From the NCBI GenBank assembly GCA_965238005.1, contig OZ250165.1:4224001-4288000 (forward strand): a DNA stretch of 64,000 bases. Reading direction: 5' to 3'. The notes beneath the pieces are model-generated. The model searched no databases. It saw nothing but the letters and a program-made list of their open reading frames with translations, and was not told where the DNA came from. This document shows, piece by piece, positions 1 through 64,000 of this stretch. This DNA is from Longimicrobiales bacterium (lineage in GTDB: Bacteria > Gemmatimonadota > Gemmatimonadetes > Longimicrobiales > Gaopeijiaceae). A program made the translations under genes and the position numbers. Every line of letters begins with the position of its first letter. Positions within the stretch are counted from its first letter, which is position 1.

Positions 1-508
1 CCACCCTGGACAGGTCGTAGTCACCAAAGAACGACAGCAGGGGTGCGCCGGTGCCGTCGATCTCTCCCCGGCCGATGGCGATTCCGATGAGAGCCGAGGT
101 GACCGATTTGGTCACGGACTGGAGGGAATGGACGTCGCGCCCCTGAAAGTAGGGGTGCCAGTCGGGGTGGTAGTAGTTGTATTGGTGGGGCGACATGTCC
201 CGTCCGCGACTGGCCGCTCGGTAATCGTTCTCGTAGCGCTCATTCACGATCAGGTAGCCGTTCTTGACGACCACCATCCGGTCGATGTGGCCGTACGTTC
301 CGTCTTCGATGGTCCGGTCCAGATCCGCGAAGAGCGTTCCGTTCAGGCCCTGAGCTTCGAGGGTGGACGTCGCCCATCCCTCGGTGGGCCAGGGAGCCTG
401 CTGTGCCGAGGTGGCGGTCGTCGGGCCCAGGGCGAAGAGGGGGGAGGCCAGGCCGAGCGAGAGTAGAGCTGGGGCGGGGGTCCGATTCCATCGTGGCACT
501 CTTGTCAT
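1..508 (-). CDS. Secreted serine hydrolase, beta-lactamase family (runs off left edge)
   Basis: Not in the ORF track. Manual translation from ATG at 508 gives MTRVPRWNRTPAPALLSLGLA...WPTEGW...HSLQSVTKSVTSALIGIAI, with an SxxK motif and a signal peptide. Confidence 0.85.
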   Translation of the reverse strand, partial: MTRVPRWNRTPAPALLSLGLASPLFALGPTTATSAQQAPWPTEGWATSTLEAQGLNGTLFADLDRTIEDGTYGHIDRMVVVKNGYLIVNERYENDYRAASRGRDMSPHQYNYYHPDWHPYFQGRDVHSLQSVTKSVTSALIGIAIGRGEIDGTGAPLLSFFGDYDLSRV

Positions 509-689
509 GATCGTTCCTGCCCCTCTATGGTGTTTTCCCTGACGTGCTCAACTCCCGGGCGTTTCCCCCAGGCGCTTCCGAGCAACGATGGTTCGGCTCC
601 CGGTCTCCAGGGGGAACTCGGATCTTCAATGATAAGACCTCGCGCGGCTAGAGCCCCCATCACTGTCCGACTTCCTCTTCGGAGGGGCA

Positions 690-737
690 TACGTATCTTT
701 ATATCCTGAGTATACGTACGGTTGCATGTCCAAGAAG
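690..737 (-). promoter_or_regulatory. Conserved AT-rich palindromic element, copy 1
   Basis: Reverse complement CTTCTTGGACA..CGTACGTATACTCAGGATATAAAGATACGTA matches 54703-54754 (core 29/31). Confidence 0.6.
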
Positions 738-829
738 GCTGACGGTGGGTCAGCCGTAGGCTCGCGGCCGAGGCACGGGGCATGTCGGGATCGCCAAGCC
801 GCCCTGGTGGAGGACTGGTTCCAGTGAAC

Positions 830-2548
830 CTAATCTCCCCCGCCCGTCCAGCCCGGACCCTTGACCACCTGTCCTGGTAGCGCACCCGTGTGCTCGCCGT
901 CAGCCAGAACCTGCGCGCCGTTCACGAACACGTGGACCATGCCGGTGGCGTACTGGTGGGGATCCTCATAGGTGGCGTGATCGATGATGGTCTCGGGGTC
1001 GAAGATCACCACGTCGGCGAAGTAGCCGGGCTCCAGGCTACCGCGACCGGCGATGCCGAGGTTGCCCGCCGGAAGTGAGGTGAGCTTTCTCACCGCCTCC
1101 TCGAGTGAGATGACCCGCTCCTCTCGCACGTACTTGCCCAGGAGGCGGGCGAAGTTGCCGTAGGCTCGTGGGTGGGTGCTGAAGTTCGAGAAGGGTGGCT
1201 CGGGAGACATGGAGCCGGCGTCGGAGTCGAAGGAGACCCACGGTATGGCGATCTGCTTCATCACGTTCTCTTCCGACATGAGAAAGTAGACCACCTGTAC
1301 CCGGCTCCCGTCCTCGATGACCAGGTCCATGGCCGTCTCCTGGGGACTCGTGCCCCGCTCCTCAACCACCTCCGCCAGGGTCTGTCCCGTATACCCACGC
1401 AGATCGGGGTTCATGAACCCCACGAGCAGTGTTCCCTCGGGCCCGGCGGCTCGCATGAGGTTCTCCCACTCGGCGGTGGGCGTCACCATCTCGCGGGCTA
1501 CCCTGGCCCGGATGTCCGGATCGCGAAGGCGCTCGGCCCAGGCGTCGTAGCCGCCCTCCTGCACCCACGGAGGCATTGATGCGTCCAGCCCCGTCGATCC
1601 GGCCGTATAAGTGTACATGTCGGCCGTGATGTGGAGACCCTCGGCCTGAGCTTCCTCCACTCGGGCGATCACCTGGTCCATCTTGGGCCAGTTCTGCATG
1701 CCTCCGGCCTTCAGGTGATAGATCTCTGCGGGAACGCCGGCTTCCCGGGCGATGGTGACGAGCTCCTCCACGGCCTCCATGAGCCCGTTACCCTCGCTCC
1801 GCATGTGGGAGATGTACATGCCGCCGTACTCCGCCGCGGCGCGGGTCAGCGCGATGAGCTCATCGGTATCCGCGTAGAATCCCGGCGCGTAGATGAGCGA
1901 GGATGCGATCCCCAAGGCGCCCTCCTCCATGGCCTGCCGGACGAGCCCCTCCATCCGCTCCAGCTCCTCGGCAGTGGGCGCTCGATCCTCGTAGCCGAGC
2001 TCGTGTACGCGCGGCGTGGCGGCGCCCAGGAAAGAGGCGACGTTCGTGGCGGTGCCTTCTGCCACCAGGTAGTCGAGGTACTCGCCCAGCGTGGTCCAAG
2101 GTACTTCGAGAGCACCCCCTAGAACCTCGGCCGTGGCTTCCTCGGAGCCCATGTAGGACACGAAGTCGTCCAGCCACTCCTGCTTCATGGCGTTGTTCAT
2201 GGGACCCATGGAGTTTCCTTCGCCGAATACCTCCAGGGTGACCCCCTGGCGGATGTCGCCCTGGGAACGACCGTCGATGATGAGGGACTCGGTGGCCCAG
2301 CTCAGCATGTTGATGAAGCCGGGAGCCACGGCCAGGCCTTCGGCGGCGACGACGGTCGTGGCTGTGGCGCCGGAGAGGTCGCCGACGGCCTCGACGGTCT
2401 CTCCGACGATGCCCACGTCTCCGACGAAGGGCGCCGCCCCGCTCCCGTCGTAGATCGTGCCGCCGCGGATGAGCACGTCGTACTCGGGGGTGCCTTCACA
2501 CGCCAGGAAGGCGAGGGTCGCCAGGGTCCAAGTCCACCGGAGCTTCAT
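830..2548 (-). CDS. N-acyl-D-amino-acid deacylase (amidohydrolase), lipoprotein
   Basis: Lipobox LAC; motifs APGFINMLSW, HMRSEG, HPRAYGNFAR and RGSLEPGYFADVVIFD. Confidence 0.9.
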   Translation of the reverse strand: MKLRWTWTLATLAFLACEGTPEYDVLIRGGTIYDGSGAAPFVGDVGIVGETVEAVGDLSGATATTVVAAEGLAVAPGFINMLSWATESLIIDGRSQGDIRQGVTLEVFGEGNSMGPMNNAMKQEWLDDFVSYMGSEEATAEVLGGALEVPWTTLGEYLDYLVAEGTATNVASFLGAATPRVHELGYEDRAPTAEELERMEGLVRQAMEEGALGIASSLIYAPGFYADTDELIALTRAAAEYGGMYISHMRSEGNGLMEAVEELVTIAREAGVPAEIYHLKAGGMQNWPKMDQVIARVEEAQAEGLHITADMYTYTAGSTGLDASMPPWVQEGGYDAWAERLRDPDIRARVAREMVTPTAEWENLMRAAGPEGTLLVGFMNPDLRGYTGQTLAEVVEERGTSPQETAMDLVIEDGSRVQVVYFLMSEENVMKQIAIPWVSFDSDAGSMSPEPPFSNFSTHPRAYGNFARLLGKYVREERVISLEEAVRKLTSLPAGNLGIAGRGSLEPGYFADVVIFDPETIIDHATYEDPHQYATGMVHVFVNGAQVLADGEHTGALPGQVVKGPGWTGGGD

Positions 2549-2682
2549 GTCACGGGTCCTTTCAGATCACGAGCCAATCGCGGGTCCCCACCATACCACG
2601 CGGCGGGCGTCGGCCATAGCGACTCAAGGGGAACTCACGTCGTGCCCTCGATATAGTGGAACGACGGATTCGAGGGCGTGGG

Positions 2683-2732
2683 ATCGCGGGGGGGAGTCGA
2701 AATCGCGGGGGGAGTCGAATTGGGGGGGGAGT
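2683..2732. repeat. Short G-rich tandem repeat (~2.5 x ATCGC-G6/7-AGTCGAA)
   Basis: Units at 2683-2701 and 2702-2719, and a degenerate unit at 2720-2732, in a divergent intergenic region. Confidence 0.7.
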
Positions 2733-2766
2733 GGCGGTGGAGGCTGAAAGACCCCAGCCTTCACCC

Positions 2767-3516
2767 ATGAACTCGAACCGAAGACCGTGCCTTGCCGGAG
2801 TGCTCCTCGCTGCGTTGTCGGTGGTCTCCTGTGCGACACGGCCCGGGCCCGAGGCGCCGGCCCCGACGGCGCGCGAAGATCCCCTGGCCATCCACTGGGC
2901 CCGCACGGCGGCGGAGCACTGGGCCGTATACGAGCAGACCTTCCGGTGGATCGGAGAGCGCGTGGCCGCCCAAGCACAGGGACGGGATCGGGGCTCATGG
3001 GCCGTGATCATGGATGCCGACGAGACGGTCCTGGACAACTCCGAGTATCAGCTTCGCCGGGCCCGCCAGGGCCTGGGTTACACTCCCGAGAGCTGGAACG
3101 CCTGGGTGCGGGAAGAGGCCGCACCGGCGCTCCCAGGGGCCGTGGCGCTCGTGCGCAGGATCCGTGAGATGGGAGGGCGCGTGGCCATCGTCAGCAATCG
3201 TGACGAGGAGGTGTGCGATCCGACGCGGCGTAACCTGGAGGCCGTGGGACTGGACGTTGATGTCGTGCTGTGCCGGCAGCGCCCCGGGGGCAAAGAGGGC
3301 CGGTTCCGTGCGGTTGCGGAGGGAGGCACGTCAGCCGGCCTGCCTCCACTCGAGGTCGTGGCCTGGGTGGGGGACAACATCCAGGACTTTCCGGGAGGAT
3401 CCCAGGAGCTCCGCGACGCGGAGCCCGAGTCGCTCGCCGATTTCGGGGTGCGTTTCTTCATCCTACCCAACCCCATGTACGGAAGCTGGGAGAGAAACCC
3501 CCCCCGAGATCCCTGA
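2767..3516 (+). CDS. Class C acid phosphatase / 5'-nucleotidase lipoprotein, e(P4)-like HAD family
   Basis: DADETVLDN, SNR, GDNIQDF and LPNPMYGSWE motifs; lipobox VVSC. Start moved to ATG 2767. Confidence 0.9.
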   Translation: MNSNRRPCLAGVLLAALSVVSCATRPGPEAPAPTAREDPLAIHWARTAAEHWAVYEQTFRWIGERVAAQAQGRDRGSWAVIMDADETVLDNSEYQLRRARQGLGYTPESWNAWVREEAAPALPGAVALVRRIREMGGRVAIVSNRDEEVCDPTRRNLEAVGLDVDVVLCRQRPGGKEGRFRAVAEGGTSAGLPPLEVVAWVGDNIQDFPGGSQELRDAEPESLADFGVRFFILPNPMYGSWERNPPRDP

Positions 3517-3608
3517 ACGCGCGTGTGGGCGCACCGAATGGTGGAGGAGGGAGGCGTCCGAGGTCGCCGAACGGGTGTCAGGGGGGCGCACCCGGAGTCG
3601 GCGGAACC

Positions 3609-6600
3609 TCAAGGCCCGTTCGTCTGCACCCCGCCGTTCCCCACCTTCACGAGCCGCACGCGTGCCTTCCCGAACATCTCCTGAAGCTCGCCCAGGGTTT
3701 CCCCACTGGGATCGACCTTCAGTGTCCGCGACCGGAGAAGTGGTGAGGGCGTGCCGTTGTCACTGCCCAGCGTGAGCTCCACGGGCGCTGTTCCGGGGTG
3801 GGCCACCAGGACCTCCTTGGCCCGTGCGAATACGTCGGCGTCCAGCTCGGCCCCGATGGGGAGCTCGATCTGAAGGGCCAGCTTGCCACTGTTGGCGAGC
3901 CCCTCCAGGACGACGGCCTCGTCGAGAAAGATGGGCGGATCCTCTTCGTCCCGCTCGCGTCCGCTGACTTTCCCGGAGATGAGCACCACAACGTCCTGCC
4001 GGAGGACTACCTTGTACTTTTGCCAGTTGTCCTTGAAGGCCAGGATGGTGGCGGTTCCGTGGAAGTCCTCTACGGTGATCTTCCCCCACTCCGAGTTGTC
4101 CCGGCGTGAGATCTGCCGCGCCACCTTGGTCACCACGCAAGCCAGCTGCACGGGCTGCCCGGCGTGGTCCTTGAGATTGCTCGAGTTCAGCAGGTCGAAG
4201 GCCCGGACCACGTCCCCATGGCGATCCAGCGGATGCCCGGAGATGAAGAAGCCCAGCGCCTCCTTCTCCCTCTTGAGGCGCTCCTGGTCGGGCCACTCGG
4301 GCACGCCCGGCAGGCCCGGATCGGATCTCTCGAGGGCCGTCTCACTGACTCCGAAAAGCGACGCCTGGCCGGCCTCCTCCTCGGCCTTCCGGGCGCTGAT
4401 CTCCGAGTACGCCGTGTCGAGGCCGGCCAGAAGCTGGGACCGGTGTCCGAACGAATCCAGGGCGCCCGCGGCGATCAGGGCTTCCGCCGCGCGCTTGTTC
4501 AAGGCCCGCAGGTCGACCCGCTCCAAGAAGTCGAACATGGTCTTGAAGGGCCCGTCGATGCGGGCGGCCAGGATCGAATTCACCCCGCTCGATCCGACGC
4601 CACGGACCGCGCCCAGCCCGAATCGGATCTGCGTCTGGCTCACCGCCGTGAACTTCCACCCCGACTCGTTCACATCCGGAGGGAGGACCTCGAGCCCGTC
4701 GTTCAGTTGTGGGAGGTACCGAGGCAGATCCCGGCACTCACCGATGTACTTCACGACGTCGTCGGTGTTGGAGAGCACCGCCGAGAGCATGGCCGCCATG
4801 AACTCGGCCGGGAAGTGCGCCTTGAGCCACGCCGTGTGATACGAGAGAAGCGAATACGCGACCGAGTGGGACAGGTTGAAGCCGTACCGCCCGAAGGTCT
4901 CGATCTGTTCGGCGAGGCTCTGCGCGACACGCTTGTCGACGCCCCGCTCCACCGACTTGTCGATGAACTGAGCGAGCTCCTCCCGGATGAGCTTGGCGAT
5001 CTTCTTTCCCATCGCCTTCCGGAGCACGTCCGCCTCGGCCATGTTGTAGCCTGCCAGGACGTTGGCGATGCGCATCACCTGTTCCTGATAGACGATGATG
5101 CCGTACGTGGACTCCAGGACGGGCTCGAGATCCGGATGGTCGTAGCGCACCGGCTCCTGGCCGACCTTGCGCCTGATGTATGCGTCGGTCATGCCCGAGT
5201 CGAGGGGGCCCGGCCGAATGAGGGCGTTGCTGGCCACCAGGTCATCGAAGCGGTCGCAGCGCATCGCTCGCAGCTTGTCCACCGCCAATCGTGACTCGAA
5301 CTGGAAGACGCCGGAGGTGCCGCCCCGAGCCAACATCCGGTAGACGGCGGGGTCGTCCCGGGGGATGTCGTCTATGGACTCGTAGACGTCGCCGCTCTCC
5401 GGGTGCCGGAGCTCTCCGAGCCGGGCCTTCACGGCCTCCACCGCGTCGTGGATGACCGTGAGGGTCTTGAGGCCCAGGAAGTCCATCTTGAGCATCCCGG
5501 CGTCCTCGAGGCAGTTCATGTCGTACTGTGTAACGTACATCGCTTCGGCGGCGTCGCCGTTCGACCCGCTCTTCCCGGTCTGGATACACACCGGCACGTA
5601 GTTGTCCAGCGGACCGGGGGCGATGACGACGCCGGCGGCGTGGACCGAGGAATGCCTCGAGAGGCCCTCCAGCGTCATCGAATAGTCGAAGAGCTGCTGG
5701 TATCGCCCCCCCTCCTCGTAGAGCTCCTTGACCTCCTTGAGCCCCTTCACGGCCTCCTCCACCGTGAAGGCTTGGCCGGGCGCGTTGGGGATCATCTTGG
5801 CGATGCGGTCGGTCTCGGACGGCTCGAACCCCAGAGTCCGGCCCACGTCCCTGATCACCGCCCGCGACTTCATGGTCCCGAAGGTGATGATCTGCCCGAC
5901 GGCGTTCTGACCGTACTTGTCCTTCACGTAGTCGATGACTTCTCCCCGACGCTCGTAGCAGAAGTCGATGTCGATGTCCGGCATCGAGATCCGCTCGGGG
6001 TTGAGGAAGCGCTCGAAGAGGAGGCCGAACTCCAGCGGATCCAGGTTGGTGATCCAGAGCGCGTAGGCCACGATGGACCCGGCGGCGGAGCCCCTTCCGG
6101 GACCCACGGGGATTCCGTGACGCCGGGCCCAGTCGATGAAGTCCCAGGTGATCAGGAAGTATCCGGCGTAGCCCGTCTCGGTGATGACGCCGAGCTCGTA
6201 GTCGAGCCGTTTCTGGACGGGCTCCGGCAGCGGGTCGCCGTAGCGCTTCTTGGCGCCCAGGGTCGCCAGGTGGATCAGGTACTCGTTCTCATCCTCCTGC
6301 CCCTCGGGAAGAGGGAACGCCGGTAGATGGTAGGTCTTCTTGAAGCCGAGGTTCACCTCGTCGGCGATCTTGAGCGTGTTCTCGAGGACGTCGGGCCGGT
6401 CCGGAAAGCGCTCGGCGATCTCCGGGGCGCTCTTGAAGTAGAGGCCCTGGTCGTAGCGCATGCGGCTCGGGTCGCTTCGGTCCTTCCCGAGGCCGATGCA
6501 CAGCAGCACGTCGTGGGCCTCGTGGTCCTCCGCCTGCAGGAAGTGGGCATCGTTCGTGGCGATGACTGGGAGCCCCATCTCCTCGCCCAGCTTGAAGATC

Positions 6601-7166
6601 CTGGAGTTGAGCTCGGCCTGTCCTTCGGAGTCGTGGGCCTGGACCTCCAGGTAGTAGCGGTCCCGGAAGAGGTTGGCGTACCAGTCGGCGGCTTCCCTGG
6701 CCCCCTCCCAGTTGTCGGCCATGAGGTTCCGGGCCACCTCCCCCGCCATGCAGGCGGAGCTGACGACGATGCCGCCGGAATACGCGGTCAGGACCTCCCG
6801 GTCCACCCGCGGCCTGTGATAGAAGCCCTCCGTGTACGCGATGGAGGAGAGCTTCACGAGGTTCTCGTAGCCCTCCATGTCCCGGGCCAGCAGGACCAGA
6901 TGGTAGTAGGCCCGTTCTCCCTGGCCGGCCTTCGAGCGGTCCCGGCGATCCCCGGGAGCCACGTAGGCCTCCATCCCGATAATGGGCTTGAGTCCTTCCT
7001 TGCTGGCCAGCTTGTGGAATGCCCAGGCGCCGAAGAGGCAGCCGTGGTCCGTAAGGGCCAGGCCGGGCATCTCGAATTCCTTGGCCCGGTGAACGAGGTC
7101 GGTGAGGCGGTTGGCTCCGTCGAGGAGGGAGTACTCGGAGTGTGTATGGAGGTGGACGAAGCTCAC
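3609..7166 (-). CDS. dnaE: DNA polymerase III alpha subunit
   Basis: PHP motif HLHTHSEYSLLDG, GPGRGSAAGS, MPDIDIDF, C-terminal OB fold. Likely GTG start at 7166. Confidence 0.97.
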   Translation of the reverse strand: MSFVHLHTHSEYSLLDGANRLTDLVHRAKEFEMPGLALTDHGCLFGAWAFHKLASKEGLKPIIGMEAYVAPGDRRDRSKAGQGERAYYHLVLLARDMEGYENLVKLSSIAYTEGFYHRPRVDREVLTAYSGGIVVSSACMAGEVARNLMADNWEGAREAADWYANLFRDRYYLEVQAHDSEGQAELNSRIFKLGEEMGLPVIATNDAHFLQAEDHEAHDVLLCIGLGKDRSDPSRMRYDQGLYFKSAPEIAERFPDRPDVLENTLKIADEVNLGFKKTYHLPAFPLPEGQEDENEYLIHLATLGAKKRYGDPLPEPVQKRLDYELGVITETGYAGYFLITWDFIDWARRHGIPVGPGRGSAAGSIVAYALWITNLDPLEFGLLFERFLNPERISMPDIDIDFCYERRGEVIDYVKDKYGQNAVGQIITFGTMKSRAVIRDVGRTLGFEPSETDRIAKMIPNAPGQAFTVEEAVKGLKEVKELYEEGGRYQQLFDYSMTLEGLSRHSSVHAAGVVIAPGPLDNYVPVCIQTGKSGSNGDAAEAMYVTQYDMNCLEDAGMLKMDFLGLKTLTVIHDAVEAVKARLGELRHPESGDVYESIDDIPRDDPAVYRMLARGGTSGVFQFESRLAVDKLRAMRCDRFDDLVASNALIRPGPLDSGMTDAYIRRKVGQEPVRYDHPDLEPVLESTYGIIVYQEQVMRIANVLAGYNMAEADVLRKAMGKKIAKLIREELAQFIDKSVERGVDKRVAQSLAEQIETFGRYGFNLSHSVAYSLLSYHTAWLKAHFPAEFMAAMLSAVLSNTDDVVKYIGECRDLPRYLPQLNDGLEVLPPDVNESGWKFTAVSQTQIRFGLGAVRGVGSSGVNSILAARIDGPFKTMFDFLERVDLRALNKRAAEALIAAGALDSFGHRSQLLAGLDTAYSEISARKAEEEAGQASLFGVSETALERSDPGLPGVPEWPDQERLKREKEALGFFISGHPLDRHGDVVRAFDLLNSSNLKDHAGQPVQLACVVTKVARQISRRDNSEWGKITVEDFHGTATILAFKDNWQKYKVVLRQDVVVLISGKVSGRERDEEDPPIFLDEAVVLEGLANSGKLALQIELPIGAELDADVFARAKEVLVAHPGTAPVELTLGSDNGTPSPLLRSRTLKVDPSGETLGELQEMFGKARVRLVKVGNGGVQTNGP

Positions 7167-7373
7167 AGCGCTCGGTTCACACAAAAAAGGTTGAGGGGGC
7201 GGCCGGGCACGCTTCTCAGCGACGAAAGCGGTCGACGACCCTCCATTCTACACCGTGTGGGGAGAGGTCACAAAGGACCGGATGCGCCGATGGCGTAACC
7301 ACGCGCTTTAGGGTTCGAGAACTCCGCCGCTGGGAGGCTTCGAGTGCCGTGGGCCCCCGGGGTTGGTCCCTCG

Positions 7374-7796
7374 CTACTCGATGACCCAGCTGTACTTGTC
7401 CCCGGAGTTCCACTTGGGTGGGGGCAGGAGGTCCAGGAGCGTGAGGCCGAGCGTGGCGTCGGACGTGATGAGGGTCACGCCGATGGTGAAGGGCGTGCCA
7501 CCCCAGTTGTCGAAGTCCAGCACGTAGTCCGACTTCGTCAGGTTGAAGTCGCCGGGGAGGTACGCCTCCATGCCCGTGGGAACCACGCCCCGGCTGGCGT
7601 CGGGGGGCCAGGTGTTCTGATCCGCCTGGAACTCGAGGGCGGCGACGCGAACGACCGCCATGTCGGCATACGCGTCCGCCGCCCGCGCCTTCACCAGAAC
7701 GTCACTCAGCTTGGGCTGGGCGATGGCGGCCAGAATGCTGACGATGAGGACGACCACCAGCAGCTCGGCTAAAGAGAACCCTCTGCGATCGCTCAT
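7374..7796 (-). CDS. Type IV pilin-like protein (prepilin N-methylation motif)
   Basis: G|FSLAELLVVVLIVSILAAIA cleavage motif with Glu5. Confidence 0.9.
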   Translation of the reverse strand: MSDRRGFSLAELLVVVLIVSILAAIAQPKLSDVLVKARAADAYADMAVVRVAALEFQADQNTWPPDASRGVVPTGMEAYLPGDFNLTKSDYVLDFDNWGGTPFTIGVTLITSDATLGLTLLDLLPPPKWNSGDKYSWVIE

Positions 7797-8311
7797 CCGC
7801 CCGCCGCCTGTGTGGTTACGACATTTTTGGCATCCTGCAGGAGCTCCTCAACGGGTTGTGTGGAGACATAGTCGATGGTGACTCCGGAGACCCTCCCACG
7901 GAGTAGGAAGGCTGAGTCGGCCATGGTTATGTATTCGACGCCGGCCAGGACGTCCTCTTCCGTTTCCCGGAGCGAGCTGGGAAGCCTCCCGTTGTCCTTC
8001 ATGAACTTCTGGATGCGGCCGAGCTGGAGGTACATCTCGATCCGGAGCCCCGCCTCTTGCACGGCCACCGGCACCTGCGGGGGAGGGGTCGGCTGTAGAG
8101 CCGGCGGGGGGAAGACCCAGAGCCAGAAGGAGATGACCGCCAGCGCCGGCGCCAAGAGAGGACTGAGCTGGCGGCGCAGCGGATGCGCCGAGACCTGCTG
8201 GCGGCGGTCCGAGCGGCGCTGCTGATCGGCTATAACGTCCGATAGGGCGTCGCCGTATTCGCTACCGGTCTTGGCTTCCGGGCGAGAGGGGGGGCGCTTT
8301 TCTTCGGTCAT
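7793..8311 (-). CDS. Hypothetical single-TM protein, coupled to the pilin gene
   Basis: One hydrophobic helix; ATGA overlap with the pilin start. Confidence 0.7.
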   Translation of the reverse strand: MTEEKRPPSRPEAKTGSEYGDALSDVIADQQRRSDRRQQVSAHPLRRQLSPLLAPALAVISFWLWVFPPPALQPTPPPQVPVAVQEAGLRIEMYLQLGRIQKFMKDNGRLPSSLRETEEDVLAGVEYITMADSAFLLRGRVSGVTIDYVSTQPVEELLQDAKNVVTTQAAGG

Positions 8312-8508
8312 TCGGCCTGTCGGGCGGGGTTCCGATGTTCAACGGTCAGCGATGCGATCGGCGTGCACGCCATCATACAATGTACTACCGCTTCGGCGCG
8401 CAGCCCAAGAATAAACATCGGGCCCGGCTCCCGCGGCCTTGTGGGCGGCCGCCGAACCGCCTATCAAGGTTAGACGCCCGTCGTATCGAGCCGAATCCGG
8501 ACTTCGCC

Positions 8509-10053
8509 ATGTGGCTTTGGATCCTGGGAATCGCCCTGCTCCTGGTAGTGCTTTACGACGTCACGCAGAAGCGGCATGCCATCCTCAGGAACTTCCCCAT
8601 CATCGGCCACTTTCGGTACCTCCTGGAGTCCATCGGCCCCGAGCTCAGGCAGTACATCGTCACGGGCAACGACGAAGAGCGACCCTTCTCGCGGGACCAG
8701 CGGAGCTGGATCTACGCCTCCTCCAAGAAGGAGAACAACTACTTCGGATTCGGTACCGACAACGAGCTCGAGCGGACGTCCAACTACCTGATCATCAAGC
8801 ATCGGGTCATGGGCTCGGGCCCCAGCGCCGAGGGCAAGGCCTACGGGCAATCCGGGGGCGACGAGAGCTACAGGGTGCCCTGCGCAAAGGTGCTGGGAGG
8901 GCCGAGGCGCCGCCCGGGAGCGTTTCGGCCCCACTCGGTGGTCAACGTCTCCGGCATGAGCTTCGGCTCGCTCTCGGGCGCGGCGGTGGCAGCCATGAAC
9001 GAAGGTGCCAAGATCGCCGGCTGTCTACAGAACACCGGGGAGGGAGGGATCTCTCCGTACCATCAGCGGGGTGGCGAGCTCATCTGGCAGATCGGGACGG
9101 GGTACTTCGGCTGCAGGGACGGGCTTGGGTATTTCCACATGGAGCGGTTCCTGCAGGGTGTGGACGCGAATCCAGTCCGTGCCGTGGAGATCAAGCTCAG
9201 CCAGGGTGCCAAGCCGGGTCTCGGGGGATTGCTGCCCGGGGCCAAGGTCACCCCGGAGATCGCCGAGATCAGGGGCGTTCCCGTCGGCGAGGACGTCTAC
9301 AGTCCCGCGACCCACTCCGCATTCTCCAGCGTCGATGGCATGCTGGACTTCGTGGAGCGCCTGGCGGAGGCGAGTGGTCTACCCGTGGGGATCAAGTCCG
9401 CCGTCGGCGACCATCGCTTCTTCGAGGAGCTCGCGAACCTCATGTCCCGGGGCGATCGCGGGGTGGACTTCATCACCATCGACGGCGGGGAGGGGGGCAC
9501 GGGAGCCGCACCGCTCGCGTTCTCGGATCACGTGGCTCTGCCCTTCAAGATCGCCTTCAGCCGCGTCTACCGGATCCTGGCCGAGGCCGGAGTCCACGAG
9601 AACGTGGTCCTCATGGGATCCGGAAAGCTGGGCTTCCCGGCTGTTGGAATGCTTGCCTTCGCCCTCGGGTGCGACACGATCAACGTGGGTCGGGAGGCCA
9701 TGATGGCCGTGGGCTGCATCCAGGCGCAACGCTGCCACACGGACCACTGCCCCACCGGCGTGGCGACGCAGAACCGCTGGCTGGTCCGGGGCCTCGACCC
9801 GACGTCCAAGGCCGCTCGGCTGGCCAACTACGTGATCAGCCTGCGTAAGGAGATCCTCCAGCTGAGCCGAGCGTGTGGCGTGCCTCACCCGGGGCTGCTA
9901 TCGGGGGAGCACATCGAGATTCTGGACGGGCGCTTCGGGTCCTCCAACCTCTACGAGATGTTCGGCTATCGGCCCGAATGGGGCTTCCCGTCGGCCCGGG
10001 ACCAGGAGGAGATCCGGGCGGTGATGGCGGGGGCTGAGGGAGCGAGCAGGTAG
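8509..10053 (+). CDS. FMN-binding glutamate synthase family protein
   Basis: MSFGSLS, NTGEGG, EIKLSQGAKPG, DGGEGGTGAAP and CIQAQRCHTDHCPTGVATQ motifs; start at MWLWILG. Confidence 0.93.
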   Translation: MWLWILGIALLLVVLYDVTQKRHAILRNFPIIGHFRYLLESIGPELRQYIVTGNDEERPFSRDQRSWIYASSKKENNYFGFGTDNELERTSNYLIIKHRVMGSGPSAEGKAYGQSGGDESYRVPCAKVLGGPRRRPGAFRPHSVVNVSGMSFGSLSGAAVAAMNEGAKIAGCLQNTGEGGISPYHQRGGELIWQIGTGYFGCRDGLGYFHMERFLQGVDANPVRAVEIKLSQGAKPGLGGLLPGAKVTPEIAEIRGVPVGEDVYSPATHSAFSSVDGMLDFVERLAEASGLPVGIKSAVGDHRFFEELANLMSRGDRGVDFITIDGGEGGTGAAPLAFSDHVALPFKIAFSRVYRILAEAGVHENVVLMGSGKLGFPAVGMLAFALGCDTINVGREAMMAVGCIQAQRCHTDHCPTGVATQNRWLVRGLDPTSKAARLANYVISLRKEILQLSRACGVPHPGLLSGEHIEILDGRFGSSNLYEMFGYRPEWGFPSARDQEEIRAVMAGAEGASR

Positions 10054-10130
10054 GCTCGCGATCTGTCATGGGTGGCGCCCGCCCCCTATTTTATCCTCAT
10101 CAATACAGGCGCTCGGTCCGGAGGAGTACC

Positions 10131-11480
10131 ATGAGCAGTCAGAGTCGACGGAGTTTCCTCGGTCATGTGGCGGGAGGCGTGGTCGCCTCGGCTTCGGTCC
10201 CCTCACTTCTGCGGGGGGAGGAGCCCACCGGTCTGGTAGATTCTCTCCCCACCGATCTCTTCTCCTCGGAAGCTCGTCATCGGATGGATCGTCTGCGCAG
10301 AGCCGCCATGCGCCTCGGCCCCGGGGACGCGGCCGACGAGGACTTCTGGCGGTTGGTAAAGAACGCGTTCCCCCTTCGTGACGGTCTGATCATCATGAAC
10401 GCGGCCAACCTCTGCCCCTCGCCCATCTCCGTGCAGCAGCGGGTCTTCGAGCTCACCAGGGACGTGGATCGAGACGCGTCGTTCAACAACCGCGGGAAGT
10501 TCGGTCAGCTGCGAGAAGACGCGCGCACCGGCCTCGCCCGCTACCTGGGGGCCGACGCCGACGAGATCGCCATCGTCCGCAACACCAGCGCTGCGAACGC
10601 CACGGTCGTGAACGGGCAGGATTTCGGGTCCGGAGACGAGGTGGTGCTCTGGGATCAGAACCATCCGACGAACAGCACGGCATGGGACGTCCGCGCCGTG
10701 CGGTACGGCTATACCGTGAAACGGGTGAGCACGCCGCCCCAGCCCACGACCGCGCAGGAGCTCCTGGATCCGTTCCTGGCGGCCATGACCTCCCGCACGC
10801 GGTTGGTCTCCTTCAGCCACGCCTCCAACATCTCGGGCGTCATGCTTCCGGCCCGCGACATCGTGGCGGCGGCCCACTCCCGGGGCGCCCTGGCCATGGT
10901 CGACGGTGCCCAGACCTACGGATGCCTCGAGGTCGATCTCCACGATATCGGATGCGACTTCTATACGGGGAGCGCCCACAAGTGGTTCGTGGGGCCCAAG
11001 GAGGCGGGGGTTCTATACGTGCGCGGCGAGGTGCAGGCGGACCTGTGGGCCACCCACGTCGGGGTCGGGTGGGCCAACGCCGTCAAAGGTGGGGCTCGCA
11101 AGTTCGAGAATCTGGGCCAGCGTGACGATGCCGCAGTATCCGCCGTGGGCACCACCGTCGACTTCCACGAGACGGTAGGCACGGAGAGGGTCGAGGCCCG
11201 GGTGAGAGAGCTGGCTGCCGCACTCAAGGACGGCGTAGCCGATCGGCTTCCGGGGACTCGCTTCCACACGCCCCGAGATCCCGCGCTCAGCGCCGGCGTC
11301 GTGGTGTTCCTGCCGCCGGGCCTCAACCCCCAGGAAGCATTGAACACGCTCTACACCGACCACACCATCGCGGGTGCGCCCAGGGGTGGGGAGTTCACCG
11401 GAATCCGGCTCTGTCCCCACATCTACAACACGCTTGCGGACGTGGAGACGGTGGTGGACGCCATCGCGTCACTCGCCTGA
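10131..11480 (+). CDS. Tat-exported aminotransferase class V (isopenicillin-N epimerase-like PLP enzyme)
   Basis: SRRSFL Tat motif; DGAQ and SAHKW (PLP Lys); RBS GAGGAG before ATG 10131. Confidence 0.88.
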   Translation: MSSQSRRSFLGHVAGGVVASASVPSLLRGEEPTGLVDSLPTDLFSSEARHRMDRLRRAAMRLGPGDAADEDFWRLVKNAFPLRDGLIIMNAANLCPSPISVQQRVFELTRDVDRDASFNNRGKFGQLREDARTGLARYLGADADEIAIVRNTSAANATVVNGQDFGSGDEVVLWDQNHPTNSTAWDVRAVRYGYTVKRVSTPPQPTTAQELLDPFLAAMTSRTRLVSFSHASNISGVMLPARDIVAAAHSRGALAMVDGAQTYGCLEVDLHDIGCDFYTGSAHKWFVGPKEAGVLYVRGEVQADLWATHVGVGWANAVKGGARKFENLGQRDDAAVSAVGTTVDFHETVGTERVEARVRELAAALKDGVADRLPGTRFHTPRDPALSAGVVVFLPPGLNPQEALNTLYTDHTIAGAPRGGEFTGIRLCPHIYNTLADVETVVDAIASLA

Positions 11481-11485
11481 TCGGC

Positions 11486-11530
11486 GCCGGGCCAGGCGGC
11501 TTCCTCTTCCGGGGTCGCCGCTGGCCCGGC
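11486..11530. terminator. Hairpin between convergent genes (possible bidirectional terminator)
   Basis: GCCGGGCCAG...CTGGCCCGGC 10-bp stem with further inner pairing; no U-tract. Confidence 0.55.
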
Positions 11531-11537
11531 CCGCTCC

Positions 11538-13025
<1,488 letters not shown>

Positions 13026-13067
13026 GCTTCGATCCTCATCCATGAGAAGGCGAAAAAGACTCTCGTA

Positions 13068-14018
13068 TCAGTTGGTCCTCGTCGCCGAGGCGACGAAGAG
13101 CAGGGGGCCCGACGCCTCGGGCCGGGCCGAAATGGGCTGGTAGGTGAAACAGGAAAACCCGGCCTCCCGGCTCCATCCCACCAGCGTGGCCTCGTCGAAG
13201 CCGGGCCAAACGTGGCCCATGTCCTCGAGAAAAGCCTCCCGCGAGTGCAGCCTCATGTCCACCATCAGCAGTCGGCCGCCGGGTGTGAGGGCTCTGTATG
13301 CCTCCTTCAGCACCGCCACAGGCTCCACGACGTAGTGGAGCACCAGGAGCAGGACCGCCAGGTCTACCTCTCCGTCGGCCACGGGGAGGTCCTCCAGCTC
13401 GCCCCGCCGCAGCTCCACGTTCGGGAAGCTGTCCAACCGGTGCCGCGCGGCCTCGAGCATCTCCTCGGAGCCGTCCACGGCGATAACGCGCTCCACGAAC
13501 GGTGCCAGGCGCACGCTGAAGTGTCCCGTGCCGGCGCCCAGATCGGCCACGGCCCAGCACGGGTCCAGAAAACCGAAGAGCGGAAGCAGCTCCGAGTCGG
13601 CGCCGAAGAGGTCGTCCCGGAGGGAATCCCATCGGTGGGCCGAAGACGCGAAGAACTCCTTGGAGCGCTCACGTCGCTCGGCGAGCACCGCCCGGGCCCT
13701 CTCCACGTCCTCCTCGGTGTACCCGGCTGACACTACGTCGGGTCGAACCAGCTCCCACAGCTCGCGGGCGGCATCGTGCAGGTCCGGTGCCATTCGGTAG
13801 TGTCGGCTCGTCCCGCTGGATCTGGACGTGACCCATCCGTCGTCGGCCAGGACCTTGAGGTGACGGCTCACGGTCGACTGGGGAAGCTGGAATACCTTCA
13901 CCAGCTCCGAGACGGTGAAGTCACCCTGCTCCAGGAGCACCAGGATGCGGCTGCGCGCCAGATCGCCCAGCGCGCTCATTCGGTCGAAGACCCGGGGTTC
14001 CCTCAGTAGAATATCCAT
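13068..14018 (-). CDS. sahR: ArsR-HTH plus SAM-methyltransferase-fold regulator (SahR-like)
   Basis: HTH QSTVSRHLKVL; DLGAGTG; directly upstream of ahcY. Start could be 14018 or 13979. Confidence 0.85.
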   Translation of the reverse strand: MDILLREPRVFDRMSALGDLARSRILVLLEQGDFTVSELVKVFQLPQSTVSRHLKVLADDGWVTSRSSGTSRHYRMAPDLHDAARELWELVRPDVVSAGYTEEDVERARAVLAERRERSKEFFASSAHRWDSLRDDLFGADSELLPLFGFLDPCWAVADLGAGTGHFSVRLAPFVERVIAVDGSEEMLEAARHRLDSFPNVELRRGELEDLPVADGEVDLAVLLLVLHYVVEPVAVLKEAYRALTPGGRLLMVDMRLHSREAFLEDMGHVWPGFDEATLVGWSREAGFSCFTYQPISARPEASGPLLFVASATRTN

Positions 14019-14060
14019 AAATCCGGATATAATGATATAACCCGCCACCGAGGGGCGCAA
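14011..14060 (-). promoter_or_regulatory. Sigma70 promoter with a 20-bp palindromic SahR-type operator
   Basis: -35 TTGCGC (14060-14055), 17-bp spacer, -10 TATCAT (14037-14032); operator ATATCC-N8-GGATAT at 14011-14030. Confidence 0.75.
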
Positions 14061-14116
14061 GGTGGATCCGGTGAGGGTGCTGGTTGAATGAGGGGGACGG
14101 GCCGCGACCGCTCGCC

Positions 14117-15145
14117 TCAGAGGCTCGCGGTAACGGTCCCTCCCGGGGCGCGGCAGCGGAACGAGTTCAGGATGGTCTCGAGCTGCAGGATGTACTGGTA
14201 CTTGTCTCTGCCCGGTGCGTAGAGCCAGGCATCGACCAGGTAGTCCCGGCCCTGGTGCGGGCAGGGAATGGTCCGGGTGATCATGGGTCCGCCCGCCGGG
14301 AAAAGGTCTTCGGGAGGGTTGGCCCAGACGGCCCGGACCTCGTCCATGATGACGTCACCCTGCTGGAGTCGGCGCGTCTGAGCCAGCGAGAGGTCCAGAA
14401 CCTGGGGATATCCGAAGTGTCCGTCGGCCACCTCCTGGCGCCATGCCAGAAGCTCGTCTTCGGTAATGCCCTCAGGTGAATACGTCCGCCAGGTGACCGT
14501 GATTTGCCGGATGAGCTCGGACGGATCCGGATTGTCGTTACGGAACATGAACACCGAGTCCTCTTGCCTTCGCTTATACAGCTGGGGCAGCACGATGCTG
14601 AACTGGGCCAGATCCCAGAGGGAGTCGGCGAGTGCCTCGTTCTGGCCCGACATGAACATCCGGCTCCGCACCCACTCGCGATACTGCCCGTCCAGCAGGT
14701 CGTGGAGCTGCTCCATGAGCGGCTCGGCTCCTGCAGCGTCGCCGGACGTGAGCAGCAGGACGGTTGCGGTCTGACCTCGGGCCCACACGTCCTCCACCTG
14801 GAACATCTCCGGGGGATCGAACGAGGTGCGCTTCGTGAGAGCCAGCGCCTCGGTCATCCAGGGGTCGTCGGCCGTTCCGATGAGGAGGAGTTGCCGAAAG
14901 CGCTGCAGCCTCTCCCACTCGGGCCGGAAGGGATCCTGATGCGTGACCACGAAGGTCTTCTCGGGACGCACGGTCACGATCCGCGCCTCGAGGGTCGACT
15001 CCACCAGGTCCGAGACGGCTGCCCACTGCTCCTCCGACGTGGCGACGATGATGCTGCTCAGCTCCCCCCACGACCGGGGCTCCTCACACGCGGAGAGGAG
15101 GAATGTGAAGGTGCCTAGGAAGAGCAGAGTCGAGGTTTCGCGCAT
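14117..15145 (-). CDS. DUF4837-like lipoprotein
   Basis: Lipobox LSAC; DVWARGQ, GGP and YAPGRDKYQYILQLETIL motifs. Confidence 0.7.
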   Translation of the reverse strand: MRETSTLLFLGTFTFLLSACEEPRSWGELSSIIVATSEEQWAAVSDLVESTLEARIVTVRPEKTFVVTHQDPFRPEWERLQRFRQLLLIGTADDPWMTEALALTKRTSFDPPEMFQVEDVWARGQTATVLLLTSGDAAGAEPLMEQLHDLLDGQYREWVRSRMFMSGQNEALADSLWDLAQFSIVLPQLYKRRQEDSVFMFRNDNPDPSELIRQITVTWRTYSPEGITEDELLAWRQEVADGHFGYPQVLDLSLAQTRRLQQGDVIMDEVRAVWANPPEDLFPAGGPMITRTIPCPHQGRDYLVDAWLYAPGRDKYQYILQLETILNSFRCRAPGGTVTASL

Positions 15146-15310
15146 GGTCCGTGATCGGCAGAAGGAAGCAGGCACTCTCTCAGAGTACCGTGCCTGCCTC
15201 CCCTCCGTTCCCGCAGCCGGTGCCATGTTCGTTCCTCAGTCTACCGCCGCTGCACCCAGCAGCCCGATGACGAGCCCGAGCACGAACCGACCGCAACCGT
15301 CATCGGCGTG

Positions 15311-15460
15311 CTACCACGCGTAGTTGCCACCGCCACTGCCCGGCGTGCCCGGAAAATCGAAGGCGACGTCGTCGGTGAGCTCCGCGGGGAGCCCGGAGAG
15401 CCAGCTCGCGAGGTATCCGGACGCGCCGATGTATCCCTGACTCGACACGTTGTCTAGACG
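15311..15460 (-). pseudogene. Internal fragment of an M28-family peptidase
   Basis: NVSSQGYIGASGYLASWLSGLPAELTDDVAFDFPGTPGSGG then NYAW* resembles the GGGSD...YTWH region of M28 peptidases with an internal deletion (recognition from memory). Confidence 0.45.
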
Positions 15461-15614
15461 CCTAGAGTGCTCTACTCGCTCCAGCTTCGTCGTGGCCCTT
15501 AGTTCCCTGCTTGCGCCCTCTTCTCTGCTCACGCGAGATTGTGCGCGACCGACTCGGTCGTGCTCCGAGATCAAGTCGGACGACTCCGGAATCGACCCGA
15601 ACCGAGGTGACCCC

Positions 15615-18200
15615 ATGTCCTGTTCATCCATTTGGCGGGCTACCGCCAGGCTCCTCCGACTCGCAGCCGTCCCGGCTCTCAGTGTGGCGGCCTCGGCCGG
15701 CCTCGCGCCCCCGGCCGTGGCACAGGAAGGCCCACTGCCCAGCATCGAAGAAAAGACCCAGAACGCCGATCGCATGGAGGGGTTCTTCAACCTCTACTGG
15801 GAGGATTCCAGCGGGTCTCTGTACTGGGAGATCGACGAGCTGGGTACCGAGTTCCTCTATCAGATCTCCATGGGGTCGGGACTCGGGAGCAATCCGGTCG
15901 GCATCGACAGGGGTCAGCTCAGGGGCACACACATTCTGGAGCCGAGGCGCATCGGCCCCCGAGTGCTCCTCATGGAGCCCAACTACCGGTTCCGGGCACG
16001 CAGCGATAACCCGACCGAAGCTCAGGCGGTGCGAGATGCCTTCGCACCCTCGGTGCACTGGGGCTTCGACATCGTGGCCGAGACCGGGGCCCGTGTTCTG
16101 GTAGATGCGACGGAGTTCTTCCTTCGTGACGCCCGCGGCGTCGTGGAGCAGATCGCACAGCGGAACCAAGGTCGGTTCGAGCTCGACCGGTCCCGGAGCG
16201 CCATCCACTTGCCCGCGACTCGATCCTTTCCGGAGAACACCGAGGTCGAAGCCATCCTCACCTTCACGAGCGCCCAGCCCGGGGCGCTGGTCCAGGGTGT
16301 GGCGGCGACCGGCGGCGCCATAACGCTCCGTCAGCATCACTCCTTCATCCAGCTGCCCGATGACGGCTACCGGACCCGCACCGCAGACCCGAGGGTGGGG
16401 GTGAACGGCCCCACCGTGTACGACTACGCCACCGCCATCGACGAGGATACGCGCCAGAGATGGGTGGCGCGCCATCGCCTGGAGAAGCGTAATCCCGGGC
16501 CCGGGCCGTCCGAGCCCGTCGAGCCCATCGTCTACTACGTGGATCCGGGCACGCCCGAGCCTGTTCGCAGCGCGTTGATCGACGGGGCGAGCTGGTGGAG
16601 CGAGGCCTTCGAGGCCGCCGGCTTCATCGACGCCTTCCGGGTGGAGGTGCTGCCCCAGGGTGTCGATCCGCAGGACATCCGCTACAACATGATCCACTGG
16701 ACCCACCGCCGAACCCGTGGCTACTCCTACGGGAACACCGTGGCGGACCCGCGCACGGGTGAGATCGTGCGCGGTGTGGTGAACCTCGGAAGCCTTCGGC
16801 TGCGGCAGGACTACCTTCACGGGCAGGGTATGGTGGCCCCCTTCCCCGGTGGTATCTCTTCAGCGGACGGTGGCGGGTACTTCGATTTCGCTGGGCGCCA
16901 GGACAGCGGCGGCACCTACTACGGGGCGGGCGAATCGGCGGCGGCGCCGAACTTCGAGTACCTGGCTCAGGTGGTGGACGAATCGGAGGCGGTCGAGATG
17001 GCGCTGGCGCGGGTTCGTCAGCTCTCGGCCCATGAGGTCGGCCATACGCTCGGATTCCCTCACAACTACATGGCGAGCACCTACGGACGGGAGAGCGTGA
17101 TGGACTATCCCGCGCCGCTGGTCGAGATCGATGACGATGGGAACCTCGATCTGTCCAACGCCTACGTGCAGCGGATCGGAGCGTACGACAAGCTCTCCGT
17201 GAACTGGCTCTACCGTGAATTTCCGCCCGGGACGGATGAAGCCAATGCGCTCACCCGGATCGCTCAGCAGGGGGTCGAGGACGGCCTCATCTACATGGGG
17301 CACACGAACAACAACTTCATCGGGGCAGGCCACCAGTATGCCAGCGTCTGGGACAACGGCGCCAACCTCGTCGACCACCTCAAGCTCGAGATCCGCGTGC
17401 GCGAGATCGGACTCGAACGGTTCGGGGCGGATGCGATTCGGACGGGCGAGCCACTGTCGAATCTGGAGTACGTGTTGCTCCCTCTGTACATGCATCACCG
17501 CTTTCAGCTGCGCTCGGCGGCCCAGAGCCTCGGGGGTGCCGACTACCGGAATGCAGTGAAGGGAGACGGCCAGACCCCCTTCACCATCGTCCCCGGAGAG
17601 GAGCAGCGAGACGCCCTGGAGACCATCCTGTCCACCCTTACGGTCGACTTCCTGGCGCTCTCCGAGGACATCGTGTCCATGATCCCGCCACCGGCCTACC
17701 GATATGGTGAAGGCGAGGCCTTTCCCGGCAATACGGAGCTCCTGTTCGATCCCCTGGCAGCCGCTGAAGCCGCGGCCAACTTCTCGGTGGGGGAGATCCT
17801 CCACCCGCAGCGGATGGCCCGGCTGGTGGTCTTCGGGAGCATGGGGGACTACCCCGACCTGGAGGAGGTCGCGGATCGGCTGATTGAGGCCACTTGGGAC
17901 GCGCCCCCGGCCGGGGACGAGTACCGGCAGCGCGTCCTCGATGGCGTTCAGCGCTCGGTGGCCGATCGGATGATGCGGCAGGCGAGCAGTGCCGGTAACC
18001 CTGCCGAGGTCTGTGCGGTCCTGTCCGATCGTCTCGATAGGCTCGCGGCGCGCATCGAGAGCACCTCGGCACCGTCACCGCACCAGCGACTCGTGGCCGC
18101 GGACATTCGGCGCTGGCAGGCGCGCATCGAGAACACCGTGCCCGGCCCGCAACTGCAGATGCCCGCCGGCGATCCGATCGGGGGAAGCAACCGGAACTGA
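15615..18200 (+). CDS. Secreted zinc-dependent metalloprotease (DUF5117/DUF4953 type)
   Basis: HEVGHTLGFPHN metzincin motif, SVMDY Met-turn, DPRTGEI; signal peptide. Confidence 0.9.
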   Translation: MSCSSIWRATARLLRLAAVPALSVAASAGLAPPAVAQEGPLPSIEEKTQNADRMEGFFNLYWEDSSGSLYWEIDELGTEFLYQISMGSGLGSNPVGIDRGQLRGTHILEPRRIGPRVLLMEPNYRFRARSDNPTEAQAVRDAFAPSVHWGFDIVAETGARVLVDATEFFLRDARGVVEQIAQRNQGRFELDRSRSAIHLPATRSFPENTEVEAILTFTSAQPGALVQGVAATGGAITLRQHHSFIQLPDDGYRTRTADPRVGVNGPTVYDYATAIDEDTRQRWVARHRLEKRNPGPGPSEPVEPIVYYVDPGTPEPVRSALIDGASWWSEAFEAAGFIDAFRVEVLPQGVDPQDIRYNMIHWTHRRTRGYSYGNTVADPRTGEIVRGVVNLGSLRLRQDYLHGQGMVAPFPGGISSADGGGYFDFAGRQDSGGTYYGAGESAAAPNFEYLAQVVDESEAVEMALARVRQLSAHEVGHTLGFPHNYMASTYGRESVMDYPAPLVEIDDDGNLDLSNAYVQRIGAYDKLSVNWLYREFPPGTDEANALTRIAQQGVEDGLIYMGHTNNNFIGAGHQYASVWDNGANLVDHLKLEIRVREIGLERFGADAIRTGEPLSNLEYVLLPLYMHHRFQLRSAAQSLGGADYRNAVKGDGQTPFTIVPGEEQRDALETILSTLTVDFLALSEDIVSMIPPPAYRYGEGEAFPGNTELLFDPLAAAEAAANFSVGEILHPQRMARLVVFGSMGDYPDLEEVADRLIEATWDAPPAGDEYRQRVLDGVQRSVADRMMRQASSAGNPAEVCAVLSDRLDRLAARIESTSAPSPHQRLVAADIRRWQARIENTVPGPQLQMPAGDPIGGSNRN

Positions 18201-18228
18201 AGGCACCGGAAACTGAGGTGAGGCCGGG

Positions 18229-18465
18229 CCCTACTCGCTCCTCGACGACGTGGCCGCGCCCCCCTTTAGTGAGCTGGTAGAACTTGGCGCGCCGTCCCGT
18301 CTCGGTGCGGCCCCACATGGCGTCAAGCAGACCGCGCGCTTGCAGCCGGTGGAGGGCGGGATAGAGGGCACCTTCCTCGACACGCGATACGCCCTGGCTG
18401 CTCTCCCGGATGACGCGGCCGATGGCATAGCCGTGCATGGGGTCATCCCGAAGGGTCTTCAACAG
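18229..18465 (-). pseudogene. Truncated PadR-family regulator (acidobacterial type)
   Basis: LLKTL...PMHGYAI...VEEGALYPALHRL...RRAKFYQLT; the N-terminus and C-terminal helix are missing. Confidence 0.75.
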
Positions 18466-18468
18466 CCC

Positions 18469-19935
18469 TCAAACGAAGTAGTCGGAAACCTTGATGAGGT
18501 ACTTGTCGGGATCCGTGACCTTGATGATGGATCTGCTGAATGATCCGTCCGCTTCGGTATCGGCGAGGTCCACCAGGGGCGGTTCATCGAGCCAGACGCC
18601 GTCGGCATCGCAGATGAGGCGTACGATGGGGCGGTGCACATGGGCGGCATCTGAGTTCGCTGCGTGCACGATGGCGAGCTCATGGGTATCGAGGATCACG
18701 CAGGTGCCTACAGGATAGATGCCCAGGAGGTTGATGAGGGCCTTTACGAGCACCGGGTCGTGCTCGTGGTTCGGATCGTCCCAGAGCTCTCGCAGGACGA
18801 CATCCGGCGACTTGGCGGCGGAATAGCTCCTGGTGCTGGTGGCAGCATCGAAGGCTGCTGCCGCTCCGACGATCTTCGCGAACATGGATGGTTTCCGGCG
18901 TCGTATGACCTTGGGGTATCCAGACAGATCGACCTTCATGTGGTGCTCGTATGCGGTGATCATGCCTCGGAAAGGGATGTCTCCGTAGTCCCGGAAGCGG
19001 TACACGCTGAGGGCTCCGAGCCACGTGTGGGCCTGCATCTTCGCGTGCTCCGCCTCCGTGAGCTCACCCTCCTTGGACACGATCTCCAAGGGGACACGGC
19101 TCTTCCCCACGTCATGCAGCAGGGCAGCCATTCCAAGATCGAAGAGCCTTGACTTGCTCAGGCCGAGCCGCCTGCCGATGGCGACGCTGAAGATGCAGAC
19201 GTTGACTGTATGGGCGAACGTATATCGGTCGTAGTCGTTGAGCGTCGTCAGCCCAACCGACGTGACCTCGTTGTTGAGCACCTGGTCGACGATGCTCCGT
19301 ACCGCATGCTTCATCTGCTTCAGGTGGACGCTCCGCCCCAACCTGGTGCTGCCGTATAGCTCCTTCGTGACCGCTACGGACTGCTCATAGGTCTGCTTGG
19401 CGACACGCTTGCGCTCCAGCTCGCCGGCGAATCTCGCTTCCCCTTCCATGGGCGATCCGACCTCGATGCTGGAGACGCCGCGATCACGGATGACCTGCCG
19501 GAACTCGTCGATGCCGTTCTCGCTGGGCTCACCGGCCGGGAACTTCAGGAGCTGGGAGACGAACGTCTTCCACTCACGGCTGCTGGCCGGCTTTTCCATC
19601 CGGATCCAGCCGATTCCGGCGTTCGAGAGCGTGCTGATCACATGTCCGAACGAGGCGAAGTTGTCGAGATCCAGGCGAAGCTGGCTCGAGTTCACGTAGA
19701 GTAGCTGGCCGCTGATTCGGGCCTCGAGCCCTCGCTCCTTGTCAAGAATCTCGCCAGCCACCGACGTTACGTCCTCTAGGGCCTGCCTGACTTCCGCATT
19801 CTCGATTGGATACGCCTTGACGGTTCTGAGGGCCTCGTAGAAGGCGAGCAGGAAGTTGCCACCCAGATCCTGCTTCGGGTCGTCCGCAGGGGGTCCCGTA
19901 CCGCCGCCGTCGGATCCGCCCGTCGGTGCCATCAT
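18469..19935 (-). CDS. HD-GYP domain protein
   Basis: HTVNV, LHDVGK, EHH...SGYP and GIYPVGT motifs. Confidence 0.88.
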   Translation of the reverse strand: MMAPTGGSDGGGTGPPADDPKQDLGGNFLLAFYEALRTVKAYPIENAEVRQALEDVTSVAGEILDKERGLEARISGQLLYVNSSQLRLDLDNFASFGHVISTLSNAGIGWIRMEKPASSREWKTFVSQLLKFPAGEPSENGIDEFRQVIRDRGVSSIEVGSPMEGEARFAGELERKRVAKQTYEQSVAVTKELYGSTRLGRSVHLKQMKHAVRSIVDQVLNNEVTSVGLTTLNDYDRYTFAHTVNVCIFSVAIGRRLGLSKSRLFDLGMAALLHDVGKSRVPLEIVSKEGELTEAEHAKMQAHTWLGALSVYRFRDYGDIPFRGMITAYEHHMKVDLSGYPKVIRRRKPSMFAKIVGAAAAFDAATSTRSYSAAKSPDVVLRELWDDPNHEHDPVLVKALINLLGIYPVGTCVILDTHELAIVHAANSDAAHVHRPIVRLICDADGVWLDEPPLVDLADTEADGSFSRSIIKVTDPDKYLIKVSDYFV

Positions 19936-21617
19936 GGACCGACCTGTTGCAGGGCGCGGGCTGACGCGGTCCTGACGATCGGATCGCGATCTTTGACCGC
20001 CTTGCGTAGGAGTTCGCGTGAGGACCGGCTCGCCACTCGTCCGAGCGCCATGGCCGCGCAGGCTCGGGTATCGGGGTCCGCACGGCCGAGCCCAAACCCC
20101 TTGCCGAGAAGGAGTGTCTTGAGATTGTCCACGGCCTCCTCTCCCCCGATGGTTCCGTAGGCTTCGAAGAACGCTCGCCTCTCGGTCAGGTCCCCCTCCC
20201 GCATCTCGTCTCCCAGTACTGCCTGCTGGATGATCCGCAGGGCACCCTGGTAGCGCTTGGCCGACAGCGCCTTGACGGCCGCGATCCGGACATCCGGATC
20301 CGCGTCAACCAGAAGGGTCACCAGGGCCTTCATCGTACGAGACGTCGGCACGCTGGCCAGGGCCGCAACGAGTTCGATTCGAACACCGATGTCAGGGTGC
20401 TCCAGTAGCGGTTCCAGCTCGCCCTGGAGCTGTCGCAGCTCGCGCTCCTGAACCAGGCGTAGGGCCGCCAGAACCACGACCCGCTCCTGTGATTCCAGAG
20501 CGGCCCCCAACGCCTTGGGCTGAGTCTCGGCCATCCGTCCCGCGGCCATGTGCAGAATCCGCCGGGCGTGATCGTTCGAAAGCCTGTGAATCCACTTCAG
20601 GACTGTCACGAGGGCATCCGGCGTCAACTGCTTGAACAGCTCTTCGAGATCCTCCTCCGACGGCTGGACGCGGGCTTCGTCCAGGGCGTGGAGGAGTTGG
20701 GCCACCACCTCGGGTCTCGACAAGGCATGGGTGAGCTCCTGGAGGAGCTCGCGATGCTCGGGGAAGAGCGCCTGGTCCCTCCCGAGCACAATGCGCGTCT
20801 CGGAGATGAGATACGCCACGGATCCGAAGTCCCCGGAGGTGAGCAGGTTGGGCAGGAGATCGGCGAGAACTTCAATAACCTCCGACCGAACCTCGGTGTC
20901 CGTCTGCAGCTCGAAGGTGTCGAAGAGGAGCGACAGGACGCTGCGACCCAGATCCTGATCATACTCCCTTTCGATCTCCGCGCGCAGGTAGCTGAGCTCA
21001 CGGTCATCGAGGAAATAGAGGGTCGACTCGTACTCTTCCAGGTTGACGACGCCCTCAGGCATGAGCCCGGCCCGCTCGGGCTCCTCCACGGGCGCCCGGA
21101 CATCCTCATCCACCTGTTCGCGAACTTCCTGTGCTGTCCGCGGTTGGGGGACGGCCTCTCTTCTGAACTCGATCTCTTCGCCGACGTCCTCCGTCTCCGC
21201 CGCCTTGTAACGGATGTGCTGAAGGTCTGCCGTCCAGAGGAAGGCCAGGAGGTCATCGTCGTCCTCGTCGGTCAGCGTTTGTGCCCAACTGATGGCCCGC
21301 AAGAGGCTCGCGATCTCTTTCTGCTCCGCCCCCGGAGAGAACGAAACAAAGCGGATGCCAGCCCCGAAAAGAGCCCCTGCCAGACTCTCGGACCCCTCGT
21401 CGACCGCAAGAACCGTCTCGGCTTCCCACTCGAGCCCTTCCTCGGAGACGGTCATTGGTAGTCCTGGCAGCCGGCTCCAGATGTCGGTGAAGGCCGCTTG
21501 GATCTCCTCATCCGCCTGCTCCTGAATGGGATGATCCGCGCCGTACGTGGAAAGGGTCCGGAGGCGCTTCTCCATGAGGAGAAGGAGATTGTGGATTCGC
21601 GTGCCTTCGGTGGTCAT
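19932..21617 (-). CDS. HEAT-repeat protein
   Basis: Repeats such as HPDIGVRIEL, DPDVRIAAVKAL and DPIVRTASARAL; overlaps the HD-GYP start. Confidence 0.85.
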   Translation of the reverse strand: MTTEGTRIHNLLLLMEKRLRTLSTYGADHPIQEQADEEIQAAFTDIWSRLPGLPMTVSEEGLEWEAETVLAVDEGSESLAGALFGAGIRFVSFSPGAEQKEIASLLRAISWAQTLTDEDDDDLLAFLWTADLQHIRYKAAETEDVGEEIEFRREAVPQPRTAQEVREQVDEDVRAPVEEPERAGLMPEGVVNLEEYESTLYFLDDRELSYLRAEIEREYDQDLGRSVLSLLFDTFELQTDTEVRSEVIEVLADLLPNLLTSGDFGSVAYLISETRIVLGRDQALFPEHRELLQELTHALSRPEVVAQLLHALDEARVQPSEEDLEELFKQLTPDALVTVLKWIHRLSNDHARRILHMAAGRMAETQPKALGAALESQERVVVLAALRLVQERELRQLQGELEPLLEHPDIGVRIELVAALASVPTSRTMKALVTLLVDADPDVRIAAVKALSAKRYQGALRIIQQAVLGDEMREGDLTERRAFFEAYGTIGGEEAVDNLKTLLLGKGFGLGRADPDTRACAAMALGRVASRSSRELLRKAVKDRDPIVRTASARALQQVGP

Positions 21618-21647
21618 CGTTAGGCTGAGCGGTTCAGGGACCGAGGG

Positions 21648-22415
21648 CTAAAGCGGCCTGATCTTGATGTTGCGGTAGCGTATCTCGTGGCCGTGGTCCT
21701 GGACGCCGATTCCACCTCGTGTGGCCATACCGTAGTGGTCGTAGGGCGCGAATTTGCTCTGGTCCACCAGCGCGTGCCACTCGGGCGAGCGGATCTCGTA
21801 CTCGACGGTGATCTGGCCGTTGAGCCAGTGCTCCACATGAGCTCCGTCCACGATGATGCGGCCGTGGTTCCATTCGCCGATGGGGTTGGAGGCCGCCACC
21901 ACCGAGGCGTGGAGGTCATAGTTGTCCCCTGTCAGGTGCTTGTGCAGGTCCATGGTGCGCATCTCGATGTAGGCCGTGTCGTCCAGCACCTGAAACTCGG
22001 GGGCCACCATCCACATTTCTTCGCCCGCGTGCTCCTCCACCAGATAGAACACGCCGCTGTTGCCCACGGGCGAGACCTGGAAGTCGAACGAGAGCTCGAA
22101 GTCGGAGAACTGGGCTTCCGTGACGATGTCCCCTCCCAGGCCCTCCTCGCTCCCGTCCGATGCGAAGACGATCAGGTTGCCGTCGGCGACTTCCCAGCCC
22201 TGCTCTGGGAACGTCTCTCGATCGTATCCCCGCCAGCCCTCGGTGGAGACGCCGTCGAAGAGGAGCTGCCAGCCGGCCGCCACCTCGTCGGGGGTCAGGG
22301 TGTTGTGCTCGGGGGCCGGCAGAATGGCGGCGTCGGACCCGGCGGGAGCGTCGCCCTGCGGTTCGCACCCGAGCGTAGCGAAGCAGACGATGGCCGCCAA
22401 GAGCACGAGCCTCAT
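21648..22415 (-). CDS. DUF1080 / 3-keto-disaccharide hydrolase family lipoprotein
   Basis: GWQLLFDG, GNSGVFY, PEFQVLD, GEWN and QDHG...RNIKIR motifs. Confidence 0.9.
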   Translation of the reverse strand: MRLVLLAAIVCFATLGCEPQGDAPAGSDAAILPAPEHNTLTPDEVAAGWQLLFDGVSTEGWRGYDRETFPEQGWEVADGNLIVFASDGSEEGLGGDIVTEAQFSDFELSFDFQVSPVGNSGVFYLVEEHAGEEMWMVAPEFQVLDDTAYIEMRTMDLHKHLTGDNYDLHASVVAASNPIGEWNHGRIIVDGAHVEHWLNGQITVEYEIRSPEWHALVDQSKFAPYDHYGMATRGGIGVQDHGHEIRYRNIKIRPL

Positions 22416-23773
22416 GGGACCCGCATCTCCTGCGGATCCCAGCGCATGATCCGCTCGTCGAAGTAACTGTCGTTGCAGGCGAGAGCGGGGGCGGCGGCCC
22501 TCAGGCCGAAGACGGCGTCTTCGGTGACCGGCGGGCCGTTTCGGACACCGTTGAAGAAGTTCACGAAGTGGGCTCCCAGGTATCCCCGCTCGGCCACGTA
22601 CACGCTCTCGGCCGGCGGGAGCATCTGCTTCCGTTCCGCGGGACGAGAGTCCATCTCGTCGCTCTTCATCTGGTTGAAGACGTCGGTCGGGCCAGTGACC
22701 TTGTTCCGCCGCAGGACGATCTCCTCCCAGTCCACGTCCATGGCCCCTTCGCTTCCCACTAGCCGGAGGAAGGTGCTGCCCGACGTGCCGTCCACGAAGT
22801 TGACCCGTAGGGAGAGGTTGAAGGGTGGGTGGGCCTCGGCCTCCGGGTAGTCGAACATGCCGAGGAGAACGTCGGGTACTTCCCGGCCGTCCTTCCAGTA
22901 TCGGAGGCCTCCCTGGGCCATCACCCGCTGCGGGCCCACGGAGGACGCGATGAAGTGCAGGCTGGAGAAGAGATGCACGAACAGGTCTCCGGCCACTCCC
23001 GTGCCGTAATCCCGATAGTTCCGCCAGCGGAACACCCGGAGGGGGTCGAAAGGCCGACGAGGGGCGCTCCCCTGGAACATCTCCCAGTCCACGGTCTCCT
23101 CCGACGCGTCCTCGGGGATGTCGTACTGCCAGGCCCCCACCGGCGAGTTCCGGGCCCAGAAGCCCTCGGCGTAGTTCAGCTCACCGATGGCGCCCTCCTC
23201 GAGGAGCTCCTTGGCCTTCTCGTTCCCGAGGGAGCTCATCCCCTGGCTGCCCACCTGGAAGGTCTTGCCCGATTCCTCCTGCGCCCGGATGACGTCGTGG
23301 CCATCCTCGATGTCGTGGACCATTGGCTTCTCGCAGTAGACCGACTTGCCGCTACGCAGCGCCTCCGACGAGATCCGAGCATGCCAATGGTCCGGCGTGC
23401 CTATGATGACGGCGTCGATGTCCTCCCGGGCTAGCACCTCCCGATAGTCCCGGGTGGTGGAGAGGTCGGCGCCATGCTTTTCGCGGGCGGCCTCCAGGCG
23501 GCCTTCGTAGCAGTCGGATGCAGCCACCAATCGCACGCCCGGGACCTCGAGCGCGGTATCCACGTCGGCCATGCCCATGCCGCCGGCGCCGATGACGGCG
23601 ATCTGGATGTCGTCGTTGGCAGAGACCCGCCTCGTAGATCGTAGGATCTGGGCCGAAGGGCGATGGGCCGCCGAGAGTATCGACGGAGTGGCGCCCGCCG
23701 CCAGAGCGCCGGCGGCCAGCTTGCCGATGAACCTGCGCCTAGTGTGGCGGGCGCTGCCCGGTTGGTCGGTCAT
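22412..23773 (-). CDS. Tat-exported Gfo/Idh/MocA oxidoreductase
   Basis: TRRRFI Tat motif, IGAGGMG, TPDHWH and YCEKPM motifs. Confidence 0.92.
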   Translation of the reverse strand: MTDQPGSARHTRRRFIGKLAAGALAAGATPSILSAAHRPSAQILRSTRRVSANDDIQIAVIGAGGMGMADVDTALEVPGVRLVAASDCYEGRLEAAREKHGADLSTTRDYREVLAREDIDAVIIGTPDHWHARISSEALRSGKSVYCEKPMVHDIEDGHDVIRAQEESGKTFQVGSQGMSSLGNEKAKELLEEGAIGELNYAEGFWARNSPVGAWQYDIPEDASEETVDWEMFQGSAPRRPFDPLRVFRWRNYRDYGTGVAGDLFVHLFSSLHFIASSVGPQRVMAQGGLRYWKDGREVPDVLLGMFDYPEAEAHPPFNLSLRVNFVDGTSGSTFLRLVGSEGAMDVDWEEIVLRRNKVTGPTDVFNQMKSDEMDSRPAERKQMLPPAESVYVAERGYLGAHFVNFFNGVRNGPPVTEDAVFGLRAAAPALACNDSYFDERIMRWDPQEMRVP

Positions 23774-23874
23774 GGGAGTGCCTCCGATGGAGGTCTGCAC
23801 TGGGAGGGCGCCGGGGGCGGCCCGACCAACACCGGAACAGATGCCGACGTCCGGGCCGCCTGTGCCCACTCTAC

Positions 23875-24174
23875 CTACATGTGGGGCTCGAACAAGATCG
23901 CGTGGACATCCGTGTCGCCGATGTTCTCCACAATGTGCGTCCAGGCCTCGTGATACATCACGTGTCCATCGGGGATCTCAGCCTCCATCGAGTCGTCACC
24001 CACGTAGATCCGCAACTTGCCACCCTTGATGAAGTAGACGGTCTCGTTGGGGTGCGAGTGCTCGTTGTCCTTGGCACCCGCGGGCAGGGTCATCTCCACG
24101 ACTCTGAGATGCTCGTTGGAGAAGAGGACTCGATAGTGCTCCGGGGAAACCTCACAGGGATCGACGTACGCCAC
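23875..24174 (-). CDS. Cupin domain protein
   Basis: HSHP...H.VENIG cupin motifs. Confidence 0.8.
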   Translation of the reverse strand: MAYVDPCEVSPEHYRVLFSNEHLRVVEMTLPAGAKDNEHSHPNETVYFIKGGKLRIYVGDDSMEAEIPDGHVMYHEAWTHIVENIGDTDVHAILFEPHM

Positions 24175-24474
24175 GTGGTCCGTCCTGTCTCAGGGTCACA
24201 GCGACCCGCGGGGGCGAGGTCCACCCGCGCGGCGGCCGCGAAGGATGCAGGGCCCTACATGATACCAGTCGAGGAGTGCGAGTTCAAAGCCACGGCGACA
24301 GAAGGCCCCATTCCGATCGCTCCAGGACGAGCACGAACGAGGTACCCCGCCAGCTCGGGGCTCGCGGGGCTGGCTGACTGAGGAGGGCCTCGGCAACCAT
24401 CTCCGGTGCCTCGCGTACATTGCTTGGGAGGAAGCGTGATTGACCGATATCGGAGATGGTCGTGGTCGGTTTGG

Positions 24475-24840
24475 TCAGCCCGTTGCTTCCCGATCGAAAT
24501 CGGGGAACTCCGACTCGAAGTTCCGCACGATCTTCGCCACCTCGAATCCCGCGTCCTTCACGGTTTCCAGCAGCAGGTCGTTGGGGACGTCCACGTCTTG
24601 CTCCAGCGTCAGCGTCGCGAGCCCGGTGCTCAGCTCCACCTTCAGGTCCTCCACACCCTCGAGCCGCTGGAGCTTCTGCTGCACTCCATAGGCGCAGAAC
24701 GGGCAGCTCATCCCAAGGATGGTGACCTGGATCTGCCGCGGCGCGTGCTCCTGGGCCGCGGCCTCGTGTTGGGCCAGCACCGTCGGCGCTGCCGCGCCTA
24801 GCGCAAACGCCAGGGCAACTGCAGTTCGAAGCGCTTTCAT
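24475..24840 (-). CDS. Exported heavy-metal-associated (HMA) domain protein
   Basis: Signal peptide followed by GMSCPFC. Confidence 0.88.
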   Translation of the reverse strand: MKALRTAVALAFALGAAAPTVLAQHEAAAQEHAPRQIQVTILGMSCPFCAYGVQQKLQRLEGVEDLKVELSTGLATLTLEQDVDVPNDLLLETVKDAGFEVAKIVRNFESEFPDFDREATG

Positions 24841-24907
24841 CGGTATTCTCCTGTGTTCCTGGTTTTCGAAATTCAGCAACTGCATCAACAATCCATCTGC
24901 TTACGGT

Positions 24908-25978
24908 TTACATCCCTGGTATCCCGGACATCCCCGACGGCTGGAACCAGTGGTGGAACCACGGCACGTCATTCGGTCTTAGGGTCGAGTGGATCAGCGT
25001 CTCGATCAGCTCCCGGAGGCCGACCGTCCCAGCGAGCCAATCCAGCCCCCACCACCACGCGGTGGCGACCAGCGCACCCGCCAAGAGAGCCACGACCAGC
25101 CAGACCACGACCTTCCTGCCCAATTCGACGCCGAGTAGCGCGAAGTAGCGCGGAAGCACAAAGGGCATGACCAGCGTTCCCAGGTAGAAGGCGGAAAGCC
25201 CTGAATACGTGATGAACTCCGCCTTCCACAGCCCGGCGGCGAAGAGCGCATTACCGACGAGTGGGGCACCCGTTACGTAGGCCAGAAGCAGCCCCACAGC
25301 GGCGTTGCCGACTTGAACCAGAGGCCCCTTTGAGCCCTGCAAGGAGATATAGGCGGTCGACTGCCCGAGGGCGAGAAAGAACCCGACCCCGAGGAGTCCG
25401 AAGACCATCGGCCACCAGAGCGAATAGACCTGTCCCACGAGGGACATGGGGAGCCGCGCCCAAACGGGTCCACGCCGGGCAATCGGCGGCGTGACGGTAT
25501 GGGGCAACTCCTTCGCGGCGCTCTCCCGCGCTGCTCGCCACAACCGCTCCGGCGTTCGCCGGAGCCCGTAGAGCAAAACCGCCAGTGCGGCGCCCACGGC
25601 AACGACCTGGCCGATTACCGGCTGAGGCCCATTCAGTTCGACGATGAGGACCAACAGCCAGATGAACAACGCCTGCGCCGAAACGAGGTACGCCATCACG
25701 CCCGCAGGGCTCACCCCGCGAGCCAGCAGCTCCCTCGCCTGCAGGAACATCCGGCTTCTGCTGGGCGGGCTCAGCACTCCGAGGACCACGGCGCGCCACA
25801 CCGTGCCCCAGCCGTCGTCCGGACGCTCCAGCAATCGTCGAAGCCGACCGCGGACCCAGAACGATTCGCTCAGCGCCGTCAGCACCACGGCCAGCCCCAA
25901 GATCCACCAGAACATGAAGATGAAGTGGCCGCCGGTGAGCGTCGCCCACTGCAACACGCTTTCTATGAAGGGTGGCAT
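24908..25978 (-). CDS. Multi-TM membrane protein, permease-like (possibly DUF318-related)
   Basis: About 8 hydrophobic helices in two similar halves; GVSPAGVMAYL; C-terminal FHHW. Confidence 0.6.
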   Translation of the reverse strand: MPPFIESVLQWATLTGGHFIFMFWWILGLAVVLTALSESFWVRGRLRRLLERPDDGWGTVWRAVVLGVLSPPSRSRMFLQARELLARGVSPAGVMAYLVSAQALFIWLLVLIVELNGPQPVIGQVVAVGAALAVLLYGLRRTPERLWRAARESAAKELPHTVTPPIARRGPVWARLPMSLVGQVYSLWWPMVFGLLGVGFFLALGQSTAYISLQGSKGPLVQVGNAAVGLLLAYVTGAPLVGNALFAAGLWKAEFITYSGLSAFYLGTLVMPFVLPRYFALLGVELGRKVVVWLVVALLAGALVATAWWWGLDWLAGTVGLRELIETLIHSTLRPNDVPWFHHWFQPSGMSGIPGM

Positions 25979-26019
25979 TTACTTCTCCCGCTATAGCTCT
26001 TCTCGCGTGATGCGAGTCT

Positions 26020-27048
26020 CTATCGAAAGACCGAGAACCGGACACGGGTGCCGAACTGGAACCGGCTGTCGTACTCGTGCTGGGTTCCGTTGAGGTCCTG
26101 CACGATGGGAAACTGGACCGAGCCCTCGAACAACAACCACGGTGTCGGAACCCACTGAAGATCCGGACTCAGGAACAGCAGGTGGCCTCCGGAGTCCGGA
26201 TCCGAGGCGCCGTCGACCTTGTTCCTCGCCGCTACCTCTCCGTTCAGCTCCAGGTAGAGGACGAACGTCTGGTCGGTGATGCTCTCGTAGACCCACGGAG
26301 CGAAGCGGAGGGCGGCGGCGACATCGTAGCTGAAGACATTGCCCGCTTTGAATCCGCCGTCCGTGGTCTTGATCCGGTAGCCCACGTTGGCCAGAAGCCC
26401 CTGGCGGCGCTGCGTCATGGTGAGCAGCGCCTTGAAGGGAAAGTCCCAGGCACCGGAACCCACCTGGAGCGGCCGTGGGGCGAGGGTGCCGTCAGGCAAC
26501 ATGGCGCTGGTCTTGCCCAAGGGAATCTTGACTCCGCCTTCGATCCCCAACCGCGTCGTGCCCCCCAGGCGGTTCTTGCTGAGGAAGATCCACTTGGTGT
26601 CCACGACCACGTCGCCCACCCCGTTGGTCGTATAGTTTAGGCGCCCGCCGTCAGGTGTCGTGAAGTCCATGGACTTGCGCACGAACGGCACGATCACACG
26701 CGTGGTCCACATGGGCGTGATGGCGAACGGCAGGACCGCTACCGGCTGAACGAAGACGTTGATGTCGCGCTCCATCGGGTCCGTGATCTCGTCTCCGTCC
26801 CGCAGCAGGCCGTACCGACCCAGGAATGATCCGAACGTACGTGCCGCGGATTCTTCGAAGCCGGTTGTGATCGCGGTCTCGGTGTGGAACGGCAGCGCCT
26901 GGGCTGAAAGGCCTGCGGAAGTCAGCAGGACTGCCGCCGACAGCCCCGCGACAAGCCCGGACGCCATTCGGACGCACGCGTTGTGACGTCCAGCGTGTTC
27001 CAGTTTGCCAGGGCCTGACCGCGTTCGATTGTTAACCATCGAATTCAT
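26020..27048 (-). CDS. Outer-membrane beta-barrel 'transporter' (MetA-pathway/phenol degradation-like)
   Basis: GVGDVVV, KIPLG, LQVGSGAWD and SPDLQW motifs; amphipathic C-terminal strand. Start uncertain. Confidence 0.7.
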   Translation of the reverse strand: MNSMVNNRTRSGPGKLEHAGRHNACVRMASGLVAGLSAAVLLTSAGLSAQALPFHTETAITTGFEESAARTFGSFLGRYGLLRDGDEITDPMERDINVFVQPVAVLPFAITPMWTTRVIVPFVRKSMDFTTPDGGRLNYTTNGVGDVVVDTKWIFLSKNRLGGTTRLGIEGGVKIPLGKTSAMLPDGTLAPRPLQVGSGAWDFPFKALLTMTQRRQGLLANVGYRIKTTDGGFKAGNVFSYDVAAALRFAPWVYESITDQTFVLYLELNGEVAARNKVDGASDPDSGGHLLFLSPDLQWVPTPWLLFEGSVQFPIVQDLNGTQHEYDSRFQFGTRVRFSVFR

Positions 27049-27132
27049 CTAGCTCCACGTTACGTCGGTCGTACTCCACTGAAACTCCCCTGCAAGCACC
27101 GGCAAGCAGACGGGCTCCCTTGCGCTGCTGGC

Positions 27133-27164
27133 AAGGTAAACCTTAGAGCTTACTCCAAGGTAGA
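27133..27164 (-). promoter_or_regulatory. MerR/ZntR-type promoter-operator for the barrel-permease-HMA genes
   Basis: Dyad ACCTTAGAG-CTTA-CTCCAAGGT (27140-27161); TCTACC-N20-TACCTT on the minus strand. Confidence 0.7.
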
Positions 27165-27433
27165 GGCCCTGTCCGAACGCTGCTCGTGATGATCGTTCCC
27201 TACACCAGCGTCGCGTGGCTCGGGCAGGCCTCGGCCAGGCGTCGGACGACTGGCTTGCGCGAGAGCGTTCCGCCCACGGTTGTATGAGCAAGACGATGCA
27301 CGACGCGAGCGAGCCCGCGAGTAAGTGGTAGGGCGAAATGGCGATGTCTTCGGACGTGACTTCAAAGCCCTCTCCAGCCATCTCCAGCCATCTCCAGCCG
27401 AATCTTCAATTCACCTTCCAGAATCATCCTCAT
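27165..27433 (-). pseudogene. OsmC-like protein remnant
   Basis: MRMILEGELKIRLEMAG..SPYHLLAGSLASC...RLAEACPSHATLV*, with a 10-bp duplication frameshift, an internal deletion and a stop. Confidence 0.65.
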
Positions 27434-27454
27434 TGCTCACCTCTCAGTTCTCAT

Positions 27455-29938
27455 TCACTCACGAACCGGCACATGGCCATTGCCATCGACGTGTTCGGTT
27501 CGCTGCACCCGGAAACCCGCGTTCGCCAACACTTCGGCGAGGCGCTCGCCGGCCTCCGCACCCCCCTCCCAGTCCACCCGTACCTCCTTGGTCTGAGGAT
27601 CCGCGGCCACGTCGGTCACTTCCTCGAGCCCGCCGAGGCGATCCTGGATGGTTCGGGCACAGCCCTCGCAGTGCATGTCCGGCACCTGAAGCAACAGCTT
27701 GGTCGGCGTCACTTCACGCTCGTCCGGTGGAGCCACCGGAGCTTCCTCCGCACCGTCAGCGCGACCTAGGAGCCTCCCCCAGAAGGAGTTTGCCAACACG
27801 GTGCTGACGCTCGCGACCATCGCGACCATCGCCCAGATGGGATGCACGACTCCCGTCGCGGCCAAGGGGATACCTACGCCGTTGAATGCGAACGCCAGGG
27901 TCAGGTTCTGCACGGTCTTCCGGTACGAGGTGCGACCGATGGCGATGGCGTCGCTCACCCCCTCTAGTCGGCTGTGGATGAGCACGACATCGGCCGACTC
28001 GATGGCGATGTCTGTCCCGGCACCGATCGCGATCCCCACGTCGGCCTGCGTGAGTGCCGGCGCGTCGTTGATCCCGTCGCCCACCATGGCCACGCGAACG
28101 CCGGTCGCCTGGAGCTCGCGGATCTTGGCCGCTTTCTCCTCGGGCAACACTTCGGCGATCACATTCTCGATCCCGATCTCGCGTGCCACGATGGCGGCTG
28201 TCTGCCGGTTGTCGCCGGTTAGCATCGTCGGCTCAATACCAGCCTGCTTCAGGCGCGTGATCGCCTCCGCGGCGCCGTCCTTGACCGTGTCGGCGATGGC
28301 AATGAGTCCGATGACCTGTCCGCTTCGCGCGACGCCTACGACGGTCTGCCCACGGCCCTCAAGCTCGTCGAGCGTCTCTCGGGCGCCGGCATGAAACTGG
28401 ACCTCGCGTTCTTCGAGCAGCTTGCGACATCCCACGACGATGCGTTCGCCGGCCACCTGGGCCACCACGCCCCGGCCGGTCACGGACTCGAACGAATCGG
28501 GCGCCTCAACGTCGAGGCCCCAGTGCTCGGCATGGGCCACAATCGCTTGGCCCAGGAAGTGTTCGGACAGCAGTTCGGCAGAGGCGGCCACGCCGAGGAC
28601 GTCGTGTCTCGACACGTCGCCAACGGCTACCACATCCACCACAGCGGGATCGCCCTCGGTAATGGTGCCGGTCTTATCCAGCACGACCGCGCTAACGTCT
28701 TTCATGATCTGGAACGCCTCGGCGCTCCGGATGAGCACGCCCCGCTCGGCGGCCAACCCGCCGCCGCGAATGAGCGCGAGTGGCGTCGCCATCCCGAGGG
28801 CGCACGGATAGCCCATGACCAACACGCTGAGCGCAGCGAAGATCGCTCGCGTCCAGTCCGGCGAGCCCATTACGATCCACGCGCCGGCGGTCCAGATGAG
28901 GAAGGCTAGGGCAGACACCGCCAGCACGCCGGGCACGAAGTACGTGAGGATCGCGTCGACGAGCTGAATGATGCCCGGCTTCATCGCGCGCGCTTCCTGC
29001 ACATGCTTGGCCACCCGGCGGAGGAAGGTCTCCTCGCCCACGCGGGTGACTTCGATCAGGAGCGAGCCGGCTTTATTCACCGAACCGCCGATCGCCTCAG
29101 CACCCGGCGCCTTCTCGACGGGCAGTGGCTCTCCGGTCACGATCGACTCGTCCACGGCGGAGAAACCGTCGACCACCTTCCCATCCCCGGGAATGCGCTC
29201 GCCCGGACGTACCCGCACGCGATCGCCCACCCGGATCTCTTCGATAGGGACCTCGATCTCGTCGCCGTCCCGGATCACGCGCGCCGTGTCCGGCTGGAGC
29301 TCCAGCAGCTTGCGCACAGCCTCCTGGCTCCGGGCCCGAACGGTGGTGGAGACGTAGCCACTCAGAAGGTGGTACGTCATGAGAAAGGTCGCGGCCACGA
29401 AGAAGTCGGCGGGAAAGGCGGGAGCAACGAATCCCAGCAACCCCGCGACGTAGGCACCCGACGCACCAAAGGACAGCAGCACGTGCTGGTTGAAGATCCG
29501 CCGCCGCAGGCTGCCCCACGCCATGCGGAGGACGTGCGAGCCCACCCCGAAGACGGCGACCGTCGCGATGGCGGCCTGAAGGATACGACTTCCCGGGAGG
29601 TGGACACCGAACCACATCAGCGCCATCAACACGATGGCGACTGTGGCAAGTGCGGCGTTCACAAAGAGCTTACGCCTCTCGCGCCGCAACTCCTCCTGCT
29701 GCTCTTCGTACGCCCGCACCCGGTTCGGATCTCGGACGGTGTAGCCCAGGTCGCGCAGCACGTCTTTCACACGTGCTTCATCGATTCGCTCGGCGTCGTA
29801 CTCGATCAGCGCCTCTTCGTGAGCCACGCTGACGGCGGCGTTCACGACCCCTTCCGTGTTCTCGAAGGCGCGGTGGATGCTCTCCTGGCAGAAGGAGCAG
29901 TGCATCCCGCCGACATTGATCTGCAGTTTGTTGGTCAT
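27455..29938 (-). CDS. Heavy-metal P1B-type ATPase with N- and C-terminal HMA domains and a non-canonical YPC motif
   Basis: MHCSFC, TGEP, GYPCALG, DKTGT, SEHF, GDGINDAP and C-terminal MHCEGC. Confidence 0.93.
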   Translation of the reverse strand: MTNKLQINVGGMHCSFCQESIHRAFENTEGVVNAAVSVAHEEALIEYDAERIDEARVKDVLRDLGYTVRDPNRVRAYEEQQEELRRERRKLFVNAALATVAIVLMALMWFGVHLPGSRILQAAIATVAVFGVGSHVLRMAWGSLRRRIFNQHVLLSFGASGAYVAGLLGFVAPAFPADFFVAATFLMTYHLLSGYVSTTVRARSQEAVRKLLELQPDTARVIRDGDEIEVPIEEIRVGDRVRVRPGERIPGDGKVVDGFSAVDESIVTGEPLPVEKAPGAEAIGGSVNKAGSLLIEVTRVGEETFLRRVAKHVQEARAMKPGIIQLVDAILTYFVPGVLAVSALAFLIWTAGAWIVMGSPDWTRAIFAALSVLVMGYPCALGMATPLALIRGGGLAAERGVLIRSAEAFQIMKDVSAVVLDKTGTITEGDPAVVDVVAVGDVSRHDVLGVAASAELLSEHFLGQAIVAHAEHWGLDVEAPDSFESVTGRGVVAQVAGERIVVGCRKLLEEREVQFHAGARETLDELEGRGQTVVGVARSGQVIGLIAIADTVKDGAAEAITRLKQAGIEPTMLTGDNRQTAAIVAREIGIENVIAEVLPEEKAAKIRELQATGVRVAMVGDGINDAPALTQADVGIAIGAGTDIAIESADVVLIHSRLEGVSDAIAIGRTSYRKTVQNLTLAFAFNGVGIPLAATGVVHPIWAMVAMVASVSTVLANSFWGRLLGRADGAEEAPVAPPDEREVTPTKLLLQVPDMHCEGCARTIQDRLGGLEEVTDVAADPQTKEVRVDWEGGAEAGERLAEVLANAGFRVQRTEHVDGNGHVPVRE

Positions 29939-29969
29939 CAGACTCTCCCGGTCATTCCGACTTCTAGCC

Positions 29970-30001
29970 AATCTAAACCTTGGAGTTTACTCAAGAGTCA
30001 A
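29970..30001 (-). promoter_or_regulatory. ZntR-like metal-inducible promoter of the ATPase
   Basis: TTGACT-N20-TAGATT with dyad ACCTTGGAG-TTTA-CTCAAGAGT (29977-29998); same architecture as E. coli PzntA. Confidence 0.85.
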
Positions 30002-30057
30002 GGCCTCGCATGGACCTACAGATTGGGCCCCAGAGTCCCGCCCTTGCTGTCGTAATA

Positions 30058-30087
30058 ACCTTTGTGTATACTCCAAGGTTCTAAGAT
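30058..30087 (+). promoter_or_regulatory. Third MerR-type operator upstream of the regulator gene
   Basis: ACCTTTGTG-TATA-CTCCAAGGT (30058-30079) followed by TAAGAT. Confidence 0.7.
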
Positions 30088-30115
30088 GCGTCGCGCTACA
30101 CTTGGAGGACACGAA

Positions 30116-30508
30116 ATGCGGATTGGAGAGCTCGCGAAGTCGGCGGGAGTGACTCCCGACACTATTAGGTATTACGAGCGTGAAGGACTGCTGCCTCTCG
30201 CAGACCGCACGCCGAGCGGTTACCGGGACTACGGGCTGGAGGTGGTCGACGACCTGCGATTCATCAAGAAGGCGCAAGCGCTAGGGCTCAAGCTGGGTGA
30301 CGTCCGCGAGGTCCTGGAAATCTCTGCGGGGGGGAAACCACCGTGCGAGCACGTGCGCGCGACCGTCAGCGCACGGCTCACGGAGGTAGAGCAGCGGCTA
30401 AAGGACCTCAGGGCGCTGCGCTCAACGCTGCGCGAGACGCTGGAACGCCTCGATCGTGCGCCGCCGCCAAAGGCAGGATGCCGCTGCGCGGTGATCGAAT
30501 CGGCTTAG
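30116..30508 (+). CDS. MerR-family heavy-metal-responsive regulator (ZntR/CadR-like)
   Basis: MRIGELAK...TIRYYER..LL, GYRDY, PPCEH and C-terminal CRC; RBS GGAGG. Confidence 0.92.
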   Translation: MRIGELAKSAGVTPDTIRYYEREGLLPLADRTPSGYRDYGLEVVDDLRFIKKAQALGLKLGDVREVLEISAGGKPPCEHVRATVSARLTEVEQRLKDLRALRSTLRETLERLDRAPPPKAGCRCAVIESA

Positions 30509-30526
30509 AGACCGCCGCCGGGCACC

Positions 30527-33500
30527 CTACATGGTCACCTCCCTCCTCCGCCACAGGTAGTACAGCACCGGAATCACCAGCAACGTGAGCACCGACGAGG
30601 TGATCATGCCCCCGATCATCGGGGCGGCGATCCTCTGTATGACGGACGCTCCCGACCCGTGAGCCCACATGAGGGGAAGCAGTCCGGCAACGATGGCGGC
30701 GACGGTCATGAGCACGGGTCGAACCCGCCCCACGGCTCCTTCCCTGATGGCGGCCATCAGCCCCTCGATGCCCACCGGCCCCGAGACTGTGGCCTGGCTC
30801 CAGGCCTGATCCAGGTACAGGAGCATCACCACACCGGTCTGCGCCGCGAGACCCCCCAATGCGATGAAGCCGACCGCCACGGCTACCGAGAAATCATAGT
30901 CCAGTACCCACATGAGCCATACGCCTCCAACCAGCGCGAAGGGTAGGGAGAACATGACGATTCCCACTTCGGCCATATTGAGAAAGTTGAAGTAGAGCAG
31001 CAGCGCTATGATCCCCAGCGTGACCGGAACCATGATCATCAGTCGCGCCTTGACTCGCTCCATCGCCTCGTACTGCCCGCTCCACTCAAGGCGGTAACCA
31101 GCGGGCAGGGTGAGTCGCTCGTCGACCAGGCGGCGCGCTTCCGCCACGTAGCTGCCCACATCGCGATCACGCACGTCGATGAACACCATCCCGACGAGCT
31201 GTCCGTTCTCGCTCTTGATCACCGGAGCACCGGCGCTGAATCCCACTTCGGCGAGCTGGCTCAGGGACACCTGCGGTCCGGCCGGCGTGGCCACGAGCAC
31301 CTGGCTGAGGCGGGAGAGGTCGTCGCGTAATTCCCGAGCATACCTCACCTGCACCGGATACCGTTCTCGCCCTTCCACCGTCGTCGTCACGTTCCGGCCT
31401 CCCACAGCCGTCGCGACCACGTTCTGAACGTCTCCCACACTCAGGCCGTATCGTGCCAACGCCTTCCTGTCCGGCCGGATATCGAGGTAGCGGCCGCCAA
31501 AGGACCGTTCCGCGAAGATGCTGGCGGTTCCCTCCAGCGGCGCGAGCAACGCTTCGATTTCAGCTCCGACGGCTTGGATGGTCACGAGGTCCGGCCCGAA
31601 CACCTTGACTCCCAGCGTGGTGCGGATGCCGGTCGAGAGCATGTCGGTCCGGTTCTTGATGGGCATCGTCCAGCTGTTGATCAGCCCGGTGAAACGAAGC
31701 TCTCGGTCCATCTTGGCGATGAGCTGCTCCTGGGTGAGCCGTTCGGGCCACTCGGCGGGGTCTTTGAGGTTGACGATGGTCTCCACCATGGAGAGAGGCG
31801 CCGGGTCGGTGGCGGAGTTCACCCGGCCCACCTTCCCCCAGACCGACTCCACTTCGGGAAAGGTCATCAGAATACTGTCTTGACGCTGTAGTAGCCGCCT
31901 TTGCTCGCCAATGGAGATGCCCGGGATCGAGTTGGGCATGTACATGAGCGATCCCTCGTCGAGCGGGGGCATGAACTCGCTCCCCAGGCGCGTGAGCGGC
32001 CATGCAGTGGCCACCAAGGCGGCCGTGGACAGGGAAAGGACCCATCCGCGGTGAGACAGCGCCCAGCCCAGGATGGGCCGGTACGCCCAGACGGCCGACC
32101 GGTTGACCGGATTGCGGTGCTCTGGCCGTATGTGGCCGCGGATCAAGAATCCCATGAAGACCGGGACGGCCGTGATGGAGAGAAGCGCCGCGGCCGCCAT
32201 CGAAAAGGTCTTGGTTAGAGCGAGCGGTCTGAAGAGACGACCCTCCTCCGCCTGCAAGGCGAAGATGGGGACGAACGACAGCGTGATGATCAACAACGAG
32301 ACGAAGAGGGCGGGGCCGACCTCACGAGTGGACTGAACGACGACCTCCCAGCGCGGTCGCTCCGGGTGCCGCTCCACGTGCTTATGCATGTTCTCGATCA
32401 TGACGATGGCCGCGTCGATCATGGCTCCGATCGCGATGGCAATGCCGCCCAACGACATGATGTTGGCGTTCACGCCCACGGCTCGCGTCCCGGCCAGGGC
32501 CAGCACGATCCCGAGCGGGAGAATGGCGATGGCCACCGCGGCGCTGCGCGCGTGTAACAGGAAGATCAGGCAGACGAGCGCCACCACGATCGACTCCTCG
32601 ATCAGCGTTCGGGTCAGGGTGGCGGTGGCCCGGCGGATCAGGGAGGAGCGATCGTAGGTCGCGACGATGCTCACTCCGGGTGGCAGCCCCGTCTCGATCT
32701 CTTCGATCTTTTCCTTAACGGCGTCGATGACTTGCAGGGCGTTCTCCCCATAGCGCATCACGACCACCCCTCCCACGGCCTCTCCCTGGCCGTTCCACTC
32801 CGTGAAGCCGAGCCGCATATCGGGACCGATGGAAACGCGGGCAACGTCTGCGACCCTGACGGGAGTTCCTCTTCGGCCAGCTCCGACGGCCAGATCCGCG
32901 ATGTCGCCCACCCCGCGTAGGTACCCGAGTCCACGGACCATGTAGTCGCCTCCGGCCACCTCGACCGTGCGTGCTCCCACATCGGTGTTGGAGGATCGGA
33001 TGGCCCGCACCACCTCATCGGCCGTGACTCCGAAGCCCAGGAGCTTGGCAGGATCCAGGATCACCTGATACTGCCGAACGAACCCGCCCACGCTGGCCAC
33101 CTCGGAGACCCCGGGGACGCTCTGAAGCTCGAATCGGATACGCCAATCCTGTAGAGAACGGAGCTCGTCCAAGCTGTATCCCTCCCCCACCACTGCGTAC
33201 TGGTAAACCCATCCCACTCCGGTAGCGTCCGGACCGAGCTGCGGCCGTACTCCCTCTGGCAAGTCACCCGACGCCGAGTTGAGATACTCGAGCACTCGGC
33301 TTCGGGCCCAGTAGAGGTCGGTCCCCTCGTCGAACAGCACATAAACGAAGGAGAGGCCGAACATGGACTGACCGCGAACGACCTCCGCCTCGGGAACCGC
33401 CAGGAGCGCGGTCACAAGGGGATAGGTGACCTGATCCTCCACCACCTGGGGCGCCTGGCCAGGATACTCCGTAAAGACGATGACCTGCACGTCGGACAGG

Positions 33501-33622
33501 TCCGGGATGGCGTCGATCGGTATTGTTCGCACGACCTGGACTCCCGCCGCCAGGATCCCGAATACGCCCAAGAGGACCCACCCACGCCAACGGACGCACG
33601 TCTCGACGATCCAGCCGATCAT
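30527..33622 (-). CDS. cusA: CusA/SilA-type heavy-metal RND efflux pump
   Basis: DAIPDLSDVQV, GPDATGVGWVYQY, IGAMIDAAIVMIEN, and Met-triad contexts EFMPPL, LSMVET, WTMPIK. Confidence 0.92.
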   Translation of the reverse strand: MIGWIVETCVRWRGWVLLGVFGILAAGVQVVRTIPIDAIPDLSDVQVIVFTEYPGQAPQVVEDQVTYPLVTALLAVPEAEVVRGQSMFGLSFVYVLFDEGTDLYWARSRVLEYLNSASGDLPEGVRPQLGPDATGVGWVYQYAVVGEGYSLDELRSLQDWRIRFELQSVPGVSEVASVGGFVRQYQVILDPAKLLGFGVTADEVVRAIRSSNTDVGARTVEVAGGDYMVRGLGYLRGVGDIADLAVGAGRRGTPVRVADVARVSIGPDMRLGFTEWNGQGEAVGGVVVMRYGENALQVIDAVKEKIEEIETGLPPGVSIVATYDRSSLIRRATATLTRTLIEESIVVALVCLIFLLHARSAAVAIAILPLGIVLALAGTRAVGVNANIMSLGGIAIAIGAMIDAAIVMIENMHKHVERHPERPRWEVVVQSTREVGPALFVSLLIITLSFVPIFALQAEEGRLFRPLALTKTFSMAAAALLSITAVPVFMGFLIRGHIRPEHRNPVNRSAVWAYRPILGWALSHRGWVLSLSTAALVATAWPLTRLGSEFMPPLDEGSLMYMPNSIPGISIGEQRRLLQRQDSILMTFPEVESVWGKVGRVNSATDPAPLSMVETIVNLKDPAEWPERLTQEQLIAKMDRELRFTGLINSWTMPIKNRTDMLSTGIRTTLGVKVFGPDLVTIQAVGAEIEALLAPLEGTASIFAERSFGGRYLDIRPDRKALARYGLSVGDVQNVVATAVGGRNVTTTVEGRERYPVQVRYARELRDDLSRLSQVLVATPAGPQVSLSQLAEVGFSAGAPVIKSENGQLVGMVFIDVRDRDVGSYVAEARRLVDERLTLPAGYRLEWSGQYEAMERVKARLMIMVPVTLGIIALLLYFNFLNMAEVGIVMFSLPFALVGGVWLMWVLDYDFSVAVAVGFIALGGLAAQTGVVMLLYLDQAWSQATVSGPVGIEGLMAAIREGAVGRVRPVLMTVAAIVAGLLPLMWAHGSGASVIQRIAAPMIGGMITSSVLTLLVIPVLYYLWRRREVTM

Positions 33623-34824
33623 CGTGCGCCCTCCCTTCTGTCCGCGCCACTCGTCTCCATTCCATCCATGTCCATGCCGCCCATTTCCATGCCGCCCATG
33701 TCCAATCCCATCCCCATGTCGAGCATGATCCCGGCCAAAGCGGCGGCCAGACTGGACTCCGAGTCGAAGAGGAAGGTCGCGGATGCCACTACGGTGTCTC
33801 CCACCGCGAGTCCGTCCGTGACGAGGAGTGTGGAGTCACCACGCATGCCGACGGTCACCGGAGCTGGAACGATGCCGCCGCCTCTCACCACGAAAGCCAG
33901 GTCTCGATCCCCTGTGGGCAGCACCGCGGTGAGCGGCACGATTGTCCCGCGGGGCGTTCGGGCCCGAATCCGCACGGTCGCGTACATCATGGGCTTGATT
34001 TCGCCGGCCGGGTTGGGCAATTCGATCCGTACCCTCAAAGTGCGAGTGTCTTCTTCGAGCGTTGGATACACCAACGAGACGCGACCCTGGTAGGAGCGCC
34101 CCGGTCGGGCTTCGAGGGTGACCTCGGCCGGCTGGCCGACAGCCACGAGATCCACATCCTGCTCGAAGATCTCGGCCTCGATCCACAGTGTCGAAAGATC
34201 GGCGATCCGGTAGAGATCCTGGCCGGCTTCGATTCGCTCGCCCTCGAGAACGAATTTGTCGAGAATGTGACCCGAGAACGGCGAGAAGATCGTCAGCGTC
34301 TCCCGAACCGCCCCCGTGCGCTCGATCTCGGTGATGAGCGAGTCCGCGATTCCCCAGAGCGCAAGGCGACGGCGAGCTCCGACGACCATCGAGTCAGCGC
34401 CTTGGAGACCTCCCAGTCGAAGGGCCAGAAGCAGCTCCTCCTGGGCGGTGAGCAGATCGGGCGCGTACAGCTCGAAGAGAGGGTCGCCGGTCTGCACGTG
34501 CCGGCCTGTCTCATCGGCGTGGAGCACCTCAATCCAGCCACCCACTCGGGCGTTCACGATGCCGGTTCGCCCCTCGTCGGGCACCACCGTGGCCACCGCC
34601 CGCACCGTTCGGTCCAGTTCGGCCTCCCGAACCACGGCAAAGCTCACTCCGGCCAGAGAAGCTTGGCGTCCCGTGATCCGCATGGGTCTCCCGTCCATCT
34701 GCATGTTCTCCTGGGCGGAGGCGGAGTCCGGGCTCGCGCCTGTTTCAGTCTGGGGAGCTTCGCTCCCGGTACAACCACCCAACAGGAGCACGGTGGTCAG
34801 GGTCGTCGTCGTTGAGCGCATCAT
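33619..34824 (-). CDS. cusB: RND periplasmic adaptor (CusB-like) with Met-rich tail
   Basis: ARVGGWIE, YAPDLLTAQEE, LFDSESSL; C-terminal MGMGLDMGGMEMGGMDM. Confidence 0.85.
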   Translation of the reverse strand: MMRSTTTTLTTVLLLGGCTGSEAPQTETGASPDSASAQENMQMDGRPMRITGRQASLAGVSFAVVREAELDRTVRAVATVVPDEGRTGIVNARVGGWIEVLHADETGRHVQTGDPLFELYAPDLLTAQEELLLALRLGGLQGADSMVVGARRRLALWGIADSLITEIERTGAVRETLTIFSPFSGHILDKFVLEGERIEAGQDLYRIADLSTLWIEAEIFEQDVDLVAVGQPAEVTLEARPGRSYQGRVSLVYPTLEEDTRTLRVRIELPNPAGEIKPMMYATVRIRARTPRGTIVPLTAVLPTGDRDLAFVVRGGGIVPAPVTVGMRGDSTLLVTDGLAVGDTVVASATFLFDSESSLAAALAGIMLDMGMGLDMGGMEMGGMDMDGMETSGADRREGAR

Positions 34825-36104
34825 CGGTACCACTCCTCTCCGGTCAGCGCGGCCAGCTCCGCCCGTTGCGTCCCGAAGCGGGACACGACATGAGCGAGAT
34901 CCAACTGGACACGATAGAGTTCGTCCTGGGTTTCGAGTACGTTGGTGAAGTCGACCTCACCCACCCGGTACTGCTGAAGCGCGGAGGCCGTGGCGGCGGT
35001 TGCCAGCGGCACTATCTCGGTGGCGATCTGTTGAGCCCGGAGCTTCGACGCCTCCAGGTCGGCGAGCCGCGTTCGGACTTCGGCGACCAAGAGGACCGAC
35101 AGATCCACATACTCCTCTTCGGCGGCGGTCAGATCCATGACCGCGGCGTGAGCAAGCGGGGTTTGCTTACGACCCGACCAAAGCGGTAAAGGGATGCCGA
35201 CGCGGGCGGTGACGAACGGCTCTCGGCCGCCAAGGCGGATTCCGGTCTGGAGTGAGGTCATGTAGTCCGGCCGTCCGGCGATCTCGAGGACTGTCGCTCG
35301 GCGTGCCGCACGCTCCACCATAGCAGCAGCCACCTGCAGAGATGGATTTCGCAGCGGGGGTCCCAACTGATCGATCACGGGAACATCGAAGGCCCCTGGG
35401 TCCAGGGCCGGGGTACCGGCCACATCGACCAGTAGGAGCCCCTCGGGAGGCTCGCCCTCTCCCCCCAGTAGGGCTCGGGCCGTCTCGCGGGCGCCGGTTA
35501 CCTCCGCCTCCAGGTCGCGGAGCTCCTCCGAGAGCCTTGCGCGGCGGAGCCGGGCCCGCAAAGCGTCGGTCTGAGGGGCCGCCCCGCTCTGGTACCGAGC
35601 GTCCGTTACGACGACTGCCTGGGCGGCCAGTCCGGCCCGGCCCCGCCACAGCTCCACGGCGGTTTGTGCGAAAGCGAGGCGGTAATAGGCTCTTGCCGCC
35701 TCGGCGGCGAGCCGGGCCTCACGGTCGCCAACCCGGCTGGCGGCCAAGGTGCTGTCCGCCTGGGCCACGGAGGTAGCAGCGCTCCGCTTGCCGCGTGCCG
35801 GGAACGTCTGCGCGAAGCCGATCCCGATCTGGGTCATCGCTTCCGCGTCGAAATCGAAGGAGGGGGCCGGGAGCGACGTGACCCCGAGCGAAAGCGTCGG
35901 ATCGGGAAGAGCGCCGGCCGGACCGATACGGTGCCTTGCCGCCCCCAGGGTGGCACGGCGAGCGCTCAAGCTCGGGTTTTCCTCCAGCACCTTTGCGACA
36001 TAGGTCCTGAGACCCGGCGCATCGAGCGTCGAAGTCTGGGCTGTCACTACCGCCGGCCAGAACAACGGGACCGTGGCGGCAGCTAGATACCTGGCATACG
36101 TCAC
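34821..36104 (-). CDS. TolC-family outer-membrane efflux protein
   Basis: ALPDPTL, QTFP..GK, YQSG, IPLPLWS..KQ and YRVGEVDF motifs; first gene of the efflux operon. Confidence 0.88.
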   Translation of the reverse strand: MTYARYLAAATVPLFWPAVVTAQTSTLDAPGLRTYVAKVLEENPSLSARRATLGAARHRIGPAGALPDPTLSLGVTSLPAPSFDFDAEAMTQIGIGFAQTFPARGKRSAATSVAQADSTLAASRVGDREARLAAEAARAYYRLAFAQTAVELWRGRAGLAAQAVVVTDARYQSGAAPQTDALRARLRRARLSEELRDLEAEVTGARETARALLGGEGEPPEGLLLVDVAGTPALDPGAFDVPVIDQLGPPLRNPSLQVAAAMVERAARRATVLEIAGRPDYMTSLQTGIRLGGREPFVTARVGIPLPLWSGRKQTPLAHAAVMDLTAAEEEYVDLSVLLVAEVRTRLADLEASKLRAQQIATEIVPLATAATASALQQYRVGEVDFTNVLETQDELYRVQLDLAHVVSRFGTQRAELAALTGEEWYR

Positions 36105-36199
36105 TGTGATGTGACTCCCCCGCGCAGCCCTTGGCCGCGCGCTCGTAGGTTAGGCGCGGGACACTCCCGCGCTATACGCCTCGTCTTCGGAGAGGGGAG

Positions 36200-36565
36200 C
36201 TACGCTCTGGGAGGTCTCTCGAGGAGAGTGGGGTATTCCAGGGGTGGGTCGGACGGTCCGGTGACTGAAGCCACCATGCGCCTTTGAGGTTCGGGTGGGA
36301 TCTGGAAAGAGGAGGCCGCCGGGCCGGCGTGCGGTACCCCGCATCCGTCCATGGAACAGCACTCTATCGACGAAGCGGCCGGCTGTAGAACCGTATTCCC
36401 GGCATCGGCCATCATGCCCATTTCGTGGACGTCCATCCCCATCCGGCCTAGGACCGTACAGATTCCCGGCCCTGAATAGGGTAGGACCATAGCCGCCAGA
36501 ATGAGCAGGGCGAAGGGCCTTGATCGAGAATGCCGTTGCTTCGCGATGGGGTGGATGCCTTCCAT
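36200..36565 (-). CDS. Small Cys/Met-rich leader-type ORF ending ...ERPPRA (DUF2946-like)
   Basis: N-terminal hydrophobic helix, Met-rich stretch, CCSMDGC and a Pro-rich C-terminus; lies upstream of the efflux operon. Confidence 0.6.
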   Translation of the reverse strand: MEGIHPIAKQRHSRSRPFALLILAAMVLPYSGPGICTVLGRMGMDVHEMGMMADAGNTVLQPAASSIECCSMDGCGVPHAGPAASSFQIPPEPQRRMVASVTGPSDPPLEYPTLLERPPRA

Positions 36566-36679
36566 AATGTGCACAACACCGCACGGCGGGTGGGTGTTCC
36601 GGGCTTGCCCTCCGACATCGAGGGCAACCTTTCGTGTCTGAGCGATTGTCTTGGCGGGCAAACTCCACATCTCCAAATC

Positions 36680-37450
36680 CTACGTCTTGATTTTGTAGCC
36701 GCGTTTGAACAACCGAACGTTCACACCGAAAAGAAACGCTCCGAGAATGAAGACGAGGGCCATGCTGAAAGGGACGTTGACATCAGAGACGCCCAGAAGC
36801 CCATACCGCATCCCGTTAATCATGAAAAGCAGGGGGTTCAAGACGGAGACAGTCTTGAGGAGGTCTGGGAGCATGTGGATGGAGTAAAACACCCCACCCA
36901 AGAAGGTGAGAGGAGTGAGCACAAAGCTGGAAAAGGTTTCCACGTGGTCGAACGTCTCCGCCCAGAGTCCCATCATCAACCCAATAGAGGAGAAAACCAG
37001 GGACACGAAGAACATGAAGTACACGAACACGAAAACGTTGGCCATTCCGACGGGAATAAAGAGGAACGAGACTAGCAGGGTAAGGATCCCCACGACGAAT
37101 CCTCTCATTACGCCCCCCAAAGTGAGCGCCAGTACCATTTCGAAATAAGAAAGGGGGGCAGTCAGTAATTCGGTGATATTGTTGAAGAACTTGGATATGA
37201 GTAGGGATAGGGAGGAATTGAAGTAGGAGTTCGTGATCACACTCATCATGATCAAGCCTGGGATCAGGAACTCTATGTACGACAGTCCATTTACCTCCGG
37301 AATCTGCGAACCGATGAACTTGCCGAACACGATGATATAGAGAACTGAGGAGATCACCGGCGCAACAATGGTCTGCGTGGTGGATTTGGTGAACTTCTTG
37401 GTTTCTCGGCCCAGCAGAGTCGCGAATCCCCTATAATTCGCCACGACCAA
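36680..37450 (-). CDS. ABC-2 type transporter permease (YadH-like)
   Basis: YIEFLIPGLIMMSVITNSY, PLTFLGGVFYS and NPL...GMRYG motifs; visibly lower GC. Confidence 0.88.
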   Translation of the reverse strand: MVVANYRGFATLLGRETKKFTKSTTQTIVAPVISSVLYIIVFGKFIGSQIPEVNGLSYIEFLIPGLIMMSVITNSYFNSSLSLLISKFFNNITELLTAPLSYFEMVLALTLGGVMRGFVVGILTLLVSFLFIPVGMANVFVFVYFMFFVSLVFSSIGLMMGLWAETFDHVETFSSFVLTPLTFLGGVFYSIHMLPDLLKTVSVLNPLLFMINGMRYGLLGVSDVNVPFSMALVFILGAFLFGVNVRLFKRGYKIKT

Positions 37451-38357
37451 TCTCCGTTAAGTCGATAAAGATGTCCTCCAGGTTGGACCTGGTCACTTCC
37501 TCCCTTTTTACCTCGAGTCCCGCTTTCTCGACATCGCGCAGTATTTCTGCCTTGCTGGCGTGCTCCTCACAGACGATTCGGATCTTGTTGTCATCCAGCA
37601 GGAACGCTTTGTATTTCGCGAGCGGTTGAGGGATGGCTTCTATCGGTTTTGTGAGCGTGATATCCAAGCTGGTCTTGTGTAGCTGCTCAAGCAGATTGTC
37701 CTTGTCATCAAGCGCAATGATGTGTCCGTGGTTGATGATGCCGATTCTCTTGGCTAATCGCTCCGCCTCCTCGATGTAGTGGGTCGTGAGCAGGATAGTG
37801 GTGCCTTGCTTGTTCAACTCCTGCATATGACGCCAAAGGCTGCGCCGCAGCTCCACATCGACACCAGCGGTAGGCTCATCAAGAATGAGGAGTTGGGGAT
37901 TGTGTACGAGGGCTCTTGCGATGAGCAGGCGTCTCTTCATCCCACCAGATAACTCTCTGACGTGCACTTCCCGTTTGGAGGCAAGATCAAACTGGTCCAG
38001 TAGCTCATCCACCCGTTTGTTCGCTTCACGGCGCCGTATGCCGAAGTATCAAGCATAAAACCGCAGAATCTCAGCCACAGTGAAGTAGTCGTCAAAATTG
38101 AACTCTTGTGGCACGAGACCAATTAATTGCCTGGCTTCCCGGTACTCCCCGACGACATCCTTCCCGAAGACCTTGACTTCCCCGTCTTCATAGGTGGTAA
38201 GGCCAGCGAGGATATTGATCGTCGTGCTTTTGCCGGCTCCGTTCGGTCCCAGGAACCCAAAAAACTCCCCGCCCTTCACCTCCATGGAGAAGTTGTCCAA
38301 CGCCCGCACGTCTCCGTAGGACTTGGTCAGTTTCCTGATGGATATTGCAGGTTCCAT
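37431..38357 (-). pseudogene. ABC transporter ATP-binding protein (YadG-like) with one in-frame TGA at 38049-38051
   Basis: GPNGAGKST...LRFYA*YFGI...LSGGMKRR, LDEPT and TTHY, all in one frame. Confidence 0.85.
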
Positions 38358-38389
38358 AGGCAAAGTGGCTCATCGTGAGTCACGGTGTC

Positions 38390-40192
38390 CTACCCCGCGC
38401 AGCACGACAGCTTCGCTACATCCTTGTCGAACGCCTGCGCCGCAAGCTTGATTCCCTCGGACAGCGTGAGGTAGGGATGGAACACCGATGTGAGGTTCTC
38501 GATTGTGAGTCCGAACTGGACGGCGAGGGCCAGCTCGGTAATCATCTCGCCCGCCTCGGAAGCCAGGATATGCGCTCCGACGATCTTCCGTGTGTTCGCG
38601 TCGGCCACGAGCTTGACGAAACCACGCGTGTCGCGCGCCGCAAGCGAGCGCGGCACATGCTCCAGCGGTAACTCTGCGGTCACTGGCTCCCTTCCCTGGA
38701 ACCCGATCTCCTCTTCCGTGAACCCGACCGACGCCACCGCTGGATCCGTGAACGTGACCTTGGGCAATGCTGTGAGATCGAACGGCACGGTATCGCCTGT
38801 GAGCGCGTTCTCGGCGGCTATCTTCCCGCCTAACGCCGCGACGTAGACGAACATTGGCTCACCCGTGACGTCACCGGCCGCGTAGATGTCAGGATTCGCG
38901 GTCTGAAGGTATTCGTTCACGGCGATCTCGCCCTTCTCCCCCAGGGTCACACCGACCTCATCGAGTCCGAACCCCTCGGTGTTGGCGCGCCGGCCCGTGG
39001 CCACCAAGAGCTGCTCGGCCATCAAGGTGCTGGCGCCGCCGTCCTCGCTGAAGTGTACCGTGTAACCCTCGTTCCGCTCGACTCGCTCGATCGTCACTCC
39101 CGGGTGGATTTGCATTCCCTCGGCTGCCAGATACTCGGCCAGCGCGTTCCCTATTGCCGCATCCTCGGCAGGGACGATCCGCGGCAACGCCTCGAGTACC
39201 GTGACCTGCACGCCGAGTCGCAAGAACATCTGGGCCAGCTCGAGCCCGACCGCGCTGGCTCCGATCACGATCAGCGAGGACGGCAGCGTTTCCAGAGCCA
39301 TGGCTGAGGTGCTGTCCAGATATCCCGCCTCCGCGAGCCCCGGTATCGGCGCCGCCCAGGGGGATGCCCCGGTGGTGATGACAAGCTTTCCAGCGGTGAC
39401 CTGGCGCCCGTCAGCCAGGGTGATGGATGTGCCGGAGGTCACCGTTGCCCGTTGCTCGAACAGGGTCACCGCCTCGTACGACTGCAACACGTCGCGATAC
39501 TTCGTCTCACGCATTCCGGTGACCAGTGCGTCTTTGTGATCCCGCACAACTGGCCAATCCGGCTGGCCGTCCGTGGCGGCAATGCCCTGGAACGGGTGAT
39601 GGGTGCGGCGGTGGTTCGCTTCGGCCGCGCGGATCAAGGTCTTTGACGGCACGCACCCCACGTTCACACAGGTGCCCCCCAAGGTACCCAGCTCGGCCAT
39701 CGCCACCCGGGCGCCCAGCTCCGCACCCTTGATCGCGGCGCCGAAGCCCGCCGACCCACCGCCGACGATCACGAGATCGAAGTCACCGTCTCCCCGCGAG
39801 ATTGGCGTGATCGCACCGCGATCCGACCCTGCCCGGATGAAATCACCAACCCCCTCCATCGCCTCGGTGCCCTTTAAGCGCTTGATGTAGTAATCAGGGG
39901 CCTTCAGGAACACTTCTCGGCAATACGGACAACCGCAATAGGGGACTTCCTCTCCGGCGTACTCGAACGTGAAGGTCAACTCTGGTGTTTTTTCCGCTAA
40001 GCAGGTCGGGCATACCACCAGATCCTTGATGCGTCGGACGTGTTGCTCGGGGTCAGGGGCGAACTCGTCGGCGCAATCCTGGCAACAGAAATAGTGTTCG
40101 GTGCCGTCGTGACTGTATGTAGCCGCCTTCTCTTTGCTGATTCCCAGTCTGACCAGGGAACAGCCGCAGTAGGAGCAAATGAGCGTTTTCAT
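38390..40192 (-). CDS. merA: Mercuric reductase with tandem N-terminal YHS/TRASH-like Cys-rich domains
   Basis: GGGSAG, GGTCVNVGCVPSK, FHPYLTLSEG and C-terminal SCCAG; N-terminus CSYCGC..YFCCQDC..CPTC..YCGCPYC. Confidence 0.93.
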   Translation of the reverse strand: MKTLICSYCGCSLVRLGISKEKAATYSHDGTEHYFCCQDCADEFAPDPEQHVRRIKDLVVCPTCLAEKTPELTFTFEYAGEEVPYCGCPYCREVFLKAPDYYIKRLKGTEAMEGVGDFIRAGSDRGAITPISRGDGDFDLVIVGGGSAGFGAAIKGAELGARVAMAELGTLGGTCVNVGCVPSKTLIRAAEANHRRTHHPFQGIAATDGQPDWPVVRDHKDALVTGMRETKYRDVLQSYEAVTLFEQRATVTSGTSITLADGRQVTAGKLVITTGASPWAAPIPGLAEAGYLDSTSAMALETLPSSLIVIGASAVGLELAQMFLRLGVQVTVLEALPRIVPAEDAAIGNALAEYLAAEGMQIHPGVTIERVERNEGYTVHFSEDGGASTLMAEQLLVATGRRANTEGFGLDEVGVTLGEKGEIAVNEYLQTANPDIYAAGDVTGEPMFVYVAALGGKIAAENALTGDTVPFDLTALPKVTFTDPAVASVGFTEEEIGFQGREPVTAELPLEHVPRSLAARDTRGFVKLVADANTRKIVGAHILASEAGEMITELALAVQFGLTIENLTSVFHPYLTLSEGIKLAAQAFDKDVAKLSCCAG

Positions 40193-40291
40193 GCTTCACC
40201 TCGATTAGATGCGTGGCCAATGCGACCAGGCCGATCAGGACCCTTCGCCCGGAGCTCCTGGCTCCGGCTCGGGCCTGAGCGGGCAGGGCGG

Positions 40292-40598
40292 CTAATCGAA
40301 TTCGTCCAGCCCCGTCACCGGGAGGCTATCGCCAAGCCCCCATGGAAGGAAGAAGCTCAGGCTCAGTGCGTTTCCTGCCGGGAGGTTGCGCCCGGAGATC
40401 GGGACCCTAGCCCCAAGCTCGAGGAACCCTGATCCGATCGGCATGCCCAGGGTCGGAAACACTTCGAGCATGCTCCTGCGAGCGGACGTGAGGGCGCCGG
40501 AGATCCCGTGCGGGACGGTACAGCTCCCCTGAGCGAGGAGGCCCGACGGGGACAAGAGGGCGGGCAGCAGCAAGCAGCCAAGGGCCGCCGTGGTCGCC
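40292..40598 (-). pseudogene. Remnant of an exported / outer-membrane protein with a large internal deletion
   Basis: Signal-like segment (AALGCLLLPALL..LLAQ) joined to a barrel-like C-terminus (ELGARVPISGRNLPAG..LSLSF); no clear start codon. Confidence 0.4.
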
Positions 40599-41069
40599 CT
40601 AGTCGTGACGATGCTCTGCGTCCTCGGCGTCATGATCGTGATCGGCACCCGGATCCCCTTCGGCCTGATCCCCATCGCCGGACAGGGCCTGACCCTGAAT
40701 GATCTGCTCGACCGTCGCTTCGAAGCCGGTCATCCGCGTCAGCTCACCGAGAAACTCCTCCGGCGAAGTGACGGAGGCGTCGTATACGACCGAGGCCGCA
40801 CCCGATGGGTACGAGACCCTCGCATCCTCGACTCCCTCCACGCGTCGTAGGGCCACACGGGCCGCTGCGGAGCAACCTACTCAGGTCATCCCCGTCACGG
40901 TGAGGTCGGCGGTCACCAGGTTCGGAATGGTGGCGGTCATCTCCTGGGCCGCCATATCCCCCTCACCCTGGCCGGGCATATCCATGTTCCCGTGAGCGTC
41001 GCTCATCAACTGAGACACGACGAGGACGCCCAGGACCGTGAACGCGCCGGCAAGCTCGAGCTTCTTCAT
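40599..41069 (-). CDS. merP: MerP-like periplasmic HMA protein, probable selenoprotein (GMT-U-VGC)
   Basis: ORFs 40881..41069 and 40599..40856 are in one frame; the TGA at 40881-40883 falls in VTGMT*VGC...VEGVEDARVSY...VVYD. Confidence 0.8.
40847..40883 (-). other. Candidate bacterial SECIS element
   Basis: UGA-GUAG-GUUGCUCCGCAGC-GGCC-CGUGU-GGCC-CUAC: stems GUAG/CUAC and GGCC/GGCC, apical loop with GU starting 21 nt after the UGA. Confidence 0.55.
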
Positions 41070-41088
41070 TTCAAGATCTCTCCGTGGG

Positions 41089-41430
41089 TCAGAGTACCCA
41101 GACCGACCACGTCGGATACGTGCCGAATATCACTGCGATCCCAGTCGCCATCCACAGCAGGCTCCTCATCCATTTCCGCGCTTTGGGATCCGCGCACACC
41201 TTGCCGGGCTCACAGGCCATCTGGTCTTCCCGGTAGAGCATGTAGAATCCGGCCCCGAGCATTACGACCGTCGCGATCAGGAAGTAGGGCCTGAGAGGTT
41301 CGAATCTGGCGGAAAGGCCGGCTCCGGATATACCAACGGTTACGGCGAGGAGGGGGCCGGCGCAGCAGAGGGCGGAGGTGAAGGCCGCCCCGACTCCGCC
41401 GACGGCCGTTAAGATCGTCTTGCCTATCAT
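41089..41430 (-). CDS. merT: Mercuric transport protein MerT
   Basis: ALCCAGP in TM1, EPLRPY, loop CEPGKVC, three TM helices. Confidence 0.92.
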   Translation of the reverse strand: MIGKTILTAVGGVGAAFTSALCCAGPLLAVTVGISGAGLSARFEPLRPYFLIATVVMLGAGFYMLYREDQMACEPGKVCADPKARKWMRSLLWMATGIAVIFGTYPTWSVWVL

Positions 41431-41486
41431 CTATCGAGTTCGCTCCTTCGTGTCAGTCAGCCACCGTGCTTGAGAGCATGGGCTAG

Positions 41487-43089
41487 GAGTCTGCGCCGCA
41501 GAAGCACAGCTGACTGAGCCGAATGGTCATCGAGCCGTCCGCGGCGAGGCGGATCCGGGTGATTGGGAGGTTGAGGACTTGTGTCTGCGACGGATCGGGA
41601 GAGCGGAATGGATGCGTTGGGGGGGGGCAAGAGAGCTACGAGAGCCCTCGCGCCGGCAGATGCGGGTGAACCCTCGTGCAGTCATGCCGCCTGAAGGGTG
41701 TGCAGCCGCTTCACATTGAGTGCCAGGCACACGAGGGTCCACTCGGCCCGGACCTTCTCGAGGCCCCGGAAGCTGAATCGTCGAAAGCCCATCACTTCCT
41801 TGATCCAACCGATGGGCGCCTCGGCCTGCGACTTTCGCCGTGCGTAGCGTCTGCGGCCATCTTCGCTCGCCAGCTTCTCCGCCATGCGGACTTTCGCCGG
41901 ATATTCCTCCTTGTCAACCGTGGGGGCGGCCTTGCCCTCCCGGGCCAGCGCCACATACCCGTCGATGTCTCGCTCTTCCAGTTCCTCGAGATCCCGCTCG
42001 TTGCAATAGCCCGTGTCCGCCAGCACCTGCGCCGGCGTCTCGCCGTACGCTTGCGCCACCGCGTCGACCATGGGCACCAGCTGGCCCTGGTCGCTCGCGT
42101 TGTCCGTCACCTCGGCCCCGACCACCAGCTGGTTCTCCCCCTCCACGACCGTCTGTGCGTTGTAGCACTGCTGGAACCCCTCCGAACTCGTCTTCATGAT
42201 CCGGCTCTCAGGGTCCGTGAAGTTGCTCTGCGCCGCCTCGTCCGGCTCTCCGTACTCCCGCTTGTAGGGCCTGCCGCCCTTCGGGTTGCGCGTCTGCCCC
42301 GGCTTGCGGCCCCGTGCGTCGTCCGCCGCTCTCTGCTCGGCTTCCAGGCGCGCCTTCGCCTCCCGGATCGCCGCCAGCCGGTCCTCGCGCCGCTTGAGCT
42401 CCTCCGGCACCTCGTCTCCGCATGCTTCCTCGCCGTAGCGCTCGTCTTCCGCTTCGTCCACCGCCTCGGCCCTCTCCAACAGCCCCCGGATCTCCGCCTC
42501 CAGCCGAGGCTCCCCGGTCACCATCCGGCCGTAGCTCATCGCCTTGCGCTTGTTCGCGTTCGCCCGAACCTTCGTCCCGTCCACCGACACCCTGCCAAGC
42601 CCCGCCAGCCCCAAGGCCCGCGCGAGCATCACCACCTCCACAAACACCGCCCGGAAATCCCCGAGATGGCGCTTGCGGAACTCGCACAGCGTCCGGTGCT
42701 TCGGGAAGTTCTCCGCCGCCAGCATCCGAAACGCGACATCCTCCTCCAGCTTCCTCGCCATCTTCCGCGACGAGAAGGTGCCCGTCGCATACGCGTAGAT
42801 CAGCACCTTGACCATCATCCGAGGGTCGTACGGCGAGTTGCGCCGCCCGTCCCCCCGGTACCGCCCGTAGAACGCGCTCAGCTCCACCGCGTCCACCAGG
42901 TCGCTCACATGGTGCGCCAAATGACCCTCCGACACCCACTCCCGAAGATCCGGAGGCAGCAACAACATCTGCTCCGGATCGTACGGTCGAAATGTCGTTC
43001 CCATTCACCCCCCTCGGTGATCCGCAAGCCTTCCCAATGCCTTCGCTACCACCAAAGATAGCCGCCGCAGGGTTCTGCGGCGCAGACTC
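41487..43089 (-). mobile_element. IS1182-family insertion sequence, 1603 bp
   Basis: Perfect 17-bp terminal inverted repeats GAGTCTGCGCCGCAGAA (41487-41503, 43073-43089); CTAG direct repeats at 41483-41486 and 43090-43093. Confidence 0.92.
41682..43004 (-). CDS. IS1182-family DDE transposase
   Basis: YDPRMMVKVLIYAY, SSRK, DGTKVRANA, TDPESRIM, YNAQ, ADTGY and EAPIGWIK motifs; intact. Confidence 0.93.
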   Translation of the reverse strand: MGTTFRPYDPEQMLLLPPDLREWVSEGHLAHHVSDLVDAVELSAFYGRYRGDGRRNSPYDPRMMVKVLIYAYATGTFSSRKMARKLEEDVAFRMLAAENFPKHRTLCEFRKRHLGDFRAVFVEVVMLARALGLAGLGRVSVDGTKVRANANKRKAMSYGRMVTGEPRLEAEIRGLLERAEAVDEAEDERYGEEACGDEVPEELKRREDRLAAIREAKARLEAEQRAADDARGRKPGQTRNPKGGRPYKREYGEPDEAAQSNFTDPESRIMKTSSEGFQQCYNAQTVVEGENQLVVGAEVTDNASDQGQLVPMVDAVAQAYGETPAQVLADTGYCNERDLEELEERDIDGYVALAREGKAAPTVDKEEYPAKVRMAEKLASEDGRRRYARRKSQAEAPIGWIKEVMGFRRFSFRGLEKVRAEWTLVCLALNVKRLHTLQAA

Positions 43090-43926
43090 CTAGCGAATCC
43101 TCGGATTCGGGTATGCCGGCACATCCACCCAGGCACCAATTCCGAAGACACGGCTGAGCCCAATGACCAATCGCACGTTGGCGGCGCCCGCGTCCCATTC
43201 GTCCAAACGGGTCGTGAGTCCCAGGTCGAAGACGCTCACGTTGCTCACCTGGATACGTGTGCCTAGCTCCGCCCACACACGCGTACGGCCGGAGTCAACG
43301 GGAATCTCGGTGTAGAGATCACCCAAGAGGATCCGGCTCCCGAAGCCCATGGGGATGTCGAAGGCGAGGCCGCCCCTCCAGTAGTCATCGTCGTCCATCC
43401 GAGATGCCACCACGTAGCCGCTGTTGGCGTGAAGCCGGAGTCCGCTGGCGAAGCTCCTGGTGAGGATCAGGTCCGCCCCCCAAGCCCAGTCACCACGGGA
43501 CAGATCGCCGCCCACGGGGATCTCGGCGCCAATCTGCACGGCGAACGCCGGCCATGCCCAACTCTCGTGATTGAAGTTGTAGAGGGCATCCACTTCCACG
43601 GCCTCGACCCCGGTCCGTGCCACTCCCGCTTCGTCCTCCGTGGCCGCCTCCAGACCTGCACCGATCTCCAGGTTCCGAAACAGGCCGGTCTCCAACGCTA
43701 AGAGTCCCCGGAGTGCCTTACGCCCGGCTTCCGTCCAAGCGCCCTGCAGGCCCACCTGGAACTCCCATTCCATGTACTTCTTCGGGTACGCGTCGGTGAC
43801 GTGGAGGGGTCGATCGGGATCGAGCGATCGGAAATCCTCCTGTGCCGTCGCATGGCGGGGCGACACCGCGAGTACTGCGACGACAACGAAGAACGACCAG
43901 GGTCGAACCCTCCGCGGGGGCCTCAT
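43090..43926 (-). CDS. Putative outer-membrane beta-barrel ('transporter'-like) protein
   Basis: Signal ATA|QEDFRSLDPDRPL.VTDAYP; alternating aromatic strands; ATGA overlap with the upstream gene. Confidence 0.65.
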   Translation of the reverse strand: MRPPRRVRPWSFFVVVAVLAVSPRHATAQEDFRSLDPDRPLHVTDAYPKKYMEWEFQVGLQGAWTEAGRKALRGLLALETGLFRNLEIGAGLEAATEDEAGVARTGVEAVEVDALYNFNHESWAWPAFAVQIGAEIPVGGDLSRGDWAWGADLILTRSFASGLRLHANSGYVVASRMDDDDYWRGGLAFDIPMGFGSRILLGDLYTEIPVDSGRTRVWAELGTRIQVSNVSVFDLGLTTRLDEWDAGAANVRLVIGLSRVFGIGAWVDVPAYPNPRIR

Positions 43927-44939
43927 CTCCCGCCCGCCTCCGGCCGCAAGGGCATCATGAGCTGGGTCATGGGCACCATCTGGGAATCGGGATGACCCTG
44001 CGGGAGCCACGACCCGTCCGGGAGCTCAGTGGGGACCTGCATAGCGCTCGGTGCCATGACGTGGTCTCCCCCCATCGGCATCCCTGGCGCTACCACGAAA
44101 TCCTGGGTGGCATAAAGCTGATTCCGGAGCATCCGGTCGATCTCGGCCGCCTTTTGCTCCCGGCTGAGATGCTCGTCCACCATGATGTCGTTCGTGACAT
44201 CGTGCATCATGTGGAGGTTGTCGAAGATATGGGCCGCAGCCGGGAACATCTGCGAGAACCGGGGGGCTACCTCTGCCGTCAAGGGCATGTAGTCGGGCGG
44301 ATTCACGAGCACCGAATCCACGAAGAGCGCGATGACCCGGTCAAGCTCTCGGGCCTGAGCTTCGGGGGTGGGCTCCATGAGCGCTTCGTACACGGCCGCG
44401 TGATGCCAGTGATACGACCACAGGATCCCATTGATGCCGGGATACTTCCGGGGGAAGGTCCCGGCCCACGCTCCTCCGCCCAGCATCCAGCGGTGACCGT
44501 ATCCCCGAGTGGAGTACGCCGCGCCGGGGGTCGCCAAGTAATACGCTATGGCCCGCTCCCCCGCCGCCTGCTTTTCCGTCACGTCGGGGTCGGTGAGGAT
44601 GTCGTAGAGCTGGCTGTGGAGGTGATGGGTCCAGTCCATGCTGCGTCCGGTCGGATAGGCGATCTTCGTCCACTGGGGAGCGATGAGCTCGGCAGGCGGC
44701 TCGAACTTGGGCGGATCGATGACCAACCGTCGAATGCGCGCCTCCAACTCCCCGAACGCCTCCGTTGCGTCCTCACCCTTCGTGAGCGCCACCTCGTAGA
44801 TCCCGAAGTGGGCGACGTGAGCGGCGTAAAACGATCGCGCCGCCCTCGTGTGGGTGTCGTAGAACGCGAAGTTGTAGCTCGCCGGGAGGTAGAACTGGCT
44901 GTTACGGGGGGTCACACCCGTGCAGGATGCCATCGTCAC
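43923..44939 (-). CDS. His/Met-rich hypothetical protein, probable metal-binding lipoprotein
   Basis: HVAH, DWTHHLH.QLYDIL, YHWHH and FDNLHMMHD motifs; lipobox-like MASC; start uncertain. Confidence 0.7.
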   Translation of the reverse strand: MTMASCTGVTPRNSQFYLPASYNFAFYDTHTRAARSFYAAHVAHFGIYEVALTKGEDATEAFGELEARIRRLVIDPPKFEPPAELIAPQWTKIAYPTGRSMDWTHHLHSQLYDILTDPDVTEKQAAGERAIAYYLATPGAAYSTRGYGHRWMLGGGAWAGTFPRKYPGINGILWSYHWHHAAVYEALMEPTPEAQARELDRVIALFVDSVLVNPPDYMPLTAEVAPRFSQMFPAAAHIFDNLHMMHDVTNDIMVDEHLSREQKAAEIDRMLRNQLYATQDFVVAPGMPMGGDHVMAPSAMQVPTELPDGSWLPQGHPDSQMVPMTQLMMPLRPEAGGR

Positions 44940-45014
44940 GGCAAGGATATAGACAGGAGTACCGCAAGATTGTCTCCTCGTTCAGGTTGGGTTCGAGAAA
45001 GTCGCTTCGAACTC

Positions 45015-45380
45015 TCAGCCCAAACGAGGAGGGGGAGTCGCGGTCTCCGCCTCGGGTGGCGCTGTGTCATCGAGGTACGCCACTAGAGCGGTCAAGACGG
45101 ACTCGATCGGCTCATCAGGCCGGTCGACGGTAGCCACGACGGCCGCTCCACAGACCGCCATGGCGCACGTGTCCGCGTGCCTCGGCCCCGACGGGTCCGA
45201 GTGGTCACCATGCTCGGAGGGACCCTCTTCTGCTGCTGGCGGTGTCGTCCAGGGCACCGGGTGTCCCATGCTGGTCTGTGACCGCGGCTCTGCGTGTACC
45301 GAGTGAACCGCACAAACGGCCTGGCTGAGCACTGCTCCAACGTAGAAGACCAGAGCGAGTGATGCGGTGGGCTTGACCAT
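45015..45380 (-). CDS. Small His/Cys-containing leader-type ORF ending ...TPPPRLG (DUF2946-like)
   Basis: Hydrophobic N-terminus, CAVH, HGDH, CAMAVC and a Pro-rich end; first ORF of the operon. Confidence 0.6.
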   Translation of the reverse strand: MVKPTASLALVFYVGAVLSQAVCAVHSVHAEPRSQTSMGHPVPWTTPPAAEEGPSEHGDHSDPSGPRHADTCAMAVCGAAVVATVDRPDEPIESVLTALVAYLDDTAPPEAETATPPPRLG

Positions 45381-45551
45381 CGGTGCGGTATCGAGCTCCA
45401 GGGCGGGTCGATGAATGCCACGGCACGTGCTGAGTTTACGGTTCTGCTACATACCACCATGCGTCGCCAAAGTCTGAGCTGCAAGGCGTCCCGCCTTGAT
45501 CCCACCGCGCCCCGGCCCTCTTGGTGGCTCGCAAACTTCGGAAACGGAACA

Positions 45552-45577
45552 CTAGTCGTGACGATGCTCTGAGTCCT
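45552..45577 (+). repeat. 26-bp direct repeat, second copy at 40599-40624
   Basis: CTAGTCGTGACGATGCTCTG(A/C)GTCCT, 25/26 identical. Confidence 0.75.
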
Positions 45578-45618
45578 GGAACGGAATAGACGCCACGTGC
45601 CGCCATCATCGAGATGAC

Positions 45619-45722
45619 CTCCTCGACGAATGGATCGCGGATTGGCCGACCTGGTCGACTTCGACGTCTACCCGGTGATCTCCTCGAAACAAGCGCAGGA
45701 AAGGATTGAGGACGAGCTCTGA
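45619..45722 (+). pseudogene. C-terminal fragment of a DUF3303-like protein
   Basis: LLDEWIADW / DLVDFDVYPVISSKQAQERIEDEL* with a 1-bp frameshift. Confidence 0.5.
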
Positions 45723-45843
45723 AATCCACGGCAGAAGCGTCGTGGTTGCCACGCCGGGGACGTCTGACCAGCTTCCGTTTCTCACTCCCGCCACCAGTGG
45801 ACCGTCCACCCACCGCTGAACCCGAGCCAGGAGTCCAGAGATC

Positions 45844-47382
45844 GTGCCCACGCGACGCCCTTCCCGCCTCCACCGATCGGTGCCTTTTCGCTTCTATCGA
45901 GCAGCCCTGGTCACCAGCGCCATGGCGGCCGCCGTCCTCGCCTCGGCCGTTCCGGCCTCCGCACAGTTCGAGGCGGCCCGGGCTCGCATCCAGCGCGCTC
46001 TGGTCGAGGGTGGCGTACCGTCGATCGCTGTCGCTGTGGCTCGGGACGGGCGTATCATCTGGGAAGAGGGATTCGGGTGGGCCGATCGGGAGAGCCGGAT
46101 CCCGGCCACCGAACACACCATGTACTCGCTGGCCTCGATCTCGAAGCCGATCACCACTACCGGGCTGATGGTGCTCGTCGAGCGGGGCGAGATCGATCTG
46201 GACCGACCGATCAACGACTACCTCGGCGCCGCGAAGGTGAATGGCCGGGCGTTCGATGTATCCCAGGCCACGGTCCGCCGCGTAGCGAACCACTCGGCGG
46301 GGCTCCCGCTCCACTTCCAGTTCTTCTACCGGGATGAGCCCTACCGACGACCCGCGATGGACGAGACCATCCGCAGGTACGCCAACCTCATCACCGCACC
46401 CGGGGAGCGTTGGTACTACTCCAACCTCGGCTTCGGCATTCTCGACTACCTGCTTGAGCGCGGCTCAGGGAAGAGCTACCCCGACTTCATGAGGGAGGAG
46501 GTGTTCACGCCGCTGGGGCTGACGCGCATGTCGGTCCACATCGGCCCAGGTCACGATGACCACACGGCCACCCGATATGCTCTCGACGACACGCCCATCC
46601 CGTTCTACGACTTCGATCACCCCGGGGGCTCCGCCGTGTTCTCGAGCGCCCACGACCTCGTGCGCTTCGGGATGTTCCACCTGAAGAACCACCTTCCGGA
46701 CCAGAAGCCGATTCTGTCGGACGCAGCCATCGACGAGATGGCCCGGGGATCCGCAGAGACGACCCGGAACGGGTGGTACGGAGTCGGGTGGCAGATCAAC
46801 GAAACGAACAAGGGCGGCCGGACCGTGCATCACGGCGGGGGCATGGACGGCGTCAGCACACGGTTGGTCATGGTTCCGGAGGGGAACGTGGCCATGGCCA
46901 TCCTGAGCAACGCGGCCAATCCGTGGATCGGCCGGATCGAGCGAGACATCCTGCACGAGCTGTTCCCTGAGTGGTTCGATGCACCCGAGGAGCCGTCGGC
47001 CCCGACACCCGAAGAGCCGACGACCAGCCCGGACTTCAACCCCATGCCCGACCTGACGGGAGACTGGGTCGGATCGGTGGACACCTACGAGGGAGAGCGG
47101 AAGCTCGTGTTGAGCGTGCACGCCAACGGAGCGATGTACGCTCGCCTCGATGATCAGCCCTGGGCGCTCGTGAACGGGATCCGCTTCGAGGACGGCGCCC
47201 TGCAGGGATCGTTCGCGGGTGACATCGGCACCGAGGACGTGAATCGCATGCCGTACGATCTGCTGCTCGACCTGAAGCACCGAGGGAACGTCCTCAACGG
47301 TGGGCTGGTCGGTCGGTCACGGATGACGCCCAAGCGGAGCGGACACGGGTTGACCCACTGGGTGGAGCTCCGGCGGCGGTAG
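45844..47382 (+). CDS. Secreted serine hydrolase, beta-lactamase family
   Basis: LASISKP (SxxK), YYSN and HHGGG motifs; signal peptide. Confidence 0.9.
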   Translation: MPTRRPSRLHRSVPFRFYRAALVTSAMAAAVLASAVPASAQFEAARARIQRALVEGGVPSIAVAVARDGRIIWEEGFGWADRESRIPATEHTMYSLASISKPITTTGLMVLVERGEIDLDRPINDYLGAAKVNGRAFDVSQATVRRVANHSAGLPLHFQFFYRDEPYRRPAMDETIRRYANLITAPGERWYYSNLGFGILDYLLERGSGKSYPDFMREEVFTPLGLTRMSVHIGPGHDDHTATRYALDDTPIPFYDFDHPGGSAVFSSAHDLVRFGMFHLKNHLPDQKPILSDAAIDEMARGSAETTRNGWYGVGWQINETNKGGRTVHHGGGMDGVSTRLVMVPEGNVAMAILSNAANPWIGRIERDILHELFPEWFDAPEEPSAPTPEEPTTSPDFNPMPDLTGDWVGSVDTYEGERKLVLSVHANGAMYARLDDQPWALVNGIRFEDGALQGSFAGDIGTEDVNRMPYDLLLDLKHRGNVLNGGLVGRSRMTPKRSGHGLTHWVELRRR

Positions 47383-47737
47383 CCACCGGGAGAACGGTCA
47401 ACAAAAGACGCGGTACCGCGCGCTTAGTATGCCTTCCTGAAGATAAGCCGTATCTCCTCGGCCTGAGGCCACCGGCTCAAGCGATCAGTGTGGTCCTACT
47501 CGACGGCATTAGGCCTGCCTACCGCGAAATGCCAAGACTGCGTACCGCATCACGGTCCTCCCGAACCGGTTGGAGTCGATGGTGGAGATCCAGCGAGCGC
47601 GGAGAGAGAGCTTCCAGGAGTTCACCGAAGCCTCTTCGTACGTCCGGAGCCCTCGCCGATTTCGGTCGGTGAGGGCTCCGGGCTCTCCCCGTCTCGGGCT
47701 CTCGCTGTCGCGGCGCGGGAGGAGGCCACCGTGGGCG

Positions 47738-48112
47738 TCAGGCGTCCAGTGGCTCCACTTCGATGCTCACCCTCCGTGCATCGAACGCCATGCGGCCGGC
47801 GATGTGCCTGGAGTACTCGATGGGCTCGACGTACGCCCACACGAGATCCTCCTCGGCCCCGGCATCGCCCGAGTACGTCCAGTACGACGCATCCCCCTTG
47901 ATGGGGCAGTGCGTTCGGGTCTCGGTCGGCCTGAGCTTGTCCACGGCTACGTCTTCCTGCGGGAAGTAATAGACGGGATCGAGAATCTTGCCGTGTGCGG
48001 ACTCCTTGAGGACGATCGCGCGCTCCGAGCGAGCGACGATCTCGTCGCCCACCCGGACCGTCACGCTCGCCTGCGGTCGTCCCAACTGGTGGAAATGGTC
48101 AGAGTCACTCAT
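47738..48112 (-). CDS. DUF427 domain protein
   Basis: YYFPQEDV, THCPIKGDASYW, WAY..P and IAGRMAF motifs. Confidence 0.88.
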   Translation of the reverse strand: MSDSDHFHQLGRPQASVTVRVGDEIVARSERAIVLKESAHGKILDPVYYFPQEDVAVDKLRPTETRTHCPIKGDASYWTYSGDAGAEEDLVWAYVEPIEYSRHIAGRMAFDARRVSIEVEPLDA

Positions 48113-48116
48113 GGGA

Positions 48117-48617
48117 TTACTCCTTTGCCTGGGCCGCGGCCGTTGGCCGTGGCTTCCGGCTCACGACCTCGCCGGTCTGGAGGTGCGTTTCGAGGCCCTC
48201 GAGGACACGCCCGAGGATCTTGCTGAATTGGCCGACCATGACGGCCTTCCCCATGAGCCATCCAAGGGGACCGAACTTGGGCTTGAAGGACATATCGAAG
48301 CCCACACGACTCCGGGTCTCGTCCAGCGGCTCGACGCTGAGACGCGCGACGGCCCGCTTGAGCGGGAACTTTCCCGGATCGACGATCTCCACTTCGTACC
48401 CACGGTCGGGCTCGTAGGCCGTGATCTTCTCACGGATCGAGTCGCCGTTGTCGAAGTGGCACACCCTCTCGGCGCCGAGGCCGGAGCCGATTCCGTTGGT
48501 GATGGGTGACGTCTCCACCAGCGGATGGTAGCGTGACACGCTACCGAAGTCGTCGAGGATTGCCCACACGGCATCGGCCGGCCGGTCGATCACTCGATCT
48601 ACGTGTACGTGATGCAT
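48117..48617 (-). CDS. SRPBCC (polyketide cyclase-like) protein
   Basis: PADAVWAILDDF, GLGAERVC and REKIT motifs. Confidence 0.85.
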   Translation of the reverse strand: MHHVHVDRVIDRPADAVWAILDDFGSVSRYHPLVETSPITNGIGSGLGAERVCHFDNGDSIREKITAYEPDRGYEVEIVDPGKFPLKRAVARLSVEPLDETRSRVGFDMSFKPKFGPLGWLMGKAVMVGQFSKILGRVLEGLETHLQTGEVVSRKPRPTAAAQAKE

Positions 48618-48636
48618 GGCTTATCTCCTCTTGGGA

Positions 48637-49389
48637 TTAGATTTGAGTCATTCCGCCGTCGACGACGAGCTCGTGACCGAGCACGAACGACGACTCGGGG
48701 CTGGAGAGGAAGAGCACAGCGTTGGCAACCTCATCGGCGGCTCCGAAGCGCTTCAGCGGAACCTGCTCGGTGAAAGCCGCAGCCATCTCCTTTTGTGCCT
48801 CCGGGGGGAGACCCAGACGTTCGTAGATGGGCGTCTCGATGGGGCCGGGGCTCACGGCGTTCACGCGAATCCCGCGCTCGACGAGCTCGGCCGAAAAGGT
48901 CCTGGCCAGTGATCGGAGCGCGGCCTTGCTCGCAGCGTACACGCTCATGGTCGGGTTACCGAGCTGGTTCGCGATCGAGGTGTTGAGCACGATCGTGCCT
49001 CCGTCGTTCATGAGGGGCAGTGCCTTTTGCACGGTGAAGTAGGCTCCCTTCACGTTCACGGCGAAGAGTTGGTCGAAGTGCTCCTCGTCCACCGCTTCGA
49101 GCGGCCGCATTTGGGCCACACCCGCGTTCACGAACAGGAGGTCGATCGAGCCGAGCTCGCGCTCGACGGTCTCGTAGAGACGGTCGATGTCCTGAAGGTT
49201 CTGCACGTCGCCGGCGACGCCGATGGCCGCGTCGCCCAACTCGGCGACGGCAGCTTCGAGGGTCGTCGGGTCTCTGCCCAGGATCGCCACCTTCGCTCCC
49301 TCGCTCACGAAGCGCCGAGCCGACGCGAGGCCGATCCCGCTGTTGCCACCCGTGATCACAGCCACTTTTCCTGCCAGTCTTCTACTCAT
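48637..49389 (-). CDS. SDR family oxidoreductase
   Basis: TGGNSGIG, NAG, YAASK and VNAVSPG motifs. Confidence 0.95.
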   Translation of the reverse strand: MSRRLAGKVAVITGGNSGIGLASARRFVSEGAKVAILGRDPTTLEAAVAELGDAAIGVAGDVQNLQDIDRLYETVERELGSIDLLFVNAGVAQMRPLEAVDEEHFDQLFAVNVKGAYFTVQKALPLMNDGGTIVLNTSIANQLGNPTMSVYAASKAALRSLARTFSAELVERGIRVNAVSPGPIETPIYERLGLPPEAQKEMAAAFTEQVPLKRFGAADEVANAVLFLSSPESSFVLGHELVVDGGMTQI

Positions 49390-49406
49390 TGTCTTGTCAT
49401 CCTTTA

Positions 49407-49422
49407 TGGAAAGATCGATCTA
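49407..49422. promoter_or_regulatory. Probable TetR operator upstream of the SDR gene
   Basis: TGGAAAGATCGATCTA imperfect palindrome resembling 50048-50063. Confidence 0.55.
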
Positions 49423-49447
49423 CAATAGATCAAATAAAACAAACATC

Positions 49448-50029
49448 CTACTCCAACAACATACGTGCGGACGCCACCGCGTCGCGCTGAAAGGACCCCG
49501 TGGGATCGAGCTTGCCCACCGTGGACAGGCCCTGTCCCAGGGTCGTGAAGAGCCGGGCCAGGGTCCGGGGATCGCGCCCCGCTGCAAGCTCCCCATCGGC
49601 TCGCGCCTTCTCGAGTGCATAGGTAAAGGCGTCTTCCATCTCGCCCAGCATCTGTCCGAGCTCGGCGGAAAACCGAGTGTCACGCATTCCGAACTCGGCG
49701 ATCGAGTTGGCCATCAGACACCCTCGTTGCGCCATCTGCGCGTCCGCCGTGCCCCAGCTATCGAGGATCGTCCTGACGTTCTGGAGCCCGGAGCCCGATC
49801 CTCGCAACATCTCTACCATCGGCTGCAACCGCGCTTTCCGGTAGTGTCGAAGGGCCTCGATGAAAAGGGACTCCTTGTCGCCGAAGGTGTTGTAGAGGCT
49901 CTGTCTACCCACGCCCATGTGCGAGCATAGGTCGGCCACTCCGGTCGCCTCGTACCCCTGCAACCAGAAAAGCTGCATGGCTTTGTCGAGCGCGTCGTCA
50001 CGCTCGAACTCTCTGGGTCTGCCTATCAT
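49448..50029 (-). CDS. TetR-family regulator (ComR/NemR-like)
   Basis: GRPREF, FWLQGYEAT, SLYNTFGDKESLF and GCLMAN motifs. Confidence 0.92.
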   Translation of the reverse strand: MIGRPREFERDDALDKAMQLFWLQGYEATGVADLCSHMGVGRQSLYNTFGDKESLFIEALRHYRKARLQPMVEMLRGSGSGLQNVRTILDSWGTADAQMAQRGCLMANSIAEFGMRDTRFSAELGQMLGEMEDAFTYALEKARADGELAAGRDPRTLARLFTTLGQGLSTVGKLDPTGSFQRDAVASARMLLE

Positions 50030-50035
50030 GAGGGG

Positions 50036-50063
50036 AAGATATAGTTTATGACCGATCTGTCAA
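50036..50063 (-). promoter_or_regulatory. Leaderless tetR promoter with an overlapping operator
   Basis: TTGACA-N16-TATCTT ending 6 nt before the ATG; palindrome TGACCGATCTGTCA at 50049-50062. Confidence 0.65.
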
Positions 50064-50094
50064 GAAGTAGATGAGATGTGCGACGAGACATGGC

Positions 50095-50175
50095 CGTTTT
50101 CAGCGGGCCAGGATCGAGGTCCTGCCCCAACTCTCCATCGAGCCCAGCGTCTCGTTCAACTGGGTCGATCTGCTT
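50095..50175 (+). pseudogene. Short scar resembling the C-terminal region of DUF5916-type outer-membrane proteins
   Basis: RARIEVLPQLSIEPSVSFNWVDL; recognition from memory only. Confidence 0.35.
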
Positions 50176-50228
50176 AGATGGCACGCCCCCCTGAGTCTAC
50201 GATTCGCCAACGTGGGCCAGCCCCATGG

Positions 50229-51116
50229 CTACCAGTTCCAAACGAAGTTCACCAAGGGGAGGGCCACGTCTAGGGAGCCATCCACAAACGGCAAGAGCAG
50301 GCCGAGGTCTGCCGAGAGGCGCTCACCAAAGAACCGGGGACCAAACGAGAGTAGCACGTCTCCACTGGGAAGCAGGTAGTTCTCCGTTATGAACTTGGTC
50401 CGCCGCCCCACCCGGGTCTCACCCCCAAGCATGATGGCCGGGTTGTCGGCGAGATCGCCGTCGACCCAGCCATAGCCCAGCCCGAGACTGATCGCGCTGT
50501 CGGGGCCGCCACTCGTGACGACTCCGTACAAGATCCCCGCACTACCGTCTCCCCCAATCGTGCTGAATGCAAGCACACCGACCGCCAAGTCTGTCCGGGC
50601 GTTGCTCGCGAGGCACAGCTTCGGCGCGAACCAGAAGATCCGCTCTCCTTCGTCTCCTCCGAAAAATAGAGGCGTGCCACCGGACAGGATCAGCCGGTCG
50701 GTCACACCAAAGCTGAGAAACGGCATGACCAGCTCGAAGACCGAGAAGTAACCTCCTCCAGCTGGCAGAGTTCGAGCGGTAGGCCCGAAGAAAAGACGCG
50801 TACGGTTCGGATCGGCGCGCCAGAATGCGCCCTGCCGTACCCGTGCGCGGGCGATAGACAAACTCCGTACGTCGGCGTGTGGGACTTGGATCTCGATTCC
50901 CGCCACGAGCCGGAACGTGGCCGGGTCTGAGGCGTCCAAGACACGCCCAAAGAAAACGCTACCATCGCTCAGCACTAGTTCCTGAACCTGCCCTTCCGCA
51001 GGGACCTGGATGTTCACGACTTGGGCCTCGAGAGGGAGCGAAAGCAGTGCCCCGGCCAGCGACGAAGTCACCAGGATGGTGCGCAGTCTCCTCTCGCCCC
51101 CTGGGCGATCGGCCAT
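50229..51116 (-). CDS. Hypothetical exported protein, beta-barrel-like C-terminus
   Basis: Signal peptide LEA|Q; DPNRTRLFFGPTARTL; ends in VNFVWNW. Confidence 0.7.
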   Translation of the reverse strand: MADRPGGERRLRTILVTSSLAGALLSLPLEAQVVNIQVPAEGQVQELVLSDGSVFFGRVLDASDPATFRLVAGIEIQVPHADVRSLSIARARVRQGAFWRADPNRTRLFFGPTARTLPAGGGYFSVFELVMPFLSFGVTDRLILSGGTPLFFGGDEGERIFWFAPKLCLASNARTDLAVGVLAFSTIGGDGSAGILYGVVTSGGPDSAISLGLGYGWVDGDLADNPAIMLGGETRVGRRTKFITENYLLPSGDVLLSFGPRFFGERLSADLGLLLPFVDGSLDVALPLVNFVWNW

Positions 51117-51288
51117 GACTTTCCTCGGCCTTAGCTCAGGGCTCACCGGGGGGAGATCTCGGACTCGACGAGGTGGTGACCTGGGGCTTGGTGGCGGCGA
51201 GCCTTGCGGACCTTTCGCGTCTAGCCGTGAGGCGCTTGATGATGCGAGGAGCATATAATGGCCGACACAGCGAAGCACACGAGCACCA

Positions 51289-54200
51289 TCATTCTCTTTG
51301 TGTTGAGGCGCGACGGGGAGGCGAAACGGTCGGCACGCGCGGCGGCCAGAGGCTTTCAGCGTTCAGCTCCTCGTAGAGGGACGGCAGCTCCGACTGAATC
51401 AGGCCGTTGAGCACCTCCACGAGCTCGGTCCCCTCCTCGAAGGCCCAATCGAGGGCCCGACGCTCGTCGGGACGAGGTGCCCCTTCGTATTCCCTGATGT
51501 CGCCACCCAGGTGAGGTATAGGGTCGATGCTGCCCTGAACATCACGGGCTTCGTCCTGGATCTCCTCCAACTGGTCGGCCAACTCCTTCAGGCGATCGCC
51601 CAGGCCCTCGGGCACGGGATCATCCTGCCTCTTGGCCAGTGTGCCCTGGACCTCATCGAGCTGCTCCTTGAGCCGGCGGGCGGCCTTCTCGGACGCATCC
51701 ATGGCCCTCTGGAGGTCCCGAATGGTGAGCAGGGCGTCATGGCGAGCCCGCCTGTCGGCGTCGGAGACGGCTATCTCCGGGTCAGGCCCCACGACGATAT
51801 TGCCGGTGAGGCGCAGGGGCTGGTCGGAGCCCGAGCCACCGACTCCCCCGGAGCCACCGCGACGGACCGTCACCTGCACAGAGTAGTCCCCCGGCAGCAC
51901 CGGAGGGCCGCTGGGTATCCCGGCGTAGCCGAAGGTCTGCCCCTCCTCCGGCTCGAAGGGCGGCTCCATCAGAAGATCCCAGGTGACGCGGTTGATGCCC
52001 CGCTTCCCGGACCCCTCCAGCTTCCGAACCTGCTCGCCGCTGGCATCCCGGATGCTGATCTCCACCTCATCCGCCGCCTCCCGGAGGTAGTAGGTGATCC
52101 GGGCACCGTAGTCTGGGTTGGGGGCAAAGAACTGACCCCTGCCGAACCAACCCTGTGGGCTGTTCATATGGAACAGTCGGGCAGGTTGCCCAGGTAGCAG
52201 CTGTCCGTCGCTGCCCAGCACCTCCTCTGTGAGGGCCTCCAGGGGCCCGATGTCGTCGAGGATCCAGATGCTGCGCCCATGGGTGCCGACGATCAGGTCG
52301 TTGTCCCGGGGGTGGATCACCAGATCGTCCACCGGCACCGGGGGCAGATTGTTGTTCAGCGACGCCCAGCTCTCTCCCCGATCGATCGATACATGCACCC
52401 CCTTCTCGTGACCCACGAATAGTAAGTTCGGGTTCCGGTGATGCTCCTGGATGACGTTCACCGAGGTCTCCTCCGGCAGCCCGTTCGTCAACGACCGCCA
52501 CATCCGGCCGTAGTTGTCCGACACGTACACGTAGGGCTTGTAGTCGTCGTTGGCATGGCCATCGAAGGTGGCGTACACGCGCCCCGGAGCATGAGCCGAG
52601 ACAACCATCCCGCTCACATAGGTGAACGGAGGAAGGCCGGGGATGTCGGTGATGTTGGTCCAGTTCGCCCCTCCATCCCGGGTCAGGTGCACCTGACCAT
52701 CGTCACTGCCGGTGTAGAGTACCTCCGGTTCCAGTGGCGACTCACTGACGGTCGTGAGGTTGCCGTAGGAGGAGACCCCGTCGTGACGGGAGAGGGCTTC
52801 GTCGGTGACCTTTCGACCCATTATCTCCAGCTCGTCCCGGTCGATGGCGCTGGTCAGATCCGGGCTGATCTCCTCCCAGGTGACCCCACGATCGGTGGAC
52901 CGGTGAACATGGTTCGAGCCCACGTAGATCGTCGCCGGATCACGGGTCGACATGACGATGGGGGTATTCCAGTTCCAGCGGTATCCGTCGTCGTCATCCT
53001 CGGGCTTGGCCTTGGGCATCGGTCGGAGCTGCTGACGATGCATGGTGGTGAGATCGAGCCGGTAGATCCGTCCTCCCTGCCATTCCAGGAACAGAATCGT
53101 ATGGTCGTTGGGATCGATCTCGGCGTTGAAGCCGTCGCCACCGCCCACGTTGTAGACATCGTGGTTGGTGATGCCGTCGCGGCTGCGGGTGGCGGACGGG
53201 ACGCACCAGGAGCCGTTGTCCTGGAGGCCGCCGCAGACGTAATACGGATCCCGCATGTCGACGCCGATCTCGTAGAACTGGCCGATGGGAAGGTTGTCGA
53301 TGAACCTCCAGGTTTCTCCTCGATCCCAAGACATCATCACGCCGCCGTCGTTGCCCAAAAGCTGGCGGTTGGAGTTTCGCGGGTCGATCCACAACGCGTG
53401 GTTGTCCGGATGAACGCCTCCGCCACCAAAGGCGTGACCTTCGATCCATGTACTCCACAGTGGGGCGGTGAAGGTTCGGCCACCGTCGTCGGAGACGTGA
53501 AGGCGCTGGCCGAGCACGTAGACACGGTCAGGGTCGTTGGGGTCGACGCGGATCTGGCTGTAGTACGAGGGCCTGGGGTTGAGGGTGTTGACCTGCTCCC
53601 AGCTCTCCCCACGATCGGTGCTGCGAAACACGCCACCCTTCAGCTCGCTCTCCGGCCGCGGCGGAGCACCGAATCCTCCCCGAGGATCGGCCTCCACGAT
53701 CGCGTACACCAGCCGCGGATCCTTCGGATAGATCGCCAGGCCGATCCGACCCATCTCCCCCTCGGGCAGACCCTCGGTGAGCTCCTCCCAGCTCTCGCCG
53801 CCGTCCACGGTGCGGTACAGGCCACTGCCCGGCCCCCCACCGGCAAAACCCCAGTTGCTCCGCTGGCGCTGATACATCGCCGCAAGCAGGGTCTTCGGAT
53901 CCAGCGGATCCATCACCAGATCGACGGCCCCAGTGTGCTGATCCACGTACAGCACCTTCTCCCAGCTCTCACCCCCGTCCGTAGTCCGGTACACCCCACG
54001 CTCCTCGTTCGGACCCCACAGATGCCCCACCGCAGCCACATACACCACGTCGGGGTTGGTCGGGTGGATCACGATCCGCCCCACGTGCCGGGTCTCCTTC
54101 AACCCCACGTGCTGCCAGCTCCGGGCGCCGTCGACCGACACGTACACCCCGTCCCCCCAGGGCGAGCTCTGCCGGTTGTTCGCCTCCCCGGTGCCCACCC

Positions 54201-54606
54201 ACACGATGTTGGGGTTGGAGGGAGCTACCGCCACATCGCCGATCGACAGCAACCCGTCGACCTCATCGAACACCGGCTCCCAGGTGGTCCCCTCGTTGCT
54301 CGAGGCCCACAGTCCGCCGCTGGCGGTGGCGGCGTAGATGACGTCCGGGGCTTCCGGCCTCAGGGCCACAGCGAAATCCACCGTCCGGCCCCCATGGTTG
54401 GCGGGGCCGATGCTGCGCCATTTCAATCCGGCGAAGAGGGTGTCGTCCAGCTCCGATCGCCCCTGGGCAAGCGTTGCCAGAACGCTTGAGTCACCGAGGG
54501 CGGCCGGCCCCGGGTCACCGCTGGCAGCCGGCACCGGGACGGCAAGGCCGGAGCTGCCTGCGAACACAACAGCCAAGAGTATGACGGTCACTCCGTGGGG
54601 TTTCAT
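51289..54606 (-). CDS. VPS10/sortilin-like BNR-repeat protein (putative glycosyl hydrolase)
   Basis: WRSIGPA..GGR, many S/T-x-D-G-G-x-T/S-W Asp-boxes, GGLQDNG and GTHGRSIWILDD. Confidence 0.9.
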   Translation of the reverse strand: MKPHGVTVILLAVVFAGSSGLAVPVPAASGDPGPAALGDSSVLATLAQGRSELDDTLFAGLKWRSIGPANHGGRTVDFAVALRPEAPDVIYAATASGGLWASSNEGTTWEPVFDEVDGLLSIGDVAVAPSNPNIVWVGTGEANNRQSSPWGDGVYVSVDGARSWQHVGLKETRHVGRIVIHPTNPDVVYVAAVGHLWGPNEERGVYRTTDGGESWEKVLYVDQHTGAVDLVMDPLDPKTLLAAMYQRQRSNWGFAGGGPGSGLYRTVDGGESWEELTEGLPEGEMGRIGLAIYPKDPRLVYAIVEADPRGGFGAPPRPESELKGGVFRSTDRGESWEQVNTLNPRPSYYSQIRVDPNDPDRVYVLGQRLHVSDDGGRTFTAPLWSTWIEGHAFGGGGVHPDNHALWIDPRNSNRQLLGNDGGVMMSWDRGETWRFIDNLPIGQFYEIGVDMRDPYYVCGGLQDNGSWCVPSATRSRDGITNHDVYNVGGGDGFNAEIDPNDHTILFLEWQGGRIYRLDLTTMHRQQLRPMPKAKPEDDDDGYRWNWNTPIVMSTRDPATIYVGSNHVHRSTDRGVTWEEISPDLTSAIDRDELEIMGRKVTDEALSRHDGVSSYGNLTTVSESPLEPEVLYTGSDDGQVHLTRDGGANWTNITDIPGLPPFTYVSGMVVSAHAPGRVYATFDGHANDDYKPYVYVSDNYGRMWRSLTNGLPEETSVNVIQEHHRNPNLLFVGHEKGVHVSIDRGESWASLNNNLPPVPVDDLVIHPRDNDLIVGTHGRSIWILDDIGPLEALTEEVLGSDGQLLPGQPARLFHMNSPQGWFGRGQFFAPNPDYGARITYYLREAADEVEISIRDASGEQVRKLEGSGKRGINRVTWDLLMEPPFEPEEGQTFGYAGIPSGPPVLPGDYSVQVTVRRGGSGGVGGSGSDQPLRLTGNIVVGPDPEIAVSDADRRARHDALLTIRDLQRAMDASEKAARRLKEQLDEVQGTLAKRQDDPVPEGLGDRLKELADQLEEIQDEARDVQGSIDPIPHLGGDIREYEGAPRPDERRALDWAFEEGTELVEVLNGLIQSELPSLYEELNAESLWPPRVPTVSPPRRASTQRE

Positions 54607-54702
54607 GGGGGCCTCCCTGGATGATCCGACGGCGTAGCGATGATGCGAACCCTAACCGCCATGCCGAACCCGCCACAAGCGGGCGTTCGTCGTGAACAAA
54701 GT

Positions 54703-54754
54703 CTTCTTGGACACAAACCCTCGTACGTATATTCACGATATAAAGATACGTACG
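54703..54754 (+). promoter_or_regulatory. Conserved AT-rich palindromic element, copy 2
   Basis: CGTACGTAT-N15-ATACGTACG perfect arms, preceded by CTTCTTGGACA. Confidence 0.6.
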
Positions 54755-54897
54755 GTTCGAGAGCAATAGACCGAGCGAAGTGCCCAAGCATCAATCCCGT
54801 GGTAGCTTTGACCCATGTCTGATTCCCCGGAGCCGGTATCGTCCAGCCCCTTCAGGCGCCCGCCCGGTCCTCGGAATCCCCTGAACCGGCGGCGTAG

Positions 54898-56745
54898 GTG
54901 ACGGTTCGGCCGCGGGATACCACTTTCGACCAGGCGAGGCCGACGCTGCCCTCGTGGCGCGCGGCCTTGGTCCTAGGGGCATTGGCAGCCCTGCCTGTCC
55001 TCTATTTCCGGGTCCGACTCCCTGCTGCGACCGACCTCGCGCTCCACCTCGCGATGGCGGGACAGTTCGCGCGTGGCGTTGCGGAGGGGCATTGGTACCC
55101 CCGCTGGTATGGCGACTTCAACCTGGGGTGGGGTGGGCCGACGGGCTACTTCTACCCGCCCGCCTTATCTGCGCTGACCGCATTTTTCTCGTGGATTGCG
55201 GGCGGGCGATTGATGGCGGGACTGACAGTGGCCTTGGGGGTCTTCTCGTTCCTCGGTGCATGTGGGGTCTACACCTTGGCCCGGGCGCTCCAGGCGGGCC
55301 GTTACGCATGGCTCGCGGTCGGTCTTTGGCTCATTACGCCCTTCAGGGCCTTCGAGCTCTACTCGTCCGGACTGTTGTCTTGCCTGGCAGGCGGCGGTCT
55401 GGCCGCGTGGGTATTGGTTGCGCTTCACCGGTTGGAGGTGGCCCCACCCTCGGAGAGGGCGCGTGCCGTATCGTTCTTCGCCCTCGCCTATGGATTGCTG
55501 GCTCTCACAAATCTCCCGTACGTGGTCATGGCAACTTATCTCGTGGCGGCTTGGGTGGTGATTCGTAGCGCGTTGCGCGAGGAGTTGAGTGGCTCCCTCC
55601 AGATCGTCGTGGCCGGCGTGCTCGGCGCTGCCGTCGCTGGGGTCTACCTGCTACCGATGCTTGTACATCTTCCCCAGATGTTCGTACCCCAGACCGTGAA
55701 TGCCGAGTGGTGGCGCCTCAACTTCCTGTTCGACAGCGACGCGTGGATGATGCCGCGGCTTAGGCGGACGCTCGAGGACGCAGCACTCCTGCCCGCGAGT
55801 GGACTCGTCATGAGCCTCGCAATTCTGGGGGTCCTACGGAGATCGGGTCCCGTCGAACGGATCGGCGCCTCCGCTGGGCCCGACGTCATGGAGACGGAAC
55901 CCTCCCCGGACCCGCGGCGCGCCGCCTCGAGCGGGGTCCGACTGCTGGCTACGTTCGGCGTCCTTTCCCTCGTCCTGACGACCCCATTGTCGACGGTGTT
56001 CTGGGCGACACTGCCGGTCCTACACGAGACCCTTTTACCGTGGCGTTTTCTGGAAGTGGTGGCGGTTTCCTGGGCCGTGCTGACGGGCGTCGCGATACGG
56101 GCCGTGGTGTCGAGCGCGATCGACGCCCGGTCTTCTCCGGGCCGCGCAAGCGATTTGGCCGTTCTGGTGCTCGCCGGTGGCCTCGTCGTCGTCGGTGTAC
56201 TCACCCGTGTATCATTCGGCTCGATTGCGCGGATGACCCCGGTCGTCGAAGCATTCCACTCCGGAGAGCTCTCGGGTGAAGCCCTCGCTCGGACCTTCCA
56301 CGCCCGTCAGTCTTTTTTCTTGCCGAGCACCGGGGTCGATCCCACGACGCTCCCGGATCAGCCTCCGGTGCTTCCGTTGACGGCTGGATGCCACGTTTCA
56401 CTGGAGGCCTGGGACCAGGCGGAGCGCCTCTTCACGGTCGAGAGCGACGGACCCTGCGAGGTGGCGCTCCGAACCTACCACTTTCCGGGATGGAAAGCCG
56501 AGAGTGCCACGGAGAATGGCACGCGTCCGGTCGGGGTGAGACCGGACGCGGACGGCGGTCGCCTTCTGGTCTCGGTACCGGAGGGTGAGTCGCGCATCCG
56601 CGTCTGGTTCGCGAGTGGGGGGCCGACGGTGCTGGGGGCCGTGCTCAGCGTCGCCGCGTTGACGGTCTGCGTCGGGTTGGGTCGCCGCCCTGCCTCCGGT
56701 CGCGGCCGGCGCACGGAGATTGGGCCGGATCCTTGCACCCCGTAG
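54898..56745 (+). CDS. Polytopic GT-C-like membrane protein (PTPS-related/YfhO-like)
   Basis: DLALH, WYPRW..DFNLGWGGP..YFYPP, LPWRFL and HFPGWKA motifs; many TM helices. Confidence 0.75.
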   Translation: MTVRPRDTTFDQARPTLPSWRAALVLGALAALPVLYFRVRLPAATDLALHLAMAGQFARGVAEGHWYPRWYGDFNLGWGGPTGYFYPPALSALTAFFSWIAGGRLMAGLTVALGVFSFLGACGVYTLARALQAGRYAWLAVGLWLITPFRAFELYSSGLLSCLAGGGLAAWVLVALHRLEVAPPSERARAVSFFALAYGLLALTNLPYVVMATYLVAAWVVIRSALREELSGSLQIVVAGVLGAAVAGVYLLPMLVHLPQMFVPQTVNAEWWRLNFLFDSDAWMMPRLRRTLEDAALLPASGLVMSLAILGVLRRSGPVERIGASAGPDVMETEPSPDPRRAASSGVRLLATFGVLSLVLTTPLSTVFWATLPVLHETLLPWRFLEVVAVSWAVLTGVAIRAVVSSAIDARSSPGRASDLAVLVLAGGLVVVGVLTRVSFGSIARMTPVVEAFHSGELSGEALARTFHARQSFFLPSTGVDPTTLPDQPPVLPLTAGCHVSLEAWDQAERLFTVESDGPCEVALRTYHFPGWKAESATENGTRPVGVRPDADGGRLLVSVPEGESRIRVWFASGGPTVLGAVLSVAALTVCVGLGRRPASGRGRRTEIGPDPCTP

Positions 56746-56783
56746 GGCTTTTGACTTGCCCTTGTATTGCAATCGTTTCCCAG

Positions 56784-56827
56784 TGAGCCGGGTGAGTCTC
56801 GAACCCACGACCTACGGATAAAAGTCC
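56784..56827 (-). tRNA. 3' half of tRNA-Lys(UUU), degenerate; att-site-like, not a functional tRNA
   Basis: GGACTTTTATCCGTAGGTCGTGGGTTCGAGACTCACCCGGCTCA has an anticodon loop one A short, an intact T-arm and the acceptor 3' strand; no 5' half. Confidence 0.75.
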
Positions 56828-56858
56828 CATCCGCTCCGGACCCCAGGCCAGACGCGAT

Positions 56859-57041
56859 TCAGAAGTGCCAGAAAAGCGAAACCTTGAGGCGCGCGTCGAG
56901 CTCTTCATCGTTGATCGGAACGCTGACGCCGATGCCGATGAACAGCGGCGACTCCGGGAGCGGAGCCACCTTCGCTCCCGGCGAGACCGCAACCACTCCC
57001 TCTCCAGCCTCTTCGCCGCTCAGACCGATTATGCCATTCAA
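56859..57041 (-). pseudogene. C-terminal fragment of an outer-membrane 'transporter' barrel
   Basis: SPGAKV...IGIGVSVPI...LKVSLFWHF with terminal Phe; upstream part missing. Confidence 0.55.
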
Positions 57042-57344
57042 CGGGCGGTTGCATGAAAGCTTTTCATCGTCCGACCTCCTTCTATGAAGCTTTAGGTACT
57101 GGCCGGTGGGTCTTCGACGCCACCTTGTTAGCCAGAACGTGTTCGTAGGTTAGTGCGCGCAATCTCCAAGATCCTACAGATTGTTCTGTGAGTAGTGCGT
57201 CGACGCCGGTGAACCGCCTGATCCAGGGAACGGGTGCATAGGGTCCCGTATTCTCCCCATGAAAGAGAGGCGCTTGCACTGGGCATCCCGTGTTACAGCG
57301 CAGGTGCCCTCCTGCGGCGCGGTTGACGTGATGGGAGACTAGCG

Positions 57345-58088
57345 ATGGCGGAGGAGGCGACACAGGGCATCCTGCTAGTGTCCGATATCAGCGGCTACAC
57401 GGACTTCGTCCGCCAGCACGCCCGTTCGGCCGGCCACGCTCGGCAGATCACGGTGCACTTCCTCAAGGCGATCGTTGCCGCGTCGAGTCCGCCGCTTTCG
57501 GTGGCAGAGCTGGAAGGCGACGCGGTGTTCTTCTACGCCCTCGGGTCGGAAGAGGAGCTGCCCGAGTTGGCCAGGCAGGTGAAGGACCAGATCCCGAGGC
57601 TCTTCCGAGCTTTTGCAAAGGAGATGGCGGTTCTGAGCTCAGGGCCAAAGTGTAGCTGCCACGCCTGTGCGGGCATCGGAGACCTGCGCCTCAAGCAGGT
57701 AGTCCACACAGGCGAGGTAGCCGTGGACAAGATCGGTCGCTTCGAGAAGCTGTTCGGACTCGACGTCATCATCGTCCACCGAATGCTGAAGAACTCGGTG
57801 CCGGAGAGGGAGTACCTGATGGTGTCCGAGTCCGCGTTCTCCAACTTCGGCGATTTTTTTGGCCTCGAGCCGGAGCGACGCGTGGTGGAGCTGGAGGGGA
57901 TCGGAGAGCTCCGGACGATGGTGTTCTTTGCGGAGCAGCTGGCGTTGGTGCAGGAGGAGCTCGACAACGAGGAAGGACCGATTCCGGACCCCTCTCTCGC
58001 TCAAATACTTCGCTGGAAGCTCGCCCTCCTGGTCCGCACCCTCCTCGACATGGTCACACGGCGAAGCCCGCCGGGCGAAGCGCGTTGA
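57345..58088 (+). CDS. DUF2652 domain protein (nucleotide-cyclase-like fold)
   Basis: DISGYT, EGDAVFF, C.C.AC, LKQVVHTGE and VHRMLKNSV motifs. Confidence 0.8.
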   Translation: MAEEATQGILLVSDISGYTDFVRQHARSAGHARQITVHFLKAIVAASSPPLSVAELEGDAVFFYALGSEEELPELARQVKDQIPRLFRAFAKEMAVLSSGPKCSCHACAGIGDLRLKQVVHTGEVAVDKIGRFEKLFGLDVIIVHRMLKNSVPEREYLMVSESAFSNFGDFFGLEPERRVVELEGIGELRTMVFFAEQLALVQEELDNEEGPIPDPSLAQILRWKLALLVRTLLDMVTRRSPPGEAR

Positions 58089-58094
58089 CTGGAG

Positions 58095-58676
58095 CTATAA
58101 CAGAGCAAAGATGGGTTCCCGAACTCCCTTGACGCCCCACGAAATGCAGACCAACAGCCACGCGATCGCCAACGCACCGTGGAACGCCCGATTGTTGCTG
58201 CGGATCCCGATGGCAAACGCGACGGTAAACACCACGAGAGAAACTAGGTGGAGCGGTACCCAGCCAGAGCCGAGCGCCTGCTGCTCCAGCGCGGCGTCTG
58301 TAAAATCGACCGCCTGAAACACCAGGCATACCATGAAGAACCGGGGTCGATTCGCCTCGAAGTGAACGCGGAAGTCGATGATCTCCGCACCTCTCACTGG
58401 GTAGAGCAGTCCGCTCATGAGATACAGGACCACGGAGTACGCTACGAGGTTCAGGAAGTGGAGAAGCGTCCACTCTTGGATGGCAGTGAGGCTGAAGTTG
58501 AACCACCAGACCAGGAGCGTCGTAACGAATACGTTGGCCGTCCATACGGCATGGATCCAATCCATTCGTTCGCGGATCCTCGTGTCCAGGATCAGCGAGA
58601 CGCCGCTGAGGAGGTGAACGACAGCGAGGCCAAGTATCACTGAGACGAAGACGGTCAGATACTCGTATGGATCCAT
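58095..58676 (-). CDS. Hypothetical membrane protein (~6 TM)
   Basis: YEYLTVFVSVILGLAV..LL, DWIH..W; hydrophobic throughout. Confidence 0.75.
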   Translation of the reverse strand: MDPYEYLTVFVSVILGLAVVHLLSGVSLILDTRIRERMDWIHAVWTANVFVTTLLVWWFNFSLTAIQEWTLLHFLNLVAYSVVLYLMSGLLYPVRGAEIIDFRVHFEANRPRFFMVCLVFQAVDFTDAALEQQALGSGWVPLHLVSLVVFTVAFAIGIRSNNRAFHGALAIAWLLVCISWGVKGVREPIFALL

Positions 58677-59219
58677 TATCAGCTAGTCCGGGGGTTGCCG
58701 TCCTCGGCGAAACGTCGATTCGAGTGATCGGTCCCGTTGACGGCCGGGGACCCGGGACTCTCCTCGCAAGCCAATACGACGGCCAGCAACCAAGCGACCA
58801 GCGATCGCGGCTTAGGACGGAGTCGTCGAACTTCCATGCCAAGAGGAATGCATCACAGTCGCGTGTTCCGTTCCACGCTGTGGACGACACGTTGCACTCC
58901 TATTTCGGTGACTCGGAGAGCGTGGGATGTGCGATCATCGCGTCCCGCAGCGTGGTCCAGGGCAGCCCGCTCGCGTCGAGTCGCTCATGCTCGCTCATGC
59001 TCCCCCCCATCGGTATCCGATCTGTTATGCAACGGGCGAAAGTAAACGGGGCCGGACCGCGGATGTGGCCCGCCCCCGTCGACCTGTGCGCCGTTCGTGT
59101 CGGAAGCCGGTGGATCGGTCTCCGGCAGCGCGACGCGGTGCCCTACCGATCCATTTGCGGCGGAGTCTGCACCCCATCAGGCTTCTCCAGAAGTTTCCGT
59201 TGGAGAAGTGCAGAGGGAT

Positions 59220-60353
59220 TCACTCGTTAGGCTCGTAGGCGCAGAACGGGTCGGACTCCATTAGTGAACCCGTCGTCGCATAGGCTCGGGCACGGGAGCC
59301 GCCGCATGACCAGCGGTACTCGCAGCGCCCACACTTCCCCTGAAGGGCGTCCATGTCCCTCAATCCGGCCAGCTCGGGTGCGTTCCGATAGATCTCCGTC
59401 AGGGACTTCTCGCGCACGTTTGCGAGGAGCGGATGGGGCAGGAATCCCGCCGGGAAGACGTTGCCCTGGTGAGAGACGAAGATGACCCCGTTTCCGTCGC
59501 GCATGCCGAAGGAAAGGCGCTTGCCCATCTTGGCGATCTCCTCTTCGCTCATTCCCTCCGCGAGCTTGCGCTGGATGTGATAGCGCCGGTAGTGGGGAGC
59601 CTCCACAGTGGCGATGTGGAATGGGGCCTCCTGAGCGGTGTCGTAGGCCCACTCGAAAAGCTCCTCGATCTGTTCCGCGCTGGGCATGCCGAGGGTCAAC
59701 CCACGACCGACGGGCACCAGGAGGAAGAGACTCCAGCGCCGCACCGGTGGGGAGGCATAGGCCTTGAGGAACTCGTACATGTCCGGAAGATGGGCGATGG
59801 TGCCGGCGGTGACCGTCGTGTTGATCTGCACAAGCATGCGCGCCTCGCGGGCATACGCCAGAGCGTCCATGGAGTGGGCGAAGGTGCCCTGGACTCCCCG
59901 GAAGGCATCGTGGAGCTCTGCGGTCGGCCCGTCGAGGCTGACCCCCATGGCGGCCACGCCGAGCTCCTTGAAGCGGTGGACCGCCTCCTGCGTCACGGTT
60001 GGGGTCGTGGAGGGGGTGATGGCCACGGGGACCTTGATCTCGCGAGCGTAGGCGATCAGATCGAAAAGATCGGGGCGCTTCATGGGATCTCCACCCGTGA
60101 GGATCACCATGCTTCCCAACTGCTTGATCTCCTCCAGCAGGGCCTTTCCCTCCTCCAACGTCAACTCGAGGGGATCCCGATCTTGGATGGCGTTGGCTCG
60201 GCAGTGCTTGCACGCCAGGTCGCACGCGATTGTGGTCTCCCAATACACGTTCCGGGGGGCATGGTCATAGACGTACCCCGGGAAGCGCGAACCCACTAAA
60301 GATGCCTTGGGGGCGGGACCCGGATGAGCCAACGAGGGGGATGAGGGAGGCAC
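59220..60353 (-). CDS. Radical SAM/SPASM protein, TIGR04053-like (AhbD/NirJ-related)
   Basis: WETTIACDLACKHC, TGGDP, VPVGRG, TVEAPHYRR and GKCGRCEYRWSCGGSRARA motifs. Confidence 0.85.
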   Translation of the reverse strand: MPPSSPSLAHPGPAPKASLVGSRFPGYVYDHAPRNVYWETTIACDLACKHCRANAIQDRDPLELTLEEGKALLEEIKQLGSMVILTGGDPMKRPDLFDLIAYAREIKVPVAITPSTTPTVTQEAVHRFKELGVAAMGVSLDGPTAELHDAFRGVQGTFAHSMDALAYAREARMLVQINTTVTAGTIAHLPDMYEFLKAYASPPVRRWSLFLLVPVGRGLTLGMPSAEQIEELFEWAYDTAQEAPFHIATVEAPHYRRYHIQRKLAEGMSEEEIAKMGKRLSFGMRDGNGVIFVSHQGNVFPAGFLPHPLLANVREKSLTEIYRNAPELAGLRDMDALQGKCGRCEYRWSCGGSRARAYATTGSLMESDPFCAYEPNE

Positions 60354-60394
60354 GTGCGTCTCCAGTCCGCGGATCCCGACGCGAGGCCGGCTCG

Positions 60395-61594
60395 TCAGAA
60401 GACGACGCTCGTCATCAGATAGGTGAACGTGTAGTGCCCGGCGTCACGGCCGATCTCGGCCAGGCCACGGCGTCCCCATACATGCGACAATCCGCCGGTC
60501 AGCCGCAGCGCGGAGTTGGATCCATAGGCGAGCGTAACATCGACCTCCTCGGCCAACCTTGCCGTGCCGAGCCCATTCCCCTCCGCCAGACGGAAGGCGT
60601 GGAGATCTGCCCCGATGCTCGTCCCGGCGGGACCGTCGAGGCTCCATTTCAGCGCGAGGTCCCGCAGGCCCCTTCCCCCTGTGTCCCGGGGGATGTTCAG
60701 GAACAGGTCGGCGAAGCCGTAAAACTTGTGGTTCGTGGCGAAGAGGGTCTCGAAGGTTCGCACGGTGCCGTCATCGGGGGCGGCGTCCCCCGACAGGTGG
60801 TCGTACCAGAGTGACAGATCGCCGAGCGGCTGTGGCAGTGCATGTCCCAGGCGCACCCCGAACATCCAGCCGCGCACCCGCTCGCCGGATCGCCGACCGA
60901 GCTGTGCCGCGCCTTCGACGCGATACGCCAGCGCCCCAAGACGCCCGTGGGCGCGCAGACCGGAAGTCCACTGCCGTGTGTCAGCGGGACGCGACCGCGA
61001 GAAGAACCCGAACGTATCCAGGCTGTGGCTCCTCCTGGATGCGACGGCGTAGACCCCGAGGAGAGCCGAGTCCTCCCCCTCGTCGACGGCTTCTTCGGTC
61101 AGTTGGGCTCGAAACACGTCGATGGTGAGAGCAGGGATCCGAAGCGTAGTCCGGATCGCATCGAAAGAGCGGCCCTGCTGTGTCCACCCCACAGCACCCA
61201 TCAGCCGCTCACCCCCGAAAGAGATCTCCTGCCTTCCGATGCGGGCCGACCATCGCTTCCTCAGGGTCACGTCGAAGAACCCTTGATGGAGGTCCAGGTT
61301 GTCGGCGCTGTAGTCGGCCAGAGTGCTCTGCTCCTCCCCCCATGTCCGCACGTCCTGGAACTCGGCGATAATCCTGACGGGGGGTTTCGGACGGGCTTCG
61401 ACCCTGATCCGGAGGCGCATCGTCGTCAGTTCGTACGACGGCCGGACAGGTGCGGTGTGCATCTCGAAACGCGGCCGGATCTGACCGCTGACCGAGACCT
61501 CTTGACCGGCCATCCCGGGCGGGAGGACGGCCAATAGCAGGCCGAGCAGCGAAGCTCGCCAGAGCGACGCTGAGTAACGCCCTGGAGTCCTCAA
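60395..61594 (-). CDS. Alginate-export-family outer-membrane porin
   Basis: [14 protein letters not shown]...GRSFDA, LSGD and [14 protein letters not shown] motifs; terminal Phe. Confidence 0.8.
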
Positions 61595-62649
61595 CTATCT
61601 GGGTCCGTATCGAAGACGATGGGCCGAGCCTCGCCGACGACGTTGAGCATCCCCAGTGCACCCTTGTCGAAGGCCCGGAAGATCGCGTGATCGACCAGAA
61701 GGTACGTGCCAGGCACGTCAGCCCGGAACTCGGCGATCGCGGCGCCGCCCGGCGGCACCAGCGTCGTCTGGATGTTATGCGTGACGGCGGTGCCCGCCTC
61801 GGCATAGACGTTGTCGAAGATCTCGCCGATGACGTGGAAGCTGGACACCAGGTTCGGGCCGCCGTTCCCGACGAACAGACGTACCGTCTCGCCCACGTTG
61901 ACCGTGAGGGCCATGTCATCCGTGAGCGATCCCACGGCGCCGTTGAACACCACGTAGGTCGGGTTCTCGGCCAGGGCCTTGTCGTAGCTGAAGGGCTGGT
62001 GGCCCTGGGCGCCGAAGGTGCCCTGCGTGTAGAACTCGCCCTGCATCACGTAGAACTCGTTGTCGACCGGGGGCAGTCCCTCTTCGGGCTCTACCAGGAT
62101 CATCCCGTACATCCCGTTGGCGATGTGCATGCCCACGGGGGCCGTGGCGCAGTGGTAGATGTAGAGGGCGGGGTTCAGAGCCGTGAAGGTGAAGACGGTC
62201 TCCTGACCGGGGCCGGTGAGGGTGGCCTTGGCGCCTCCGCCGGGGCCGGTGACGGCGTGCAGGTCGATGTTGTGGGGGACCATGCTGGATTCATGATTCT
62301 TCAGGTGGAACTCGACGAGGTCTCCCTCTCGCACTCGGATGAATTTGCCCGGAACCGATCCACCGAAGGTCCAGAACGTGTACTCGACGCCGTCGGCGAG
62401 CCGGCCCTTCGCCTCCACCGTCTTCAGCTCGACCACCACTCGCGTCGGGTAGTTCCGGGTAATCGGTGGAGGAACCATGGGAGGGCGGGTAAGGACCGCG
62501 GTCTCGACACCGGTGACCGGTCCGGGGTCGTGAACCGGAATGTGGGCATCGTCTATTACTCCCGCCGGCTCGGAGGCCGCGAGAAACCCGATGAGGACCA
62601 GCGAAACCACCGATCCCACGAGCGTGGCGTGCTTCGTCAGCTCTTTCAT
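61591..62649 (-). CDS. nirK: Copper-containing nitrite reductase (AniA-like)
   Basis: [36 protein letters not shown] and LVDH: T1 and T2 Cu ligands present. Confidence 0.95.
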
Positions 62650-62747
62650 TGACTCTCAGTCTGCGTTGGAGGTTCGTGCTTTCCTCCAAAGTTCGGCGAG
62701 ACCGGAGTCCGGCGCTGTCAGGAGTAGGGCCAGGGGAGGTGTGGGAA

Positions 62748-62800
62748 GAAGCCGGATATGTGGTCGGGAGAAGCCGGATGTGTGGTCGGGAGAAGCCCTA
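62748..62800. repeat. 22-bp tandem repeat (~2.4 copies) upstream of nirK
   Basis: GAAGCCGGATRTGTGGTCGGGA x2 followed by GAAGCCCTA. Confidence 0.75.
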
Positions 62801-62827
62801 CAGTGCCCATACAGCAGCCGGGACGAC

Positions 62828-63481
62828 TTACGGCGCTTTGAGCAGCCCCACTCGCAACGCGAAACGGACCAGCTCGGAACGATGCGTCAGGCCCAGCTTC
62901 TGCATGATCCGGCTCCTATAGGTGTCGACGGTCTTCGGGCTGATGAAGAGCTTCTTCCCGATCTCGGTCGAGCTGAACCCCTCCGCTGTCAGCGCAAGGA
63001 CCTCCTGCTCGCGTGAGCTCAGGTCGTGGAGACCCACGTCGTCGTCGGCTTCCGCCTGTTTGTAGCGCCGCAGCAGCAGCGTAGTAGCCTTCGGAGGCAG
63101 GAACACCTGGCCCCTGGCAACGACCTTGATCGCCTCCGTAAGGTCTGTATCGGCGCTGGTCTTGGTCATGTATCCGCTCCCGCCCGCGTCGACTACCGGA
63201 ACGAGGTACTCCTCCTCGGCGTGCACAGTGAGCACGAGCACCTTGGTGTCGAGCCCTAAAGCGACGATCCGTCGGGTCGCCTCCAGCCCGTTCGAGTCAG
63301 GCATCGATAGGTCCATGACAACGACGTCTGGTTTGAGCTCACGGGCGCGATCTACGGCCTCGTCACCCGTGGATGCCTCCCCGACCACCGTGATCCGACC
63401 GTCTGCCTCGAGGAGGGCCTTAATACCGGCCCGAAACATGGCATGGTCATCGGCGAGGAGAACCCTAATGCCTTCAGCCAT
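62828..63481 (-). CDS. NarL/LuxR-family response regulator (NreC-like)
   Basis: LADDH, MDLSMP and LSSREQEVL...ISPKTVDTYR motifs. Confidence 0.93.
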   Translation of the reverse strand: MAEGIRVLLADDHAMFRAGIKALLEADGRITVVGEASTGDEAVDRARELKPDVVVMDLSMPDSNGLEATRRIVALGLDTKVLVLTVHAEEEYLVPVVDAGGSGYMTKTSADTDLTEAIKVVARGQVFLPPKATTLLLRRYKQAEADDDVGLHDLSSREQEVLALTAEGFSSTEIGKKLFISPKTVDTYRSRIMQKLGLTHRSELVRFALRVGLLKAP

Positions 63482-63485
63482 AGCG

Positions 63486-64000
63486 CTAACCGGCTTCCGC
63501 CTTCGGGAGGTCGATGCGGATCCGGGTTCCCTCCCCGGGGGCGGTCTCGATCGTTAGGCGACCTCCTATCATGGTCGCGCGCTCTCGCATTCCCAATAGG
63601 CCGAGCCCCCCTCGCCCGTCGGCACTCCCTTCGAGGTCGAAGCCCTTTCCAGAGTCCGATACCTCGGCAAAGACGGATCCGTCGTCGACGCCCAGTGTCA
63701 GGCGGGCATCCGGGACGTCGGCATGTCTCATAACGTTCAACAGCGCTTCCTGAACGACTCGGTAAATCACTAGACGCTCGTTGGAGCCGAGAAACGGATC
63801 AACGAGCCCGACCTCCGCCTCGACATCGAACCCGGTCCCCTCGCGGAGACCTCTCAAGTGGGACTGAAGCGCAGCGGCGAGTCCGACGTCGCCGAGTTCG
63901 GGGGGCCGAAGTCCACGAGCGATGCGCTTTACGCCCTCGGCCGTTTCCACGATCTCTTCGCGGATCTCCCTGAGCAGAGATCTCCGGCTCTCCGCGTCTG
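63486..64000 (-). CDS. Sensor histidine kinase, HisKA_3 type (NreB-like), runs off right edge
   Basis: LRPPEL..GL, YRVVQEALLNV.RHA, DSGKGF, GLGLLGMRERA and GEGT motifs. Confidence 0.88.
   Translation of the reverse strand, partial: DAESRRSLLREIREEIVETAEGVKRIARGLRPPELGDVGLAAALQSHLRGLREGTGFDVEAEVGLVDPFLGSNERLVIYRVVQEALLNVMRHADVPDARLTLGVDDGSVFAEVSDSGKGFDLEGSADGRGGLGLLGMRERATMIGGRLTIETAPGEGTRIRIDLPKAEAG

Follow-up and report, generated by a model that had tools for sequence, protein, structure and literature searches.

A probable selenocysteine-containing MerP-like protein encoded in a mercury resistance operon of a Longimicrobiales bacterium

A gene located between merT and merA in the genome of a Longimicrobiales bacterium carries an in-frame TGA that is very probably a conserved selenocysteine (Sec) codon, and the gene very probably encodes one intact, membrane-tethered metal-binding protein. 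From sequence comparison, the probability that this is a real and conserved selenoprotein gene, shortened by standard annotation, is put at about 0.88. The computational evidence comprises the structure of the gene, the conservation of the UGA codon in homologs and its pairing with cysteine (Cys) in others, the conservation of a hairpin 3' of the codon, the Sec machinery of the genome, the HMA fold of the product, and the operon context. The window referred to below is the whole stretch of 64,000 nucleotides that was analyzed (contig OZ250165.1, positions 4,224,001 to 4,288,000).

Gene structure, protein fold and operon context

On the minus strand, the gene forms a single 156-codon frame with one in-frame TGA (Table 1). 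A preliminary description of this DNA, made from its letters alone, had proposed one frame broken only by a TGA, placed at the first Cys of a GMTCxxC motif in an otherwise intact domain; translation from the ATG to the TAG bore out the former point, and the latter point is confirmed as well, with a Pfam HMA match (PF00403) running across the TGA over residues 56-115 (37.5 bits; cut-off 24.8). Translation with table 11 splits the gene into two ORFs, 40881..41069 (62 aa) and 40599..40856 (85 aa), the second of which opens at a false start, GTG 40856. The read-through product reads ...LTVTGMT-U-VGCSAAARVALRRVEG..., with the TGA standing at the first Cys of GMTCxxC; the metal loop is GMT-U-VGC, a putative Sec variant of the HMA motif in which one residue of the two-Cys GMTCxxC pattern is replaced. 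The 156-residue protein begins with MKKLELAGAFTVLGVLVVSQL..., followed by a Met/His/Asp-rich linker, and the HMA stretch (...DLTVTGMT-U-VGCSAAARVALRRVEGV...) is followed by an Asp/His-rich tail. The start ATG is preceded by GGAGAG.

Table 1. Coordinates of the features of the mer locus, numbered from the first letter of the window.
Feature	Position	Strand	Description
merA, 600 aa	38390..40192	-	TIGR02053 550.7 bits (cut-off 454); CVNVGC, C-terminal CC
Sec-containing MerP-like gene (probable)	40602..41069	-	156 codons; ATG 41069; stop TAG 40601..40599
SECIS-like hairpin	40849..40865	-	Stem nt 19-24/30-35 after the U of the UGA; loop CGUGU nt 25-29
In-frame UGA, codon 63, first ligand of the U-x-x-C metal site, probably read as selenocysteine	40881..40883	-	TCA at 40881-40883 on the plus strand; same codon in at least 30 other clade sequences; Cys at this column in homologs
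merT, 113 aa	41089..41430	-	PF02411 69.4 bits; Cys-Cys pair in first helix, C-x6-C pair later
DDE transposase (IS element)	41682..43004	-	DDE_Tnp_1 66.7 bits, DUF772; about 250 nt upstream of merT

The AlphaFold2 model of the read-through protein, based on 8 homologs, consists of a helix at residues 5-22, a disordered linker, and a β-α-β-β-α-β domain at residues 51-125 with a pLDDT of about 95, in which U63 is placed in the β1-α1 loop. Foldseek matched the HMA domain to HMA7 (3dxs; TMt 0.92) and MerP (1osd; TMt 0.93), and a search with the profile of the clade found MerP (1afi/1osd) at E 6e-12. The N-terminal helix is hydrophobic and anchor-like, with no obvious cleavage motif by eye, and is preceded by Lys/Arg in all members compared; the linker of ~30 residues is Met/His-rich, and the tail is acidic and His-rich. 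The positive residues before the helix suggest a periplasm-facing domain held on an inner-membrane helix, and the helix, together with the operon context, points to a periplasmic location and a role in Hg scavenging.

The mer operon context given in the preliminary description stands, with MerT (PF02411) upstream and MerA (TIGR02053) downstream. The gene starts 20 nt downstream of merT and lies about 400 nt upstream of merA, whose product has an N-terminal domain that is Cys-rich and YHS-like (28 bits, below the cut-off of 30.3), not HMA. An ORF at 40292-40675, in the gap before merA, has no Pfam match and is unrelated to a small ORF found conserved after the gene at three of the homologous loci. 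No merR adjoining the operon was found in the window. Among seven homologous loci, MerT is directly upstream in six and MerA downstream in two, in one case with an HMA N-terminal domain; one locus has a MerR, and another has a MerB-like ORF. The metal island of the window further includes an HMA-domain P-type ATPase and a regulator of the MerR family, as well as an RND pump, an outer-membrane factor, and an ABC-2 transporter. Downstream, an ABC ATPase gene is split, which shows that decay takes place in this island. Within the genus, one genome (G001, 95% complete) gave a weak match alone (E 4.7e-5, in an 834-aa frame), and another (G002) carries a copy 35% identical to that of the window. Such distant or weak matches within the genus, together with closest copies that are metagenomic among the matches listed, fit an accessory operon that moves horizontally.

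Conservation of the UGA codon and of the hairpin downstream

The read-through protein was searched against 60 related genomes, and 30 of the matched loci were scanned in six frames. The best matches each carry an in-frame TGA, and GMT-U-xGC was found in at least seven further genomes from the same taxonomic family (G002, G010, G013, G022, G023, G026, and G034), a minimum, as several more matches with one TGA lie outside the 30 scanned loci; more distant relatives have GMTCGGC instead of the U form. These seven genomic proteins are 31-41% identical to that of the window and share the N-terminal helix, and Shine-Dalgarno-like sequences precede their starts. A scan of metagenomes with the pattern V-[TS]-G-M-T-TGA-x-G-C returned at least 120 stretches, which after an open-frame filter and removal of duplicates left at least 97 unique U-type HMA sequences, the eight genomic ones counted, spanning at least six clades. 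The window's clade holds 31 unique UGA sequences among the matches listed (from eight genomes, including the window's own, and at least 23 from metagenomes), counts which are not independent, as sequences within the clade are related; the nearest to the window's copy among these matches are from metagenomes (L153 and L223, 49% identity).

Because the same codon recurs in homologs of 31-49% identity, the TGA is not a strain-specific nonsense change, and the concern that it might be unique to one strain is answered by its presence at the same column in seven other genomes and at least 23 metagenome sequences. Over the 50 codons past the TGA, no in-frame stop occurs in 28 clade sequences, compared with 53 and 37 stops in the two alternative frames, and their pairwise divergence at codon positions 1/2/3 is 0.31/0.24/0.52. 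A profile search of 1.84 billion representative proteins found full-length, single-domain Cys homologs of the same architecture, and a Cys aligns to the U column in all five of the full-length homologs aligned (P0017, P0073, P0143, P0097, and P0128; 33-45% identity), the two-domain protein P0072 having been left out of the alignment. On this alignment, Cys homologs set against the UGA column are a classical Sec/Cys pairing, and both kinds of homolog sought, with TGA and with Cys at the column, were found.

A hairpin directly 3' of the UGA, with a GU-containing loop 21 nt on, had also been claimed beforehand, and its position and loop are as described. The loop CGUGU (nt 25-29) begins 21 nt past the A of the UGA and is enclosed by GGCC (nt 21-24) and GGCC (nt 30-33); the window's stem has four G-C pairs, a C·C mismatch, and a G·U pair, compared with a 6-bp stem in the clade, for which the consensus after the UGA is ...GCG GCC CGU GUG GCC GUG..., with a 5-nt loop. 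This loop is CGUGU or CGGGU in the clade and starts 21 nt after the UGA in 21 of 31 sequences. Across the 31 clade sequences, 97.3% of the stem cells hold standard pairs, a share of 28-70% being obtained once the 3' side is shifted by 1-3 columns, and the covariation score was reached by 0 of 500 shuffles. RNAalifold independently recovers the inner four stem pairs. Three compensatory cells occur in two pairs (G-C to A-U twice, C-G to U-A once), and all five unpaired cells fall at pair 20-34, in the window's copy and its four closest relatives, the window's hairpin being the weakest of the clade. An alternative stem joining nt 4-12 with 19-27, which RNAalifold chose for the five-member subclade of the window, was rejected, as it is 76.7% paired over the 31 sequences and 171 of 500 shuffles were as good.

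Pairs 21-33 and 24-30 both join third codon positions, and the four third positions within the stem are 90-97% conserved, compared with a mean of 55% and a maximum of 90% at the 19 other downstream third positions, a degree of conservation for which protein constraint alone hardly accounts. The stem falls within the codons of a protein-conserved motif (A-A/T-A-R-V-A/V), at which the Cys homologs keep a similar peptide (TAR-V/L-A/V-L), and the nucleotide conservation is therefore partly protein-driven. Looked for in homologs, the hairpin is thus conserved, with constraint at synonymous sites and a few compensatory changes. Conservation was relied on, and not MFE, because G+C-rich coding sequence folds equally well when shuffled: the folding z scores of the window (+0.78 and +1.0) and of its clade, clade A (median +0.22), are no better than shuffled, and those of Sec-type and Cys-type HMA sequences differ weakly (medians -0.52 and -0.11, respectively).

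The comparison was extended to all U-type sequences among the matches listed, with Cys-type HMA loci of unrelated taxa, obtained from a genome-contig search with a Cys-codon pattern, as the control set. A perfect hairpin of at least 6 bp in the SECIS window was present in 78 of 97 U-type and 41 of 112 Cys-type sequences, or 54/65 and 30/56 in the subsets with a G+C of at least 0.6, and a G occurs in the first two loop bases in 90/97 and 42/112, respectively. Other clades have different residues after UxxC, yet carry their own hairpin in the same region, as in clade B (8-bp stem, loop GGA, 32 nt after the UGA) and clade E (8-bp stem, loop CGUGAA, 17 nt after the UGA); loops in further U-type clades are CGUGA or CGGUC. 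A search of Rfam, which has no general bacterial SECIS model, gave no relevant family and two chance-level matches. The SECIS element of E. coli fdhF, which is SelB-dependent, is likewise a hairpin that closely follows the UGA within the coding sequence and has G and U near the start of its apical loop, but its sequence and spacing are unlike those of the window's hairpin.

The genome, a complete-looking single contig of 4.84 Mb, holds a full Sec system. The four components looked for are all present: SelA (463 bits), SelB (328 bits, or 355 with neighboring frame pieces; cut-off 242), SelD (371 bits), and tRNA-Sec. The selD gene has an in-frame TGA of its own (GAG-U-ASKLG), in a context with two hairpins (loops CAUGU and GUC) that is compatible with, and not decisive for, recognition by the host SelB. 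TGA is the commonest stop, ending 2321 of 4119 ORFs with at least 300 codons, and the code is therefore standard and not reassigned. SelA was found in 37 of 61 genomes and in seven of the eight with the U form, the exception (G010) being 88% complete and in 830 contigs, while a sister family (f2) has SelA in 0/12 genomes and Cys forms only; no P value is attached to this co-occurrence because the relatives are not independent.

Known relatives and competing explanations

No NCBIfam cut-off is reached by any member of the window's clade. The MerP equivalog model (TIGR02052) scores 39.1 bits with the window's protein and 39-45 bits with clade members, against a cut-off of 92.55, which is passed by a different metagenome clade with U at the site (L180, 99.2 bits); the position of the gene between merT and merA is that of merP. 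The best curated model is NF041115 'UxxU_metal_bind' (63.5 bits for the window, 63.5-85.8 for the clade; cut-off 95), and NF045683 scores 31.5 bits against a cut-off of 375, MerT being here a separate gene. In a collection of 5.8 billion proteins, the search for the clade returned no full-length entry and just four C-terminal fragments (92-102 aa), which begin past the TGA and one of which carries the JGI name 'copper chaperone CopZ'; the split annotation foreseen in the preliminary description is thus what public data contain. Its caution on novelty was also right, as Sec-containing HMA families have already been catalogued.

MerP (TIGR02052; PDB 1afi, 1osd) resembles the window's protein in its HMA fold, GMTxxxC loop, and gene position between merT and merA, but has two Cys and a short cleaved signal peptide in place of a putative Sec for the first Cys, a putative anchor helix, a linker, and an acidic tail. 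NF041115, listed as 'putative mercuric reductase / metal-binding protein' in the available parts of two reviews from 2022 and 2026 (PMC9312934, PMC13188914), shares an HMA-type domain with Sec in the metal loop, but has two Sec (UxxU) and not one (UxxC). The NF045683 family, 'MerT/CopZ fusion-like heavy metal transport selenoprotein', and the MerT-family selenoproteins likewise associate selenium with mercury uptake and have cooperating MerT and HMA modules, as described in the preprint (10.1101/2022.07.06.499078); NF045683 has MerT and HMA fused, whereas the window has separate genes and an all-Cys MerT. MerT-like selenoproteins also appear in the tables of PMC1976440, PMC2398784, PMC9312934, and PMC13188914, as well as in the same preprint by Haft. 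A UxxC cation-transporting P-type ATPase of the E1-E2 family is listed with ABB15669.1 in the available parts of PMC9312934 and PMC13188914 and in tables of PMC1976440 and PMC2398784; it shares the motif with the window's protein, its HMA-type location being assumed from the family, but there the motif would lie in the N-terminal domain of a pump and not in a stand-alone operon partner of MerT.

A 'Mercuric transport protein MerP' selenoprotein was listed in the GOS survey of 2008 (PMC2398784, Table 2 and supplementary file 3). It was considered as a member of the same family and rejected, since the entries seen in that source are two identical 33-residue fragments (...AGT-U-CQSG...) with no GMTUxxC/HMA context; sharing a name and an idea with the window's protein, it is a weak precedent. 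In the available text of the 2026 review (PMC13188914), the words MerP, HMA, and PF00403 are absent, and full-text searches of the available literature gave no account of a mer-operon MerP with Sec or of the window's family. Sec in HMA metal sites has already been catalogued computationally, and the group to which the window's protein belongs is widespread but poorly annotated.

Several explanations other than a selenoprotein gene were weighed. It is very improbable that the UGA is an ordinary stop, giving a 62-residue membrane peptide with or without a separate 85-residue C-terminal piece from GTG 40856: exactly these two ORFs are obtained with table 11, public gene calls cover the C-terminal piece alone, and the hairpin is at its weakest in the window, but the HMA domain spans the UGA, with β1 before it and α1 after it, the GTG 'start' falls within the loop of the hairpin and is not matched by a conserved GTG elsewhere, the UGA is conserved together with both halves in 31 sequences among the matches listed, and the Cys homologs are single full-length proteins. 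A pseudogene, in which a Cys-type merP would recently have acquired a nonsense change from TGC/TGT to TGA, is the least probable explanation of all. The IS element adjoining the operon and the decay seen in the split ABC ATPase gene would suit such an event, but the same TGA is present at 31-49% identity in at least seven other genomes and at least 23 metagenome sequences, the downstream frame is intact, and the substitutions follow a coding-type pattern; divergence excludes that the homologs are assembly copies of one sequence. Reading of the UGA by a near-cognate or suppressor tRNA (Cys or Trp) in place of Sec-tRNA is about as improbable as an ordinary stop. Low-level insertion of Cys or Trp at UGA does occur under selenium scarcity. 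Against near-cognate reading stand the complete Sec system of the genome, the presence of SelA in seven of eight U-form genomes, the conserved hairpin with a G-containing loop at SECIS distance, and the fact that Cys is the homologous residue at this position.

The main rival in terms of function accepts a true HMA-fold selenoprotein and holds that its ligand is not Hg(II) destined for MerT, the protein instead buffering Cu(I), Ag(I), or Cd(II), or locking Hg into an inert complex with Se. That the true ligand is copper or some other soft metal is considered unlikely, if distinctly less so than the explanations above. The Met/His/Asp-rich linker and tail recall periplasmic copper proteins, and the linker would suit Cu(I); the wider metal island contains an HMA P-type ATPase, a MerR-family regulator, an RND pump, and an outer-membrane factor; and the protein scores below the MerP equivalog cut-off, with one fragment named as a copper chaperone. 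The gene occupies, however, the classical merP position just after merT, in the window and in six of seven homologous loci, and merA, merR, or a merB-like ORF is close by.

Proposed mechanism and significance

In the preferred reading, a Sec-containing MerP-like protein acting on mercury, UGA codon 63 would actually be read as selenocysteine by SelB and Sec-tRNA(Sec), guided by the CGUGU hairpin. The N-terminal helix would anchor the HMA-fold product at the inner membrane and leave the domain on the periplasmic side, where the Sec63-x-x-Cys66 loop would capture Hg(II) as a selenolate-thiolate chelate. Hg(II) would then pass from Sec63/Cys66 to the Cys-Cys pair of MerT, which would hand it to MerA for reduction to Hg(0). 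Selenols have a low pKa and high nucleophilicity, and selenium binds mercury more tightly than sulfur. Selenol chemistry would favor Hg(II) capture and ligand exchange, and a gain in kinetics or affinity from selenium may follow.

With regard to annotation, gene callers split the gene and no NCBIfam cut-off is reached, and the mer operons of these lineages therefore look merP-less; a model for the window's clade would mend their annotation. No new category is opened, Sec in HMA sites being already known computationally. It is possible, at somewhat less than even odds, that in many environmental bacteria the uptake and detoxification of mercury depend on selenium through a whole radiation, largely unannotated, of UxxC HMA proteins, whose selenolate would capture Hg(II) faster or more tightly than any thiol MerP does and would couple the Se and Hg cycles at the level of the resistance operon. 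On this tentative reading, the radiation would include the membrane-tethered MerP clade, a clade of cytosolic proteins of 75 residues, a clade of canonical MerP, and tandem forms with two Sec. The locus, with its merT / Sec-merP / merA operon, a full Sec system, and natural Cys homologs for comparison, would provide a clean natural test case.

Surroundings of the Sec-merP gene

The window's mer operon has no adjoining merR gene; the nearest MerR-family gene neighbours a P-type ATPase, and a transposase lies upstream of merT (see table). The spacing between the stop of the selenocysteine (Sec)-encoding merP and the start of merA is unusually long (approximately 400 nt; 40193-40601) and is overlapped by a 127-aa ORF which had no match in a Pfam search and shows no kinship to the ORF found downstream of merP in relatives. 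The latter is conserved in three related genomes with the pattern …IELVYFEGCPNA…GSPTVLVDG…AMACR.DG.PS…, has no counterpart in the window and returned no Pfam matches at E 0.001; judged by eye, its sequence is thioredoxin/glutaredoxin-like. MerA usually carries an HMA (NmerA) domain at its N-terminus, whereas the window's MerA has a Cys-rich YHS-like domain there instead, with the motifs CSYCGC, CCQDC, CPTC, and CGCPYC and a PF04945 score slightly below the cut-off of 30.3. Catalogued selenoprotein families include YHS-domain proteins; the YHS-like domain of this MerA contains no TGA. Directly 3' of merA, a stretch encoding an ABC transporter has a markedly lower G+C content than the flanking DNA (0.49-0.55 vs 0.63-0.72) and is possibly a foreign insert undergoing decay.

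Features in the window, its genome (G000), and related genomes (G numbers, genomes; C, contigs; L, fetched loci)
Feature	Location	Strand	Remarks
MerR-family gene	window 30062-30505	+	nearest to mer operon
ABC-2 permease	window 36680-37450	-	adjoins ABC transporter ATPase
ABC transporter ATPase	window 37431-38363	-	seemingly split in two ORFs, 38363..38049 and 38012..37431
YHS-like domain, MerA residues 1-110	within window 38390-40192	-	PF04945, 28 bits
127-aa ORF	window 40292-40675	-	overlaps Sec-merP/merA gap
DDE transposase (IS)	within window 41431-43004		~250 nt upstream of merT
SelD	G000 C1:578521-579441		outside window; GAG-U-ASKLG
tRNA arrays (two, dense)	G000 C1:1035994-1037821, C1:4451264-4455247		outside window
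Conserved ORF, ~95-108 aa	L019:208-489, L021:1172-1468, L022:1191-1514	-	3' of Sec-merP
HMA matches, one in-frame TGA each	G010:C191:385-597, G021:C38:24749-24964, G056:C74:15900-16169, G053:C2:5679-5909, G019:C585:1434-1712, G013:C17:289066-289323		search of related genomes

SelD and tRNA arrays elsewhere in the genome

The SelD encoded in the window's own genome is itself a selenoprotein, with two hairpins 3' of the UGA (loops CAUGU and GUC). The genome also carries arrays of 17 and 18 tRNA genes, each spanning approximately 2-4 kb, in which one tRNA was left untyped by ARAGORN with a two-base anticodon, 'ca'. Mobile elements are a frequent origin of dense tRNA arrays.

Further predicted Sec-HMA proteins

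The six TGA-flagged HMA matches in related genomes may represent extra Sec-HMA paralogues. Among metagenome sequences, L143 and L187 encode exported proteins with two tandem HMA domains, each containing GMT-U-GGC and each UGA being followed by a separate hairpin (GGGGGUC-CGUGA-GACCCUC), and are predicted double selenoproteins. Clade B, a distinct group of U-type HMA sequences comprising L126, L128, L138, and 25 more unique metagenome sequences, is highly abundant among the matches listed; its 75-residue protein (MADSKELVFSVTGMT-U-GGCEREVKQALERLAGVK…) is cytosolic-looking, falls short of the cut-off of 95 with its top NCBIfam score (56.8 bits), and is associated with an invariant 8-bp hairpin whose GGA loop lies 32 nt 3' of the UGA. 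L180, from another such group (clade E), encodes a MerP with a signal peptide in which UGA replaces the first Cys codon, followed by an 8-bp hairpin (loop CGUGAA, 17 nt 3' of the UGA). With a score above the curated MerP equivalog threshold (TIGR02052, 99.2 vs 92.55), L180 is predicted to be a Sec form of canonical MerP.
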